A stretch of DNA of 49,815 nt from an uncultured Candidatus Saccharibacteria bacterium (GTDB lineage Bacteria > Patescibacteriota > Minisyncoccia > Phycocordibacterales > JAKFXT01): NCBI GenBank assembly GCA_964443725.1, contig CAYUDP010000004.1, positions 1 to 49,815 on the forward strand, read 5' to 3'. Made by a program: the position numbers and the translations under genes. The notes under the pieces are model-generated. The model ran no database searches, was not told the DNA's origin, and saw nothing but the letters and a program-made list of their open reading frames with translations. Shown here piece after piece: positions 1 through 49,815 of this stretch (positions are counted from its first letter, which is position 1; each line of letters opens with the position of its first letter).

Positions 1-930
1 TGAGTTAATGGCTAGTGTGACATTGGTGTCATCGACTTTGGAGAAGGTTTGGGATGCGCCCGTCAATCCGTTTATTGAAGTTATTCCCCCAGCTCCACCA
101 CCAATATCATCAGAACAAATAACGTTTCCAGAAGCGTCTGCAGTAAGTTTCCCACCGTTTGCCGAGGCTGAGCAATTATACATTGCTAAACGGAAGCTAT
201 TGTACAAAGTTGCGCCACCAGTTATGGCAATCGTTGATGAGGCTAGTAAAGCTCCATCATTTGCAATAGAAAAAATATTTGAGCCCGTAGAATTCTGGAC
301 GTTTATCAAGTTCGAAGTCTGCCCAACAACTCCCCTTATCGTTAAAGCTGTAGAAGTTGATGATTGAGTCTCCACACTAACAGTCGAGTTCCCGATCGGG
401 GTAGTTGTCCCAAAAGAAGATTTGCCCGTACCAGAAACAGCTCCGGCCAATTCTGCAAAAGCAGTACTTGCAACTTTTTGCCTTGGGGATAGTGTTTCAA
501 AAGTGGAACCATCAGCAGAGGCTTCGACTTGCAAATAAATATCTCTGCTCGATGAAAAATCATAATCAAGTGCATCAGGAAATCCAGACGAAGTATCCCC
601 AATATTCACATTGAAAACACCATCTCTCACTACTGAAGAGACGGTTCCAGGTGCACCAGACGGCCACAATTTCGTACCGAGACCAACAGTAGAGTTGTTC
701 CAAATTGAAAACTTAAAGAAATAGTTTGTTCCAGTTCCACCAAGAAGATTGCCAGTAGAATCGGTCAAACGACCTTGGTAACTAATAACTTTTGGTGTCC
801 CGGATGCAGCAACCACAAGTCCTTGTGGAACTAGAGAAAGAAAAGAAAAAACAAATACAAAAAAGCTTTTGGCGAAAAGCTTAAAAATACTATCAAACCT
901 ACCCTGCTTTGACGGCAATTTTTCCGACAT
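1..930 (-). CDS. Secreted/cell-surface protein, first 310 codons only (3' end runs off the left window edge). Absent from the supplied ORF track.
   Basis: Hand translation of the reverse strand from ATG at 930-928 gives MSEKLPSKQGRFDSIFKLFAKSFFVFVFSFLSLVPQGLVVAASGTPKVISYQGRLTDSTGNLLGGTGTNYFFKFSIWNNSTVGLGTKLWPSGAPG...NCSASANGGKLTADASGNVICSDDIGGGAGG... It stays open with no stop down to position 1. A hydrophobic signal/anchor is followed by G/S/T/N-rich beta-type sequence. Plus-strand ORFs 8..367 and 405..614 are antisense shadows. Confidence 0.8.
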   Translation of the reverse strand, partial: MSEKLPSKQGRFDSIFKLFAKSFFVFVFSFLSLVPQGLVVAASGTPKVISYQGRLTDSTGNLLGGTGTNYFFKFSIWNNSTVGLGTKLWPSGAPGTVSSVVRDGVFNVNIGDTSSGFPDALDYDFSSSRDIYLQVEASADGSTFETLSPRQKVASTAFAELAGAVSGTGKSSFGTTTPIGNSTVSVETQSSTSTALTIRGVVGQTSNLINVQNSTGSNIFSIANDGALLASSTIAITGGATLYNSFRLAMYNCSASANGGKLTADASGNVICSDDIGGGAGGITSINGLTGASQTFSKVDDTNVTLAINS

Positions 931-1090
931 AATTCTAACTAATATTTTAGCAGAAAATCCTTGTTTTTTCTTTGTAAATTAAGGATTTCTGTGGATTACT
1001 CCTAGATTAAAAACATTCGTAATGTCAAACGCTTTTATGGGCTAAAACTGGGGATAACTTTTGTAATAAATAGCTCGAAAATTCAAAAAA

Positions 1091-1119
1091 TTGACCATAA
1101 AAATATTTTCTGCTAGGGT
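1091..1119 (+). promoter_or_regulatory. Candidate sigma70-type promoter for the small + strand ORF
   Basis: TTGACC (1091-1096), 17-nt spacer, TAGGGT (1114-1119), about 33 nt upstream of ATG 1152. Confidence 0.3.
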
Positions 1120-1151
1120 AGAAAAATCGATTTGCAAGGGAGTAAGTAAAA

Positions 1152-1316
1152 ATGAAATTATTGCTACGCCGCTCGATCGCCATATTGGCGGTAATCCTAG
1201 CCTGCTTTACGGCTGGGTATTCAATTGCAATAGTGGCCTCCAGTGATGGGCTACTCATCGATGGGCGATTGGCGTCCATTTTGAACGAAAGCTCTGCTTT
1301 CTTTGGAAACAGGTAG
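1152..1316 (+). CDS. Small (54 aa) signal-peptide/TM protein in GC-rich cassette 0. Below the ORF-track size cut-off.
   Basis: ATG 1152 is preceded by GGGAG (1138-1142, 9-nt spacing). Translation is MKLLLRRSIAILAVILACFTAGYSIAIVASSDGLLIDGRLASILNESSAFFGNR, with stop TAG at 1314-1316. A GC-rich hairpin plus T-run follows 25 nt downstream. Local G+C is clearly above the flanks. Confidence 0.5.
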   Translation: MKLLLRRSIAILAVILACFTAGYSIAIVASSDGLLIDGRLASILNESSAFFGNR

Positions 1317-1340
1317 ACATTCCACATGGGAGCAGAATTG

Positions 1341-1362
1341 GGGGCCACGAGGCCCCTTTTTT
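1341..1362 (+). terminator. Rho-independent terminator (+ strand)
   Basis: GGGGCC(1341-1346) ACGA GGCCCC(1351-1356) followed by TTTTTT(1357-1362). There is no T-run on the other strand, so it is oriented for a + strand transcript. Confidence 0.6.
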
Positions 1363-1386
1363 ATTCGAAAATAATCACTAAAAAAA

Positions 1387-3678
1387 CTATTTTGCCACTG
1401 AAACTGCCTCATCAAACTTCACTGACAACAATTTTGAATAGCCATCCGACCCCATAGTAACACCGTACAGGATTCCTGCTCGGCTCATAGTTTCTCGATT
1501 ATGAGTTATTAAAATAAGTTGAGAATACCTAGATAGATTTTCGATCATATCGCCATATTTCTTTGAATTAGCTTCATCTAATGCCGCATCTGTTTCATCT
1601 AGAATAACAAAAGGAGGTGGATTAACTTGAGAAATAGCAAAAAGCAGAGCAATCGAGGTAAGTGCACGCTCCCCACCTGACAGCATAGACAATCCTTTTA
1701 TCCTCTTGTGAGGCAGAGAAACTGATATATCAACACCCTCTTCAATATCCCCAGAATCTTCTGATTCATCCCCATCACTTTCCTCAAAGGACAGATCTGT
1801 ATCACTTTTTTTCTTGCGCTTAACTTCTTTTGAAATTGAAAGAAAGGCTTGCCCACCCCCAAACATCAACCCAAAGAATTTATTAAATTCGGTATTAATT
1901 TTCCCCACCCCATCACCAAATTGAGTGTTTAATTTCACTTCCAAATCAGAAATCAATTCTTTGAGGGTTGTTGCGGATTGTCCAAGATCAATAAGTTCTT
2001 TGGCCAAAAAATCATCCCTTTCTTTTGCATCAACATACTCTTTTTTAACATCATCCCCACCAGATCCACCTGTTTCTTCAAGTCTTATCTTTAATTTTTC
2101 CAATTTCTTCTTTCTCTCCTCTTGGAAGCCCCTATCTTCATTTGCAATCTCAAGTTCTTCAAGATGAGAACCGTCTGTATTTAATAAAACTAGATCGTTG
2201 AAATGTAGCGCTGGAACACCAACCAGGGCCTGCGCCTCCACAAGCTCAGATTTGAAATTATTTTCTGACTGTATAATCCTGTCTTCTTTATATTTTATTG
2301 AGGAAACTAGTGAAATAAGTTCGCTTCGTTTGTTCATCAGTGAAAAAAGCTTCCGTTCGGCTTCCCTGCCCTCCGTCTCTTCATTGGCCATTCTTTTTCT
2401 AACATCCTCATACTCCCTTTTAGCAATAACTTTCAACTCAGAAGCTTCCCTAAGATCGGATTCGAGTTTATTTTTCTTACTGAAAAGAGTATCGATTTCG
2501 GCTTTTATCTCTTCACTCAATCCACCATCACCCGAATTTTGTTTCCTTTCATGTATAAACTTATTTAAAGCTTCAACAAACCTAACAATAACAGACTTCA
2601 AAAATGGCACGTTTTCGTTATTGTTACTTACCTCAGCAATCTTTTGAAATTCCAAACCCAAATTCTCAATATCTCTTAGAGGAACCTGCGTCATAGTCCC
2701 TATCGATTCTGCGTTCTTTGCCCTTTCATATACTCTCTCTTGCGCTGAAATCTCACCCAAAATACGACTTATCGAATTTTGGGTTTGAGACTCATGCTCT
2801 TCGGCGTTATGAAGCTTTGACTCAACTTTTAGTATTTCATCACTATATCTATCTCTTACCGATGATTTTTCTATAATATTTCTTATCTCTTGTATTTCCT
2901 TATCTAAATTATCAAGTTCCAATATGGGCCCCTTTTTCTCCTCTAAAATATTTTTCTTGGCAAAATGAAGATAAATTTCCTCTCTTTTAAGATATTCCCT
3001 ATAAAAATTTGTGAGTTCCTCCCTTAACAGCTCCGCTTTCTTTACCTTTTCCATCTGTCTTTCAAGAAACCTTATATGGGGAGCAATCTCTTTCCTCAAA
3101 GACTCGACTTGATTCATGTTCTCTTCAGTCTTTTCAAGTTTTCTCAAACTCTCTTCCCGCTTGTATTGAAATATCTTTAATCCTAAGGCATCTTCAATCA
3201 TAGCTTTCCTTTCTCTAGTTGAAGCATTGAGAAGCCTGTCTGCCTCTCCTTGGGATATTATATGATGTCCAGAAGAGCCAATATTTGCTGAAGCCAACAA
3301 CTCTATGACATCCCTCAATCGAACTTGGGAACCATTTATAAAATATTCATTTGCTGAGTCACGAAAAACAACTCTCTCTATGATTATTTCATCAAAATCA
3401 AAGTTGAATATTCTCCTCACATTATCAAAAACCAACCTCACAGAGGCTCTATTTAATTTGGGCATTGATTTTGCACCATTGAAAATCATGTCCTCTCCCC
3501 TCTTCCCACGCATAGACTTCATGGACTGCTCTCCAAGTACAAAACGAAACGCTTCTGCTACGTTGGACTTGCCAGAACCATTCGGACCGACAATAGCTGT
3601 TATGGGAACTGAAAAATCCAAATCGGCCTTCTTGCCAAACGACTTAAAACCATTGATCTCGAGAGACTTCAAATACAT
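1387..3678 (-). CDS. smc: SMC-family chromosome condensation ATPase, compact form (763 aa from MYLKSLEINGF)
   Basis: N-terminal head with Walker A (MYLKSLEINGFKSFG...VGPNGSGKSNVAEAFRFVLGEQS). Long heptad-rich K/E middle. C-terminal signature plus Walker B (LSGGERALTSIALLFAISQVNPPPFVILDETDAALD). Start chosen at ATG 3678 because a TGGTATAAT box sits 7 nt upstream; the track start at 3705 adds 9 unlikely residues. Confidence 0.9.
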   Translation of the reverse strand: MYLKSLEINGFKSFGKKADLDFSVPITAIVGPNGSGKSNVAEAFRFVLGEQSMKSMRGKRGEDMIFNGAKSMPKLNRASVRLVFDNVRRIFNFDFDEIIIERVVFRDSANEYFINGSQVRLRDVIELLASANIGSSGHHIISQGEADRLLNASTRERKAMIEDALGLKIFQYKREESLRKLEKTEENMNQVESLRKEIAPHIRFLERQMEKVKKAELLREELTNFYREYLKREEIYLHFAKKNILEEKKGPILELDNLDKEIQEIRNIIEKSSVRDRYSDEILKVESKLHNAEEHESQTQNSISRILGEISAQERVYERAKNAESIGTMTQVPLRDIENLGLEFQKIAEVSNNNENVPFLKSVIVRFVEALNKFIHERKQNSGDGGLSEEIKAEIDTLFSKKNKLESDLREASELKVIAKREYEDVRKRMANEETEGREAERKLFSLMNKRSELISLVSSIKYKEDRIIQSENNFKSELVEAQALVGVPALHFNDLVLLNTDGSHLEELEIANEDRGFQEERKKKLEKLKIRLEETGGSGGDDVKKEYVDAKERDDFLAKELIDLGQSATTLKELISDLEVKLNTQFGDGVGKINTEFNKFFGLMFGGGQAFLSISKEVKRKKKSDTDLSFEESDGDESEDSGDIEEGVDISVSLPHKRIKGLSMLSGGERALTSIALLFAISQVNPPPFVILDETDAALDEANSKKYGDMIENLSRYSQLILITHNRETMSRAGILYGVTMGSDGYSKLLSVKFDEAVSVAK

Positions 3679-3699
3679 AAAAAATATTATACCAAGAAA

Positions 3700-3746
3700 G
3701 TCCACTTTTTGGCTTTTTTAATGGGTAAAAAAGCCAAAAAGTGGAC
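3700..3746. repeat. Perfect 21-bp inverted repeat with 5-nt loop, between smc and GC-rich cassette 1
   Basis: GTCCACTTTTTGGCTTTTTTA (3700-3720), ATGGG, TAAAAAAGCCAAAAAGTGGAC (3726-3746). It abuts the smc extended -10 box (3686-3694). Confidence 0.85.
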
Positions 3747-3823
3747 CCTATTCCATATTTTGTTTATTTAATATATAAATAAACAAGTTCAGAACACCAC
3801 AACTCACGAAAGGAGGCTGTGTC

Positions 3824-4207
3824 GTGACAAAATTCAAAATCGTGACCATAAAAGAGCTCAGGGGGGAAGCGACATTTTCTCTCATTGCTTTTTCGGATGG
3901 CACCCCCAAAGATGAGGAGAGTTTCAGAACGGTCTTAGATGAAATCTCTAAGCTTATCGACAAAAACGGAGGACTCAAGCGATGGGAGATAAGCATGTGC
4001 TCCCACACTCCCGCTCTAACACCTTCATCTGAAGATGAGCCGTTCAAGATTCTCTTCGAAAAATCCAAAACCGGAGGTGTCATCTACCTCGGGGAATGGG
4101 TACCAATCAACTTAAAGTGGGCCGGTCTTACGGAATTTTTCTGTGCCCACCGTCCGAGACCACAACCGCAAAGGAGAAGAAGATGTCCAAGTATTACTAC
4201 AGTCTGA
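3824..4207 (+). CDS. Hypothetical protein (127 aa), GC-rich cassette 1, gene a
   Basis: GTG 3824 is preceded by AGGAGG (3811-3816, 7-nt spacing). MTKFKIVTIKELRGEATFSLIAFSDGTPKDEESFRTVLDEISKLIDKNGGLKRWEISM... G+C is far above the flanks. The C-terminal approx. 25 aa (RPRPQPQRRRRC...) overlap the next gene and may be read-through of low meaning. Confidence 0.55.
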   Translation: MTKFKIVTIKELRGEATFSLIAFSDGTPKDEESFRTVLDEISKLIDKNGGLKRWEISMCSHTPALTPSSEDEPFKILFEKSKTGGVIYLGEWVPINLKWAGLTEFFCAHRPRPQPQRRRRCPSITTV

Positions 4208-4518
4208 TCACCGTCTCGGCCCCAGCTTCCGCTGTAAGTCCGATAACAATCGTCGTCGGGCCAAGTGAAGAAATGACGAAGCTCGGTGGATGCAGGAATA
4301 AGTTCGTCAGGCTCCTCGAAGACTTGAAAAGATCCGACTTGATGGTGTCCGAGCTCCTCGGCGTCCACTCGGTCCCCCCTCCCCCCGCCCCACAAGAGAT
4401 TCCGGCGGAAATCATGGGCAGACGCTCAGTCACGACCTTTCTCAAACCCGACACGGCTGAAGTATTGGCCAAGTTTGTGAACGACCGCTTACAAGTGGTT
4501 GAATGTGGCGTCGACTAG
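4183..4518 (+). CDS. Hypothetical protein (111 aa), GC-rich cassette 1, gene b
   Basis: ATG 4183 is preceded by AAGGAGAAG (GGAG 4173-4176, 6-nt spacing). MSKYYYSLITVSAPASAVSPITIVVGPSEEMTKLGGCRNKFVRLLEDLKRSDLMVSELLG...PPPPAPQEIPAE... Followed by a strong terminator. The track ORF begins at 4096, but no SD lies there. Confidence 0.55.
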   Translation: MSKYYYSLITVSAPASAVSPITIVVGPSEEMTKLGGCRNKFVRLLEDLKRSDLMVSELLGVHSVPPPPAPQEIPAEIMGRRSVTTFLKPDTAEVLAKFVNDRLQVVECGVD

Positions 4519-4538
4519 TACGGCCCCACACTCGAAAA

Positions 4539-4563
4539 CGCCCCCGTAAGGGGGCGCTTTTTA
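4539..4563. terminator. Bidirectional rho-independent terminator shared by cassette 1 (+) and rnc (-)
   Basis: AAAA-CGCCCCC(4539-4545)-GTAA-GGGGGCG(4550-4556)-CTTTTT. There is a U-run on both strands. The rnc stop codon is at 4561-4563. Confidence 0.8.
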
Positions 4564-5256
4564 TCTCCAACCTTTTTTTTCAAGAGCCCGCTGGGCCGCG
4601 TTTTGCTCTGCTTCTTGCTTACTCTTACCCTCACCTCCAGAAACCAATTCATCTCCTATATAAACCGCTACTTTAAACTTTTTATCATGATCTGGACCCA
4701 ACTCTTCAACTGTTTTATAAACAGGAGTAAGACCATTGTGTTCTTGAGCCTGTTCTTGAAAATGACTTTTAGCATCAAGCCATAACTTCTCTTTGACAAT
4801 ACTTTCAGTTAAATGAAAAACATTTTTTTCAATAAATTCTTTAGCCGAATCATAACCACGATCGAGATATATTGCCCCAACCACCGCCTCAAAAGCATTT
4901 GCCAAAATAGTATCTCTTGCTCGACCATTATCCTTGGCCTCACCCTTAGAAAGCAACATGAAATCATTCATACCGATATCCTTGGCAACGCCACTTAAAG
5001 TGACAGCATTTACTAGTGCAGCACGAAATGAGGTGAGATCACCCTCTGCTTTATCTGGATATTTTTCATACAAATACCTCGTAACAATAAGCTCAAGAAC
5101 TGCATCACCAAGAAACTCCAATCGCTCATTATGGGAGACCTTACTGCCTCTATGTTCGTTTAGATATGACCTATGAGTAAAAGCCTGCTTCAAAAGAGCT
5201 TTGTCTTCAAAAAATATCCCTATTTTTTCTTCAAAATTCTCGAATGCCGGAATCAT
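4561..5256 (-). CDS. rnc: Ribonuclease III
   Basis: Signature HNERLEFLGDAVLELIV, with a C-terminal dsRBD (KTVEELGPDHDKKFKVAVYIGDELVSGGEGKSKQEAEQNAAQRAL). Confidence 0.95.
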   Translation of the reverse strand: MIPAFENFEEKIGIFFEDKALLKQAFTHRSYLNEHRGSKVSHNERLEFLGDAVLELIVTRYLYEKYPDKAEGDLTSFRAALVNAVTLSGVAKDIGMNDFMLLSKGEAKDNGRARDTILANAFEAVVGAIYLDRGYDSAKEFIEKNVFHLTESIVKEKLWLDAKSHFQEQAQEHNGLTPVYKTVEELGPDHDKKFKVAVYIGDELVSGGEGKSKQEAEQNAAQRALEKKGWR

Positions 5257-5267
5257 TTTATTAAAAA

Positions 5268-6167
5268 TTACTTAGTTTTTTTCAATATTTCTATAGCCTT
5301 GATGACTATAGGCATAACGTCATCATAAAAATTCAGATCTCCGACTTCCTTCAGAGAAAACCAACTGCAATCATCTAGTCCACCAGTCTCTTTTAGCTTC
5401 ACTTGCTTATATGGTGACTCCGCCAAAAAATAAGAAACTTGTTTTCTTAATTTTCCTTTTTCTGGATCAGAAGCAATATACTCATTATCGCCAATTTGGT
5501 CTTTTACTTTGACACTTAATCCCATCTCTTCTTTGATTATCCTTACTACACCGTCTTCGAGCTTTTCCTTATCTTCAACATGACCCTTTGACAAAGTCCA
5601 ATGCCCAAAAATGTCATGCACCAAAGCAAATTTGATCTCACCATCAATATCCGAAAAGACAACTGCTCCAGCCAGTCTTTCAATTGGCATTTTTTCATAT
5701 GGGACTTCCTTTTTGATCTTCTTTTTAGATATTTCGTCTTTTCCTGGCTCACCCATTTCTTTATAAACAGCACCCAAAACACCATTTACAAACTTGCCAG
5801 AATTTTCTCCACCAAATGACTTAGCAAGCTCGATAGCTTCATTTATAGCAACTTTAGCCGGAACCTCCGATCTATCAGAAAAAAGAAGTTCGTACAAACC
5901 AATACGCAAAACATTCCTATCTACAACAGAAATTTTTTCAAGTGGCCAGTCTGGTGCCGCTTTTGTTATTATTTCATCAAGCTCAGATCTCTTGGCTATG
6001 ACTCCCCTATACAACTTATCCACAAAAGGCTCGTCTGCCAGATTTTCAGCAAATTCTTGCAAATCACGCTTAACAATCCCATCAAGAGACTCATTTGGGA
6101 GTGTTCTAAAATCCCACTCAAAAAGTGATTGAAGAACTACAGACCTTGAAAGGTGCCTATTTGCCAT
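5268..6167 (-). CDS. nusB: NusB antitermination factor fused to a C-terminal NUDIX hydrolase domain (299 aa)
   Basis: aa 1-140 are NusB-like (RSVVLQSLFEWDF...VDRNVLRIGLYELLF...PAKVAINEAIELAKSFGGENSGKFVNGVLG). aa 160-299 carry a Nudix box, GHVEDKEKLEDGVVRIIKEEMGL (GX5EX7R-UXEEXGU, with I replacing the E after R). Confidence 0.85.
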   Translation of the reverse strand: MANRHLSRSVVLQSLFEWDFRTLPNESLDGIVKRDLQEFAENLADEPFVDKLYRGVIAKRSELDEIITKAAPDWPLEKISVVDRNVLRIGLYELLFSDRSEVPAKVAINEAIELAKSFGGENSGKFVNGVLGAVYKEMGEPGKDEISKKKIKKEVPYEKMPIERLAGAVVFSDIDGEIKFALVHDIFGHWTLSKGHVEDKEKLEDGVVRIIKEEMGLSVKVKDQIGDNEYIASDPEKGKLRKQVSYFLAESPYKQVKLKETGGLDDCSWFSLKEVGDLNFYDDVMPIVIKAIEILKKTK

Positions 6168-6210
6168 TTTGTATTGTACTTGTAATGACTTAAGAAAGAA
6201 GAAAAAAATT

Positions 6211-6235
6211 CAGCAAAACACTTCTTACTTTGCTG
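6211..6235 (-). terminator. Terminator of rpmF
   Basis: On the minus strand CAGCAAA-11 nt-TTTGCTG followed by AATTTTTTTC. The hairpin includes the rpmF stop codon. Confidence 0.5.
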
Positions 6236-6458
6236 ACGCCTCTTCTCCTTTGCGACTCTTGCGAGCTGTTTTCTTCTCTATAGCTTTCACAACATCAACA
6301 ACTACACGACCGCGGTACTTTCCGCAGGAAGCGCAGGCTGTATGTGGACGACGAAGAGCCCCACAAGAGGTGCACTTTGTCATGCGTATAAGAGAAAGAG
6401 CATGGTGCGAACGTCGGTTCGCTGTATGTGCTCTTGTATGTCGCATTCTTACAGTCAT
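6225..6458 (-). CDS. rpmF: 50S ribosomal protein L32
   Basis: MTVRMRHTRAHTANRRSHHALSLIRMTKCTSCGALRRPHTACASCGKYRGR. This shows the L32 pattern of a basic N-terminus followed by CxxC...CxxC. Confidence 0.9.
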   Translation of the reverse strand: MTVRMRHTRAHTANRRSHHALSLIRMTKCTSCGALRRPHTACASCGKYRGRVVVDVVKAIEKKTARKSRKGEEASAK

Positions 6459-6521
6459 AGCGGGCAGTATAACACAAAAATATTTATACGCAACACAAAT
6501 ATAAGACCTTTTTGATCAATG

Positions 6522-6544
6522 AAAAAGGGCGCCGATTGGCGCCC
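6522..6544 (-). terminator. Terminator of Cys-rich small gene (cassette 2a)
   Basis: Minus strand GGGCGCC-AATC-GGCGCCC-TTTTT. It is preceded (6551-6592) by a second long hairpin, GTCCCACACAGG...CCTGTGTTTGGGAC. Confidence 0.75.
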
Positions 6545-6600
6545 CGTTCTGTCCCAAACACAGGCGAACAAAAACCTCCTGTGTGGGACAAGTTGGCCCC

Positions 6601-6801
6601 TTAGTGGGGCCTGGGCCTCATCTTGGCCGAAAACATCTCTTCCGAGAACACGAGATGCTCGCATCCGGCGTTGAAATTCCCCGATCCAATGAAGACCTTG
6701 AAGTGTTTGCACCCGCGCTGCTTCTCGCAGGCGAAACACAACGTCGTTTCACCGGCACCTCTGCTCGGTGCCGGTCCTTCCCGTTCTGCAACTACAGCCA
6801 T
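6601..6801 (-). CDS. Small Cys/His-containing protein (66 aa), GC-rich cassette 2a
   Basis: ATG 6801 with GGAG (6810-6813) 8 nt upstream. MAVVAEREGPAPSRGAGETTLCFACEKQRGCKHFKVFIGSGNFNAGCEHLVFSEEMFSAKMRPRPH (CxxC...C..H...C.H). Has its own TGGTATAAT promoter and its own terminator. Confidence 0.55.
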   Translation of the reverse strand: MAVVAEREGPAPSRGAGETTLCFACEKQRGCKHFKVFIGSGNFNAGCEHLVFSEEMFSAKMRPRPH

Positions 6802-6856
6802 CTTTTTTTCTCCGATGGTTTTGAGGGATTAAAGGAACTCCCACAGAACATACCCT

Positions 6857-6904
6857 CATTTGTTCAGGGGAAATTCCATTATACCACATTTTTTCAGGGG
6901 AAAC
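6857..6904 (-). promoter_or_regulatory. Extended -10 promoter bracketed by an 18-bp direct repeat (candidate operator)
   Basis: Plus-strand copies CATTTGTTCAGGGGAAAT (6857-6874) and CATTTTTTCAGGGGAAAC (6887-6904) are exactly 30 bp apart and 16/18 identical. Between them the minus strand reads TGGTATAAT (6878-6886). Confidence 0.55.
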
Positions 6905-6944
6905 AACACTCTATAATACAACTGTGTATAAAACCCAACCAATG

Positions 6945-6967
6945 AAAAAGGAGCGGTTTCCCGCCCC
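6945..6967 (-). terminator. Terminator of Gly-rich small gene (cassette 2b)
   Basis: Minus strand GGGGCGG-GAAA-CCGCTCC-TTTTT. It shares flanking strings (GCCAATCGG upstream, CCTTTTTCATTG downstream) with the terminator at 6522-6544. Confidence 0.7.
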
Positions 6968-6994
6968 CGATTGGCCCAAGCTGTAACTGTAGGT

Positions 6995-7198
6995 TTACTT
7001 ACCCCCGCTCCAGATGGGCATTGCACATCCGCCGGAGTTCACAAACGTCGTGTCTCCAGTCTGTACCTGCTTTTTTTCCCCAGTACCCCCCACTCCACCA
7101 CAGTCACTCCCCGAGACAGGTCGCAAAACCGCCGGGGGGACTTTGGGTTGAGGAAGGTCACTCCCTTTGCCTCCCAGAAGCTGACATTTTTTAGCCAT
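6995..7198 (-). CDS. Small Gly/Pro-rich, 3-Cys protein (67 aa), GC-rich cassette 2b
   Basis: ATG 7198 with GGGAG (7204-7208) 5 nt upstream. MAKKCQLLGGKGSDLPQPKVPPAVLRPVSGSDCGGVGGTGEKKQVQTGDTTFVNSGGCAMPIWSGGK. Has its own terminator. Confidence 0.5.
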   Translation of the reverse strand: MAKKCQLLGGKGSDLPQPKVPPAVLRPVSGSDCGGVGGTGEKKQVQTGDTTFVNSGGCAMPIWSGGK

Positions 7199-7272
7199 AC
7201 ATTCTCCCTTTACATTACAGGTTTAGAAAAAAGCTCCGAACAATATTTGGCCGGAAAGTATATATAAACACA

Positions 7273-7872
7273 CTATTCACTTTGTGCAAAATTCTTTAAA
7301 AAAAGCCTCCTGTGTTCATCTGAAAATCCATACTTCTTTATCATTTCTATGTGTTTTTTTGTTCCATAACCTTTATGTACTTCAAAACCATACTTGGGAT
7401 ATTTTTTAGACAAATTCACCATTTTCCTATCCCTTACAACCTTGGCAACAATAGAGGCTAGAGCTATAACGGTTTCTTTCTCATCACCTTTTATTATAGT
7501 TTTCTGTTTTTTATATTCTTTCGGAGCAAAAAGTGACCCATCTAGAAGTACTTCAACATTCTTATCTACAACAAGTTTAGATAGAACCATTTCTACTGAA
7601 ATTTTTGAAGATAAAGTCACTTTGTATTTGTCTAATGACTTTGCACTCATAAGATAATAGGAGAATTTGATTTTGCCACTTTTCGAATCTTCTTTTATTT
7701 TTTTAAATATTTCTTCTCTCTTTTCTCTACTTAATTTTTTTGAATCTTTTATTCTCCCCCACTTCTTAAGTTCCACCTTTGAAATAAGGACCCCTGCCAT
7801 ACACATAGGACCAGCAAGAGGCCCTCTTCCAGCTTCATCTATACCAACCAAAAAAACAGCTCTTTTTTCCAC
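7273..7872 (-). CDS. rnhB: Ribonuclease HII
   Basis: GIDEAGRGPLAGPM motif near the N-terminus, about 200 aa. GTG start with TATAAT 8 nt upstream. Confidence 0.9.
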   Translation of the reverse strand: MEKRAVFLVGIDEAGRGPLAGPMCMAGVLISKVELKKWGRIKDSKKLSREKREEIFKKIKEDSKSGKIKFSYYLMSAKSLDKYKVTLSSKISVEMVLSKLVVDKNVEVLLDGSLFAPKEYKKQKTIIKGDEKETVIALASIVAKVVRDRKMVNLSKKYPKYGFEVHKGYGTKKHIEMIKKYGFSDEHRRLFLKNFAQSE

Positions 7873-7962
7873 AGAAATAAATTATACTACACAAAAAAAG
7901 ACTATTTTTCTTATTTTTTTCAAGTTTAGATAGTCAGCTATCTGAGTTATAATTCCCTAACT

Positions 7963-10900
7963 ATGAGTAAGTACACCCATCTTCATACCCATACACATTT
8001 CTCCCTACTTGAGGCTCTACCAAAAATCCCAACTCTGGTAAAAAAGGCAAAATCAAACGGATGCCCATCTCTAGCTATCACAGACAATGGCAACATGTAT
8101 GGGACAATTGAGTTCTACAAAGAGTGTAAGAAAAACGAAATCAAACCGATTATCGGCGTTGATTTCTATTTGGCAACAAGAAACATAGAAGACAAAGATT
8201 TGGAAATCGATACTGCGAGAAACAGAATAGTCCTTCTAGCAAAAGACGAGACAGGATACAAAAATCTTATAAAGCTCGTGACAATAAGCTACCTTGATGG
8301 TTTCTTCTTCAAACCAAGAATAGATAAAAAATTACTAAAAGAACACAAAGATGGCCTTATAGCTATATTGCCCGCAATGTCATCTGAAACATCCACCCCC
8401 CTTAGATCAACAGACCTGAAAAAAGCCGAGATTATCGCAAAAAATTACAAAGAAATTTTCGATGATAATCTGTTTTTAGAAGTAACAAAACATGAGGAAC
8501 TAGAAAACCATGATGCCCTAGTCCAAAACATAATAAAGCTTGGAAAACTAACTTCCATACCACTAGTTGCCTCTCATGAAGTCCTATATATAAATCCGGA
8601 AGACAAAAAGGCCCTCACCGTAGTGAGCGCAATACAAAGCGTAAGTGAAAACGAAAAAGACGGGTTATTTGATGAATCGGGTGACTTTTCTTTTATAGAC
8701 ACAAACTACTTTGAAGAAATATTCAAAGACATACCTGAAGCCCTAGAAAACAACATAAAAATCCAAGAGATGTGCAATCTCGAACTTGAGCTTGGTAAGT
8801 GGATGTTCCCAGACATTGAAGTACACGGGGAAAGTGCCGATGAAGAATTGCGCCAAATAGTCATAGAAGGGTTAATCAAAAGAGGTGTCAAAGAAACTGA
8901 GGAAGTAAAAACTCGATACGAATACGAACTTTCAGTCATAAAGATGAAAGGATATGCCCCATACTTCCTAGTAGTCGCAGATTTACTACGTTTTGCAAAA
9001 GAAAACGGAATACTGTCAAACATCAGAGGATCAGTCTCAGGATCTCTCGTCACCTATCTCTCAGGAATTACAAACATAAACCCCCTTGAATATCAGATAC
9101 CATTTGAACGTTTTTTAAACCCAGAGAGACCATCGGCCCCCGATATAGATATGGATTATGCAGATAATAGACGTGACGAGATGGTTGAGTATGCAAGAAG
9201 AAAATATGGGAAAAACAAAGTCGCCCAAATAGGTACATTTGGAACCATGATGGCTAGAGGTGCCGTAAGAGATGTGGCACGTGCTATGGGGTACCCATAT
9301 GGTATGGGTGACAGGATAGCAAAACTTATACCATTTGGTTCTCAAGGATTCCCAATGACAATAGATCACGCTCTCGAGACAACTCCAGAGTTAAAAGAAA
9401 TATACGACAAAGAAGAAGACGTTAAAGAAATTATAGATATGGCAAAATCTATAGAAGGGAATGCACGACATATCTCTATACACGCTGCTGGTATAGTCAT
9501 GTCCCCCATTCCACTCAACGAAATTACTCCTGTTCAGTTGGATCCAAAAGAAAGTGGAAAAATCATAACTCAATACGACATGTATTCAGTCGAAGAAGCT
9601 GGCCTTTTGAAATTTGACTTCTTGGGATTAAAAAACCTATCAATAATCGCCCATGCGTTCAAATTGGTAAAAAAATTCCACGATATTGAGCTTACAGTTG
9701 ATTCAATACCCCTTGATGATAAAAAAACTTTTGAAATGCTTGCAAGAGGAGAAACCGCAGACCTTTTCCAGTTAAACGGATCAGGTATGACAAGGTTTCT
9801 GATGGAGCTTAAACCATCAGCAATACACGACATAAACGCCATGGTTGCCCTTTATCGACCGGGGCCACTTGAATTTATACCGGACTACATAGCTAGGAAA
9901 CACGACCCATCAAAAATCAAATACCTTGATCCAGCCCTTGAGCCAATATTAAACAAAACTTATGGAATTCTAGTTTACCAAGACGACTTGTTAATGATGG
10001 CAAACCAACTCGCTGGATATTCTTGGGGAGAGGTCGATAAATTTAGAAAAGCTGTTGGGAAAAAAATACCGGAAGAAATGGCAGCCCAAAGAGAGAAATT
10101 TATAAACGGGTGTATCAATCATTCAAAATGGAGCGAGAAAAAAGCAACAGAAGTCTGGCACTGGATTGAACCCTTTGCCTCTTATGGATTCAACAAGGCC
10201 CACTCTGTGTCTTATGGAAAGGTCGCGTACCACACAGCGTACCTGAAGGCCAACTTTCCTGGAGAATACATGACGGCTATATTATCAGCTGAAGCAGGAG
10301 ATGTTGAAAAAGTCGCAGAGTCAGTAAAGGAATGTAAAAGGATGGGAATAAACGTTCTGCCACCAGACATAAACACATGCTTCAAAGATTTCACCTTAGT
10401 AAAAGAGGGTGAAAAAAACATAATCAGATTCGGATTAGTCAGTATAAAAAATTTCGGCGAAGGCATTGCAAATACAATCATAAATGAACGTGAAAAAAAT
10501 GGAAAATTCTCTTCACTTGGTGATTTTCTTGCTAGAATAAAAGATAGGAATCTAAACAAAAAATCTCTTGAGGCTCTGATTTACTCCGGAGCACTTGATT
10601 CATTTGGAGAAAGAGGAGAAATGATGGGAAACATAGAGTCCCTACTTGAATTTAATAAAGAACAAGCCAAAGGAGAAGACCAATTTTCTTTATTCGGAAA
10701 CTTATCCGGAACCGACCATGGACTAACATTGGCAAAAAAACCAAAAATGGAAATGGATGAAAAACTAAAGTGGGAAAAAGAACTACTTGGCCTATACGTC
10801 TCTGGGCACCCCTTGGATAAATATAAGGCAAAAATGGAAGGCCGAGTTATGACAACTGAGAAAATAAAAACCCAAATGCAAGAAGGAATGATCGCCGTTG

Positions 10901-11130
10901 CAACTGGTCTCATAGAAGATATTAAACCAATGCTGACAAAAAACGGGGAAAAAATGCTTTTTATAAAGATAACTGATTATGTTGGCTCTATGGAAATAGT
11001 GGCTTTTCCTAGGATAGCTATAAAAAATAAAGATATACTCACCGTTGGAAAGTGTCTATCTATTAAAGGAAAAGTTTCAAAAAGAAACAACCAATCCAGC
11101 CTTATTGCAGAAGAAGCGAGAGAGTTGTGA
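7963..11130 (+). CDS. dnaE: DNA polymerase III alpha subunit
   Basis: PHP domain start (HLHTHTHFSLLEA), DIDMDY, FDFLGLKNLS, GYSWGEVDKFRKAVGKK, FNKAHSVSYG. 1055 aa. Confidence 0.95.
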   Translation: MSKYTHLHTHTHFSLLEALPKIPTLVKKAKSNGCPSLAITDNGNMYGTIEFYKECKKNEIKPIIGVDFYLATRNIEDKDLEIDTARNRIVLLAKDETGYKNLIKLVTISYLDGFFFKPRIDKKLLKEHKDGLIAILPAMSSETSTPLRSTDLKKAEIIAKNYKEIFDDNLFLEVTKHEELENHDALVQNIIKLGKLTSIPLVASHEVLYINPEDKKALTVVSAIQSVSENEKDGLFDESGDFSFIDTNYFEEIFKDIPEALENNIKIQEMCNLELELGKWMFPDIEVHGESADEELRQIVIEGLIKRGVKETEEVKTRYEYELSVIKMKGYAPYFLVVADLLRFAKENGILSNIRGSVSGSLVTYLSGITNINPLEYQIPFERFLNPERPSAPDIDMDYADNRRDEMVEYARRKYGKNKVAQIGTFGTMMARGAVRDVARAMGYPYGMGDRIAKLIPFGSQGFPMTIDHALETTPELKEIYDKEEDVKEIIDMAKSIEGNARHISIHAAGIVMSPIPLNEITPVQLDPKESGKIITQYDMYSVEEAGLLKFDFLGLKNLSIIAHAFKLVKKFHDIELTVDSIPLDDKKTFEMLARGETADLFQLNGSGMTRFLMELKPSAIHDINAMVALYRPGPLEFIPDYIARKHDPSKIKYLDPALEPILNKTYGILVYQDDLLMMANQLAGYSWGEVDKFRKAVGKKIPEEMAAQREKFINGCINHSKWSEKKATEVWHWIEPFASYGFNKAHSVSYGKVAYHTAYLKANFPGEYMTAILSAEAGDVEKVAESVKECKRMGINVLPPDINTCFKDFTLVKEGEKNIIRFGLVSIKNFGEGIANTIINEREKNGKFSSLGDFLARIKDRNLNKKSLEALIYSGALDSFGERGEMMGNIESLLEFNKEQAKGEDQFSLFGNLSGTDHGLTLAKKPKMEMDEKLKWEKELLGLYVSGHPLDKYKAKMEGRVMTTEKIKTQMQEGMIAVATGLIEDIKPMLTKNGEKMLFIKITDYVGSMEIVAFPRIAIKNKDILTVGKCLSIKGKVSKRNNQSSLIAEEAREL

Positions 11131-11168
11131 TAATATTATAATATTGTAATAATTAACGATATAAAAAG

Positions 11169-11555
11169 ATGAAAAGTTTTCTTGCAGAAGCTGGAATGGG
11201 CAGAGTAGAACCCGACGGAAATAAAACCAGTGATAAAATAGAGGATGTCAGATTTGAAGATATGATCCCATTAAGTTTTAAAGTACTTAAGGAACTTGAG
11301 ACCTGTCTAAGAGAAGCAACAACAAATAGCAATGAAATAGATCTCGATTCTGATGCATTAAAAAACGTAAGGGAGATGTCAAAAATAATAACAAGAGGGC
11401 AAGTACCTAATGAAATACTACATGAACTAGATACCAATGACAAAACATTGATCACTCAAATGGCCAACGACAACCTTAGGGCAGAAATTAAAGAAAAAGT
11501 TAAATACTTAACTGAACTAACAAAAAGCCTTACCAAGGTTTTTAAAAATATATAG
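11169..11555 (+). CDS. Hypothetical protein (128 aa)
   Basis: AT-rich host-type ORF filling the dnaE-thrS gap. Acidic and helical, with no recognisable motif. Confidence 0.5.
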   Translation: MKSFLAEAGMGRVEPDGNKTSDKIEDVRFEDMIPLSFKVLKELETCLREATTNSNEIDLDSDALKNVREMSKIITRGQVPNEILHELDTNDKTLITQMANDNLRAEIKEKVKYLTELTKSLTKVFKNI

Positions 11556-11604
11556 GACAAAAATTTTTTGCCTAAAAAGTTAAAAGTGCTATTATCTCTT
11601 TTGT

Positions 11605-13353
11605 ATGGAAAAAGAAGAAAAACTTGAACATTTAAGGCATTCTCTAGCCCACCTTTTGGCGTCAGCTGTCTTGGATTTATACCCTGGAACAAAAAATACT
11701 ATCGGGCCAGCGGTCTCCAATGGCTTTTATTATGACTTTGAATTCAAATCCCCTATTTCAGATACAGATTTGCCAAAGATAGAGGCAAAAATGCGAGAAA
11801 ACGCTCAGTCCTGGAAAAAATTTGAAAACAAAGAAGTAGCAAAAGATGAAGCCCTGAACCTATTCAATAACAATGCATATAAACAAGAGCTCATAAATGA
11901 AATCTCAGATAAAGGCGAAAAAATAACACTCTATAAAAATGGTAATTTCGAAGACTTGTGTCGTGGAGGGCACATTGGTGATTTTTCAGAAATAAATTTG
12001 GACGGGTTCAAATTGTCGCATGTTGCTGGAGCGTACTGGAGAGGAGATGAAAAAAATAAAATGCTAACCAGAATATACGGACTTGCTTTTGAAACCAAAG
12101 AAGATTTAGAGGGGTATATAAACCAACAGGAAGAAGCAAAAAAACGTGATCACAAAATAATTGGTCCACAAATGAAGCTTTTTACTTCATCAAACTTAGT
12201 TGGATCTGGATTACCACTTATTGCTCCACGTGGAATGATAATAAGAAAAGCCATAGAAGATTACCTCTGGGAGTTGCACAAGAAAAAAGGTTACTCGAGA
12301 GTTTGGACGCCTCATATCGCTAAGGAAGCTCTATACGAGACTTCCGGCCACGCTGCAAAATTTGGTGACGAATTATTCAGAGTTTCTGGCAAGGAAGACA
12401 AATTCATTTTGAAACCAATGAATTGCCCACACCATATGCAAATATTTGCAGACAATCAATTCTCTTATAGAGACATGCCTGTTAGATATTTCGAGCCAGC
12501 CACAGTGTATAGAGATGAAAAATCAGGACAGTTAGGCGGACTCACCAGAGTGCGAGCAATTACCCAAGATGATGGTCACTTGTTCTGTACAGTGGACCAG
12601 CTAGGCCAAGAGATTGCAACCATCGTCGATATAATAAAAACTTTCTACACAACAATGGGAATGATCGACGGATATTGGGTAAGACTTTCCTTAAGGGGCG
12701 ACGATAAAAATAAATATCTAGGAAGTGATGAGGTGTGGGAAAAAGCCGAGAATACTTTGACCAGAGTTTGTGAGGAGCAGAATCTTCCATATAAACCAGC
12801 AAAAGATGAGGCAGCTTTTTACGGGCCAAAGCTAGATTTTATGTTCAAAGACGCCATAGGTCGTGAATGGCAACTTGCAACTATACAATGTGATTTCAAC
12901 CTACCAGAAAGATTTGATTTATCATTCACAAACTCCGATGGCAAAAAAGAAAGACCCGTAGTAATTCATAGAGCAATATCCGGATCAATAGAGAGATTTA
13001 TGGGTGTTATGATTGAGCATTTTGCCGGTAACTTCCCTCTTTGGTTGTCTCCGAACCAGATAACTGTATTGCCTATATCAGACAATCATCTTGAATTCGC
13101 AAAAAATGTTTTTGATGAAATATCAAACTCTGACATACGTGTAGAAATCGATGACTCAAAAGAGGGTTTGGGTAAAAAGATTAGGGGAGCAAGAGAAATG
13201 AGAACTCCATATTGGTGTGTAATCGGTGATAATGAGGTCGCACACAGTACTGTGACACTAGAACATAGAACAAAGGGGAAAATCGGCGAAATAAAAATTG
13301 ACGAATTGATAAAACTTTTAAGAGATGAATCTGACAACAAAAAAATATCCTAA
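11605..13353 (+). CDS. thrS: Threonyl-tRNA synthetase (no N-terminal TGS domain)
   Basis: Editing-domain HSLAHLLA start, class II motifs (FRDEKSGQLGGLTRVRAITQDDGHLF; HRAISGSIERFMGVMIEH), anticodon-binding C-terminus. 582 aa. Confidence 0.95.
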   Translation: MEKEEKLEHLRHSLAHLLASAVLDLYPGTKNTIGPAVSNGFYYDFEFKSPISDTDLPKIEAKMRENAQSWKKFENKEVAKDEALNLFNNNAYKQELINEISDKGEKITLYKNGNFEDLCRGGHIGDFSEINLDGFKLSHVAGAYWRGDEKNKMLTRIYGLAFETKEDLEGYINQQEEAKKRDHKIIGPQMKLFTSSNLVGSGLPLIAPRGMIIRKAIEDYLWELHKKKGYSRVWTPHIAKEALYETSGHAAKFGDELFRVSGKEDKFILKPMNCPHHMQIFADNQFSYRDMPVRYFEPATVYRDEKSGQLGGLTRVRAITQDDGHLFCTVDQLGQEIATIVDIIKTFYTTMGMIDGYWVRLSLRGDDKNKYLGSDEVWEKAENTLTRVCEEQNLPYKPAKDEAAFYGPKLDFMFKDAIGREWQLATIQCDFNLPERFDLSFTNSDGKKERPVVIHRAISGSIERFMGVMIEHFAGNFPLWLSPNQITVLPISDNHLEFAKNVFDEISNSDIRVEIDDSKEGLGKKIRGAREMRTPYWCVIGDNEVAHSTVTLEHRTKGKIGEIKIDELIKLLRDESDNKKIS

Positions 13354-13357
13354 AAAA

Positions 13358-13395
13358 TGAAAACCCCCGATAACAATCGGGGGTTTTCATTTTTA
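13358..13395. terminator. Bidirectional terminator between convergent thrS and the surface-protein gene
   Basis: TGAAAACCCCCGAT-AACA-ATCGGGGGTTTTCA, with A-run before and T-run after. Confidence 0.85.
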
Positions 13396-13407
13396 TTTTC
13401 TCGTTTT

Positions 13408-15609
13408 TTATATTCTCGCCAATGAAAGCTTATTGCTGTATCCGGCCTGCATAACAATATCGCGGACCTTTGAATCTGTAATAAATAGTGCTGTATCTTC
13501 GTCTGTGACTGACTTGTAAGCATTGATTATTCCAAGCAATATCCTTCGGGCGCTATATGAATCCCCTTTTGCGATATCAAATATCGCAAGTATAGCTTCA
13601 TTTGTAACCATAGCCCCATGATTTCTTGCATAATCTTCCAAGTCTTCCATGAAAGCTACACTTGGTTTCTTCGGCAAAACCTCACTTGCAACTGGAACAA
13701 TTTTCTCTACAATCTCAACCCTATCGACATATTCAACAACTTTTTCAATTTTTGCTGGTGTGACAATTATTTCAACATCCCCTCTTAATATCTTCCTTCT
13801 ATTTTCAAGTACAACTGAGAAATAAGCTAGAACTATACTCAGGACAATTAGACCTAAAATATATACTATGGTACCTGCATAATCTCCGAGCCCAGTATAT
13901 GGCACCTGAGAAAGAGAAACATATGATGAACCACCTCCATTTGAATACAGAGAAACAGTTGGAGAGATTCCACCCCCTCCGCCTCCACCACCGCCACCAG
14001 GAGAATTGATATTGAGGACTAGGTTAGCAGTTACAGTGCCACAAATATTTGTTGCAGAGATTACAACTGTATAAGATCCTGACAAAGTCGGGGTACCAGA
14101 TATAACTCCTGTTGAAGTTGAAACTGTAAGTCCAGATGGCAAACCTGTTGCATTGTAGCTTGTGGGGCTGTTATTTGCAGTTATTGTATAGCTGAAGGCA
14201 CTGCCAATCATTGCCGAGGCACTGAGTGATGAAGTAATGGCTGGAACAGCACAACCGCCTCCGCCGCCACCTCCACCTCCGCCGGTAGAATTTGAAACCG
14301 TAATAACCAAAGTACCACTTGCTGAACCACAATTATTGGAAATTGAAATGTTAATGGTATATGTACCAGTTGTAGTTGGTGTACCTGAAATAACTCCTGT
14401 AGTTGACGCAAATGAAAGCCATGATGGCAGGCCGGTTGCAACAAAAGTAGTAGGACTATTACTTCCAGTTATTGTGTAGCTAAAAGCATTGCCAACTGTA
14501 ACAGAAGCAGTAGGAGAAGAAGTAATAACTGGAATTCCAGGAACACACGACCCAGAAGTAGTAATTGTTATTACAACTGTCTTAGCTGCACTTCCACATG
14601 AATTTGTTGCGGTTAATGTGACTGTATAAGTACCTGCAGTTGTTGGTGTTCCAGAAATAACTCCTGTTGATGTGTTTATAGAAAGTCCAGATGGCAAACC
14701 TGTTGCACCAAAAGTTATTGGGGTCTTACCAGTTGCAACAGTTGTGTATGTGAACGAAACACCAATAACTCCTGAAGTTGTTGAGGCAGAAGTAATACTT
14801 GGGGAAACACAAGAAGGTGGAGTGACTGTAGTACCACCACCGGCAGTAGTGGAACTGTCACTTGAATGACTCAAAAGTAGTGCAGCAAGTACACCGGCTC
14901 CAAGCAAAGCCCAAGGTATAGAATCTTCAGAGTTTCCACCACCAATGTCTATACCTTCACTAGAGTTCCCACCGCCGATATCTAATCCAGCAGTAGAGTT
15001 CCCACCGCCGATATCAACACCAGAAAAAGAATTGCCCCCACCTATATCAAGTGGGACTTCAGAATTACCACCACCTATATCACTGCCAAAGAAACCAGCT
15101 GAATCGTCGGCATTTGATGAAAACCAATTATTATTAGCACTTGTATCAGAACTTCCAAACCAGAAATTACTTGAATCCGAACCATCATTCCCTCCCCCAA
15201 TGTCTGCTCCAGAATTATTTGAAGCTGTTCCAAAAAATCCACTATTATCAGAGTTAAAAGATGAAAAATCCCATGAAGTATCACTATTTGATCCCCCAAT
15301 ATCAACACCTGAACCGCTAGATACTGATGAGGTGTCATTGTTGTCGTTAATATACCCGACCCAAGGGTCAAATAGTAAATCATCATCGGCTCTAACTGTA
15401 TTTATCGTATTAGAATTATTTATTTTGTATCCGATCAAAACAGCACTAGGCGCAAAGAGAGACAAAATCAAAACAATAGCGAAGAATGGCTTCACTCCAT
15501 TTTGAGCAAACATTTTTGTTCTATATTCTATTTTTTTGATCATGTCTCTCATAATCTTTTTTATTCTTGATAATTTATCTTGCAAAAAAATCATATCGGT
15601 AAAATGCAA
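13408..15609 (-). CDS. Large cell-surface protein: N-terminal signal/anchor, DIGGGNS repeats, three He_PIG-type Ig domains joined by poly-Gly linkers, VPYTG sorting-like motif, TM helix, and a roughly 130-aa cytoplasmic tail
   Basis: The unit GLPSGLSINTSTGVISGTPTTAGTYTVTLTATNSCGSA occurs three times. GGGGGGGGG linkers are present. SLSQVPYTG-LGDYAGTIVYILGLIVLSIVLAYFSVVL-ENRRK, with VPYTG encoded at 13891-13905. The true start is probably an internal Met (M20/M23/M33 of the track ORF, i.e. 15552/15543/15513). Confidence 0.8.
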   Translation of the reverse strand: MHFTDMIFLQDKLSRIKKIMRDMIKKIEYRTKMFAQNGVKPFFAIVLILSLFAPSAVLIGYKINNSNTINTVRADDDLLFDPWVGYINDNNDTSSVSSGSGVDIGGSNSDTSWDFSSFNSDNSGFFGTASNNSGADIGGGNDGSDSSNFWFGSSDTSANNNWFSSNADDSAGFFGSDIGGGNSEVPLDIGGGNSFSGVDIGGGNSTAGLDIGGGNSSEGIDIGGGNSEDSIPWALLGAGVLAALLLSHSSDSSTTAGGGTTVTPPSCVSPSITSASTTSGVIGVSFTYTTVATGKTPITFGATGLPSGLSINTSTGVISGTPTTAGTYTVTLTATNSCGSAAKTVVITITTSGSCVPGIPVITSSPTASVTVGNAFSYTITGSNSPTTFVATGLPSWLSFASTTGVISGTPTTTGTYTINISISNNCGSASGTLVITVSNSTGGGGGGGGGGCAVPAITSSLSASAMIGSAFSYTITANNSPTSYNATGLPSGLTVSTSTGVISGTPTLSGSYTVVISATNICGTVTANLVLNINSPGGGGGGGGGGISPTVSLYSNGGGSSYVSLSQVPYTGLGDYAGTIVYILGLIVLSIVLAYFSVVLENRRKILRGDVEIIVTPAKIEKVVEYVDRVEIVEKIVPVASEVLPKKPSVAFMEDLEDYARNHGAMVTNEAILAIFDIAKGDSYSARRILLGIINAYKSVTDEDTALFITDSKVRDIVMQAGYSNKLSLARI

Positions 15610-15694
15610 TTATTAAAGTGGGGACGATACCAAGGCATTGCACCAAGGTACCGTTCCCACAATTTTTCGGCTCCGCGCTAAGTCCGGGCGGCGA

Positions 15695-16726
15695 CTACTT
15701 CTTGTCAGTCGCCACGTGAAGGTATTTGGGGTCACACCCTCGGGGAGTCGTCTCCCCCTCGGACATGATTAGCACCCTCTTGCCCCCAAACTTCGTGTCC
15801 ACCGGGGGGTAGACGAGGTCCTCGCCCTCAAAAAGAGCGACGACCTTATTCCCCCAAGCTTCCCTGGGAAGGGTAAACGAGGCAGATCCGTTCAGGATCT
15901 TCACCTCGCTAACCTTCATCCACTTCCCATTTTCAAGCCTTGCGACTTGGGAGGTGATGGTGGTCGAGGAAAGCTTGGCCTTGTCGGCCTCTTTCGCGGC
16001 GCGAAGCGCCGCCCCGAGACCACGCGACGCGGCGTCGGAACCGAAGTACCCCTTCTCATGTTCGGCCCTGACGAGCCGTTCACGAAGAGAGGGGTCCATA
16101 TTTCCACGATCCCAAACCATGAAGTTCCAGGTTTGGGACTTCGTCTCGCATGTCGAGATTACCTCGACAGTAGGCGCGGGGGCAACGACAGGTGCTGGAG
16201 GGGGCAAGTGCGCCCACTCGTAAACCTCGTTCCCGCATGCGTCGAGCGCGTACGGGGCCTCGGCGTCCTTCTCGAAGCGGAACATGGTCCCAATCTTCTG
16301 ATAGACCCACTTCTTACCGAGGGTGGTCAGCATGAAAACGCAGACGTCCGCCTCGGCGGGCTTGGCCTTCCGACCGTTTTTCCCCGCGGGCTTCTTCCCC
16401 CTGTTCTCGAAAAACTTGGGAACGTAGGGGGCGGCGAGCCCGGCCCGGAGCGCCGTGAGGCACTCATCCTTGGATGAAAAGATCACCGTCTTCTCCGGCA
16501 TCGCCATTGCCACCTTCCCCTTTTCGGAGGGAGGTAACTCCGCACCTTTCGATGCGGGGAGGGCGACGGGTGCCGGCTTGGCTTCAGTCGTGACAGACTT
16601 CGTAACGGCGGAAGCCGGTTTCTCTCCACCCCCCTTGAAGCCAAGGGTGGTCCCGAACTCCTTCAGGCTTGCGCAGCCCGAAAGGAGGCAAAGCACGGCC
16701 GCGAAGGCCAGAAAAATACGGGTCAT
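15695..16726 (-). CDS. Lipoprotein of unknown function (343 aa), GC-rich cassette 3
   Basis: MTRIFLAFAAVLCLLSGCASL, with lipobox LSGC at Cys18. GGAG (16733-16736) lies 6 nt upstream of ATG. GC3-rich codons: AAG outnumbers AAA several-fold by hand translation. All other ORFs in 15916-16926 are high-GC shadows. Confidence 0.8.
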   Translation of the reverse strand: MTRIFLAFAAVLCLLSGCASLKEFGTTLGFKGGGEKPASAVTKSVTTEAKPAPVALPASKGAELPPSEKGKVAMAMPEKTVIFSSKDECLTALRAGLAAPYVPKFFENRGKKPAGKNGRKAKPAEADVCVFMLTTLGKKWVYQKIGTMFRFEKDAEAPYALDACGNEVYEWAHLPPPAPVVAPAPTVEVISTCETKSQTWNFMVWDRGNMDPSLRERLVRAEHEKGYFGSDAASRGLGAALRAAKEADKAKLSSTTITSQVARLENGKWMKVSEVKILNGSASFTLPREAWGNKVVALFEGEDLVYPPVDTKFGGKRVLIMSEGETTPRGCDPKYLHVATDKK

Positions 16727-16832
16727 GGTTTTCTCCTATTAGGCCCGTTATTGAACCCCGCGGTATTTTATTCCGCGGAACCGAAAAATCAAAGATCTGT
16801 CATCCTAATCGTGTCTCTCGACATTCATGGAG

Positions 16833-16904
16833 GACTTACTCGTTGGGATTGTGTAAAGGTACAAAAATGTGCACTTTAGAGTGCAAAATCCCAAAGAGTA
16901 AGTC
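16833..16904. repeat. Nested inverted repeat at the sortase/cassette-3 junction
   Basis: Outer arms GACTTACTCGTTGGGATT (16833-16850) and AATCCCAAAGAGTAAGTC (16887-16904) match at 17/18 bp. The inner hairpin is TGCACT-TTAG-AGTGCA (16870-16885); on the minus strand it is followed by CATTTTTG, a likely sortase terminator. Confidence 0.7.
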
Positions 16905-16935
16905 TGCCACGACTTCCCTATCTTAGAAGAACTTA

Positions 16936-17655
16936 TTATTTCAAGGTTTGTTTAGTACTTGTTGACCCTACAAAAGAAGCCACAACAACATATCTCTCAC
17001 TTTTCTCACCGAAACCATTACAGGTTGAGACAACTAGTTTTCTTTTCCTTTCGGAAAGATTAACAAGCGCATCATCGGCCTTTGTCAAAGTGACCGTGTC
17101 TACTGAATACGTATACTCCTTACCATTTTCAGAATAAAGTTTTATCTCACTTCGTGGAGATAATTTTGGAATTTCTGAAAAAAGTTTGAAGTTTTGATTG
17201 TGAACGATGGGAAGATGTGATGAGTGACCAAAGATGAATATCGTTTGATTGCTCTCAAGGTCTCCAGACTCTGGGTATCTAACCGCTCCGTATAGAAGTG
17301 CATCATCAAGAGTCTTTGTATCTGAACTCTTGGGATTTAAAACTTTCGCATCCACCCCGATCTTAGAGATTACTACCCTAACAGGCTCAGTATAGCTACC
17401 AAACCTAACCGTCTCCACCAAATCACCTTCATTAACAGAACTTCTTTCATCGTGAATAAAAATCGAGAAAAAAGCATTGTTAATTTCCTTGACCCCCTTT
17501 GGTGCAAAACCAAGACTGACAAGGATAACTAGAAATCCAATAAAGAAAAGTATAGTGCGATAAAGCACGCTGATTTTACTTACTTTTACCTTGAAGTTTC
17601 TCTTTTCCATCGTTTTATGTGGTTTTGTCAAAGAAAGGACACACCTTTCCACCAC
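16936..17655 (-). CDS. Sortase-family transpeptidase
   Basis: N-terminal TM (ILFFIGFLVILVSLGF), catalytic His (IFIFGHSSH), TLxTC-type Cys (LVVSTCNG), conserved Arg (SERYVVVA). The track start is GTG 17655; ATG 17610 (MEKRNFKV...) is an equally plausible start. Confidence 0.8.
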   Translation of the reverse strand: MVERCVLSLTKPHKTMEKRNFKVKVSKISVLYRTILFFIGFLVILVSLGFAPKGVKEINNAFFSIFIHDERSSVNEGDLVETVRFGSYTEPVRVVISKIGVDAKVLNPKSSDTKTLDDALLYGAVRYPESGDLESNQTIFIFGHSSHLPIVHNQNFKLFSEIPKLSPRSEIKLYSENGKEYTYSVDTVTLTKADDALVNLSERKRKLVVSTCNGFGEKSERYVVVASFVGSTSTKQTLK

Positions 17656-17807
17656 TGGGGAAAGTCTATCATATTAAAAGCGTTTTGTCAATGTTGCTAT
17701 AATGGATTATTCGTGGGATTTTCAAAAGTATTGACAAATACATATATATATGATATATATTAGAAACAAGGCCAATTTGGCCCCAAAAATCAAAAAACAA
17801 AAAATTT

Positions 17808-19013
17808 ATGAAAGATTACATTCCGAACAATTTGCCAATAGAGGAAATGGAAAATGAGGTTGTCTCAAGGGAAACCGAGGTTGCAATGCTCAGTGAAAAA
17901 GATGAGATGATACCAGATTTTTCGCATAAAGATGAGACAAAAGAGGAAGCTCGCAAGAGAAGGCGCGCCGAGCTCCTTAGTCGTACTCAAGTTTACCGAG
18001 AGAGAGCAACTCCGCTTTTGGCCATTTTAGGACTAATACTTGGACTCATTGCGATTATATCTATAGCCATTATGGTAGTCAGATACTCCCCTGTTGCCTT
18101 TGATAGAGCACACGGGGTACTCGCAAGTCTATCAAACGCGTTTGAATCAGAAAAAGTCTCAGCACATGGCGAAGCGGTCACTTCTGGAAAACCATTTGTC
18201 CTATCATGGAATCATGAAAACAAAACAAAGGATGGATCATACACACTATATTACCCATGTGTTGACGGAGTGTATATCAAAGTAAAATCAAAAATAACAG
18301 ACGAGGACACAGTACTCTGCAATAAGGACTATCAATTCATAAACATAGACAATAGTATTTCTATTACAGCTTTCTCAGAAAAGTTTGGCAAAGTCGACCT
18401 CCCTATCACAATATCTTTCACTAGAAACGGAGAGAAAGAAACCTCTATAACTGGAGTAACAAACATAAACATCACAAACGACTCAATAGTGAAGAAAGAA
18501 AATACTCAGAAAAAAGATGCGGGTTCAACTATAGTTATAAAAGAGAAAACTGAAACTACAACTCCCAAAAAAGAACCCGTAACTACAAACACAACTTCAA
18601 AAAATACAGGCACCGTATCCTATGGAGGAACAATCAGCAACCCAAATGGTAAAGCCGACCTTACCCCATCCATAGTAAGTTTGGGGATAATGGACTCTGC
18701 GAATAACTTCATAGCGACAAATTCTCCAAAGAGAACAGATAGAATCGCTGTCAAATTCAGGATAGAGAATATAGGAGATAAGACATCTCAATCATTCGTG
18801 TTCACTGCGATACTCCCAACTTCACCATCTTATGTATTCGTATCAGAAACCCAAGCTGGAATAGCTCCTCAATCTGGAGTAGATTACACGCTAGTCTTCG
18901 ATAGAGTTATAGATGGCACAGGTACATTTACAGTAAAAGTAGATCCAGCCCAGAACATAACTGAAAGCAATATCTCAAATAACTCAACTTCACTAAATAT
19001 CAAAGCAATATAA
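17808..19013 (+). CDS. Membrane-anchored surface protein with C-terminal CARDB-like domain
   Basis: TM helix LLAILGLILGLIAIISIAIMVV. The C-terminal ADLTPSIVSLG...VKFRIENIGDKTS...TFTVKVDPAQNITESNISNNS resembles the CARDB pattern (DL..., N.G, vD..n.v.E.ne.NN). Confidence 0.7.
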   Translation: MKDYIPNNLPIEEMENEVVSRETEVAMLSEKDEMIPDFSHKDETKEEARKRRRAELLSRTQVYRERATPLLAILGLILGLIAIISIAIMVVRYSPVAFDRAHGVLASLSNAFESEKVSAHGEAVTSGKPFVLSWNHENKTKDGSYTLYYPCVDGVYIKVKSKITDEDTVLCNKDYQFINIDNSISITAFSEKFGKVDLPITISFTRNGEKETSITGVTNINITNDSIVKKENTQKKDAGSTIVIKEKTETTTPKKEPVTTNTTSKNTGTVSYGGTISNPNGKADLTPSIVSLGIMDSANNFIATNSPKRTDRIAVKFRIENIGDKTSQSFVFTAILPTSPSYVFVSETQAGIAPQSGVDYTLVFDRVIDGTGTFTVKVDPAQNITESNISNNSTSLNIKAI

Positions 19014-19023
19014 AAATAGGATT

Positions 19024-19061
19024 CGCCCGTAGTGCCAAGTGGCACTACGGGCGTTTTCTTT
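19024..19061 (+). terminator. Strong rho-independent terminator
   Basis: CGCCCGTAGTGCC(19024-19036)-AAGT-GGCACTACGGGCG(19041-19053)-TTTTCTTT. Confidence 0.85.
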
Positions 19062-19077
19062 GTGGGCAGCCGATAAT

Positions 19078-19356
19078 TCAAGCCGCCTTTCGATATCGAT
19101 TGGCAATTTCTTCGATCAGGGGCCTATATTTATCACGGATCTCAGAAATAGCTTTCTCCACCGCCAGGTCCTCCTCCCCTCCCGTAGGAACACGTCCACT
19201 TTCAATAAAAGACCTGGATAGCATGAAAGTATTGTGCAATTCCTGACGCAGGGCATCCATGATACCCCGGTTACCCCGAGCACCAAGAGCTGCGGTCATG
19301 AGCACGGACACCAAGAGCATCCGCTCAAGCCCCCCGCCTTCTTCCAAAGGTTTCAT
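19078..19356 (-). CDS. Hypothetical protein (92 aa), GC-rich cassette 4
   Basis: ATG 19356 is preceded by TGGGGGAATCCCAA. MKPLEEGGGLERMLLVSVLMTAALGARGNRGIMDALRQELHNTFMLSRSFIESGRVPTGGEEDLAVEKAISEIRDKYRPLIEEIANRYRKAA. GC-rich, placed between two convergent AT-rich genes. The track start at 19371 is a TTG. Confidence 0.5.
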   Translation of the reverse strand: MKPLEEGGGLERMLLVSVLMTAALGARGNRGIMDALRQELHNTFMLSRSFIESGRVPTGGEEDLAVEKAISEIRDKYRPLIEEIANRYRKAA

Positions 19357-19431
19357 TTGGGATTCCCCCAAGTTGTTGATCTGTAAAAAACATTACACTT
19401 TCAACACAAAATTGCAAGCATGTAAATATCC

Positions 19432-21930
19432 TCAGCACGGAGGAGGTAGTGGTAGAAACGAACTAAGAGCCGGCAATATACAAGGATCGGTAGCTACCCC
19501 CGGAGAACCTTTTACATTCCTCCCCGTCGAGTCGAGTATAGATTTAAAAATAGTATTATCGCTTATCCAGTTTGAAGGCGACATACCCGAGGAGTTCAGA
19601 TTGACTCTAGCCATAGTCGAGAAATCTGTCGCGCTCCCTGCACACCAAACTCCCCCACAAGCTCCTAGAAGTGGAGTCGAATCAACAATCTCTTCTCCAT
19701 CTCCACCTTCCATATGGACAAGCTCTATAGTATCCTCAATTTTATTTATTCCTGGATCCCCCGGCCCAGACATACCAGACACAAAATCAACCGGAATACT
19801 AGGTGTGACGTCTTCAGTATCCCTATCTACAAGATAATAAGAATTCGGAGAGATATTGGATGGGAACAAAAAATTTGGAGTACCACTTTTACCTCTTAAA
19901 ATAAATTCTGATAGATTTATTGTACTCCCAGTATTGTTGTAAAGTTCAATCCATTGTCGATCTACCCCCTCCTCTGTGCCAGCCCAAGCTATCTCACTTA
20001 TAACAATAGGTCTTTTTATATAGGTCACAACTATGGGTGTACCCGTTGCTGCATTACCAGACAAGTCGTAGGCTGCAGCTGAAATATTGTGAGTAGCAGA
20101 TGGTATAAGATCTGCAAGCACCGTATCAAAAGTTGAAGTAGCGAACACCCCATCAACATCGACTGCATAATAAGCCAGATCAGAAGCCACTGAGGACATT
20201 TCTAAAGTGACAGAGCTGGTAGCGACTGTACATGTGCCATCAATTATTGAATGCGCACACTCTCTTATAGAATAGTTAAAGTCTGGAGGCGTAGTATCGG
20301 GTGGTACAGTCGGAATATCAGGAGTTGAACTAGAATCAGATGTTGTAGAGGATGATCCCGCAAAAGTACCCGAGGAACTATCTCCTGAGAAAGTACTTAT
20401 AATTGGCCCTCCTCCGCCAAAACCAGGAGTTACAGGTACAACAATCGGATTTGGAATAACTGGTAGTGTTAGTGACATGAGCACATCTTCACTTATAGAA
20501 GATTTATCGCTCGGCAAAGAAGAAGTGCCAGTATCACCATGGTGTAGAGCAAAGTATGGCCCAGGCAAAACAACTGTCGGATGATTATTAACAAATTTAA
20601 TAGTATTTATCCCCCCTAAAGAGATATCGTCTTTTACTATTGAAACCGCTTCCCCACCTACAAAAGAAGCTGTGCTGGCTAGACTCTTTGTTGTGTTTAA
20701 TATACTCCCTACAAATGCAAGAGAATTATCAAAACTAGAACTTAATCCGTCGCCTATCCTTGATAACCCATCCTTTGACCAAGACAAGAAGTTCAAACTC
20801 TCACTCATACTATTTCCAAGTAGAGATACAACCGGAGACATAAAATTGGGAAGTTTGTGTTCAAGTGTGGCGATCTCTGCTCTTATTGTTGATTGTGAAT
20901 TCTGTAGTTCCTTTTCTCTGGAAAGCCTCCTATCTTCATCCTCCTTTTGTTTTTTTAAATATTCAGTTTTTGCTTTTTCTCCCTCCCTGAAAAATAGTTC
21001 AATAACACCAGCGTTATTTGTTATTGATTTCTCAGAAAGAATTTTAAAATAATCTTGAATAACTTCCATTTTACTATCTCTATATAAATAATAATTCTTT
21101 CCATCTTTTACAAGCTCAACATTCAAAAGACGTATCTTAGACCCTGATAAACTATCTAGTCCATATGCAAATTCATCATCACTTTCAACAATCCTAGGGT
21201 ACTCAAATTCATTATATTTATTATTTATAGTGTCATCACTATAAAAATTTGCATTCGTATAAGAAGCCAAAGTATCAAAATATAATTCAAGATTATCAAG
21301 TCTCTCCGGCCTGTCTCCTTTTACAAAAAATTTCTCAGCCGTGCCTGACATAGTATCCCTATTCATATTTTTCTCAGCCCATGACTCATAAGATGACGGA
21401 TTGGTATAAAGACCAGAACTTCCTTCACCCATATGTGGGTCATTTCTCACATGGTCCGGTACCGTCATATCCTCAAGTAGATGAAGAATGTGGCCAAGTC
21501 CTGTATAAGCCTCACCCATCTCGCCTCGAGCATAGTGCTCCATAACCCTCGGCCAAGAATATTCGTTCACCTCTCCTTCAACTCTCTTTGAGAAAAAGGG
21601 AGTATCTATACCAAGTTTTATAGTACCTATCGCACCTGTATCATGAAAGGCCCAGTATTTGGCCGAACTCATACCATTGAGTCCGATATTGTGCGTTGGA
21701 TCATAGAAGTGATTTAGTGACCTTGAATCCGGAAAATCTTCATCTATCGATCCTTGGACAATTTTCTCCAAATCTTCTTTGGATATCTTTTTATCACCAT
21801 GGAACAAGTTGTAGAAATTGACTGACTCTTGGGTGAGCCCGGCATGAGTAGTCTGTGGATCATAAGCAAAAGTATGATTTGGAAAGAAAAGAGCAAACAA
21901 CAAAATGCTGGCTAAAACTCTATTTTCCAT
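19432..21930 (-). CDS. Secreted multidomain protein: N-terminal zinc phospholipase C / P1-nuclease-like domain, Ser/Thr/Pro linker, C-terminal lamin-tail (LTD) domain
   Basis: Signal peptide MENRVLASILLFALFFPNHTFA. His/Asp-rich motifs THAGLTQES, NHFYDP, HILHLLEDMTVPDHVRNDPH. LTD-like ISEIAWAGTEEGVDRQWIELYNNTGSTINLSEFILR. Confidence 0.65.
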   Translation of the reverse strand: MENRVLASILLFALFFPNHTFAYDPQTTHAGLTQESVNFYNLFHGDKKISKEDLEKIVQGSIDEDFPDSRSLNHFYDPTHNIGLNGMSSAKYWAFHDTGAIGTIKLGIDTPFFSKRVEGEVNEYSWPRVMEHYARGEMGEAYTGLGHILHLLEDMTVPDHVRNDPHMGEGSSGLYTNPSSYESWAEKNMNRDTMSGTAEKFFVKGDRPERLDNLELYFDTLASYTNANFYSDDTINNKYNEFEYPRIVESDDEFAYGLDSLSGSKIRLLNVELVKDGKNYYLYRDSKMEVIQDYFKILSEKSITNNAGVIELFFREGEKAKTEYLKKQKEDEDRRLSREKELQNSQSTIRAEIATLEHKLPNFMSPVVSLLGNSMSESLNFLSWSKDGLSRIGDGLSSSFDNSLAFVGSILNTTKSLASTASFVGGEAVSIVKDDISLGGINTIKFVNNHPTVVLPGPYFALHHGDTGTSSLPSDKSSISEDVLMSLTLPVIPNPIVVPVTPGFGGGGPIISTFSGDSSSGTFAGSSSTTSDSSSTPDIPTVPPDTTPPDFNYSIRECAHSIIDGTCTVATSSVTLEMSSVASDLAYYAVDVDGVFATSTFDTVLADLIPSATHNISAAAYDLSGNAATGTPIVVTYIKRPIVISEIAWAGTEEGVDRQWIELYNNTGSTINLSEFILRGKSGTPNFLFPSNISPNSYYLVDRDTEDVTPSIPVDFVSGMSGPGDPGINKIEDTIELVHMEGGDGEEIVDSTPLLGACGGVWCAGSATDFSTMARVNLNSSGMSPSNWISDNTIFKSILDSTGRNVKGSPGVATDPCILPALSSFLPLPPPC

Positions 21931-22517
21931 ACTTTGGTAAAGATGTTTATTGTCATTAAAGCCCCAATCCTTTCGTTAGTACCTTTTGGCACTGTAACCA
22001 CAACATCTTGAGAGCCAACCCTATTTGAATACGTCTTATCTTCAGTAGATTTTGAATAATATTCAATAGCACACCAATCAACTTCTACACCACATTTTTT
22101 AACCCCCTTATTTCTTATTCCCTCATACCATTTTAAGCTTTCGGAAAGACTTTTGTTTTTACCCAACTCATCATTAAACTTTTTGAGAGCTGAGTCCTTT
22201 TTATCTACTCGATAGTAGCTAGATGAGGTTGTTGCATCATTTTTTTTCAAGGCAACTAAAAGTAAATCTAAGGTTTCTTCCGGAGTCTTCCCTCCTGCAA
22301 AATCACTTTTTTGATAAGCAATTTCTTTTTCGTTCTGTGTTTTCATCTCATTCAAGATACTATCTGCCCTATTCGACAATATCTTAAACTGCATATATTT
22401 TAGCCCTACGCCAAAAAACATAAAAAACACCATTATTAATACAAGTGCCAAAATTCCAAGCGTCACCCTCTTAAAGACCCTCCTCCATGAAATTTTAGAC
22501 AGGAAATCGAAAGCCAT
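21912..22517 (-). CDS. Membrane-anchored hypothetical protein (201 aa)
   Basis: Start moved to ATG 22517 (MAFDFLSKISWRRVFKRVTLGILALVLIMVFFMFF) because GTGTATAAT lies inside the TTG-initiated extension of the track ORF. Overlaps the downstream gene's start by 19 nt. Confidence 0.6.
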   Translation of the reverse strand: MAFDFLSKISWRRVFKRVTLGILALVLIMVFFMFFGVGLKYMQFKILSNRADSILNEMKTQNEKEIAYQKSDFAGGKTPEETLDLLLVALKKNDATTSSSYYRVDKKDSALKKFNDELGKNKSLSESLKWYEGIRNKGVKKCGVEVDWCAIEYYSKSTEDKTYSNRVGSQDVVVTVPKGTNERIGALMTINIFTKVWKIEF

Positions 22518-22550
22518 GTTTATATATAAATTATACACCAAATACTTATA

Positions 22551-22585
22551 AGCAAAACCGCCCCTTTATTGGGGGGCGATTGCTT
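22551..22585 (-). terminator. Terminator-like hairpin just after gyrB
   Basis: Plus-strand core stem CGCCCC (22559-22564) / GGGGCG (22573-22578). Outer AGCAA/TTGCT pairing overlaps the gyrB stop codon. Confidence 0.45.
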
Positions 22586-24650
22586 ATATGTCTAGTTTTG
22601 CGTATTTGGCATTTGACTGAATAAAGCTCTTTCGAGATGGGACATCGGTTCCCATGAGAACATCAAAGGCTTTGTCGGCGTCAGCAGTATCTTCTATTGT
22701 CACCCGTTTCAAGATTCTGTTGGCTGGGTTCATGGTTGTTTCCCACAATTCCTCCGGATTCATTTCTCCAAGACCTTTATATCTCTGGACCATAACTTTT
22801 GCCGTCTTTTTCGTTTTTGCTTTTTCGTCTTCCTCTTCTTCCGGCACCTCTTCACCCTCTGAAGCCTCCGCTTCATCTATTTCAACTGCCACTCCTCCAA
22901 AATTCTTCACAATTTTTTCTTTTTCCTCGTCCGAAAAAGCGTATGCACTTTCTTTTCCCTTCTTCACCTTGTAGAGTGGTGGTTGAGCAATATAGAGATA
23001 CCCACCATCGATTATCTGTCTGAAATGTCTATAGAAAAGAGTAAGTATCAAAGTTCTGATATGTGCCCCATCAACGTCAGCATCTGTGGCAATTATTATT
23101 TTGTGATATCGCAACTTACTAATATCAAATGTATCCCCAATCAATGTTCCCAATGCCAAGATAAGTGCCTTAATCTCCTGAGAAGCAAGCATCTTGTCGA
23201 GTCTCGCTCTCTCCACATTCAAAATTTTACCCTTAAGAGGTAATATAGCTTGAGTCTTTCTATCTCTTCCCTGTTTTGAAGAACCACCAGCAGAATCTCC
23301 CTCAACGATAAACACTTCTGATTCAGAAGCATCCCTACTTGAACAATCTGCAAGCTTACCAGGCAACGTAAGCCCCTCGAGGGCTCCTTTTCTCAATACA
23401 CTATCCTTTGCTGCCTTAGCAGCCTTTCTTGCCTTAAGGGCAAGTATTGCTTTGTTTATTATTGCTCTTGCATCATCAGGCTTTTCTTCCAAAAATGCAT
23501 TAAAACTATCATTGAAAACTTGAGCTACAGCACCCTGTGCTTCCACGCTTCCAAGTTTCGCTTTCGTCTGCCCCTCAAACTGGATATCGGGTCCCATCTT
23601 TATTGAAACAACTGCAGTCAAACCCTCTAACACATCATCTCCAGTAAGGTTATCCTCTGACTCTTTTAGAATATTATTTTTTCTAGCGTAGTTATTGAGG
23701 GCTCTCGTTAGTGCAGTCTTAAAACCTGTCACATGAGTTCCTCCCTCTAGGTTATAAATGTTGTTAGCAAAAGCAAGGAGTCTGGGTGTTATGTCATCCA
23801 CATACTGAAGCGCAACCTCAACATTGACCCCATCCTGCTCTTTCTCAACATAAAAGACTTCCCTATGTATGGGTTTTTGAAACTCGTTATAAAAACGAAC
23901 CATAGACTGCAATCCTCCCTCAAAATAAAAAGTAAATGTCGGTGCACTGAGATGAAGGTCGTGTAGCCAGAACTCATCATCTTTTATCTTTCCTTCATAT
24001 CCCCTTAAGTCCAAAACTTCAATTCTAAGTTTTTTGACCAAATAAGCTTGCTGACGCAAATGAGAAACAACTCTATTCCAATCATATTTTATTTCTTTGA
24101 AAATTTCTGTGTCAGCTTCAAACGTGACGATGGTGCCATTTTCCTTTGAAGCTCTAACCTTCTTGACGGCAGCCTTTTTTATACCCCTCGAATACTCCTG
24201 GTAGTAATACCCGCCATCGCGATGCACTTCGACTTTCATATAAACAGAAAGTGCATTTACAACTGAGGCTCCGACTCCATGTAGACCTCCGGATACCTTA
24301 TAGCCCTCCCCTCCGAATTTTCCTCCAGCGTGCAGAGTAGTCATAATAGTCTCTAGAGCAGAAACTTTTGTCTTCTTATGAATATCAACAGGAATGCCAC
24401 GTCCATTATCTGCAACTCTTATTCTATTTTGAGGCAAAAGTGCCACTTCAATACGATTGGCAAAACTGCCCATAGCCTCATCGCGAGAGTTATCAAATAT
24501 CTCCCAAATCAAATGATGCAGTCCATCAGGCCCAGTTGTACCAATATACATTCCGGGACGCTTACGTACTGGTTCAAGTCCCTCAAGAACGGTAATGTCC
24601 TCAGCACTATAATGATGTCCGCTTTTATCTTTTTCTTTTTTTGCTGGCAT
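22584..24650 (-). CDS. gyrB: DNA gyrase subunit B
   Basis: MPAKKEKDKSGHHYSAEDITVLEGLEPVRKRPGMYIG, GLHHLIWEIFDNSRDEA, GGLHGVGASVVNALS, EVFIVEGDSAGGS, IIIATDADVDGAHIRTLILTLF. Start set at ATG 24650; the 92-aa N-terminal extension in the track (to 24926) is promoter DNA. Confidence 0.95.
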   Translation of the reverse strand: MPAKKEKDKSGHHYSAEDITVLEGLEPVRKRPGMYIGTTGPDGLHHLIWEIFDNSRDEAMGSFANRIEVALLPQNRIRVADNGRGIPVDIHKKTKVSALETIMTTLHAGGKFGGEGYKVSGGLHGVGASVVNALSVYMKVEVHRDGGYYYQEYSRGIKKAAVKKVRASKENGTIVTFEADTEIFKEIKYDWNRVVSHLRQQAYLVKKLRIEVLDLRGYEGKIKDDEFWLHDLHLSAPTFTFYFEGGLQSMVRFYNEFQKPIHREVFYVEKEQDGVNVEVALQYVDDITPRLLAFANNIYNLEGGTHVTGFKTALTRALNNYARKNNILKESEDNLTGDDVLEGLTAVVSIKMGPDIQFEGQTKAKLGSVEAQGAVAQVFNDSFNAFLEEKPDDARAIINKAILALKARKAAKAAKDSVLRKGALEGLTLPGKLADCSSRDASESEVFIVEGDSAGGSSKQGRDRKTQAILPLKGKILNVERARLDKMLASQEIKALILALGTLIGDTFDISKLRYHKIIIATDADVDGAHIRTLILTLFYRHFRQIIDGGYLYIAQPPLYKVKKGKESAYAFSDEEKEKIVKNFGGVAVEIDEAEASEGEEVPEEEEDEKAKTKKTAKVMVQRYKGLGEMNPEELWETTMNPANRILKRVTIEDTADADKAFDVLMGTDVPSRKSFIQSNAKYAKLDI

Positions 24651-24793
24651 AAAATTAAAAAGCAACAATTTGCTTCTTTTTGACCCTTTTATTCTATCAA
24701 AAATCTGCACATTTTGGAATACAAAATAAATTAGAACATCATATAGTAATATCCATATCGTGTTGTTAATGCAATAAAATAATTGATAATCTC

Positions 24794-24822
24794 TTGACAT
24801 TAGATGCTTTTTCATGTTTAAT
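24794..24822 (+). promoter_or_regulatory. Near-consensus sigma70 promoter for cassette 5
   Basis: TTGACA (24794-24799), 17-nt spacer, TTTAAT (24817-24822). Divergent from gyrB. Confidence 0.55.
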
Positions 24823-24870
24823 ACTAGACAGTCCGAGAAGTTCCACTTAAACCGACAAAAGGGAGGGAAG

Positions 24871-25041
24871 GTGAAACAAAAAAACCCCATGTGGGTAAAA
24901 GTCCTAGCAGTTGTGATGGCAATCATCGCGACTGCGATCGTAATCTACGACACATTTTATGCAGGCCACCCCGCGCCAATGCATGAAATGCGGGATCGGC
25001 TCCCAGCAAAGCCGACCGGTGTCAAAACCGTGTCAACCTAG
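24871..25041 (+). CDS. Small single-TM protein, GC-rich cassette 5, gene a
   Basis: GGGAGGGAAG (24861-24870) lies directly before GTG 24871; the alternative in-frame start ATG 24889 gives MWVKVLAVVMAIIATAIVIYDTFYAGHPAPMHEMRDRLPAKPTGVKTVST. The stop overlaps the SD of the next gene. Confidence 0.55.
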   Translation: MKQKNPMWVKVLAVVMAIIATAIVIYDTFYAGHPAPMHEMRDRLPAKPTGVKTVST

Positions 25042-25050
25042 GAGAAAAAA

Positions 25051-25599
25051 ATGACCAAAGAAATTTGGTTCAAGATTTTCGCTATCGCCATCGCGGCCGT
25101 GGTGATGTTCACCCACCCGAGGTTGTCTCTTGCCCAATCTGCGACTGTCCCAGTCGCAATCTGGACGAGGGGCGACGTGTCTCCCGGGGAAGAAAGGCTC
25201 GGGGCAATATTCAAGTATCAGAGGTCTGTCGGTTTCGCCAAGTGCGAGATCATCCTGAAAAAGGACGACTCCATGGTGAACCGAGTCGAGATAAGGGGAA
25301 GTGACGGTGTCCTGTCGAGTACCAATGTGTTCGACAAATACACCGTTCACATGGAGGAAGAGGATGGGGACATCCTTATCGTATCCATCCCCACCTACTC
25401 GGGGAAAATAGAAACATTCTCCCCCGCCTCCGGAAGCCCTCCGGAAAAAATCCTCCACAAAGATAGGGGTGGCGATCTCTTCAACCAGATCTGCGTCGTT
25501 GAGAAAACAATGCAGATCGGCCTGCCCGACGTCCTCGACATGTGGATGTCGGAAATATACGGGTCAAAGAAAAATTACAAGGAAAAGACCCGAATATAA
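25051..25599 (+). CDS. Secreted protein of unknown function (182 aa), GC-rich cassette 5, gene b
   Basis: GGAG (25041-25044) 6 nt upstream of ATG. Signal peptide MTKEIWFKIFAIAIAAVVMFTHPRLSLAQS. Followed by a GC-rich terminator. Confidence 0.75.
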   Translation: MTKEIWFKIFAIAIAAVVMFTHPRLSLAQSATVPVAIWTRGDVSPGEERLGAIFKYQRSVGFAKCEIILKKDDSMVNRVEIRGSDGVLSSTNVFDKYTVHMEEEDGDILIVSIPTYSGKIETFSPASGSPPEKILHKDRGGDLFNQICVVEKTMQIGLPDVLDMWMSEIYGSKKNYKEKTRI

Positions 25600-25610
25600 G
25601 TCGTCATCGT

Positions 25611-25640
25611 CGGCGCGCCCCTGGCGCGCCGATTTGCTTT
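25611..25640 (+). terminator. Rho-independent terminator of cassette 5 genes
   Basis: CGGCGCGCC(25611-25619)-CCT-GGCGCGCCG(25623-25631)-ATTTGCTTTT. Confidence 0.8.
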
Positions 25641-25689
25641 TACATTTGCTTAAATATTTTTTCGTGATACATTTCGCCCTGTTGCACAA

Positions 25690-25982
25690 ACACGTGTGAC
25701 AGTTCTTTTGAAAGGAGATACGTATGGAAAACCATACCTATCCGTCTTTCAGAGAAGACCCAGCGTTTTAGGATGACTGCCTACTCAATTACATCCGTTT
25801 CTTAGCTGAGACCGATCAACTTGAGTTAATGTCCACCAAAAAGCCGTCACTCTCTGATTATGACGGCACACCCGAGGATTAATTCCTCGCACCTTCAAGG
25901 AGTTGCGCTTGAGCCGAATACCATGCTCGCCACTTCCCTTCTTGAAGCAAGCCCCGCGATACGCTGGGCTTTTGTGTTTTTT
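25690..25982 (+). ncRNA. Candidate structured RNA of unknown class (about 290 nt) with an SD-led 15-codon ORF, ending in its own terminator
   Basis: AAAGGAGA plus ATG 25724..TAG 25771 (MENHTYPSFREDPAF). Hairpins: GCCGTCA/TGACGGC (25843-25867), CGAGGA/TCCTCG (25873-25889), CTTCAAG/CTTGAAG (25893-25947). Terminator AAGCCC-11 nt-GGGCTT-TTGTGTTTTTT (25949-25982). No downstream + strand gene, and no convincing protein ORF on either strand. Confidence 0.35.
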
Positions 25983-26502
25983 AGCGACCAATGAAAATCG
26001 CCATTCTTCTCCAATCGGACAAAAATGTCGGTATGTCTACAAACCTACATTCTCCATATTCAACAGTAAGAGACTCTGGTTCATTAAAATAAAATCCTTT
26101 TAATTCACCATTTTCTCCCTTCTCATAACCCACGACAACCACCATGTGAAATTTATTCTCATTCAAAAATCTTTTAACACAAGAAGCAATAACTGGTTCA
26201 TTCTTATCTAAAGATAAGGCAATTTTCTCCAAACCCGAATCTATATCCATACCTTCTTCTCTGTGAGCATCAATTCCACTCCCCCTTGCAACTGATAAGA
26301 AATAATCATGTATCCACCCTGAGTTACTGTATCCACCAGCTTCCTTACCTTTAATACACATTTCACTAATCTCTTCGGTCTCTACACCATGGTAATCTAA
26401 AACCATCTTTAGACAACACATGCCACAAGCCCGAGGTATCCAAAAAGGATCCTTTATGTGCATATATTGAGAGTAAAAGGGTACTTTGATCTTCTTAGTC
26501 AT
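25981..26502 (-). CDS. Papain-fold cysteine peptidase, C39-like (Peptidase_C39_2 type)
   Basis: VPFYSQYMHIKDPFWIPRACGMCCLKMVLDYHG (catalytic Cys context) and FHMVVVVGY (His). The start ATG overlaps the pheT stop (TAATG at 26500-26504). Confidence 0.7.
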   Translation of the reverse strand: MTKKIKVPFYSQYMHIKDPFWIPRACGMCCLKMVLDYHGVETEEISEMCIKGKEAGGYSNSGWIHDYFLSVARGSGIDAHREEGMDIDSGLEKIALSLDKNEPVIASCVKRFLNENKFHMVVVVGYEKGENGELKGFYFNEPESLTVEYGECRFVDIPTFLSDWRRMAIFIGR

Positions 26503-28856
26503 TACCTTATTTCAAAACCACTACTCTTAAGCGATGAACATATGTCATCCATATTCTTATTTACCTCCTCATCAGTCAAAGTTTTCTCTTTTGATTGAAA
26601 AACTAGATGATAGGCCAGAGAAACCTTGCCATCCTTTTCAAATTTATCAAAAAGATCACATCTTATAAGATCCTCTCCTCCATCTTTTCTTATTTGTTTT
26701 TCAACATCAGATTCGTTTACATTTGATAGAGTCCAAAAAGCAATATCTCTCAATATAAATGGAAAAACGGAAATACTTTTATAAACAACAGGGATCGATG
26801 TTAGGCTTACTTCTTTATCACTTTCTCTTAATTGCACTTTGGATATATTCGCACTATAGACACCATCTCCCTCATCGATAAGTTTTATACCCAAGTCTTC
26901 CATCTTACTTATCGCTAAACTCAGCCTTTCCTCGCTCTCTTTCTTTTCACTCTTCCCCTTTCTTGCCGGCAATGACAACAAAGAAAGAGATATGTGCTCA
27001 CTATCTAGGTCAGTAAAGACAGACCCGATTTCAAAGATACTAATAACCCCCATATTCAGAAGCGGAGCGTTATAGGAATTTAATTTATAACTCTTGATTA
27101 GGCCATCTTTGATGTTTTCTCGCATGAAAGACTTGTCATTTGCAATTGGGTTTGCAATCTCAACTTTACCTTTTTCAACCATTGCATAGGTATAAACTTC
27201 CGAAAAACCAATATTCACAAGTTCTCTACGTATAATCTGCGAAATAGAAAAAGTATCATTTTTGGGCACATCTCCAATCTTTTGCGGGACAACACTTTCA
27301 ATATGAGCTAATCCATATAGCCTCCCAACCTCCTCAATAAGATCCTCGGGCAATCTCAAGTCGAGCCGTTCAAAAGGTACCTCAATAATAAATCTCTCTT
27401 CATTATTTTTTAATATACGCCCGTAGCCAACAATATTTTTGAAATAATTACTTTCACTTATTTTTTCTTTCTTTACACCATTGTTTCCTTTTGAAGCATG
27501 CACCACTTCTCCATTACCAATATATATCCCAACATGATCAACTCCTTCCTTCACTTCAACCCCAGGCATAAACTCCTTTGACACATGATGCAATATCCCA
27601 AACTCATGAATACCAGTATTACTAAAGACCAAATCTAATTCTTTCAAGCCTCCTTCTAGGATGGATTCAGAATAGACCATTTGGTCAACTGTCATTCTTG
27701 GTATGGAAATACCAGCCTGTATAAAAGAATAAGAAACAAAAGATGAACAATCAAAAAAATCAGGTGCCTCTACACTTATTGAAGCTCCACTCTTATATGG
27801 TCTACCAATAAGAGCCTTTACTGTATTTTCTATCTGATCTTCTGGATTAACTTTGGCAAATTCAAAACCATAACGATTTAATATTCCCTCCAAATCACTA
27901 TTCTTAAGATTTGTACCCAGCAAACCATTAACTTCGCTTAGTGACACCCCGAGTCTATATGGTTTCTTTTTGGTTTTATATAAATCAACCAGACTATCTA
28001 CCTTGAAAGACTTATCATTGGCACATTCTGAAATAATTTTTATTGCCAAAGATACAGCATACATAGTCCACTCTGGAGAAATACCGTTTTCAAATCGAAC
28101 AGAGGCATCAGTTCTTAGGTTTAGTTTTTTGGAACTCTTCCTTATATTTTCTGGATTAAAATTCGCTGCTTCAAGCAAAATATTTTTTGTGTTTTCATCA
28201 ATACCAGCTTCCATTCCACCCTTTATGCCCGCAATACCTAAAATAGACCCATTATCATTACCATCAGATATAAGTATCATCCCCTCACCAAGAGTCCTCT
28301 CTTCTTTGTCCAGAGTAATAGTTTTTTCCCCATCTTTTGCCTCTCTCACAAGAATAAAGTTAGTGCCATCCTTTTTCTTCAGTTTATCAGCATCAAAAGC
28401 GTGCATCGGCTGACCAAGCTCAAACATCACATAATTTGTAATATCAACTATATTGTTTATAGATCGCCCACCCATACTTTCTATCTTCTCTTTGAGCCAA
28501 GATGGAGACTCCACGACTTTTATATTCTCGATAAGAGCCATAGTAAAACGAGGAACAAGCTTGGATTCCACTTCGACTTTGAGCTTAGGACTTTCGTGCG
28601 GTAATAAATTTTTCTCTATATTATCTTTTTCAATTTTTATATTCAAAATTGAACTTATTTCTTTTGCAATTCCCCTATGAGAGAGACAGTCGTGAGCCCT
28701 ATTTGGTAGCACTTTTACATCAAGAATATAATCTCCCGCCTGTTCAAAAACCTCTTCAATCTCAAAAGCATGCATAGTAAGCGCCTCAGCAACCTTATCT
28801 GCTGAAGGTAATTTGCCACTGAAATATTCATTTAACCATTTATGAGAAACTTTCAT
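26502..28856 (-). CDS. pheT: Phenylalanyl-tRNA synthetase beta subunit carrying an inserted NlpC/P60 domain
   Basis: MKVSHKWLNEYF start. B3_4 domain (NNIVDITNYVMFELGQPMHAFD), B5 start (LSEVNGLLGTNL...LNRYGFEF), then GRPYKSGA...FDCSSFVSYSFIQAGISIPR...DLVF...DHVGIYIGNGEVVHAS (NlpC/P60 Cys-His pattern), then B5 resumes (IIEVPFERLDLRLPEDLIEEVGRLYG). C-terminal FDX-ACB-like end. ATG 28856 is preferred over the TTG at 28871. Confidence 0.9.
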   Translation of the reverse strand: MKVSHKWLNEYFSGKLPSADKVAEALTMHAFEIEEVFEQAGDYILDVKVLPNRAHDCLSHRGIAKEISSILNIKIEKDNIEKNLLPHESPKLKVEVESKLVPRFTMALIENIKVVESPSWLKEKIESMGGRSINNIVDITNYVMFELGQPMHAFDADKLKKKDGTNFILVREAKDGEKTITLDKEERTLGEGMILISDGNDNGSILGIAGIKGGMEAGIDENTKNILLEAANFNPENIRKSSKKLNLRTDASVRFENGISPEWTMYAVSLAIKIISECANDKSFKVDSLVDLYKTKKKPYRLGVSLSEVNGLLGTNLKNSDLEGILNRYGFEFAKVNPEDQIENTVKALIGRPYKSGASISVEAPDFFDCSSFVSYSFIQAGISIPRMTVDQMVYSESILEGGLKELDLVFSNTGIHEFGILHHVSKEFMPGVEVKEGVDHVGIYIGNGEVVHASKGNNGVKKEKISESNYFKNIVGYGRILKNNEERFIIEVPFERLDLRLPEDLIEEVGRLYGLAHIESVVPQKIGDVPKNDTFSISQIIRRELVNIGFSEVYTYAMVEKGKVEIANPIANDKSFMRENIKDGLIKSYKLNSYNAPLLNMGVISIFEIGSVFTDLDSEHISLSLLSLPARKGKSEKKESEERLSLAISKMEDLGIKLIDEGDGVYSANISKVQLRESDKEVSLTSIPVVYKSISVFPFILRDIAFWTLSNVNESDVEKQIRKDGGEDLIRCDLFDKFEKDGKVSLAYHLVFQSKEKTLTDEEVNKNMDDICSSLKSSGFEIR

Positions 28857-28857
28857 A

Positions 28858-29598
28858 TTAAAATTGATCAACTAGCCTTAAATCCCCTTCGTATAAAAGT
28901 CTAACATCATCTATCCCATACTTGAGCATAGCGAGCCTATCTAATCCAGCTCCAAAAGCAAAACCAGAATATTTTTTTGGATGAATTTTTACAGCTTCAA
29001 GTACTTTCGGATGGACCATACCCGCCCCCATGATCTCGATATAACCAGTACCCTTACATACATTGCATCCACCACCAGAACATTTGAAACAAGTCATATC
29101 AACTTCAACCCCAGGTTCAACAAAAGGAAAATAGCTCGGCCTCAAACGAACACTGGTCTTTGCTCCAAAAAACTTTGTAAAAAACTCCTCCAGTGTTCCT
29201 TTCAAATGTCCCATAGAAACATTCTCACCCACCATCAATCCCTCGAGTTGGTAAAACTGAGCTTCATGAGTCGCATCTGTTGCTTCATGTCTATAAACTT
29301 TACCAGGGGCTATTATTCTTATTGGTGGTTCATGAGTCTCCATATATCTTATCTGCACCGGAGAAGTGTGTGTCCTAAGAAGTTTTTTACCTGAAAGAGG
29401 GTTTAACCAAAATGTATCCCACATATCTCTTGCTGGGTGGAAACTTGGAACGTTCAAAGCATCGAAATTATAAAATTCACTCTCTATTTCAGGACCCTGA
29501 GCAACAGCGAAACCCATCTCTCTAAAAATAGAATTTATATCAGAGAGTATAATACTTAGAGGATGAAGATGCCCCTTGTTTCCTGTTATTTTTTCCAT
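28858..29598 (-). CDS. pheS: Phenylalanyl-tRNA synthetase alpha subunit (catalytic core only, 246 aa)
   Basis: HPLSIILSDINSIFREMGF, FDALNVPSFHPARDMWDTFW, LRTHTSPVQIR, FPFVEPGVEVD, GFAFGAGLDRLAML. Confidence 0.95.
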   Translation of the reverse strand: MEKITGNKGHLHPLSIILSDINSIFREMGFAVAQGPEIESEFYNFDALNVPSFHPARDMWDTFWLNPLSGKKLLRTHTSPVQIRYMETHEPPIRIIAPGKVYRHEATDATHEAQFYQLEGLMVGENVSMGHLKGTLEEFFTKFFGAKTSVRLRPSYFPFVEPGVEVDMTCFKCSGGGCNVCKGTGYIEIMGAGMVHPKVLEAVKIHPKKYSGFAFGAGLDRLAMLKYGIDDVRLLYEGDLRLVDQF

Positions 29599-29679
29599 AT
29601 TTATCGATTATAGCCAAATACTTGACTTACGCCAATACGTCATTGAAGCACTACGTTTTTCGTGTTAAATTAATCCCAT

Positions 29680-30927
29680 ATGTTGGCAGAAATGACCAGT
29701 ATGAGTTTTATCACCTACCCGCTTTTGTTTGTAGCCCTCTATTTTGAGGTTTTTCTGCTTTTGACCTTCATAGAAAATGTAAAAGAGGTCACAAATCCTA
29801 AACACAATGAAGACCCCCTTATCTATCCATCGGTCACCATAATGGTCCCTGTTTGGAACGAAGAAAAAACTGTACTTGGAACAATAGAATCATTACTTTC
29901 TCTAGATTATCCTAAGGAAAAGCTAAAAATATTTGTTATTGATGATGGGAGCAAAGACAACACTTGGAATGTAATACAAAAATACAAAGACCACGAAACC
30001 GTCTCTTTGTATCAAAAAGAAAACGGGGGTAAATTCACAGCTTTAAACTTGGGACTAAAAAACACCGATAGTGATCTTGTGGGATGCCTTGATGCTGATG
30101 CTTTTGTGGATAGCCAAGCCCTAAAGAGGATAGTAAAGAGATTTGAAAATAAAGAAATTATGGCCGTCACTCCATCGATAAAAATTCTCGACCCCAAAAA
30201 CCCGATAGAGTTGCTACAGAGAGCCGAATTCCATATTAGCGCCTTCATACGCTTCGTCTTCTCAGCTTTAAATAGTCAATATATCACCCCCGGACCATTT
30301 TCAATATTTAGAAAATCTGTTTTTGAAAAGATAGGCGGATATAAACACGCCCACAATACTGAGGATATGGAGATAGCCCTCAGAATGCAGAAGAATGGCA
30401 TGCGCATAGACAACGCCCACAATGCATATGTCTATACCTATGCCCAACCAACAGTTAAAAGGCTCTACAAACAGAGATTGAGATGGATACATGGGGGTAT
30501 GGAAAACCTTCTTGATTACAAAGAAATGGTATTTACAACTAAGTATGGGACGCTTTCAACTTTCATATTGCCAATAGTTTCAATAACCATTTTCGCCACA
30601 ATGTATTTCATATTCTTTATGGTAAAAGAGATAATAACCTTCTTGTACAATAAAGTTATTCTTGTAGAAACCATCGGATGGTCATCACTCATCCCTCACA
30701 AAATAGACTGGTTCTTTATGCAAACTGGAATGCTTGCAATTCTAAGCATATTCTTCGTATCTATGGTTGTGACTACAATGCTATCGGGAAGGCATATTGC
30801 AAACGATAAAGTCAAGATATCAAAAGACATGATTTTCTATATTCTTCTATATAGCCTCATATCACCATTTTGGTTTATAAAAGCGGCTTACAATACCCTA
30901 TTCTCCAAGAGAACATCTTGGAGATAA
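29680..30927 (+). CDS. Processive family-2 glycosyltransferase (membrane-embedded polysaccharide synthase type)
   Basis: N-terminal TM, VIDDGSKDNT, CLDADA, TEDMEIALRM, QRLRW (Q-x-x-RW processivity motif), then four or more C-terminal TM helices. Confidence 0.85.
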   Translation: MLAEMTSMSFITYPLLFVALYFEVFLLLTFIENVKEVTNPKHNEDPLIYPSVTIMVPVWNEEKTVLGTIESLLSLDYPKEKLKIFVIDDGSKDNTWNVIQKYKDHETVSLYQKENGGKFTALNLGLKNTDSDLVGCLDADAFVDSQALKRIVKRFENKEIMAVTPSIKILDPKNPIELLQRAEFHISAFIRFVFSALNSQYITPGPFSIFRKSVFEKIGGYKHAHNTEDMEIALRMQKNGMRIDNAHNAYVYTYAQPTVKRLYKQRLRWIHGGMENLLDYKEMVFTTKYGTLSTFILPIVSITIFATMYFIFFMVKEIITFLYNKVILVETIGWSSLIPHKIDWFFMQTGMLAILSIFFVSMVVTTMLSGRHIANDKVKISKDMIFYILLYSLISPFWFIKAAYNTLFSKRTSWR

Positions 30928-30937
30928 CAATAACTAT

Positions 30938-31636
30938 ATGTCATACAAAAAATACATAATCGTTTTTATTATAACTGGCGCAATATTTGGCACCGCATTT
31001 TATGTTAGTAATTCTTTAAATCAAAAACGTCTCGATCAAGTAAGAGATATAGAAGATAAAGTATCGGTGGATATATTATCTTCCGAAACACAGTTTAACC
31101 TCCTTGCAGAATCATCATGTGAAAATATAAGCGAGGGGAATACCCTATCAAGTGAAATGAATGATTTGGGAGCAAAACTTGACTACACAGAAAAACAACT
31201 TGGATCAAAGAATGAGGCTGTAATAAATCTAAAAAGATACTACTCCCTACTTGAAATAAAAGACTACCTGTTAAGCAAGAAAATTGGAGAAAAGTGTAAT
31301 GTAAAACCATTAACAATTCTCTATTTTTACCCAAGTGGCCAAGAGTGTAAAAATTGCGAGAAAGCGAGTATCACCCTAACTTACTTCAGAGAAAACTACC
31401 CAACGCTTAGAGTATATTCCTTTGACTATGATCTGCCTTTAACCGCAATTAAAACACTAATATCAATCCATAAAGTAGAAAACGACTTCCCCGCTATCGT
31501 CTTCGGCAATAAGACTTTTTATGGGCTTACGGACATAGAAAGTTTTGAGAAAGTTATACCAGAAATCAAGAAATTAAAAGAGGATAAAATCAAGGCGGAG
31601 CAAGCTTCAAGTACTGCAACAAGTACAAAGAAATAA
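30938..31636 (+). CDS. Membrane-anchored thioredoxin-fold-like protein (CxxC)
   Basis: N-terminal anchor YIIVFIITGAIFGTAFYV. ILYFYPSGQECKNCEKA (CKNC) followed by a beta-alpha pattern ending FPAIVFGNKTFYG. Placed 10 nt after the GT2 gene. Confidence 0.55.
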   Translation: MSYKKYIIVFIITGAIFGTAFYVSNSLNQKRLDQVRDIEDKVSVDILSSETQFNLLAESSCENISEGNTLSSEMNDLGAKLDYTEKQLGSKNEAVINLKRYYSLLEIKDYLLSKKIGEKCNVKPLTILYFYPSGQECKNCEKASITLTYFRENYPTLRVYSFDYDLPLTAIKTLISIHKVENDFPAIVFGNKTFYGLTDIESFEKVIPEIKKLKEDKIKAEQASSTATSTKK

Positions 31637-31645
31637 CAAAAAAAT

Positions 31646-31680
31646 AAAACCTCCAGAAAATCTGGAGGTTTTATTTTTTT
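31646..31680. terminator. Bidirectional terminator between convergent genes
   Basis: AAAACCTCCAGA-AAA-TCTGGAGGTTTT followed by ATTTTTTTT, with an A-run upstream. Confidence 0.85.
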
Positions 31681-31688
31681 TGTGTTAT

Positions 31689-33968
31689 TTAATAACCGTA
31701 CCAACTACTAGTATCGATTGTTGGAGTAACGGGAGTCGGAGCAACAACATTTATGTTATAAGCAGTAGTGCCACCTTCAGTCCCTGGCACCTCTACAAGT
31801 ATCTGGTACGCCCCGTACCCATACTTTGCAGCGATCCTGGAATCAAAATTGAATGTCGCTTGAGTAAAATCGGAAGAAACTGTTGATGCAAATAGATATA
31901 GGGTCGAGGCTCCTATAACTACTGGGTTACCCCCCTTAAGTACAGTCATCTGTGTCTTCAAAGTTTTATCCGTTCTCGAACCCATGAATTTTCCGACAAC
32001 AACAAAGTTCCCTCCGCTTTCAACTGGGCTTGGACTTACAGATGATACTATTGGAGCCGAATAAACGGTTGATTTGACTATAGCTGATTTACTTGCAGTT
32101 GTTGGAGTGCCACCTGATAAAGTATTGGTACACTCAACTATGTATTCTGTATCCCTTATTGGAGAAACCATTTTATAGCCACTCACAGGTAAATTCTTTT
32201 CAACAGTTGAACCGTATTTTAGAGTACAACTTGTAGCATCAGTCGCAGTCCAAGAAACTTTTGAAGATTGTGAGGGAAGGTTTATTGTTGTTGGGGAAGC
32301 TGTAAGAGATATTGTGGGAGTTTTTGCTGAAACAGGATTTATAGTCAAATCTGCCGAGGTCAGTAATTTTCTTGAATCACTAGCTGATGAATCATAAACA
32401 AAAACCTTATATGACCCAGGGGCAACACTATCATAAACCGCTGTCCAGTTTCCAGCCGTAACTGATGATGGATTAAGCCCGGTATAAGCTACGTATGACT
32501 TGTTCGCATAAATCGTTGACCAATCTGTCGTTCCGGAATATGAAGAATTTACAATCGCAGTGAAAACATAGTTAGTGTTTTTTGCAGTCCCGCTTATCGT
32601 AAATTTAGGGCCACTTATACTTTTGAGAGAACTTGGTGAATCAGTGATTGAAGCAGACGGAAGGCCGGGCGACGTCACATGAACAACCGCGGAACAATTC
32701 CCAGTTCCACCTGCTCCGGAGACAGCCATATTGTAAGTGATATCATAGTCGCTATATTTATTGTCAAAATTTGTTTTTTGACTGCCAGTCAATGCGACTG
32801 GTCCAAATCCTTTGTCGATACTAGCGCTTGTGGCATCTTTTGATTTCCAATAGATAACTGCTGAATCAAGAGCAGAGACAGTACTTGGATCAACAGTTAT
32901 ATTACAAACTGGGGCAATAGCCGTATATTCGGATGGAGCAACAGTCAAAACTCCCTCATAGAGGACAGACCCTCCTGTATTATTGGCACGTACAAGCACT
33001 TTATAAGACCCTGCTGGAGCACCCTCATAAAGGGTATCCCACTTGCCATTTACAGGGGTAATATTTCTTATTGCACTACCTCCAGTCGGATAGACAAGCT
33101 CAAGACTAAATGAGTCTATATTTGAAGCTGTTCCAGAGATAGTGAATTGCCTATAAGCAGTAGCCTTAAGGGTGCTAGTTATATTTACAGACATCGGCAA
33201 AAGAGAAGAAGAATTAACTGAAGTAGTATCTTTTATCAAGAAAGATGTCGTCCTTGCAACTTCGTTTCCCCCATTACCCATCTCAAATGCTCGGATATAA
33301 TAATATCCATTTGGAGGCATAGGATTTGTTTTTGAAAAATATATTTTTGTCGTACCACTTCCAGTGTTTGGCAACGTTTGGTTGTAAACGTGAGCTCCTG
33401 TAGAAGAGTCGATAATATCAATCTCAGATTGAGGTAGGTTGTCATAGGCTATGGTTATAATTGGTAGATTAATACTCACAACCTTGATACTTCTCGATAA
33501 TACTGGGGCCACAACTGTAGTCTCAGATGGATTTATAGGAGTAGTTGGAATAGTAGTCGGTAAAGTCGGCGATATCGAGATTGGTTGTGTTTGATTTACC
33601 TGATTACTTTGAGTACCATTACTACACTCTTTAGCAATAACACCTCTAGTCAAAGTTCCCGCTATCCCATATACAGGGAGACTTTTCTCTTTTTGAAACT
33701 TCATCAAATAATTCTGCGTATTCCTGCCAAAAAATCCTGTAACAATTTCTGATGTGTCAACGTCAAAATAATCGGCTAGAAATTTTTGCAACTCGCTTAC
33801 CTGCCCTGAAGTATTTGCATCCCTCATACCCCTATATAGGGTCATATTCAAATTGGGACAATAGGAACCTGATGTTGCACTCGTACCATAGTCATCGGCC
33901 ATCTGTGCAAAAACTGGAGTAGCAACAAAAAAGATTACTAACCCCAAAATTGTCTTTTTAGATAACAT
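31689..33968 (-). CDS. Secreted protein with N-terminal peptidoglycan-binding domain and multiple Ig-like beta domains
   Basis: Signal peptide MLSKKTILGLVIFFVATPVFAQ. PG_binding_1-like GQVSELQKFLADYF...GFFGRNTQNYLMKFQKEKSLPVYGIAGTLT. Repeated ...FTISGTA...GSYKV... modules. Confidence 0.75.
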   Translation of the reverse strand: MLSKKTILGLVIFFVATPVFAQMADDYGTSATSGSYCPNLNMTLYRGMRDANTSGQVSELQKFLADYFDVDTSEIVTGFFGRNTQNYLMKFQKEKSLPVYGIAGTLTRGVIAKECSNGTQSNQVNQTQPISISPTLPTTIPTTPINPSETTVVAPVLSRSIKVVSINLPIITIAYDNLPQSEIDIIDSSTGAHVYNQTLPNTGSGTTKIYFSKTNPMPPNGYYYIRAFEMGNGGNEVARTTSFLIKDTTSVNSSSLLPMSVNITSTLKATAYRQFTISGTASNIDSFSLELVYPTGGSAIRNITPVNGKWDTLYEGAPAGSYKVLVRANNTGGSVLYEGVLTVAPSEYTAIAPVCNITVDPSTVSALDSAVIYWKSKDATSASIDKGFGPVALTGSQKTNFDNKYSDYDITYNMAVSGAGGTGNCSAVVHVTSPGLPSASITDSPSSLKSISGPKFTISGTAKNTNYVFTAIVNSSYSGTTDWSTIYANKSYVAYTGLNPSSVTAGNWTAVYDSVAPGSYKVFVYDSSASDSRKLLTSADLTINPVSAKTPTISLTASPTTINLPSQSSKVSWTATDATSCTLKYGSTVEKNLPVSGYKMVSPIRDTEYIVECTNTLSGGTPTTASKSAIVKSTVYSAPIVSSVSPSPVESGGNFVVVGKFMGSRTDKTLKTQMTVLKGGNPVVIGASTLYLFASTVSSDFTQATFNFDSRIAAKYGYGAYQILVEVPGTEGGTTAYNINVVAPTPVTPTIDTSSWYGY

Positions 33969-34050
33969 AAAAAATACTTATTTTTAATATAAGCTATATG
34001 TTACCACTGCAATCAGAATAATAAAATCCCATTTGTGGACAGAATAATTT

Positions 34051-34126
34051 TGGAGCCACCTCTCGGGCTTGAACCGAGGACCTACGGTTTACAAAACCGT
34101 TGCTCTACCAACTGAGCTAAGGTGGC
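34051..34126 (-). tRNA. tRNA-Thr (anticodon UGU), CCA encoded
   Basis: The reverse complement GCCACCTTAGCTCAGTTGGTAGAGCAACGGTTTTGTAAACCGTAGGTCCTCGGTTCAAGCCCGAGAGGTGGCTCCA folds by hand into a cloverleaf: acceptor GCCACCT/AGGTGGC, D stem GCTC/GAGC, anticodon stem ACGGT/ACCGT with loop TTTGTAA, T stem CTCGG/CCGAG with TTCAAGC loop. Confidence 0.95.
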
Positions 34127-34139
34127 AAGTTTTAGTATT

Positions 34140-34595
34140 CTATTGGTTTTGTTGATTTTCTGCAACTTCCTCAACCCCATTCTCATTCAACTGGGAATCA
34201 ATAATATCTTGTTTCTTTTCCTCCTCTACTTTTATAATTTCTTCCTTATATTCAGCAACGTCCTTCAAAAAACTCGACACGGCCGAAGTTGTACCCTTTG
34301 GAGCGATCTTCCCCTGTATCATCTGAAAAATCTTTGTGGATTTCAATTTACCCGCACCCAATATAACCCACGCTTGGAATTTAGCCGTCAAAAATACAAG
34401 AAGTAGCCTGAAAGTATCTTTATTTAGATACTTGTAATAGTTTTTTATGGATCTAGTCCTGTGGTGTAAAAAAATATCAAGCTTATACCTTAGGACAGAG
34501 AAAGACTTGCCCCCAACTTTCATCTCCCTTATTTTCAAAGAAAAAAGCACAAACAGCCCGCACAGAGACGCGAAAAAAACATAAACCGCACTCAT
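34140..34595 (-). CDS. Hypothetical membrane protein (151 aa)
   Basis: N-terminal TM (VYVFFASLCGLFVLFSL), a second hydrophobic segment, an acidic C-terminus. Host-type AT-rich codons. Confidence 0.55.
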   Translation of the reverse strand: MSAVYVFFASLCGLFVLFSLKIREMKVGGKSFSVLRYKLDIFLHHRTRSIKNYYKYLNKDTFRLLLVFLTAKFQAWVILGAGKLKSTKIFQMIQGKIAPKGTTSAVSSFLKDVAEYKEEIIKVEEEKKQDIIDSQLNENGVEEVAENQQNQ

Positions 34596-34604
34596 ACCCT
34601 TATA

Positions 34605-43516: not shown

Positions 43517-44212
43517 TTATAAAGACGAGAGAGAATCAAAAGAATTTTTTGGATTTTCACTATTTAAAATATATGAACCCGATACAAGTCTATCTACTCC
43601 AAGAGAAATCAGTCTTTCAGCTGTCTCCAAATTAACTCCCCCATCAACACTAATTATAAGTTGTGGGTACATACTTCTCAAAGTCGAAATATTAGAAAGC
43701 ACCCTCTCTGACATCTCTTCTCCTTGATGTCCAATATTTTCTATTCCCATTTGTTGTACAAAATCAGCTTCTTCAATAAATTCTCCGATTGTTGAAATAT
43801 CTTCTTCTGGCATAATCGCTACACCAAATTCAACTCTAAAAGGATCGTCCGCCTCCCCTCCATACTGGGCCTTCAACTCTTTCATTATTTTACAAATATC
43901 TTCAGAACTATTTTTATGAATTATTATCCGACTCGCTCCCGCCTTTATCCAGTCAAGAGCATCCCTTTGCGGGTTAACAACCATAAGATCAACTTCGTAA
44001 TCTATTTCATCCCAAAAAGGTAAAGCTTTCTCTTCTCTTAAAATCGTCCCGAAATCACCCTTTGTGTCCCCATATGGAAATGATTTATTTTTTACATAAA
44101 CACCATCCATCACATCAATTTGTACATGTTTAGCAAACTGATGAACCTTGCCAACAAGTATCTCCAACTCATCATAATCTCTCGGCATCAATGCTGGTAT
44201 AATTTCAACCAT
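43517..44212 (-). CDS. rpe: Ribulose-phosphate 3-epimerase-like TIM-barrel protein
   Basis: IIPALMPRDY...VQIDVMDGVYVKNKSFPYG and VDGGVNLETAERLISLGVDRLVSGSYI. Sits between rpiB and tkt. Confidence 0.7.
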   Translation of the reverse strand: MVEIIPALMPRDYDELEILVGKVHQFAKHVQIDVMDGVYVKNKSFPYGDTKGDFGTILREEKALPFWDEIDYEVDLMVVNPQRDALDWIKAGASRIIIHKNSSEDICKIMKELKAQYGGEADDPFRVEFGVAIMPEEDISTIGEFIEEADFVQQMGIENIGHQGEEMSERVLSNISTLRSMYPQLIISVDGGVNLETAERLISLGVDRLVSGSYILNSENPKNSFDSLSSL

Positions 44213-44215
44213 ATT

Positions 44216-44659
44216 TTATGAATCTATTTTAGACAATCGTCTTTTATGTCTTTCATCCCCAGAAAATCCTGTCTCAAGCCACAAAGTAACAGCTTCTTCA
44301 GCTTCAGTGTTTGTAATAAATCTTGCTCCCAAAGAGAGAATATTTGAGTTATTGTGCTCCCTTGAAAGTTTTATTATGTCCAAATTTCCACCATAATACA
44401 CGCCACACATTATACCCTTCATTCTATTAACCGAGATCGCCTCCCCTTCACCCGACCCCCCTAGAATTATTCCCCTAGAATCATCTGGATCTCTCAAGAT
44501 TTCCTCAGCCACAGATTTCGTATAGTCTGGGTAATCATCTCCCTCAACATAAGAAAAGGGACCCTTATCGATCACAGTAAAACCCTTATCTTTCAAAAAA
44601 TCAGCAAGATGATTCTTTAGCTCAAAACCAGCATGGTCAGATGATAAATATATTTTCAT
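44216..44659 (-). CDS. rpiB: Ribose-5-phosphate isomerase B
   Basis: MKIYLSSDHAGFELKNHLADFLKDKGFTVIDKG, ILGGSGEGEAISVNR. Confidence 0.9.
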   Translation of the reverse strand: MKIYLSSDHAGFELKNHLADFLKDKGFTVIDKGPFSYVEGDDYPDYTKSVAEEILRDPDDSRGIILGGSGEGEAISVNRMKGIMCGVYYGGNLDIIKLSREHNNSNILSLGARFITNTEAEEAVTLWLETGFSGDERHKRRLSKIDS

Positions 44660-44667
44660 AAAAACAA

Positions 44668-45057
44668 TTATTCACCAAGCAATAATCTAGAAAAATTATC
44701 CCTGATCCCCCCTTCATTTGTAATTCGCATCAATGGCCCATTTTTAAAAGCAGCCTTAAGATCTGGATCTTTCTTTATCTCAGGATTTTCTACGACAATC
44801 TCTTCTAGTTGCCTAAGGGACAGTCTTGCCTCTGGATCATCATCTACCTTTTTGGATATATAATCCTCAGGAATATATTCGTCTCCCCTACTATTTTTGA
44901 TAGTCTTATATGACCTAAGCGTATGGTAAAATTCCTCTAGTGTACTAGCGATACCCAAGAGAGTGGCACACTCAGTTTTTCCAAGTTCATCAAAAGCTCT
45001 CTCCCCGTACGGGGTTTGCAAATAATCCAGCCCAAACTCTTTCCCTTCATTCTCCAT
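44668..45057 (-). CDS. Hypothetical protein (129 aa) embedded between gap and rpiB
   Basis: Tightly packed, 2 nt after the gap stop and 8 nt before the rpiB start. Host-type composition. No recognisable motif. Confidence 0.6.
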   Translation of the reverse strand: MENEGKEFGLDYLQTPYGERAFDELGKTECATLLGIASTLEEFYHTLRSYKTIKNSRGDEYIPEDYISKKVDDDPEARLSLRQLEEIVVENPEIKKDPDLKAAFKNGPLMRITNEGGIRDNFSRLLLGE

Positions 45058-45059
45058 AC

Positions 45060-46091
45060 CTATATATTTTCTCCAGAAATAATCACATGCTCGACTAAAG
45101 CATGCGTGTACCCCATCTCATTGTCATACCAAGCACAAACTTTTACGAGGTTGCCATCTACAACTCTAGTAAGACCCAAATCAGCAATTGAAGCATACTT
45201 GCTGCCAACTATGTCAGATGACACAAGAGGTTCGTCTGTGGTAGAAAATACCTTACTCCATCTATCATCAAGTGAGGCTTTTTTAAGGATGTTGTTTATT
45301 TCTTCAACTGAAGTATTTCTCTTGGCAATAAAAGTTATATCTGCGATAGATCCGGCTGGTACTGGTACACGCATTGATATACCATCAAACTTATCTGTAA
45401 GTTGAGGCAAAGCAAGAGCCACTGCAATTGCCGCCCCCGTTGAAGTCGGAACAATATTCTGCGCACCGGCTCTACCCTCTTTCCAGTCTTTTTTTGCTGG
45501 GCCATCAACAATAGCCTGACTCGCAGTATAACCATGAACAGTACTAAGTAGTGCTTTCTCTACACCAATACTTTCATCAAGTATTTGCATCAATGGACTT
45601 GCGGCATTTGTTGTACAAGAAGCATTTGAAGAAATATCCACATCCTTTAATTTATCTTCATTTATCCCAAGAAGAACCGTCTCACCTTTAACACCGTCGA
45701 CGATCTCTCCTTTAACCGGAGCAGAGACAACAACTCTTTTTGCCCCAGCTTTCAAGTGAGCGCTCGCTTTATCATAACTAGTGAAAAGACCGGTTGATTC
45801 AACTACAATATCTATCTCCATCTCCCCCCAAGGTAAATTGCTTGGATCTTTTTCACTTAAAAATCTAACTTTCTTACCATTTACTATTAGATAATTTTCA
45901 TCCCCTTTCTCTGTTTTTACATCTAGACCACTTCTGCCATAAACTGTGTCGTATTTCAAAAGATAGGCCAGATTGTCAACATCACCAAGATCGTTCACAG
46001 CAACAATGTCCACCTCCATTCTCTCTGTTGCCACCTTGAAAAAGGCTCGCCCTATTCTTCCAAAACCATTTATTGCTACTTTTATTGCCAT
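45060..46091 (-). CDS. gap: Glyceraldehyde-3-phosphate dehydrogenase
   Basis: KVAINGFGRIGR and SNASCTTNA active-site motif. Confidence 0.95.
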   Translation of the reverse strand: MAIKVAINGFGRIGRAFFKVATERMEVDIVAVNDLGDVDNLAYLLKYDTVYGRSGLDVKTEKGDENYLIVNGKKVRFLSEKDPSNLPWGEMEIDIVVESTGLFTSYDKASAHLKAGAKRVVVSAPVKGEIVDGVKGETVLLGINEDKLKDVDISSNASCTTNAASPLMQILDESIGVEKALLSTVHGYTASQAIVDGPAKKDWKEGRAGAQNIVPTSTGAAIAVALALPQLTDKFDGISMRVPVPAGSIADITFIAKRNTSVEEINNILKKASLDDRWSKVFSTTDEPLVSSDIVGSKYASIADLGLTRVVDGNLVKVCAWYDNEMGYTHALVEHVIISGENI

Positions 46092-46163
46092 AAAAAACTA
46101 AATTAGATATAACCCAATAATTATATCAACTAAACAAAAAACTAACCATCTTAAAAAAGAGCC

Positions 46164-47573
46164 CTAACTAAGGCTCTTTTTTACTATATCCATTAGGACT
46201 TTGGGGTTGGCACTACCTTTTGATTTTTTCATACCCTGCCCCACGAAAAACTGCAATGCCGATTCTTTACCATTTTTGAAGTCTTGGACGACGTTTGGAT
46301 TTTCTTTTATAAGCTCCTCCACTATAAGTCTTAATGCTTCCTCATCGTTTTGCTGTATCAACCCTTTTTCCTTAGCTATAGAGTTTGGATCCCCACCATT
46401 TTCGAACAACACAGCCAAAATATCTTTCCCACCCCTTGAAGATACAAGACCATCTTTTATCATCTTTATTAATTCTTTAAAACCTTGGGGTGTTATCTTT
46501 GATTCTTTTATTGATAATCCCTTAAGAAGCCCGGCAATATCAGATGTCAGATAATTGACACAGAGTTTTATAAAATCAGAATCTTCCCCATTTGACGTTT
46601 TATCAAAAAATAGAGCAAGATCAAAATCCGACACAAGCATTTCTACGTCCTCTGATTTCAATCCCAGTGAGAAATATCTATCCCTTTTTTCATTTGGGAG
46701 TTCCGGCATTTCATTTTTTATATTCTCCTTACTAAATTCTTCTATTTTGGAAATATACAACTTTGGCAAATCCGGATCAGGAAAATACCTGTAGTCATTG
46801 GAATTTTCTTTTATTCTCTGAGAAAAAGTTTTCTGTGCCCCCTCATCCCAACCTCTAGTTTCTTGCACAACCTTGCCACCGGAATCAATAAGGGCGATTT
46901 GTCTGTCTATCTCATAAGATATTGCTCTCTCAACCGATCTAAAAGAGTTTAGATTTTTAACCTCAACTTTCGTACCAAGCTTACCGTCTTTACCAACAGA
47001 TATGTTTGCCTCAACTCTCATTTGACCCTTTTCCATATTTGCCTCTCCAACACCAAGAGTTCTCAAAAGCAACTGTAGTTCTTTTGCAAATCTTACAGCA
47101 GTGTCCTTGTCATGAATAACCGGCTCAGTAACAAGTTCCATAAGTGGCACACCAGCACGGTTGAAATCAAGCAAACTATGCTCATCATGTTGATCATGAG
47201 TTGAACGTGCTGTATCCTCCTCAAGATGAACGCGGGTTATAGAAACCCCAGCCAATTCCCCACCTGAAACTAGAGGATATTTGTATTGGCTTATCTGATA
47301 CCCCTTAGGTATATCTGGATAAAAATAATTTTTTCTATCAAATTCTGTATAATCTGCGATTTCCCCATTTATGGAATGCCCGATTTTAATAATATATTTT
47401 ACTGCGGCCTTGTTAATAACAGGAAGTGTTCCTGGATGTGCCATACAGATTGGACAAATATTTACATTTGGCTTTTCCTCATCTGGATTATTTAGAGAAT
47501 TGCAAAACATCTTTGTTTTAGTTTTCAATTCAGCATGTATTTCTAAACCTATTGTTGGAAGATATTCTGACAT
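46164..47573 (-). CDS. gatB: Asp/Glu-tRNA amidotransferase subunit B
   Basis: PTIGLEIHAELKTKTKMFC, NICPICMAHPGTLP, RVHLEEDTA, C-terminal YqeY-like tail. A terminator hairpin (AGAGCC...GGCTCT-TTTTT) overlaps the stop codon. Confidence 0.95.
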   Translation of the reverse strand: MSEYLPTIGLEIHAELKTKTKMFCNSLNNPDEEKPNVNICPICMAHPGTLPVINKAAVKYIIKIGHSINGEIADYTEFDRKNYFYPDIPKGYQISQYKYPLVSGGELAGVSITRVHLEEDTARSTHDQHDEHSLLDFNRAGVPLMELVTEPVIHDKDTAVRFAKELQLLLRTLGVGEANMEKGQMRVEANISVGKDGKLGTKVEVKNLNSFRSVERAISYEIDRQIALIDSGGKVVQETRGWDEGAQKTFSQRIKENSNDYRYFPDPDLPKLYISKIEEFSKENIKNEMPELPNEKRDRYFSLGLKSEDVEMLVSDFDLALFFDKTSNGEDSDFIKLCVNYLTSDIAGLLKGLSIKESKITPQGFKELIKMIKDGLVSSRGGKDILAVLFENGGDPNSIAKEKGLIQQNDEEALRLIVEELIKENPNVVQDFKNGKESALQFFVGQGMKKSKGSANPKVLMDIVKKSLS

Positions 47574-47609
47574 ATTGGCGATTATACAAGAGAGATATAT
47601 CTTTGTTAA

Positions 47610-48575
47610 TTATTTAATAAAATCAATAATACTTTCAGTCAATTTTTTCATAGCCATATCATCAAGGACCGAAACCGTCAAAACATCTTTGTTTAATTTT
47701 TTAGCTATTTTTAACTGTTCTTTCAACTTAACCTCATCTATCATATCTGTTTTTGTAAGAACAATTACCTCTTTCTTTGAAACAAGATCCGGTGAATATC
47801 TTTTTAACTCTTCTCGTATAACCTTATAGTCTCTAGAAATATCGTTGCTTTCAAGAGAAATACAGTGAAGTAAAACCTTAGTCCTCTTTATATGTTTCAA
47901 AAATTTGTGCCCCAAGCCACGGCCCTGTGAAGCGCCCTCAATTAGTCCCGGGATATCAGCTAATATGTATCCATACATCTCCCCCAAATTTGGCTCGAGC
48001 GTTGTAAACTGATAACTTCCAACTTTTGCTTTTGCTCTAGTCAAGAAATTCAACAAACTAGACTTGCCAGCATTAGGTAGACCAATAAGCCCAGCATCAG
48101 CCATTATTTGAAGCTCAACAAAAAAATCCCCCTTCTCTCCGTCCTTGCCCTCTGTATATTTTGTTGGAGAACGATTTATAGAACTTTTGTAGTGGTCATT
48201 GCCAAAGCCCCAATCCCCTCCATGAAGAATCATTATCTTCTCTCCTTCATTCACCGTCTCAACAACACGTCCAGTTTCAATATTAGTCACAACAGAGCCA
48301 AGTGGAACTTCCAATATAAAATCTTTCCCATTCGCCCCCTTCTTGCAATCACTGCTACCATCCTCCCCTCTTTCTGCTGAGAATTCTTTTTTATTTCTAT
48401 ATCTTATTAAAACCCCAAGATCTCTAACCCCCATAGCATAAACATCCCCCCCTCTACCACCATCTCCACCAGATGGACCTCCAAGGTCCTTACCTTTTTC
48501 ATGCCTCCAACGGACAACGCCGTCCCCTCCACGACCAGCAGAGAGTTTTATTTTCATTTCATCAATAAAAGCCAT
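47610..48575 (-). CDS. obg: GTPase Obg (no C-terminal extension domain)
   Basis: FIDEMKIKLSAGRGGDGVVRWRHEK (Obg fold), GLPNAGKSSLLN (G1), DIPGLIEGA (G3), TKTD (G4). Confidence 0.95.
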   Translation of the reverse strand: MAFIDEMKIKLSAGRGGDGVVRWRHEKGKDLGGPSGGDGGRGGDVYAMGVRDLGVLIRYRNKKEFSAERGEDGSSDCKKGANGKDFILEVPLGSVVTNIETGRVVETVNEGEKIMILHGGDWGFGNDHYKSSINRSPTKYTEGKDGEKGDFFVELQIMADAGLIGLPNAGKSSLLNFLTRAKAKVGSYQFTTLEPNLGEMYGYILADIPGLIEGASQGRGLGHKFLKHIKRTKVLLHCISLESNDISRDYKVIREELKRYSPDLVSKKEVIVLTKTDMIDEVKLKEQLKIAKKLNKDVLTVSVLDDMAMKKLTESIIDFIK

Positions 48576-48622
48576 ATGTAATACACATTAGTGTTTTAAA
48601 TGAAAAAGTGCAAGTCAAAACA

Positions 48623-48982
48623 CTAGTCCCTCTTCTTTAGAAGAATATCGAGCATAGAATCTATAGCCGATATTATTAGAGCTACAATAAAAGCTGGGAT
48701 AAACCCCCCTATAGAAAACCCTGGTACAAACCAGACTACAGCCCAAAACAAGAAGGCATTTACGACGAATCTAAACAACCCAAGAGTTATGAGGTTTAGA
48801 GGTAATGTGATAATAGATATAATCGGTCTAACAAATATACACAGAAGCCAAAAAACTAATGACACCAAGAATGCCGTCTTAAATGGATTACCGCCACCAA
48901 TGATTACCCCCGCCACAGCTCCATACTTTGCAATAGCAAGTAATGAAAGAGCGATTATTAAAAGTTTTGCCAAGTGTCTCAT
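48623..48982 (-). CDS. DUF360 / holin-family-IV-like small membrane protein
   Basis: Four hydrophobic segments, with LPLNLITLGLFRFVVNAFLFWAVVWFVPGF characteristic of the YvlD/DUF360 family. Confidence 0.6.
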   Translation of the reverse strand: MRHLAKLLIIALSLLAIAKYGAVAGVIIGGGNPFKTAFLVSLVFWLLCIFVRPIISIITLPLNLITLGLFRFVVNAFLFWAVVWFVPGFSIGGFIPAFIVALIISAIDSMLDILLKKRD

Positions 48983-48992
48983 ATATAAAAAA

Positions 48993-49430
48993 TTAATTAA
49001 TTACTAATTCAATTTCTCTCTTTTTCAAAAGTATGGCTGTACACAAAATGATTGTCGCTGAAAGAGCCGACAAAAGGCAGTACACACAGAAAGCTTTTAT
49101 GAATACCCCCTGAACGACTACAAAATACATTGAGTCAACAAAACCTATTACGCTCCATATCTGTAATATAAGAAGGGACATAGAACTATTCTTTTTTGAA
49201 AAATACACCCCAAGTAACACAGAAACCGAGTAAAAAATAATTCCAAGTAACGATAGTGGTACCCCCAAAATCGCAGAATATGAACTATTTGCAACAGTCT
49301 GGCACCCTTCAAAAATAACACACTTCAAAACGCCACTAGTCACTCTCTCATAGAAAAGATATGCTGAGTCAATAAGCCCTATTATTGAAAAAGTAAAGAA
49401 TACTAATAAAATTTTATTTTGTCTAACCAT
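48993..49430 (-). CDS. Vitamin K epoxide reductase (VKOR) family protein
   Basis: Loop cysteines (LKCVIFEGCQTVANSSYSAILGVPLSLLG) and membrane CxxC (FCVYCLLSA). Confidence 0.75.
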   Translation of the reverse strand: MVRQNKILLVFFTFSIIGLIDSAYLFYERVTSGVLKCVIFEGCQTVANSSYSAILGVPLSLLGIIFYSVSVLLGVYFSKKNSSMSLLILQIWSVIGFVDSMYFVVVQGVFIKAFCVYCLLSALSATIILCTAILLKKREIELVIN

Positions 49431-49800
49431 GTATTTTTTTATCTTCTGATAAATGTTTTATTTCTTCTCTTAATTCTGAAACTTCTTCTATTAAGATCTT
49501 TCTTTCTCTTATATCTTCTTTTAATTCTTCATCAACCTTTTTAAGGAACCCAACCTCTTCATCTACTTCTTCCTCTGTTTTTTCTATAAGTTTTTTTTCT
49601 TTTTTAATACCTGAAATCAAAATAGTATCTCCAACGAAGAAAGATACAAAAAGTCCCGTAGCAAGTAAGACACAAACACTAATAATTAGAGTCACATATG
49701 GATTCCATTTTAGTAGATTTGCAATCTCCCAAACCGACCACCAAAAAAGCACTACAGCGAAACCGCCGATAAGAGAATAAATGACAGGATACCGCGACAA
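49423..49800 (-). CDS. Hypothetical membrane protein with charged coiled-coil C-terminus (125 aa)
   Basis: Two N-terminal TM helices, then an E/K-rich tail. Overlaps the VKOR start by 8 nt. Confidence 0.55.
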   Translation of the reverse strand: MSRYPVIYSLIGGFAVVLFWWSVWEIANLLKWNPYVTLIISVCVLLATGLFVSFFVGDTILISGIKKEKKLIEKTEEEVDEEVGFLKKVDEELKEDIRERKILIEEVSELREEIKHLSEDKKIHG

Positions 49801-49815
49801 ATGCCCCCTAACATG

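Follow-up and report, generated by a model that had tools for sequence, protein, structure and literature searches.

Two apparently lineage-restricted small-protein genes, one of them hypervariable, between rnhB and rpmF in a Patescibacteria genome

Two short ORFs lie on the minus strand between rnhB and rpmF in an uncultured Patescibacteria (CPR) bacterium, and their presence raises the question of whether they are genes at all and, if so, of what kind. The stretch of DNA analysed (the window, 49,815 nt) places them among genes for SMC, RNase III, NusB, L32, RNase HII and DnaE, a core chromosomal housekeeping setting with no phage or prophage. The two small-ORF blocks have a GC content of 55-60% against 38% for the genome, and the GC3 of ORF1 (0.53) and ORF2 (0.67) compares with 0.25-0.36 in host genes; their synonymous-site GC is foreign to the host. 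Tandem Repeats Finder reported nothing. An earlier note, drawn from the letters of the window, had described two minus-strand mini-genes, each with a Shine-Dalgarno sequence and a terminator, and all of its coordinates and strings are present in the DNA. Its description of the protein motifs of both ORFs also stands, as does its remark that neither a modification enzyme nor a transporter is found nearby: none of these, nor a regulator, occurs within ~10 kb of the pair. The features of the locus are the following, in the direction of transcription:

7261..7289, minus strand: weak candidate promoter of ORF1, TTGCAC-N17-TATATA, read from the sequence and overlapping the rnhB stop codon
7204..7208, minus strand: ORF1 Shine-Dalgarno sequence GGGAG, 5 nt before the ATG
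6995..7198, minus strand: ORF1, 67 aa, Gly/Pro-rich, ATG at 7198
6944..6968, minus strand: terminator T1 of ORF1 from the terminator search, 8-bp stem (6968-6949), GAAA loop, T5
6878..6906, minus strand: ORF2 promoter read from the sequence, -35 TTGTTT (6906-6901), 17-nt spacer, extended -10 TGGTATAAT (6886-6878)
6884..6903, minus strand: upstream copy of a direct repeat, TTTCCCCTGAAAAAATGTGG, occupying the -35/-10 spacer
6854..6873, minus strand: downstream copy of the direct repeat, TTTCCCCTGAACAAATGAGG, extending over the predicted transcription start and the leader's first ~18 nt
6802..6871, minus strand: predicted ORF2 5' UTR, with a predicted transcription start near 6871, nearly invariant to the start codon
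6813-6810, minus strand: ORF2 Shine-Dalgarno sequence GGAG, 8 nt before the ATG
6601..6801, minus strand: ORF2, 66 aa (64-66 aa among alleles), ATG at 6801
6549..6591, minus strand: hairpin of ~13 bp in the ORF2 3' UTR (arms ~6550-6563 / 6578-6591), between the stop codon and T2
6521..6545, minus strand: terminator T2 of ORF2, 8-bp stem (6545-6526), AATC loop, T5, invariant in all haplotypes
6466..6493, minus strand: rpmF promoter TTGCGT-N16-(TGT)TATACT, read from the sequence

The coding status of the two ORFs was addressed by comparison with 13 homologous contigs from other assemblies, all of them metagenome assemblies, which represent 7 haplotypes. Samples with the locus include SRR12404957, SRR31616034, DRR274959 and JGI 3300045396. 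ORF1 has 61 of its 67 residues invariant across the 7 haplotypes, including three Cys (C5, C33, C58). Its dN/dS is 0.03-0.13, its variable sites are distributed 3/5/12 over the three codon positions, and 9 of the 10 substitutions that separate the window from one relative (L002) are synonymous (binomial p = 2e-5). Judged from this pattern, the ORF1 protein is almost fixed, under strong purifying selection. The dN/dS of ORF2 is 0.12-0.39 and remains below 1 in every pair, which gives no sign of positive selection, with dS of 0.35-0.94; 17, 17 and 37 of its sites vary at the first, second and third codon positions (p = 0.004), the excess of synonymous changes has p values from 1e-3 to 2e-6, and its frame is preserved across three 3-nt indels, the stop codon being compensated. 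The minus-strand ORFs are assigned as coding because of their low dN/dS, codon-position periodicity, synonymous excess and in-frame indels, a pattern by which both are genuine protein-coding genes under protein-level purifying selection. The other reading frames at both genes change length or break among relatives. This includes the plus-strand ORFs (6583..6945 and 6971..7267), the reality of which the earlier note had named as a refuting case: they are frameshifted or truncated in relatives and are not conserved.

The two proteins show no alignment or similarity to each other. The N-terminus of ORF1, MAKKCQLLGGKG, resembles the starts of ribosomal protein L28, an identity that was rejected as there is no Pfam or NCBIfam match at E <= 1. 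ORF2 has an invariant core, GAGETTLCFACE.Q.GC.HF..FI..GNF..GCE..VFS, and 36 invariant residues out of 66, among them a 12-residue block and all four Cys (C22, C25, C31 and C47 in 7 of 7 haplotypes). Amino acid changes affect 28 of the 66 codons, at positions scattered over the whole protein. H33 is kept while H49 is replaced by Tyr in one allele, so that not every His is essential. A metal-binding role is plausible for ORF2 because the four Cys are invariant and H33 is kept. AlphaFold2 models are of low confidence (pLDDT 51 for ORF2 and 54 for ORF1), and for this reason the putative metal-knuckle fold is proposed from the Cys pattern only. The Kyte-Doolittle maximum in a 15-residue window is below 0.6 in both proteins, neither of which has a signal peptide or a hydrophobic segment; both products are probably soluble cytoplasmic proteins. 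The earlier proposal of metal-binding or secreted-peptide precursors thus survives in its first part, as putative metal binding by ORF2 through the four invariant Cys, and not in its second, in view of the missing hydrophobic segment.

The expression signals of the pair can largely be read from the sequence. The candidate promoter of ORF1 was not picked up by the consensus promoter scan and no terminator was found between rnhB and ORF1, which may be co-transcribed with rnhB. The -10 element of ORF2 and its TG are invariant in all haplotypes; the extended -10 promoter proposed earlier is present and predicted to be strong, TGGTATAAT being the reverse complement of 6878-6886. Downstream of the pair, the rpmF -10 lies only 7 nt from the rpmF ATG at 6458, a spacing that is identical in three related loci (L008, L009, L012). 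The additional hairpin that had been noticed 3' of the ORF2 stop codon is present and almost invariant: two changes keep G.U pairing and one breaks a pair, with no covariation. In T1, several haplotypes have A in place of G at 6968, so that a G.U pair becomes A-U. The two terminator regions were said to have homologous 3' ends. The shared strings are indeed exact, CAATGAAAAAGG at 6517-6528 and 6940-6951 and CCGATTGGC at 6532-6540 and 6967-6975, but an unrelated terminator near 1356 is just as similar to T2 as T1 is (alignment score 31 vs 30), and homology is not supported. Sharing 12 nt is not exceptional, as the region has 7 other such matches in the rest of the window, and among the 7 relatives of the first alignment 5 have GCCAATCAG in place of the 9-mer at T1. 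With this nonspecific likeness, the differing 9-mer and dissimilar proteins, the suggestion of a module duplication or a common cassette end finds no support. The combined pattern GCCAATCRG..CCTTTTTCATTG was also rejected as a cassette signature, giving only single unrelated matches, with 1 chance match in IMG/VR and 73 single matches in metagenome contigs, none of which is this locus; several of these matches are convergent GC-rich hairpins from organisms of 60-67% GC. The shared "cassette ends" seem to reflect no more than the usual resemblance between terminators.

ORF2 is the most diverse stretch of the compared region, which spans about 6-12 kb depending on the relative. Its nucleotide diversity (pi) is 0.16, versus 0.02-0.05 in the flanks and 0.031 in the 193-nt spacer that separates it from ORF1 (6802-6994). 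The 200-bp block that holds ORF2 carries 31-36 differences, while other blocks in the same comparisons mostly carry 0-10. The peak begins at the start codon and ends at the stop codon. At least 16 recombination events (Rm) are required within ORF2, a signal that chimeric consensus sequences among the metagenome-assembled haplotypes could inflate; identical ORF2 alleles were recovered from independent samples. From the high dS and this mosaic structure, the alleles appear to be both old and mosaic. Repeated import of diverged alleles, without selective maintenance, could also generate such high diversity.

Several other explanations of the locus have to be weighed against these data. The blocks could be structured non-coding RNAs in which the ORFs are incidental, since RNA genes often account for GC-rich islands in AT-rich genomes. 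The composition of the blocks fits this idea, as do the folding of the ORF2 transcript, which is well below that of shuffled sequences (z = -5.7), and non-coding flanks more conserved than ORF2 itself. However, the ORF2 z-score is owed largely to the terminator and the 3' hairpin, the ORF1 transcript reaches a z of only -1.0, and a search of Rfam 15 at gathering and permissive thresholds returned no family, the best matches scoring 21-24 bits against gathering thresholds of 45-46 bits. The codon-position periodicity, synonymous excess and in-frame indels described above appear to refute this idea largely, and we regard it as extremely unlikely. A second possibility is that the ORFs encode precursors of secreted or modified peptides, with a double-glycine leader or of the RiPP type. 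In its favour, ORF1 starts with MAKKCQLLGG and contains many Gly, Ser, Thr and Cys residues, ORF2 combines a high Cys content with hypervariability, and a C39_2-like peptidase is encoded at 25981-26502. This last gene is 19 kb away, however, and adjoins pheT. GG leaders have a consensus length of 15-25 aa, to be compared with the 10-residue N-terminus of ORF1, whose GG is at residues 9-10 and which is unlike that consensus. No YcaO, radical-SAM, LanM or ABC-transporter gene was detected among the Pfam-scanned ORFs of the window (which cover nearly all of those of 110 aa or more), and the scattered variable residues of ORF2 do not set off a conserved leader from a variable core. Since hydrophobic segment, GG-leader consensus and nearby processing enzyme are all absent, the secreted-precursor proposal is not retained and such an origin is considered very unlikely.

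Two further explanations concern the variability of ORF2. It could stem from a dedicated mutagenic system, by way of a diversity-generating retroelement (DGR) or of gene conversion from silent cassettes, in agreement with the sharp boundaries of the peak between conserved flanks, the multi-allelic state of 12 of 68 variable sites and the extreme homoplasy. DGR targets are accompanied by a nearby reverse transcriptase and a template repeat, and their variation is confined to template adenines. Here there is no reverse transcriptase among the Pfam-scanned ORFs, no repeat in the window able to serve as template, and no adenine bias (variable sites involving A/T/G/C number 35/37/44/33), so that a DGR origin was rejected. 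With 38 transitions to 18 transversions and an enrichment of third codon positions, the variation resembles ordinary mutation, and partial copies of ORF2 are absent from the window and from the called proteins of the databases; silent copies without an ORF may lie in the rest of the genome. Dedicated mutagenesis is a highly improbable source of the diversity. A simpler alternative is that ORF2 is decaying or nearly neutral, combining relaxed constraint and imported patches with no selective maintenance. The upper dN/dS values and the 28 altered codons lean this way, and so do other divergent patches along the contig and the GC-rich stretch at 4200-4520 nearby, which is likewise hypervariable and has no coding signal. 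Yet dN/dS stays clearly below 1, the invariant residues and the reading frame are maintained, and the promoter, leader, hairpin and terminator are nearly invariant; the other divergent patches are few and each specific to one comparison, whereas ORF2 peaks in every comparison. We consider decay improbable. A last proposal, which could hold alongside the explanation favoured below, is that the direct repeats are repressor operators occluding the ORF2 promoter. The repeat 30 bp apart on both sides of the -10, pointed out in the earlier note, is real: the two 20-nt copies agree at 18/20 positions and start exactly 30 bp apart, a match that 1000 dinucleotide shuffles of the intergenic region never attained (maximum 16). 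All 7 haplotypes have it, on either side of the -10 and over the spacer and the predicted transcription start. Nevertheless, conservation of the repeat does not exceed that of the remaining spacer, since its 40 nt (20% of the length) hold 4 of ~13 substituted sites by our own count. The copies drift independently, the upstream one at 6900 and 6895 and the downstream one at 6873 and 6871 in several haplotypes, and fall to 15/20 identity in one haplotype (also our own count). The motif TTTCCCCTGAAnAAATG has no other copy in the 49.8-kb window and there is no regulator gene nearby; in IMG/VR the 16-mer gave 49 single matches, at chance level, and a search for the spaced pair matched only unrelated tandem repeats. 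The repeat could be a binding site, yet conservation gives no sign of it, and we find an operator function rather unlikely; the repeat is probably an old duplication that overlaps the core promoter and the transcript 5' end.

Database searches gave a consistent picture of the relatives of the two proteins. Both were searched against 5.8 billion clustered proteins, with matches from the same lineage only; this search was word-indexed for ORF1, while for ORF2 an exhaustive profile search against 1.84 billion representative proteins recovered its own cluster only. Neither protein had a match in Pfam, NCBIfam, PHROGs, PADLOC or PDB sequences, or by tblastn in phage and plasmid collections. ORF1 is absent from the GTDB species representatives and was not found among the candidate stretches (at least 600) listed from metagenome contigs. 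Neither ORF thus appears to have a detectable homologue outside one species-level Patescibacteria lineage. The position that they occupy is itself variable: across 66 Patescibacteria loci, chosen by conserved dnaE/rnhB...rpmF/nusB synteny, the rnhB-rpmF gap measures 19-4877 nt and contains unrelated ORFs, being 19-70 nt long in many of them. Small ORFs of the type CxxC-x5-7-C..C occur in the same slot at four of these loci (L008, L012, L016, L075), the one of L012 being itself an orphan. Their matches to ORF2 are weak (HMM E = 0.05 among 137 ORFs; hhalign P = 0.015, probability 3%) and give weak hints of an older, extremely fast-evolving syntenic family. Three loci (L009, L012, L016) have a conserved promoter and a 12-bp 5' hairpin in the slot; homology of the window promoter and leader to these was rejected, as nhmmer gave no match to 6800-6925.

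The explanation that we favour, with a probability of roughly 0.6, is that ORF1 and ORF2 are two small-protein genes confined to their lineage that sit in a genome-variable rnhB-rpmF slot in a moron-like manner, with exchange of ORF2 alleles. Phage morons, in the concept of Hendrix and Juhala, are extra genes with their own expression signals and an atypical composition, found between otherwise adjacent genes. Similarly, ORF2 forms a full promoter-RBS-terminator unit, has an atypical GC3, and lies between genes that are nearly adjacent in many relatives. In contrast to phage morons, the flanking genes are chromosomal housekeeping genes, no PHROG or phage tblastn match was obtained, and ORF1 has an RBS and T1 but no convincing promoter of its own. 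By moron-like accretion, ORF2 would have been inserted in the slot as a promoter-leader-ORF-hairpin-terminator unit, while ORF1 would bring its own RBS and terminator and may ride on the rnhB transcript. The ORF2 protein may bind a metal, probably Zn, through a Cys knuckle formed by the CxxC at a predicted beta-turn followed by C31 and C47. The invariant C-x2-C-x5-C ... C arrangement is shared with Cys4 zinc knuckles and ribbons, from which ORF2 differs by the lack of a Pfam or PDB zinc-ribbon match, a spacing that is not the usual CxxC pair, and an unreliable fold model. Alleles of ORF2 would be swapped by homologous recombination in the conserved flanks, and balancing or frequency-dependent selection might sustain their diversity.

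Comparison with other known systems delimits this explanation. Taxonomically restricted (ORFan) small proteins are comparable in that both proteins are shorter than 70 aa, lineage-only and endowed with a measurable coding signature. Most reported ORFans lack population-level evidence; the present pair departs from them by combining one strongly conserved gene with a neighbour that is a peak of diversity. The loci comC and agrD are hypervariable loci of the pherotype or immunity type between conserved flanks, which the sharply bounded diversity of ORF2, its old and mosaic alleles and its flanks as possible recombination handles recall. Unlike at those loci, no receptor, kinase, processing or export gene is nearby and the product has no leader or signal. 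Integron gene cassettes are promoterless ORFs with an attC site common to cassettes and an integrase nearby. This identity was rejected here: a promoter precedes ORF2, the 3' strings are no more than generic terminator sequence, and no integrase was detected among the scanned ORFs.

Proteins that recognise, or are in conflict with, phage, host or competing strains typically show diversity maintained by swapping alleles, and ORF2, because it is the most diverse stretch compared, is a candidate for a strain-level function of this kind. A bolder proposal, which we judge unlikely, is that ORF2 serves as expression site for a hypervariable small metal-binding protein whose alleles are exchanged via invariant flanks under frequency-dependent selection, acting as a recognition, immunity or anti-defence determinant with ORF1 as its fixed partner; the conflict would oppose the ultra-small CPR symbiont to its phages, to its hosts or to sister strains. 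Two cautions of general use follow from the locus: GC-rich islands in AT-rich genomes need not mean RNAs, and look-alike terminators are not necessarily marks of mobile cassettes. The tiny genomes of CPR/Patescibacteria abound in unannotated genes, and their small proteins are usually ignored or impossible to validate, yet strain comparison alone suffices here to show that two orphans of less than 70 aa are real genes. On the sequence alone they are interesting yet ordinary accessory orphan genes; if the swapping of alleles is true, the locus would be a compact and experimentally tractable hypervariable locus in a lineage where such systems are barely known.

The window, with a GC content of 38%, is core chromosome of an uncultured member of the Patescibacteria (Parcubacteria/Paceibacteria-type). 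It encodes SMC, RNase III, a NusB-NUDIX fusion, L32, RNase HII, DnaE, ThrRS and GyrB, as well as PheST, EF-Ts, S2, RF, L25 and enzymes of glycolysis and the pentose-phosphate pathway. The NusB-NUDIX protein is only 58–68% identical to those of the nearest GTDB species representatives, which are labeled Paceibacterota, Taylorbacteria, Parcubacteria or, in some automated records, Saccharibacteria. The interval between rpmF and rnhB carries two blocks of 55–60% GC. All features reported there by the earlier note, including two minus-strand ORFs and their Shine-Dalgarno sites, were found in place:

6225..6458, minus strand: rpmF
6545-6526, minus strand: T2, intrinsic terminator of ORF2
6549-6591: hairpin of ~13 bp
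6601..6801, minus strand: ORF2, 66 aa
6886-6878, minus strand: extended −10 TGGTATAAT of the ORF2 promoter
6854-6873 and 6884-6903: copies of a direct repeat, identical at 18 of 20 positions and spaced by exactly 30 bp
6968-6949, minus strand: T1, intrinsic terminator of ORF1
6995..7198, minus strand: ORF1, 67 aa
7273..7872, minus strand: rnhB

High-GC islands in a genome that is otherwise AT-rich hint at structured RNAs. The transcript of ORF2 indeed folds well (z = −5.7), but that of ORF1 does not (z = −1.0), no match near threshold was found in Rfam, and the substitution patterns among relatives show protein coding for both ORFs. These relatives are 13 other contigs from independent assemblies (L001–L007, L211–L216), found by protein look-ups, which are 92–98% identical overall and represent 7 haplotypes. 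In ORF1, 9 of the 10 substitutions between the window and L002 are synonymous (p = 2e-5), dN/dS is 0.03–0.13 and 61 of the 67 residues are invariant. The 71 variable sites of ORF2 are distributed 17/17/37 by codon position (p = 0.004), a synonymous excess is found in every pair (p = 1e-3 to 2e-6) and dN/dS is 0.12–0.39. Of its three indels, two are 3 nt long and the other is the loss of 1 nt, by which the stop codon is formed anew; four Cys and a block of 12 residues (GAGETTLCFACE) are the same in all haplotypes. The plus-strand ORFs 6583..6945 and 6971..7267, whose authenticity would have spoken against the minus-strand genes, do not hold up in relatives, where frameshifts from indels, one of them of 2 nt, break them or alter their length. 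A 95-aa version of ORF2 with an upstream extension, called in some relatives, depends on the same 2-nt indel and is thus an artefact. The selection patterns and the loss of the plus-strand ORFs show that ORF1 and ORF2 are both real protein-coding genes, and comparison of relatives bears out the earlier claim of genuine small-protein genes.

Neither protein has a match in Pfam, NCBIfam, PHROGs, PADLOC or any PDB sequence, nor by tblastn in phage and plasmid collections. A word-indexed search of 5.8 billion protein clusters returned only the same locus for both, an exhaustive search of 1.84 billion representatives with a HMMER profile of the ORF2 alignment returned only its own cluster, and ORF1 was not found in GTDB species representatives. 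The two proteins show no relationship with one another, and the window has no paralogue of either. AlphaFold models are of low confidence (pLDDT 51 and 54). Both products are mildly basic and lack a hydrophobic segment, and are therefore read as having neither signal peptide nor membrane helix. The invariant pattern C22-x2-C25-x5-C31-x-H33 ... C47 of ORF2, with CxxC at a predicted beta-turn, suggests by inference only a small metal-binding knuckle. We infer soluble, Cys-ligated proteins. The metal-binding character proposed earlier stands as a possibility for ORF2. The proposal of a secreted or modified peptide has no support: neither a leader consensus, a signal sequence nor, among the scanned window ORFs, a suitable enzyme was found.

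The ORF2 promoter has a TTGTTT −35 located 17 nt upstream from the extended −10. The direct repeat overlaps its −35/−10 spacer and predicted transcription start and is far above chance (18/20 identity in 0 of 1000 dinucleotide shuffles of the spacer; shuffle maximum 16). Conservation of the repeat does not exceed that of the spacer around it, the copies drift independently in the haplotype alignment, and there is no further occurrence in the 49.8-kb window; an old local duplication is as good an account as the repressor operator initially put forward. The only candidate promoter of ORF1, TTGCAC-17-TATATA, is weak and overlaps the rnhB stop codon. No terminator was found between rnhB and ORF1, so the two may be co-transcribed. 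The promoter of rpmF (TTGCGT-N16-TGTTATACT; 6456-6493, minus strand) leaves 7 nt between the −10 and the ATG, a spacing also found in three related genomes (L008, L009, L012). Since there is also no Shine-Dalgarno site, the L32 mRNA is probably leaderless. Just upstream from this promoter, the T-tail of T2 and the following sequence form a near-perfect 22-nt palindrome (CCTTTTTCATTGATCAAAAAGG, minus strand, 6507-6528), invariant in all haplotypes.

The strings common to T1 and T2 are exact matches, and the two align with a score of 30, above shuffled sequence (p about 0.002). However, an unrelated terminator near 1356 aligns with T2 with a score of 31, and 12-mer matches between the rpmF-rnhB region and the remaining window are common. 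The shared strings are not beyond chance, and a common 3′ cassette end, suggested from them, is unsupported; the T1 copy of the shared 9-mer is also changed in most relatives. Collection-wide searches for the pattern gave only single, unrelated matches, several of which are near-identical hairpins in organisms of 60–67% GC. Because GCCAATCGGC itself caps a palindromic hairpin, this motif can arise by convergence.

GC at synonymous sites is 0.53 in ORF1 and 0.67 in ORF2, versus 0.25–0.36 in twelve host genes; the anomaly thus stems from codon usage, not amino-acid content. In 66 related loci, all keeping the order dnaE/rnhB ... rpmF/nusB, rnhB and rpmF lie 19 to 4877 nt apart and the gap holds unrelated lineage-specific ORFs (NUDIX-like, assorted hypotheticals, some small and Cys-rich), with no look-alike of ORF1 or ORF2 among them. 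This variable size and unrelated content mark the slot as an accretion hot spot. ORFs of ~160–240 aa (mostly 173–201 aa), several starting MNSTQGRP... and taken as putative NUDIX-like, recur in it (L014, L019, L027, L043, L045, L060, L071, L076, L081), which suggests that certain accessory genes have been captured or retained here time and again. ORF2 resembles a phage “moron” in having its own promoter, ribosome-binding site and terminator, a foreign composition and an insertion between otherwise adjacent genes, but it is placed in a chromosome; ORF1 has a ribosome-binding site and terminator but only the weak candidate promoter.

Three related genomes carry a conserved sigma-70 promoter in the slot (L009, ~1060-1190; L012, ~5090-5220; L016, ~2180-2310), followed by a 12-bp 5′ hairpin (CGGCUCCCUUUG...CAAAGGGAGCCG) and fast-evolving small ORFs, with a GDGVVS motif common to L009 and L016. 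Those of L012 and L016 have CxxC-x5-7-C...C motifs, as in ORF2. An nhmmer model of the promoter-hairpin element gave no match to the leader in the window, ORF2 compared with these ORFs reaches only E = 0.05 among 137 gap ORFs (hhalign P = 0.015, probability 3%), and the small protein of L012 is an orphan, too. That they and ORF2 would belong to one old syntenic family of very rapid evolution is a low-probability possibility.

Other segments of the window also depart from its composition. A second GC-rich stretch (~57%; 4190-4560), between rnc and a hypothetical gene, is hypervariable relative to L003 (62 differences in 400 bp) and carries a 4-nt indel. Unlike ORF1 and ORF2 it lacks codon periodicity in any frame (24/23/22); gene callers differ on its coding strand. 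It ends with a plus-strand terminator near 4557, has a fold z of −2.0 and no Rfam match, and may be an element that is decaying or does not code for protein. A further island of foreign composition is 15695-16726 (minus strand; 60% GC, GC3 0.75), encoding an orphan protein of 343 aa whose N-terminus (LLSGC) is lipoprotein-like; it has no Pfam match and adjoins a sortase (16936-17655) and a He_PIG/Ig surface protein (13408-15609). The segment 25000-26000 (50–55% GC, orphan ORFs) is similar in look. In the PheRS beta subunit (26502-28871, minus strand) an inserted NlpC/P60 peptidase domain separates B3_4 from B5. The ORF immediately downstream (25981-26502, minus strand) is Peptidase_C39_2-like, a pairing unusual for a tRNA synthetase locus.

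Comparisons over 6–12 kb show 0–10 differing sites in most 200-bp blocks, versus 31–36 in the ORF2 block relative to L003 and L002; relative to L001 ORF2 spans two blocks, with 27 and 21 differences. Other divergent patches are each confined to one comparison. Nucleotide diversity is 0.16 in ORF2 versus 0.02–0.05 in ORF1 and the non-coding flanks, and shifts abruptly at the ORF2 start and stop codons. Identical ORF2 alleles were recovered in independent samples, which rules out assembly noise as the source of the variation. A diversity-generating retroelement was excluded: the mutation spectrum is ordinary (38 transitions versus 18 transversions) without adenine bias, no reverse transcriptase was found among the scanned window ORFs, and the window has no template-like repeat. 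The dS of ORF2 (0.35–0.94, versus 0.06–0.21 in ORF1) points to old or imported alleles, and not just to rapid change of the protein. Incompatibility among informative sites is massive: inside ORF2 the minimum number of recombination events (Rm) is at least 16. This value indicates mosaic alleles, although it could be inflated by chimeric consensus sequences from metagenomes. The ORF2 promoter, leader, 3′ hairpin and terminator are conserved far above ORF1 synonymous sites and are presumably functional; they could also provide homology for allele exchange. The best-supported reading is that of two accessory genes for small proteins, restricted to the lineage and foreign in composition, in a variable intergenic slot, ORF1 being conserved and ORF2 kept as diverse recombining alleles. 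The diversity of ORF2 suggests a role in conflict or recognition.
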